From Promethearchaeota archaeon (GTDB taxonomy: Archaea > Asgardarchaeota > Hermodarchaeia > Hermodarchaeales > Hermodarchaeaceae), in contig JBHLPR010000067.1 of NCBI GenBank assembly GCA_048939245.1, positions 1 through 12,555 on the forward strand: a stretch of DNA of 12,555 nucleotides. The letters run 5' to 3'. The position numbers and the translations under genes were made by a program. Shown in pieces: positions 1-12,555 of the stretch; the first letter of the stretch is position 1; each line of letters opens with the position of its first letter. The notes below the pieces were generated by a model. It was given only the letters and a program-made list of their open reading frames with translations, was not told the origin of the DNA and did not search any database.

Positions 1-777
1 CTTGAAACTTGGTTCCAAGATATCAAAAGTTATGATACCTACTACTTAGAATGGTTCTATGGAATGAGCATTCTTGGTGACCCTTTCCTAACCATTTACT
101 ATGATATCACGGCTCTTGCCCCCAACATCACTTCTTCAACCCATCCGAATCCCTCTCAATGGTCATCTAATCCTAATCCTCAATTCAACTGGACTATTCC
201 ACCGGATGTCAACGGAATCGCTGGCTACTATTACATTCTTGATCATAATCCAACAACTGTTCCGACCGCAGCCACGGGAAGTTTCACCACAGTGAATGGC
301 ACTCTCTTAACTTCTGCACTATCAGATGGCACGTGGTATCTTCATGTTGTTACAAAGGATACTGTCGGTAATGTTGGTTCTGAAGCTGCTCACTACCAAG
401 TTAACATTGATGCGATTGATACTGTTGTCACCATTGATTCCCCAATTGATGGAGCTACAGTTTCAACCGAGTTGATCCTTTCGTGGTCAGTTGTCCAAAC
501 TTATTCAGGGTATAGTTCAGCCAACATATACGTGAATGGTTCTCTGAGCACAACAATATCAGCACCGCTAACGAACACAACCCTCAGCAATCTTCCTCTA
601 GGTACTTATCCGCTTAATGTCACGGTCTTCGACATTTCAGGAAGATCAGGATCAGATCAAATCACAGTCACTGTCGAAGTACCACTTGCAATTCCAGGCT
701 TCCCATTTGGTGCCATTGCACTTGGTGCAATCTTAGCATTGAGTCTTGTTGTAATCTATCGCCGAAGAAAACACTAG
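1..777 (+). CDS. 3' part of a secreted/surface glycoprotein: end of a possible C25 peptidase-like domain (WFYGMSILGDP), two Ig/FN3-like beta domains and a PGF-CTERM/Loki-CTERM-like anchor; 5' truncated
   Basis: Frame 1 is open from base 1 (LETWFQDIKSYDTYYLEWFYG) into the listed ORF, so ATG 64 is internal. Thr/Ser/Asn-rich with six N-x-S/T sequons (NIT, NWT, NGT, NGS, NTT, NVT). Ends IPGFPFGAIALGAILALSLVVIY-RRRKH (PGF motif, TM helix, basic tail). The C25 call rests only on the LGDP motif. Confidence 0.8.
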   Translation, partial: LETWFQDIKSYDTYYLEWFYGMSILGDPFLTIYYDITALAPNITSSTHPNPSQWSSNPNPQFNWTIPPDVNGIAGYYYILDHNPTTVPTAATGSFTTVNGTLLTSALSDGTWYLHVVTKDTVGNVGSEAAHYQVNIDAIDTVVTIDSPIDGATVSTELILSWSVVQTYSGYSSANIYVNGSLSTTISAPLTNTTLSNLPLGTYPLNVTVFDISGRSGSDQITVTVEVPLAIPGFPFGAIALGAILALSLVVIYRRRKH

Positions 778-807
778 AAAAAATCTTGGACGCCAGTGTG
801 TGCGTCC
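776..807. terminator. Hairpin between convergent genes, probable terminator
   Basis: GGACGC (788-793) / GCGTCC (802-807) with an 8-nt loop. The A-run at 778-783 gives a U-tract after the stem on the minus strand (minD transcript). Confidence 0.55.
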
Positions 808-813
808 CCCCTT

Positions 814-1590
814 CTATTTTTTCGACTGGTTGTTGAGCGTAGCTTCACATTTTTTGAAAAGTTGATCAATACTTTGGGAAAATAAGTGGCTGGGGCTCAC
901 TTGCACAAGTATTTGGCGGCTTCCCAGTTCGATGAGCCTAGTAAAGAGAGGAATTACAGCTGCAACTTCAAACCTATACTCTTGTTCGATATCTTTTTTC
1001 ACCTTGTCAAAATCATAGATTCCTGGTGTTTTATTACACACGATGTAGGTAGACGGCACTTCAAGCTTTTTTGCTAGGGCGAGAGTAATCGCGGTGCCAA
1101 GAAAGTCCTGCTGGTCTAATCGCATGATGACAAAAAGCAGGTCAGTTGTAGCCATGGAAAGTAAGGTTTCTTGGTCTAAACCTGGATGTGTGTCGATGAA
1201 TAGATAATCGAGTTGTTTTGCTTGAATGATCCGTTTAAAGCCTTGGCGAAGGTCTGACACTTCATAGCCTTCACGTATAATGGTGGAAATATCATCAGCA
1301 TTTAAGCTGGCAGGAATTACGTGCAGCCCTCCAGTCTTCAATTTCATTGCTTTCGTGTGATTAATAGTGGCATTTTCAATCGTGCATTTCTTACGCAAAT
1401 AATCGTTCAGGGTATATTTGAAGCGTTTTTCTGCCAGTCCAAAGAGCACATGAAGACCTGGGCTTTGGATATCGGTATCCATAACGCCAACATTTCGTCC
1501 TTTCATCGCTGCATACATGGCGAGATTTGCCGTGAGATTGCTTTTTCCAGTACCGCCACGGAAACTGTGAATAGTGACAATTTTACCCAT
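814..1590 (-). CDS. MinD/ParA-family (SIMIBI) P-loop ATPase, ~258 aa
   Basis: Deviant Walker A FRGGTGKS, switch I DTDIQSPGL, Walker B YLFIDTHPG, and NK motif (VCNK). ATG 1590 (MGKIVTIHS) is preferred over ATG 1602 by family pattern. Confidence 0.9.
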   Translation of the reverse strand: MGKIVTIHSFRGGTGKSNLTANLAMYAAMKGRNVGVMDTDIQSPGLHVLFGLAEKRFKYTLNDYLRKKCTIENATINHTKAMKLKTGGLHVIPASLNADDISTIIREGYEVSDLRQGFKRIIQAKQLDYLFIDTHPGLDQETLLSMATTDLLFVIMRLDQQDFLGTAITLALAKKLEVPSTYIVCNKTPGIYDFDKVKKDIEQEYRFEVAAVIPLFTRLIELGSRQILVQVSPSHLFSQSIDQLFKKCEATLNNQSKK

Positions 1591-1688
1591 CGAATTATCC
1601 ATCCAAATATACCATTAGATAATCATCTTATACTTGCATGTTGGTTCAATAATTCGAGGTTAAGACTTAGCGTTATTAAATCATTGGT

Positions 1689-2957
1689 TCAGGTCAGCCA
1701 CTCAATGTTGGCTCCTAATTTTCGCAAGATGATAATGAGTTTCTTTTCGTCAACACCAACTCGTTGAGCAATGTCCGTCGTTGAATTATTGCCGTCGCAA
1801 AACGATTTAGCATCTTCTAAAATCTTGTATTCATCACGGGGAAGTCCAACGGTTTCAAGGTATGCAAGGAATCGGCGATCGCTAGCTAATAATTTAGGAT
1901 AAAATACTACGCGACGAATATAGCCTCGCGTTAAAAGATAAGAGAGGATCTCGGAGAGTTGGCGACCATGCACACCTATGCGTGTTCGAATATCTTCAAC
2001 TGTAGAAACTCCATCGATGGCTTGAAGAATGTCGCGACCTGCATTCCCAAATAAATTTTCAAATTCTCGTGCCTGTCCTGTGCTTTCTGCGAACAAAGCA
2101 CTTTCCATTGTAGGGTTAGAAGCAAAGACATCAAACTCGGAGAACGCTTCCGTCTCTTTCAACTTAGGCTGTATTTTTACCATCGCTGAATAATCAACGT
2201 TGGCTAACCCATAGACTAGTGGTGCTATTACTTCAGCACACCGACCAACCTTCATATCCTCACGAATAATAGCTAATAAAACTGAATCGGGTTTCACAAA
2301 GTGGACAAAGAGCTTGGTCCCTTCTTCGAGGGTAGTTTGAGAAACAGCAAAATAGCTAGGTAGTTCCATATTCCGGGATTGACGAATTTGTCGCATTCCT
2401 ATTTCTAATTCATGTTGCTTTAATTTGGATGAAATAACAAATCCATCAGCAGTTAACAAAGAGGTTCGCAAAATGCCTGGTTTCCCTTCGATAATATTAA
2501 GGAGTTCTTCAATTTTCTGAAAAATCTCAGGTGGAAGAATCGCAGTCGGAAAGCGCTGCGGGATTTGAGGTATCTTATCGTATTTCCCAAGGAGTTCCAT
2601 AATATGCTCCCGGAAGCCCAAAAACAAATGCGATGAGATTACAGGCTTTTTTAGTACCTCCCGGTATTGCTGTTCAAACTCTTGGGCAATTTCTTTGATA
2701 ATCATGCGATAAATATTTTCATCATCTTCTTGGCTGATTGCGATGATAAAAAGCAGGTCTGAGCTGCTCTCATACACAAATTTGTTTTCAGCAAAAGTGA
2801 CCACCTGGATCTCTCCTTCTCCAATTTCCTCAGCAAATCCTGCTTGAGCCGAGAGAAATCCGGCAACGAGTGCGTCAAGTTTCGGGGCCCCATCTGGTGC
2901 AAAATTAAACAAGGGTTGACCGCCTTTTCGGAGGACGATGATCTCTTTGACTGGCAA
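1689..2957 (-). CDS. Longin + roadblock/LC7 + tandem winged-helix multidomain protein (Asgard eukaryotic-signature type), 422 aa
   Basis: TTG start with GGTGA SD (2964-2968, minus strand). aa 1-125 show a longin pattern (IIVLRKGGQPLF..LVAGFLSA..FAEE..KFVY..LLFIIA..IAQEF..Y). aa ~145-255 show a roadblock pattern (PGILRTSLLTADGFVISS). Two wHTH repeats follow: ILQAIDGVSTVEDI..LSYLLTRGYI and FCDGNNSTTDIA..LRKL. Confidence 0.75.
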   Translation of the reverse strand: MPVKEIIVLRKGGQPLFNFAPDGAPKLDALVAGFLSAQAGFAEEIGEGEIQVVTFAENKFVYESSSDLLFIIAISQEDDENIYRMIIKEIAQEFEQQYREVLKKPVISSHLFLGFREHIMELLGKYDKIPQIPQRFPTAILPPEIFQKIEELLNIIEGKPGILRTSLLTADGFVISSKLKQHELEIGMRQIRQSRNMELPSYFAVSQTTLEEGTKLFVHFVKPDSVLLAIIREDMKVGRCAEVIAPLVYGLANVDYSAMVKIQPKLKETEAFSEFDVFASNPTMESALFAESTGQAREFENLFGNAGRDILQAIDGVSTVEDIRTRIGVHGRQLSEILSYLLTRGYIRRVVFYPKLLASDRRFLAYLETVGLPRDEYKILEDAKSFCDGNNSTTDIAQRVGVDEKKLIIILRKLGANIEWLT

Positions 2958-2972
2958 ATTCTCTCACCAATG

Positions 2973-3015
2973 TTTGTGCTGTACTAAACCGAGTGCTGAT
3001 AACCTTTGTGCTGTA
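2973..3015. repeat. 11-bp direct repeat TTTGTGCTGTA x2, with a third GTGCTG core between them
   Basis: Exact copies at 2973-2983 and 3005-3015 (32 bp apart); GTGCTG also at 2993-2998. Lies just upstream of the longin gene SD. Confidence 0.6.
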
Positions 3016-3039
3016 AAAAGAATCACCAGATTCTGATTG

Positions 3040-3072
3040 AAACGCTTATAATGCATTCATTATATTGTTTTA
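3040..3072. promoter_or_regulatory. Candidate bidirectional promoter/operator with perfect inverted repeat TATAATG-catt-CATTATA
   Basis: Arms at 3047-3053 and 3058-3064. Plus strand reads AAACGCTTATAAT and minus strand reads AAAACAATATAAT, both BRE+TATA-like, between divergent genes. Confidence 0.5.
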
Positions 3073-3106
3073 ATATGGTATCGCGGCATTTTGGGAGAAG
3101 CAATTC

Positions 3107-4573
3107 ATGAAAATGGATAGAAACCGAATATCAGCAGCAATCCTCACCCTACCTTTAGCCTGGGTAATCGCTTTTCTCTTGTTTATGCGCCCACTCATCC
3201 TCACTAATCCAATGTTCATTCTATTTCCAATCATCGGCTTATTACTAGGGCTTTTCATAGGTGGCATCATAGCCGATAAATGGCGGGGACGAACCATCTT
3301 CTTAATACTCATCGAAGCTGTTCTCCTAGTTACAGGTATAGCCCAATGGCTTCTACCGATAGATTTCTGGTACAGTATCTCTGGACTCGGATTTCTAGCC
3401 TTCATTGTCTTTCTTTTTGGATGCGCTCTCGTTCACTTTTCGATATTTCTCAATCGCCTTGTTTCGAGTATACACCGAGGATCAACTGTCGGAATAGTAA
3501 CTGCTCTTACCCTAATTATCGCGGGAGTCATTTCTTTCTTCTGGGCCTTTCCTTTTCCCACGTCTTTTGCGCCAGCTATTACAGCCGGACTAATGCTGTT
3601 AATGCTAATCATTGCTTTGCTTGTGCAGCCCTGGAAAGATGAATTGCAGACATATATGGTTCCTGGGGCGATTCGTCCTTATGCTATTTGGTGGATTATC
3701 TATCTAGCGGCTTTTGGTCTTTATGTATGGGCAACACCATATACTAACCGATATCTTTTGACCAGTCTAAATGGGGCTGGACCAGTACCAGCTGAGCTTA
3801 TTCTCTTAGGACTTGGCGGGGCCGTATTCGCCTTCACATTTCTTCCTGATAAATTTGGACGAAAAATGGCTTTCAACATCGGAACACTTCTATTAGGAAT
3901 GCTATGTATCTTTGGGGGAGCAAAATTTGATCCTATAATCGGCCCTTTAATTTCGGTTCTTTTAGCAATTCTAGAAGCCTTCATTATCGCGTTCATGTTA
4001 GGAGTTGGTGTTTGGCTCGTTTGGGCTGAAATCGGATCTGTGGGAATGAAAGGACGTCGTGCAGCCTTTGGATGGGCTATGTTGGGAATCCTTGGAGCGT
4101 TACTTTGGGGTAGTTTAATTACTTCCTCCACTACTGGTACTCCTCTACTAGTGTATCCGATTGCAGCCTCGCTTGTGTTGATAAGTATCTTTCCTCTCAC
4201 GAACGCTCGAGAAGTCGTCTGGAACGAACGCGTCGTTGAAGATATTGATGTCAGTGTTGACAGCCGACAAGTAAGCCAAGCCCTTCGGGACTTGGAGGTT
4301 GATACACCACTGAGACGTATTGAAGGGCAAATCGAAACTGAAATTACTCAACTTGCAAAAATTAGGGGACTAACTAAAAAACAAGCCAAAGAACTTCGTG
4401 ATGCAGGTTATGAAACTCCAGAGCTTCTCGCACGGGCTGATTCTGATGTAATATCACAGATTTTATCCATTCCTCTTGCACAAGCTGAACAAATCATTGT
4501 GAATGCCCGATTGGTTAAGAGCTCTGAAACGAAGACAGGTCGGAAATCCAAAACAAAGAGAAAAACTAAGTAA
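3107..4573 (+). CDS. MFS-like ~12-TM membrane protein with C-terminal helix-hairpin-helix domain and Lys/Arg-rich tail, 488 aa
   Basis: About 12 hydrophobic segments. MFS motif-A-like loops GGIIADKWRGRT and FLPDKFGRK in the two halves. C-terminal LAKIRGLTKKQAKELRDAGYETPELLARADSDVISQILSIPLAQAEQII resembles the RadA N-terminal/HHH_5 domain. Confidence 0.75.
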   Translation: MKMDRNRISAAILTLPLAWVIAFLLFMRPLILTNPMFILFPIIGLLLGLFIGGIIADKWRGRTIFLILIEAVLLVTGIAQWLLPIDFWYSISGLGFLAFIVFLFGCALVHFSIFLNRLVSSIHRGSTVGIVTALTLIIAGVISFFWAFPFPTSFAPAITAGLMLLMLIIALLVQPWKDELQTYMVPGAIRPYAIWWIIYLAAFGLYVWATPYTNRYLLTSLNGAGPVPAELILLGLGGAVFAFTFLPDKFGRKMAFNIGTLLLGMLCIFGGAKFDPIIGPLISVLLAILEAFIIAFMLGVGVWLVWAEIGSVGMKGRRAAFGWAMLGILGALLWGSLITSSTTGTPLLVYPIAASLVLISIFPLTNAREVVWNERVVEDIDVSVDSRQVSQALRDLEVDTPLRRIEGQIETEITQLAKIRGLTKKQAKELRDAGYETPELLARADSDVISQILSIPLAQAEQIIVNARLVKSSETKTGRKSKTKRKTK

Positions 4574-4641
4574 TAGTTGTTCAGAGGATGTATCCCGAGA
4601 TTTCTTCAGTCAATATTTGATATCGGAGGCTAGCAGGGTTT

Positions 4642-6297
4642 ATGCCTAAAAAAAGGCGAAAAAAATCGAGTTCTAAGCGCAAACGCTTGGGCCAGTTCTT
4701 TACGCCTGATTGGGCAGTCGATTATATACTCCGCCATACACTTGGTCCTGCAATCACTACAGAGCCAGACCGCCTGCTTGGCGAATTTACTGTATTAGAT
4801 CCCGCCTGTGGAGATGGTGCCTTTCTGCTTGGAGCACTTCGCTTTCTCTCGGAAAAAGTTGAATCATTTCCCGAATCCAAAAAGCATCTCCTGCTTCGCA
4901 GCGTTGTTGATAGCATTCATGGCATAGATGTGGATTCGAAGGCTCTGAAAAAATGCCAACAGCGATTAGAACAGAATAGCAAGGAACTCCTTGGTATGCC
5001 TACTGATTTTTCCCAACGAGTCCTTTTAGGCAATAGCCTTATCCGAACCGATGAACATGCTCAGAACATCTTTGGCTCTTCCTTAGAAAAACACCATCCC
5101 GTTGATTGGGACCGAGTTTACCCTTGGGTGATGCGAGACGGCGGCTTTGATGCTGTCATTGGAAATCCTCCCTTCCTTGGCATAAAAGCCATGGACTCTG
5201 ACATTAAAGATTACATTCGCAGTCGCTATCGCACGGTCTATCAACAATTTGATATTCTAATCCCTTTCATCGAGCTGGGGCTGTCCCTACTTCGACCAGG
5301 AGGGCGTTTGGGCTACGTTATTAGTAACAAGATACTTGCGGCTGATTATGGCAATCGTCTTCGACAAACCCTCGTCAACAGTTATGTCATCGAACACATG
5401 GTTGATCTTTCCCATCTCAATGTCTTCGAAGATGCAGCTACTTACCCCCATATCCTTATCATTCGAAAACCCCGAATCCCAGGAGAAGTTCAAGAAAACC
5501 GAGTTCAAGTCTCCACCCCACCCACCACACCAACAGACCTTGTGTCTGAAACTACTAAATCGAACTATGTACCCCAACACTACTACCGTACACTACCAAA
5601 CACTATTCTGGCCCCCTCTCTTACTGAAGCAAAATTCTCTATTCTACGAAAGCTTTTACATAACACAATCCCCTTGGGTCAAGCCTGTAACATCCGCTGT
5701 GGTATTGCAAAAACAGGGTTCACCAAGCATCTCATTTCAATTTCAGCCTTCAAGAAACTAGCTAAGAAAGAACAGGAGGTAACTCTCCCCTTTCTCAATG
5801 CAGGCGATGTCAAACGGTACACTCTTCATAGGAAAAAGTATCTTACCTATACTCCCGTATTAACCTCGCCTGAACAATGGCAAGACTTTGAAGAACCCAA
5901 ACTCGTCGTAGCTGGTATGGCTAAACGGCTACGAGTTGCCTTCGACCAAACAGGACATGCCTTGGGTCGAGTATATTATATCACTCAAACCCGAGTCCCA
6001 TACGATCCCTATTTTATGTTGGGGTTACTTAATTCCCGCCTTGTAAACGCTTATTTCACTCTCCTCTTTGTGGCTACTCATCTACGCAGTGGATATATTC
6101 GCTATAATGCCACCTACCTTGAACAAATTCCCCTAGCAACTCCCACCCAACATCAAGAAGAACAAATCGCCGACCTCGTCCGACTCGTTGTACAGAATTA
6201 CAAGTATCTCACTAAAGGTCTTGATCATGAAATTGATGAAATCGTAAATAACCTGTATGGTTTAAACGCTGGTGAGGTTTCTTTGTTGGAAGAATAG
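4642..6297 (+). CDS. N6-adenine DNA methyltransferase, gamma class (M.TaqI/Eco57I-like), with C-terminal target recognition domain
   Basis: Motif X GQFFTP, motif I LDPACGDGAFL and motif IV GNPPF in gamma order. TaqI_C-like FMLGLLNSRLV..YLEQIPL. GGAGG at 4625-4629. Confidence 0.92.
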   Translation: MPKKRRKKSSSKRKRLGQFFTPDWAVDYILRHTLGPAITTEPDRLLGEFTVLDPACGDGAFLLGALRFLSEKVESFPESKKHLLLRSVVDSIHGIDVDSKALKKCQQRLEQNSKELLGMPTDFSQRVLLGNSLIRTDEHAQNIFGSSLEKHHPVDWDRVYPWVMRDGGFDAVIGNPPFLGIKAMDSDIKDYIRSRYRTVYQQFDILIPFIELGLSLLRPGGRLGYVISNKILAADYGNRLRQTLVNSYVIEHMVDLSHLNVFEDAATYPHILIIRKPRIPGEVQENRVQVSTPPTTPTDLVSETTKSNYVPQHYYRTLPNTILAPSLTEAKFSILRKLLHNTIPLGQACNIRCGIAKTGFTKHLISISAFKKLAKKEQEVTLPFLNAGDVKRYTLHRKKYLTYTPVLTSPEQWQDFEEPKLVVAGMAKRLRVAFDQTGHALGRVYYITQTRVPYDPYFMLGLLNSRLVNAYFTLLFVATHLRSGYIRYNATYLEQIPLATPTQHQEEQIADLVRLVVQNYKYLTKGLDHEIDEIVNNLYGLNAGEVSLLEE

Positions 6298-6338
6298 ATT
6301 TAAAAGGAATTGCTGTGAAAAATTCTCCAGAAACAATA

Positions 6339-6355
6339 TTCTCATCATTTGAGAA
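6339..6355. promoter_or_regulatory. Palindromic operator candidate TTCTCA-N5-TGAGAA
   Basis: Perfect 6-bp arms (6339-6344, 6350-6355) abutting a BRE/TATA-like AAAGAAGATTAAAT (6355-6368) upstream of the wHTH gene. Extra TGAGAA half-site at 6392-6397. Confidence 0.5.
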
Positions 6356-6413
6356 AAGAAGATTAAATGTAAAAACAATCCTATCTTTGTCTGAGAACAA
6401 TTAGGTGACGAAC

Positions 6414-7058
6414 ATGGAGCATCAAGATGTAATCACTTTCAAGCCCGAACGCATTAAAATTGTGTATGATAAAAAAATAAACGAAATTTTATTTGATCCC
6501 AACCATGCCCCCATTATCCATTCTCTCCGTAAAGGACCAATGACGGTTCGTGAAATCGAAGAAGCCTATGCCGCAGAGGCTAATAAGAATCCAGAAATCG
6601 AGGCAAAATCTGATAAGACCATTTATCGTTACCTCAAAGTCTTAGAAAATGCAGAGCTTGTCGTGCCAGCAGGTCAACGAGTTGTTATCGGAAAAACGGC
6701 AACTGAAACTCTTTTTTCTCGAACCGCTGACGTATTTATTACTGGACAAAGTGAGCAGGAATATTGGAGTTGTGAGGCTGGCAAAAATCTCTGCGCGAAT
6801 ATAGCTACGATGCTTAGCAAAATACTCGGTGACAAAAAAGCTGACAAAAATTGTATCATGAAATTCATGAACGAATTCGATGCAATTGGCAATAAATTCA
6901 TCATAGGCCTTGTAGAAGAAGCAGATGATGAGATGATTGATTTAATTACGGGAATCGATTGGGCTTACAAAGATAAAATTCTCAACTTCGTCAGTATTTT
7001 TGCCATCGCTTTAAAAAATCCTGAAATCTTTGAAAAGCTCCAAGCCTGCTTCAAATAG
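6414..7058 (+). CDS. Winged helix-turn-helix (ArsR-like) transcriptional regulator, 214 aa
   Basis: DPNHAPIIHSLRKGPMTVREI..KSDKTIYRYLKVLENAELV HTH and wing. The listed GTG 6405 is part of the GGTGA SD (6404-6408), so ATG 6414 is preferred. Confidence 0.8.
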   Translation: MEHQDVITFKPERIKIVYDKKINEILFDPNHAPIIHSLRKGPMTVREIEEAYAAEANKNPEIEAKSDKTIYRYLKVLENAELVVPAGQRVVIGKTATETLFSRTADVFITGQSEQEYWSCEAGKNLCANIATMLSKILGDKKADKNCIMKFMNEFDAIGNKFIIGLVEEADDEMIDLITGIDWAYKDKILNFVSIFAIALKNPEIFEKLQACFK

Positions 7059-7082
7059 ATTAAAGTTACAACCTTTTAGCGG

Positions 7083-8339
7083 TTAGTCATTCTCTGAGTC
7101 CGCAGGCGCGCGTCTTTCACGAATTTGTAAGAATGTCTCAATAATTATGGGAATTGCTACAAGGACGCCTGCAAGGATATTTCCAATGATGAGTATTTCT
7201 TCGAAGGTTAATGGAAAAACTGATCCAAGCGGCCGTTGATGGTCAATCGCGGGGATGATGTAATCTTCCATAATAGTAGTGTAGGATGCATCCTCATATT
7301 CTGCTGTAAAGACCACAACAAGATTATGTTCCGGAACCACATTGATTTGTTGACCGTTATATCCGATTGCCAAATAGGTGTCTATTGGCAAATTGAGCCA
7401 CCATTGATATCCGTACCCAACGGTATCACTATCGTTGTAGGGGGCGACATGGTTTGCTGTTGATTCATTAACCCAAGACGCAGGAATTAATTCTTCGTTT
7501 TCCCAATTGCCATTATTCAGATATAAAAAACCAAACTTTGCCATATCTCGTGGGCTCAGATGTAGATTCGAGCCTCCAAAGACCACACCCTGCGGGTCTG
7601 TCTCCCATTCGTACTCCATGATTCCAAGAGGTGAGAAGAGATGACTATCGGCATATGCAAGCGTAGTATTGCCAACAGTTTGGTTAACAATCATGGACAA
7701 AAGATGAGATCCTCCGGAATTGTAATCCCACACTTCTCCAGGAGTATCTCGCATAGGCTGATCTAGGACATATTGACCCCAATCAGCGCTCTCAGTCATA
7801 TGGGTGAAACTGCTAGCCGGTCCATACGGCCATTCATACCAGGCAAGTCCCGAGGTCATTGTGAGAAGGTGTTGTATGGTGATTGCTTCCTTTTCGATGG
7901 TGAGGTTGGCTATAGTTCGGGAGGGGAAGAAACTGACCATGGTTTCATTGATGCCTGAAATATGCCCCTGAGCAATGGCTATGCCAATCAATGCCGAGGT
8001 AACACTTTTCGTACAAGAAAAAATATTGGATTGCTGATTGGGACCATATGCCGGGTCATAATAGGATTCCCATACAATGTAGCCGTTTCGAATAATGAGA
8101 ATTGAACGGATCAGACTTCCCCATGATAATTGCTGAATATAAGCCTGCATTGCTTGAAGTTGTGATGAACTCATACCCTGTGCTTCCGGGCTTGTAGAAC
8201 GCCAGCCATCCGTGGGCCAGTATTCGGGGAAGGCAGTTGTCTTCGTGAATGTGTGCTTGTCCCTAAAGAGCGGAGGTATCACGGCTAATAGCATTAACGC
8301 GAAAGCTATTGCGAAAGAAAGCTTTGTTCTGGAATGCAT
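7083..8339 (-). CDS. Serine hydrolase, beta-lactamase class C/peptidase S12-like, secreted with C-terminal membrane anchor
   Basis: SxxK motif FSCTKS, LLTMTSG, YxN-like YNS, LSPRDMAKFG, GYGYQWW and AIGYNGQ. Hydrophobic N-terminal signal; C-terminal TM (ILIIGNILAGVLVAIPIII) followed by basic residues. Confidence 0.9.
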   Translation of the reverse strand: MHSRTKLSFAIAFALMLLAVIPPLFRDKHTFTKTTAFPEYWPTDGWRSTSPEAQGMSSSQLQAMQAYIQQLSWGSLIRSILIIRNGYIVWESYYDPAYGPNQQSNIFSCTKSVTSALIGIAIAQGHISGINETMVSFFPSRTIANLTIEKEAITIQHLLTMTSGLAWYEWPYGPASSFTHMTESADWGQYVLDQPMRDTPGEVWDYNSGGSHLLSMIVNQTVGNTTLAYADSHLFSPLGIMEYEWETDPQGVVFGGSNLHLSPRDMAKFGFLYLNNGNWENEELIPASWVNESTANHVAPYNDSDTVGYGYQWWLNLPIDTYLAIGYNGQQINVVPEHNLVVVFTAEYEDASYTTIMEDYIIPAIDHQRPLGSVFPLTFEEILIIGNILAGVLVAIPIIIETFLQIRERRAPADSEND

Positions 8340-8503
8340 TAGGGGCTGGCTCCTATCTGGGCTTTTGTGTCTTCATCAAAAGTTGTTTCTTATATGCTAA
8401 TTGTATATGGCAAGAATCCTCGTGTGATATGGTGCAATAATTGTTAATGAGATGCTATTTGGGGTGTTATTTTCTCGTTGTATGGCTGTATTTATCCCTC
8501 ATA

Positions 8504-8519
8504 CCGATACATTTATATC
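8504..8519 (+). promoter_or_regulatory. Archaeal BRE-TATA promoter candidate for small ORFs A-C
   Basis: CCGATACA-TTTATAT (TATA 8512-8518). The predicted start near 8541 coincides with hairpin TCCCG (8542-8546)/CGGGA (8556-8560). Confidence 0.55.
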
Positions 8520-8579
8520 ATAGTGTTAGATACTAATCTCATCCCGTAAGAATGTCGGGACATATGGTGGTAAGAAATA

Positions 8580-8717
8580 ATGTCGAAGAGAAAAATCAAC
8601 TTCGCTCGCATCGGAGTCGGTGAGCGATCAGCTCTCGGATGTCGCAATCCGCATCCAACCCCGAATTTCCAGCGAGCTTTCAAAATCATGGCCTCTCGTC
8701 GAGGCTCAAAGTGGTAA
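8580..8717 (+). CDS. Small basic peptide A, 45 aa: MSKRKINFARIGVGERSALGCRNPHPTPNFQRAFKIMASRRGSKW
   Basis: GGTGGT SD 8 nt before ATG. Apparent paralog of peptide D, sharing [IL]Nxx[RK][IV]xVxE and CRNP. Confidence 0.65.
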   Translation: MSKRKINFARIGVGERSALGCRNPHPTPNFQRAFKIMASRRGSKW

Positions 8718-8751
8718 AAGTCGAATACACGAATAAAAAGTGGTGATAATA

Positions 8752-8835
8752 ATGGTAACTAAATATCGAAATCTCCGTCACAACGGCTCCAATAAGAATT
8801 ACTTTGTTTACTCCTTAGTCTTCGTTCGAAGGTAA
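8752..8835 (+). CDS. Small basic peptide B, 27 aa: MVTKYRNLRHNGSNKNYFVYSLVFVRR
   Basis: GGTGA SD (8742-8746) 5 nt before ATG. N-terminus matches peptide C; C-terminal LVFVRR-stop matches peptide D LLFQRR-stop. Confidence 0.55.
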   Translation: MVTKYRNLRHNGSNKNYFVYSLVFVRR

Positions 8836-8883
8836 GATGAGTTATGCAATACAGTGGTTGTGGTGAGGGGATCAACATTCATG

Positions 8884-9093
8884 ATGGTGTCACGAATTCG
8901 GGTCTTCCGGAATAATGGCGCTAAACGCATCCGTTGTCTACCCAGTAGGCCCACAACTCTGGATAGCGCTCTTCTAAAGCACCATCCCCTCATTCCTCTT
9001 GGCCAGTATTTTCCGGAAGGCCCATTACTCCCTTATTTTCCTGTGTTTTTCTATCAATCCAATAACGGAATTTTAGTGAGCAGTCCATCATGA
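8884..9093 (+). CDS. Small peptide C, 69 aa, starting MVSRIRVFRNNGAKRIRCLPSRP
   Basis: GGTGAGGGG (8862-8870) upstream of ATGATG at 8881/8884. The first 15 aa align with peptide B. The 3' half crosses a pyrimidine-rich tract and is less certain. Confidence 0.45.
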   Translation: MVSRIRVFRNNGAKRIRCLPSRPTTLDSALLKHHPLIPLGQYFPEGPLLPYFPVFFYQSNNGILVSSPS

Positions 9094-9298
9094 TGTTTTT
9101 TGGTGGTTTTCTTTCAGGGATCGCTGATTTATTTTCATCATGGATGCTAAGTTCTGCTTGATGTTGTCTTCGGCAACCCCCCCACACTTATTTGCCACTG
9201 CGCTTTTGGTCTCTCCCTCCAAAACTCGCGACATCATTACGGTCTTAGCGTCCTCTTTTTACTTCGTGTATGGTCTTCTTTTTGGTGGTGAGAAATGA

Positions 9299-9312
9299 AT
9301 AAGGTTTTTAAA
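9299..9312 (+). promoter_or_regulatory. BRE-TATA promoter candidate for peptide D
   Basis: ATAAGG-TTTTTAAA, the same style as AAAGG-TTTTTAT at 9661. Palindrome TTAACA-G-TGTTAA (9324-9336) lies between the TATA and the predicted start site. Confidence 0.6.
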
Positions 9313-9335
9313 CCAGAAGGCACTTAACAGTGTTA

Positions 9336-9404
9336 ACTTGTTGGTGCTTCCATAAGGCGACAAAAAAGGTAGCCAAATCGCTCTAAACTCTGAAGCAACC
9401 AAGT
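9336..9404 (+). other. Structured 5' leader (long hairpin) of the peptide D transcript
   Basis: TTGGTGCTTC (9341-9350) pairs with GAAGCAACCAA (9392-9402) with one bulge. Alternative register ACTTG (9336-9340)/CAAGT (9400-9404). Inner helix GGCGA (9356-9360)/TCGCT (9378-9382). Confidence 0.45.
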
Positions 9405-9421
9405 GCTAAGGGGTGGTAAAT

Positions 9422-9568
9422 ATGGTCCGATACCAACTCAACAAATGTAAAGTTCCCGTCTCTGAAGATGATCGTACAAAAACATCCCCTGGACTTGCAG
9501 AATGCCGAAACCCAAAGGCACTCAACAAGAGCCCATGGGAAGAAGCGCTCCTCTTTCAACGACGGTAA
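9422..9568 (+). CDS. Small peptide D, 48 aa: MVRYQLNKCKVPVSEDDRTKTSPGLAECRNPKALNKSPWEEALLFQRR
   Basis: GGGGTGGT SD (9410-9417), flanked by its own promoter and terminator. CRNP motif shared with peptide A. Confidence 0.65.
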   Translation: MVRYQLNKCKVPVSEDDRTKTSPGLAECRNPKALNKSPWEEALLFQRR

Positions 9569-9590
9569 AAAAAACAGGTTCATTCTATAT

Positions 9591-9646
9591 GGGGATCGAT
9601 AACCAATTGCTGGTCCCCCCAATTCTTTCTTTTCATACTCCTTTTT
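9591..9646 (+). terminator. Hairpin plus U-rich terminator after peptide D
   Basis: GGGGATC (9591-9597)/GGTCCCC (9612-9618), followed by TTCTTTCTTTT and CTTTTT. Confidence 0.6.
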
Positions 9647-9659
9647 ACGTGAGTCAATA

Positions 9660-9695
9660 GAAAGGTTTTTATCACAACTTGAGATAATTTTCTCA
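9660..9695 (+). promoter_or_regulatory. BRE-TATA promoter of the DUF362 gene with downstream palindrome TGAGA-N6-TCTCA
   Basis: GAAAGG-TTTTTAT (TATA 9666-9672). TGAGA 9680-9684 / TCTCA 9691-9695 sits in a repressor position. Confidence 0.55.
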
Positions 9696-9741
9696 CAGCA
9701 TTAGAATACTTATCGTTGTCATCTAACAACAGGTGAAGTCA

Positions 9742-10941
9742 TTGACCTCAAAAGTCTATTACGGCTCCATTCAGCAAGGGCGTGACCATCCCTTCGCCGC
9801 CCTCGGAACGAAGTTTAACAAACTTCTCGAACACCTCGATTTCTCTACCATAAAAAAACACGACAAAGTCGCCATCAAAATGCATCTCGGCTTTGCTGAT
9901 GGCTACCAAACCGTCCCGGTCTTTTTTGTCCGACGCGTCGTCAAAGCTGTCAAGGAAGCTGGTGGCTGGCCTTTCATCACCGACAACCCCACAGCCGTTT
10001 ACAATGCTGTAGATAGAGGTTATACTCAAGAAACCTGTGGTTGTCCGCTAATTCCCGTTGCCGGCGTAAAAGACGGATATACGAAGACCATGAAAATTAA
10101 TTTTAAAAAAGTCAAAGAATTGGAAATGGGCGGCGTAATCTATGACGCGGATGCCCTCATCGACCTCACCCACGCCAAAGGTCATGCCAATTGTGGCTAT
10201 GGCGGTGCCATCAAAAACATCGCCCTCGGTGGTTATTCCGGACCCACACGATGGAATCGCATTCATGGGGTCGAAAATGTCGGTCGTTGGTATGATCCCA
10301 AAAAATGCTCACCCGAACATGCTCAAATACTTGTCGAAGCCTGCCCCTATAATGCGCTCTCCTATGACAAAGAAAAAGATAAACTCAACATAATGCGATT
10401 TCGCTGCCACTATGACAACTGCACCGAATGCATCAAAGCTGACAAAGATGTAGGTTGTCTCAATCTCCAACCCAAACAGTTTGAAGCCTTTCAAGAAATG
10501 ATGGCCATTGCTGCCAAACAAGTTCTTGAAACCTTCGATAAAAACAAACGTTTCTACATTAACGTCGCCTTAGACATCACACCTCATTGTGATTGCATGG
10601 GTATGATTCAACCGGCTATAGTACCGAATATTGGAATCTTGGCTAGTCGAGATATTGTTGCTGTTGAACAAGCCACTCTCGATTTAATAGCCAAAAAAGG
10701 ATTACTGGAGAGTGAAATTCCTCCGTATTTCAAACATGCGAATCTTGATCCGGAAGCGGATCTTCATCCGTTTCAGCGGTTATGGGGTCCGTATAAGGAT
10801 CCATATGGAGTAACGAACCATGCTGAACAAATGGGTATGGGCTCGCGTAAATATAAACTGGTTGAAGTGCTTGCTGCGAAGAAGACTTTGAAAATGGATC
10901 CACCGAAACAAGAATTCGAAAGAATGCCATCATTTTACTAA
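9742..10941 (+). CDS. DUF362-domain iron-sulfur protein, 399 aa
   Basis: KVAIKMHLG, GGWPFITD, LTHAKGH..GYGGAIKNIALG, DITPHCDC and NIGILASRDIVAVEQA, with a Cys-rich ferredoxin-like insert. The listed GTG 9733 is part of the GGTGA SD, so TTG 9742 (MTSKVYY) is preferred. Confidence 0.88.
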   Translation: MTSKVYYGSIQQGRDHPFAALGTKFNKLLEHLDFSTIKKHDKVAIKMHLGFADGYQTVPVFFVRRVVKAVKEAGGWPFITDNPTAVYNAVDRGYTQETCGCPLIPVAGVKDGYTKTMKINFKKVKELEMGGVIYDADALIDLTHAKGHANCGYGGAIKNIALGGYSGPTRWNRIHGVENVGRWYDPKKCSPEHAQILVEACPYNALSYDKEKDKLNIMRFRCHYDNCTECIKADKDVGCLNLQPKQFEAFQEMMAIAAKQVLETFDKNKRFYINVALDITPHCDCMGMIQPAIVPNIGILASRDIVAVEQATLDLIAKKGLLESEIPPYFKHANLDPEADLHPFQRLWGPYKDPYGVTNHAEQMGMGSRKYKLVEVLAAKKTLKMDPPKQEFERMPSFY

Positions 10942-10956
10942 AATCATACGAAACTA

Positions 10957-10995
10957 GGGACTCAGGGCTTAGGCCCTTAGGGTTCTCTTTTTTTT
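10957..10995 (+). terminator. Stem-loop plus T8 terminator
   Basis: GGGACTC-AGGGC-ttag-GCCCT-ta-GGGTTCT followed by C and TTTTTTTT (10988-10995). Confidence 0.75.
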
Positions 10996-11030
10996 CATCG
11001 AGCTGGGTGTATGTAGATGAACGTTTTGAA

Positions 11031-11047
11031 AAGAAGGATTTTTATAT
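11031..11047 (+). promoter_or_regulatory. BRE-TATA promoter candidate upstream of the proS leader
   Basis: AAGAAGGA-TTTTTATAT (TATA 11039-11047), predicting a start near 11070. Confidence 0.6.
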
Positions 11048-11070
11048 GTTTGATTAAGTGATGTCCGTAG

Positions 11071-11196
11071 AGGCTTGAGCAGATGATAGGTGTTCACTTT
11101 CCTAACGGACTACCAACCGTTTAAGACCACCCGCTCCCTTTTTACTGCTCAAAGTCTTCTAGTTCTATCATTCCAACATCAGTTGAGTGGTGGTTT
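11071..11196 (+). other. Structured proS 5' leader or small RNA containing uORF 11083-11124 (MIGVHFPNGLPTV)
   Basis: Four complementary pairs: 11075-82/11145-52, 11083-89/11165-71, 11104-08/11117-21 and 11124-36/11185-96. T5 tract at 11139-11143. Confidence 0.45.
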
Positions 11197-11213
11197 CAAA
11201 GGCAGGTGAAAGT

Positions 11214-12555
11214 ATGACCAAGAAATCCAAGAAGTCGCCGAAGAAAGAGAATGCAGACCAGGAGGAAATTGTCACTTTTCATTTTGATAAGGTCGACGAG
11301 TTTTCTACTTGGTTTACTGAAATCAACAAACGAGCTGAACTTTCCGACCAACGGTATGGTGTGAAAGGACTCGTTGTATTCCGTGCGTGGACAACGGTCA
11401 CATTGAAAATCATGTACCGGTTATTGGAAGAAGATTTAGAACGTCACGGGCATCTTCCAGTCATTTTCCCTGCCTTAGTCCCTGAAACAAATCTCCTCAA
11501 AGAAGCAGAGCATGTGGAAGGATTTGCTCCGGAAGTCTTTTGGTGTACACGTTCAGGGCAAGATAACGTCTTTGAAGAACCCCTTGCATTACGTCCAACT
11601 AGCGAATCGGCTATGTATCCCATGTACGCTCTTTGGATTCGAAGCTGGCGTGACCTTCCCTTCAAACGCTATCAAAGTGTAGCTATTTGGCGGTATGATA
11701 CCAAAATGACCCGCCCGTTCCTTCGTGCACGAGAATTCTACTGGATCGAAGCCCATGATGTGTTTGCTACCGCCAAAGAGGCTGAAGCCCAGGTACTCGA
11801 GGATTTAAAAATTACGAAGAATTTCGTTGAAGGACACCTAGCGATGCCTATAATTGTGCTCAAACGTCCGCAATGGGACAAATTCCCGGGAGCAGACTAT
11901 ACAGTTGCTGGAGAATCAATATTGCCGGATGGGCGCTTTATTCAAAATTCAACGAGTCACATGCTTGGCGATAACTTTGCTAAAGCCTATGGAGTGAAGT
12001 ATGTAGACGAAAATGAAGAGGAACAATTCGCTCAACAGACCTGTTTCGGTCCTGGAATCAGCAGGATGTATGGTGCTCTTATAATTATGCACGGTGACGA
12101 CGACGGCCTTATCCTCCCGTTTGAATTGGCTCCGGTACAGGTTGCTATCGTTCCGATTCCCAAGAAGGGGGCCAAGATAACTGTAGAGACACGGTGCCGT
12201 GAAATAGAGGAGATCCTTCGTAATGCTGGATTCAGAGTTTTCTTTGACAATACAGACAAGCGACCGGGTGATAAGTACTATCATTGGGAAATGCGCGGTG
12301 TTCCGTTACGGCTTGAAATAGGCAATCGGGAAGTGCAGAAAAAGACGGTGACCATCTTTCGGCGCGATTTACGAACCCGCGAGACCATTCAAGGAAAAGA
12401 GTTGGTCAAAGCTGTTAAGAAAAATGGAAGAGCTGTGACCAAGGAGCTGTGGCGCCGAGCAAAAGACCAATTTGATGGCGCCTTCCAAAACGCTGATACC
12501 TTCGAAGAAATCTGTGCAATTATTAACGACCACAAAGCTGCTCGTATTAATTTCT
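11214..12555 (+). CDS. proS: Proline--tRNA ligase, archaeal/eukaryote type; 3' truncated and absent from the ORF track
   Basis: GGTGA SD at 11205-11209, then ATG 11214: MTKKSKKSPKKE..FSTWFTEI..KEAEHVEGFAPEVFW..LALRPTSE..RSWRDLP..RYDTKMTRPFLRAREFYWIEAH..HGDDDGLILP..WEMRGVPLRLEIG. Open to the end of the window. Confidence 0.97.
   Translation, partial: MTKKSKKSPKKENADQEEIVTFHFDKVDEFSTWFTEINKRAELSDQRYGVKGLVVFRAWTTVTLKIMYRLLEEDLERHGHLPVIFPALVPETNLLKEAEHVEGFAPEVFWCTRSGQDNVFEEPLALRPTSESAMYPMYALWIRSWRDLPFKRYQSVAIWRYDTKMTRPFLRAREFYWIEAHDVFATAKEAEAQVLEDLKITKNFVEGHLAMPIIVLKRPQWDKFPGADYTVAGESILPDGRFIQNSTSHMLGDNFAKAYGVKYVDENEEEQFAQQTCFGPGISRMYGALIIMHGDDDGLILPFELAPVQVAIVPIPKKGAKITVETRCREIEEILRNAGFRVFFDNTDKRPGDKYYHWEMRGVPLRLEIGNREVQKKTVTIFRRDLRTRETIQGKELVKAVKKNGRAVTKELWRRAKDQFDGAFQNADTFEEICAIINDHKAARINF

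Follow-up and report, generated by a model that had tools for sequence, protein, structure and literature searches.

What is encoded in the apparently intergenic region between a serine hydrolase gene and a DUF362 gene of a Hermodarchaeia genome? The region (8340–9740) lies in a stretch of 12,555 nucleotides, here called the window, with which contig C79 of a 2.5-Mb assembly (G000) begins. At the DNA level the region is matched in 14/14 genomes of the same genus, and no match was obtained beyond that genus. The original prediction placed in it a family of four unrecognized small basic peptides, A to D, each led by a Shine-Dalgarno (SD) sequence. The family proved to be real, although it has three members here, and ORF C is excluded from it.

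The region is bordered by a gene for an ArsR-type winged-helix (wHTH) regulator (6414–7058, forward strand; Pfam HTH_5), the gene for a beta-lactamase-fold serine hydrolase (7083–8339, reverse strand), which is divergent from A, and the gene for a DUF362/4Fe-4S protein (9742–10941, forward strand), whose closest relatives are in records labelled Hermodarchaeota or with sister MAG labels. Farther out, at 814–2957, a protein with weak matches to longin-like, roadblock and winged-helix domains precedes a ParA/MinD-like ATPase, and the long ORF that runs off the end of the window (11215–12555) resembles, judged by eye, a prolyl-tRNA synthetase.

Results

The peptide genes

Comparison of orthologous loci indicates that A, B and D are protein-coding genes under purifying selection, and that they belong to a basic family, typically of 40–50 residues, that is restricted to the Hermodarchaeia. 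All three lie on the forward strand: ORF A (8580–8717) encodes 45 aa with a pI of 12 and a predicted helix-loop-helix, and is present in four copies in G000; ORF B (8752–8835) encodes 27 aa and retains, of the family sequence, just its C-terminal half (F-x-x-x-L-h-h-x-R-R); and ORF D (9422–9568) encodes a divergent, single-copy member of 48 aa, found in 12/15 genus genomes. Their SDs (A, 8566–8570; B, 8742–8746; D, 9412–9416) stand 5–9 nt from the start, and their frames and near-constant lengths are kept in the orthologous loci of relatives, with no internal stops and with JC dN/dS ratios of 0.13 (A), 0.38 (B) and 0.20 (D). Shifted frames of the same ORFs, used as a control, give ratios >1 and many stops. 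Substitutions in A and D fall mostly at third codon positions, and the protein-level selection originally suspected from their CRNP motifs, whose codons indeed differ only at third positions, is borne out by these ratios. Of the four SD-led ORFs first proposed, A, B and D hold as to coordinates, SDs and frames, but the GGTGA assigned to C lies 14–17 nt from its ATG; similarly, the frames expected to be conserved in relatives are intact in A, B and D, but not in the 3′ half of C.

The family motif of ORF A is [SP]xxER..G(C/A)[RKH]NP...hhSR[RH], in which E-R and N-P are invariant and the conserved Cys is often Ala, and the family C-terminus is hydrophobic-hydrophobic-S/T-R-R/H, sometimes with a short aromatic extension. 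In a profile comparison of A with D (hhalign, 60% probability, pairwise E 8.6e-5), VGER is matched to VSEeR and the two CRNP motifs to each other, with a 5-residue gap between; the N-terminal block is not part of the alignment, so that the ungapped alignment once drawn over residues 1–15 was not recovered. CRNP occurs in 4/3787 SD-led ORFs of 25–70 aa in the genome, namely A, D and two A paralogues. The N-terminal motif formerly assigned to B and C is a similarity seen in G000 only, not being kept in the orthologues of either ORF. B-like ORFs also occur in three second-genus loci, where they precede A-like ORFs (the order being swapped) within the same promoter-operator layout. The final codons and stop of B (8812–8840) can form a CGAA-loop hairpin that is kept in second-genus B-like genes, so the RR-stop may be under partial RNA-level constraint. 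The peptides have pI values of 9.5–12 and GRAVY scores of −0.79, −0.66 and −0.97, with 10–11 Lys/Arg residues in A and D.

Three paralogues of A are found in its own genome (one on contig C108 and two on C118), and 17/18 other family genomes carry 1–7 copies. The family was not convincingly found in 282 further Asgard genomes, among which the single weak match of the A profile, in G076 (E 0.006), was discarded as the motif is missing. Protein-database searches returned about 60 short proteins, from the same lineage where this is named, together with a few long repetitive sequences. Pfam, NCBIfam and PHROGs contain no family for the peptides and our paper searches yielded none; the family is previously undescribed. 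No significant match was obtained in the PDB, no relatives were found on viral contigs, and the first matches in the ESM Atlas were <0.9. AlphaFold models A as two helices with low confidence (pLDDT 61), and fold searches with this model gave nothing informative (Foldseek E 9.8; best VIA Z 3.7).

Promoters and a conserved operator

The two TATA boxes originally proposed, at 8512 and 9305, and the hairpin with U-tract after D (9591–9634), which ends the D transcript, are as predicted. The BRE and TATA of the A-B-tail transcript (8504–8518, forward strand) are conserved in 14/14 genus loci, and just after this TATA lies an imperfect operator of TGAGA-N6-TCTCA type (8526–8541). A perfect copy of the same motif (9680–9695) follows the TATA of the DUF362 gene, with arms that are exact and a spacer that is variable across 12 genus genomes, and operator half-sites, conserved there too, flank the promoter of the adjacent wHTH gene and occur at the B/A loci of genus 2. 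Only two exact TGAGA-N6-TCTCA sites exist in the genome, both of them intergenic; within the window alone the motif is no more frequent than expected by chance, and the evidence for the operator is its position and conservation. These arrangements indicate that one operator is common to the promoters of A, the DUF362 gene and the neighbouring wHTH gene, which makes the DUF362 gene probably co-regulated with the A-B unit and the wHTH protein the probable binder of the operator. The TATA of D is followed by a separate palindrome, TTAAC-N3-GTTAA (9324–9336), and this promoter region (9305–9336, forward strand) is conserved in aligned genus loci.

Further intergenic operator matches lie at C11:66548 and C45:6162, one exact before a 478-aa gene and the other, which has one mismatch, between a TATA and the gene of a 439-aa membrane protein; these genes are candidate regulon members. 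The paralogues on C108 and C118 have another promoter type in common: at C118:12677, C118:13200 and C108:9204 (L062, L061) a TTTGCAC box is followed by CTCCCATCGA and a weak TATA, with an inverted GTGCAAA upstream. Similar sites stand beside genes for double-HTH Lrp-like proteins, of which the genome has 10, and this suggests that these paralogues may be activated by Lrp-like regulators.

ORF C and the structured RNA E1

ORF C (8881–9093, forward strand) is an open frame rather than a conserved protein, given that its 3′ half is read in frame 0 in 7, frame 1 in 4 and frame 2 in 3 of 14 orthologues, that its pN/pS is 0.76 and that its length is variable. An in-frame ATG is present in 13/14 orthologues and the frame is open across E1 in 14/14, so that incidental translation is possible and ORF C may be translated as a by-product. 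The pattern of substitution indicates that the DNA under ORF C is conserved as RNA structure and not as peptide, and ORF C is an example of an apparent reading frame, in a conserved intergenic stretch, that reflects an underlying RNA element.

This element, E1 (8900–9023, forward strand; 124 nt), has a closing stem (8900–8912/9011–9023) followed by a U-rich tract. Among 28 sequences, 98.8% of the cells of the closing stem are paired, with 24 two-sided changes, against 31–60% in slid controls. E1 begins 64 nt after the stop codon of B on the same strand, with no promoter between, and a closing stem of this type follows many paralogous peptide genes, lying 52–68 nt past the last stop in most genus-1 units. 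The inner folds vary by subtype, with a recurring CCGUUG core. A covariance model found the element in 16/18 family genomes and not convincingly elsewhere; three matches outside the family were discarded, as they lay in or overlapped coding regions. Rfam 15 gave no match in the window at the gathering threshold (best E 9.7 at this locus and 0.62 at that on C118), and resemblances seen by eye to T-box, cobalamin, twister, hammerhead, C/D box and SECIS elements had no Rfam support. Covariation and these searches together indicate that E1 is a previously uncatalogued structured RNA family.

The covariance model also located E1 without a peptide gene, directly behind the gene of a beta-lactamase-fold hydrolase on contig C70, a paralogue of the hydrolase divergent from A. 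This tail (G000 C70:5615–5784; L132:3116–3285) is better conserved than E1 of the window, its seed matches the start region of the hydrolase gene itself, and the gene sits behind that of an Lrp-like regulator. In G011 and G013 the body of the C70-type hydrolase is deleted, and what remains is its start region and the tail, separated by about 60 nt.

Other structures in the locus include a 5′-UTR hairpin of A (8542–8560, forward strand), with a consensus stem and some two-sided changes, and the element E2 (9142–9253, forward strand), which has a long covarying closing stem (two-sided changes in 9/19 pairs), a C-rich, anti-SD-like interior and a U-tract. Anti-SD 5-mers in the tails are enriched only about 4-fold over the genome background and 1.6–4-fold over shuffles, and because no 16S rRNA was found in the assembly, the anti-SD is not readable directly from the genome. 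Between E1 and E2 (9050–9140), several relatives have an SD and ATG with no conserved frame, possibly a decayed peptide gene.

An antisense seed in E1 and an invariant site in a subtilase mRNA

When the E1 loop was compared with all 1925 gene starts of the genome, rank 1 was taken by a gene for a 1591-aa secreted subtilase (PF00082; C70:108222). By sequence, the most conserved loop of E1 is the reverse complement of an invariant site over the probable SD of this gene: a seed at 8929–8939 and a second block at 8943–8949 are complementary to the subtilase 5′-UTR and ribosome-binding site (RBS) through 10 Watson-Crick pairs and one G-U, plus 7 pairs, the longer of the two blocks overlapping a GGAUGG that is spaced from the start as an SD would be. 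An exact 10-mer and 7-mer within 15 nt would be expected about 7e-5 times. The subtilase site is identical in all nine genus orthologues over a run of 20 nt and a further 7 nt, while the upstream spacer varies and the proteins are 41–75% identical to the query. Tail subtypes 2, 3 and 6 mostly retain 8–13 nt of exact antisense to it. The loop also reads as nearly the reverse complement of the start of the C70 gene for the membrane-anchored serine hydrolase, which ranks 19 and whose start matches the seed in 7/9 orthologues.

The seed is predicted to be 38–66% unpaired. In C108-type and type-2 tails it lies inside a local hairpin, in the G010 and G012 orthologues a seed substitution can be fitted only through a bulge, and the genus-2 tails are without it. 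The clade of G002, G005 and G006 has lost the seed, and neither the subtilase site nor the gene was found there, a co-loss that counts as one event in incomplete genomes; in G009, G011 and G013 (72–86% complete) the seed is kept, but no subtilase site was detected. Because the target site is invariant, compensatory changes cannot be demonstrated, and part of the complementarity stems from a CUAC/GUAG hairpin that both RNAs have. Duplex energy was not significant, as 10/40 shuffled cores found an equally good best partner; the case for the predicted pairing rests instead on exact contiguous complementarity and conservation at both ends. Folding of the seed back onto the 5′ region of its own unit was likewise not significant (median percentiles 0.16–0.47). 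In genus 2, the subtilase UTR (G015, L191:1425–1500) and the regions upstream of peptide genes (L036/L034) have a same-sense CCUACC-loop-GGUA hairpin in place of the antisense seed, and this common hairpin is a possible protein-binding site.

Discussion

Archaeal dual-function RNAs are known mainly from Methanosarcina, and no description of small RNAs in Hermodarchaeia was found in the literature searched. The locus studied here combines the sequence hallmarks of a dual-function sRNA, namely a selected small ORF, a conserved RNA domain on the same strand and conserved complementarity at the start of another mRNA. Because A and B are selected ORFs on one message with an antisense RNA tail, small proteins and a gene-silencing RNA are probably both made. 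We propose, at about even chances, that the A-B-E1 unit is a dual-function transcript, which would supply peptides A and B as well as a stable 3′ RNA that, through its seed, would pair with the subtilase UTR and prevent initiation. In this proposal, the wHTH repressor would leave its operator and the A-B-E1 transcript would accumulate; the single-stranded E1 seed would first pair on the 3′ side of the subtilase UTR hairpin, where that UTR is unpaired, and pairing would then extend through the hairpin so as to block 30S binding, as a result of which the protease would be turned down. Since paralogous peptide genes with other promoters use the same seed, several inputs would converge on one target. 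The weakest step concerns the peptides, which might assist by binding RNA (their own tail or the duplex) or the ribosome; a helper role through RNA binding, our best guess in view of their basicity, the absence of a transmembrane segment and the conserved ER..G.RNP and C-terminal RR, and suggested by analogy with FbpA/B/C and FsrA (PMC8464778), is conceivable, if somewhat doubtful. The regulatory or RNA-binding micro-proteins of the original prediction are thus a plausible reading.

Several bacterial RNAs share this architecture. Like the A-B-E1 unit, RNAIII/delta-hemolysin of S. aureus, SR1/SR1P of B. subtilis and SgrS/SgrT of E. coli combine a 5′ small ORF with a structured 3′ domain; RBS repression is what we predict here, and the targets of RNAIII include cell-wall and secreted enzymes (PMC12612679, PMC8501984). 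The system described here differs from these in being archaeal, in having two tandem peptides with no detected sequence relationship to theirs, in consisting of multi-copy paralogous units with different promoters and one common seed, and in that the same RNA domain also stands at the 3′ end of an ordinary enzyme gene. Closer in phylogeny, sRNA154 and sRNA41 of Methanosarcina mazei are trans-acting RNAs that mask ribosome-binding sites, and sRNA154, which has a translated 20-aa ORF, has been proposed to be dual-function (PMC5867862, PMC11456600). RBS masking in an archaeon is common to both RNAs and the proposed unit, and a small ORF to sRNA154 and the unit; sRNA154, however, is a single-copy gene of the nitrogen regulon with a leaderless ORF, unlike the E1 units, and E1 is without an Rfam match. 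In B. subtilis, FsrA is a C-rich, RBS-binding sRNA, and the basic, repressor-controlled FbpA, FbpB and FbpC (54, 48 and 29 aa) are its proposed helpers (PMC8464778). The peptides here are of similar length (45, 48 and 27 aa), and an Fe-S protein gene has the same operator; unlike FsrA, however, which has a gene of its own, the RNA here is carried on the message for the peptides. No homology was detected between the two systems, and any link to iron would be by analogy.

Among the alternatives, the one that deserves most weight, although we consider it unlikely, is that the peptides are free-standing nucleic-acid- or ribosome-binding microproteins, with tails that merely stabilize and terminate their mRNAs and a subtilase match that reflects a common protein-binding hairpin or chance. 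The strong basicity of the peptides, the units that end in simple hairpins without a seed and the outcome of the energy control fit this explanation, as do the best PDB sequence matches, which are three HU DNA-binding arms with ER...RNP (E 0.38–0.65). The ER-A-x-x-x-x-RNP stretch of the HU/IHF arm (PF00216) aligns with the peptides ungapped but not significantly (E 0.38 or worse), 0/31 family members match PF00216 at E up to 5, and the peptides, at 40–57 aa, lack a dimerization body and are predicted to form two helices rather than a beta-arm. This explanation would not account for the finding that the unpaired flanks of tail and target are antisense to each other and not identical, for the persistence of the same 8–13 nt in four tail subtypes that fold differently inside, or for an E1-type element behind a hydrolase gene with no peptide. 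A type I toxin-antitoxin-like arrangement, in which harmful peptides would be locked from translation by fold-back of the tail (the C-rich loop of E2 on the SD of A) until 3′ processing, appears improbable. Multi-copy, stand-alone small-peptide genes that have a hairpin near the 5′ end and a structured 3′ end are a feature in common with hok/Sok and aapA/IsoA, whose logic (PMC6733600) could apply here, and the E2 loop can pair over 8–11 nt with the SD of A, cognate pairs being favoured at p 0.003–0.03 in windows chosen post hoc. With broad windows, however, p is 0.14, and among close genomes 0.24, and whole-transcript folds reproduce the pairing inconsistently. Type I toxins typically have a transmembrane helix (PMC8464778), but the peptides here have none and are not hydrophobic (GRAVY −0.66 to −0.97); no antisense antitoxin and no conserved antisense promoter or terminator were seen, U-tracts are on the sense side only, and the seed points to another gene.

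The C-terminal 10–12 residues are the sole part common to A, B and D, the distance from stop to stem is near constant and C108-type tails contain overlapping alternative hairpins, all of which would suit leader or arrest peptides, where a ribosome stalled at the hydrophobic-RR-stop end controls downstream RNA folding and read-through. We give this explanation still less credence: the gene that follows is in many units convergent or served by a TATA of its own, which leaves those units no target for read-through, the Arg codons of the peptides match genome usage, and A and its C108 paralogue continue beyond RR. Least probable of all, and by our estimate very unlikely, are RiPP precursors or exported signalling peptides processed by neighbouring hydrolases, even though the peptides are multi-copy with a conserved core and peptidases and regulators often adjoin their loci. 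The RiPP idea, raised in the original prediction, finds no modifying enzyme near the peptide loci: no YcaO was found in the genome, and none of its 25 radical-SAM genes lies on the peptide contigs C79, C108 and C118. The peptides have no signal or leader segment, the Cys is not invariant, and neighbours differ among loci.

Returning to the dual-function transcript, we note that the locus yields a protein family not described before, an RNA family absent from the catalogues and a concrete target that is conserved, namely a large secreted subtilase of a sediment Asgard archaeon known here from metagenome assemblies alone. What the present comparison adds is evidence that C is RNA, that B is conserved in two genera, that E1 also appears to serve a non-peptide gene and that the putative target site is invariant across the protease-carrying genus genomes. 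On a broader and more speculative view, to which we assign a low probability, the Hermodarchaeia might possess a network in which separately regulated transcripts each deliver a basic microprotein and a 3′ RNA with the common seed, the peptide being the dedicated partner in a self-encoded guide RNP that would silence secreted proteases and hydrolases at their RBS; if true, this would be a post-transcriptional network without known parallel in archaea. Mobile elements border some of these units: IS605-type TnpB genes adjoin four family loci (L061:4650–5903, L041, L046 and L054), and on C108 of G000 an IS605-type insertion appears to have severed the terminator hairpin of the A paralogue.
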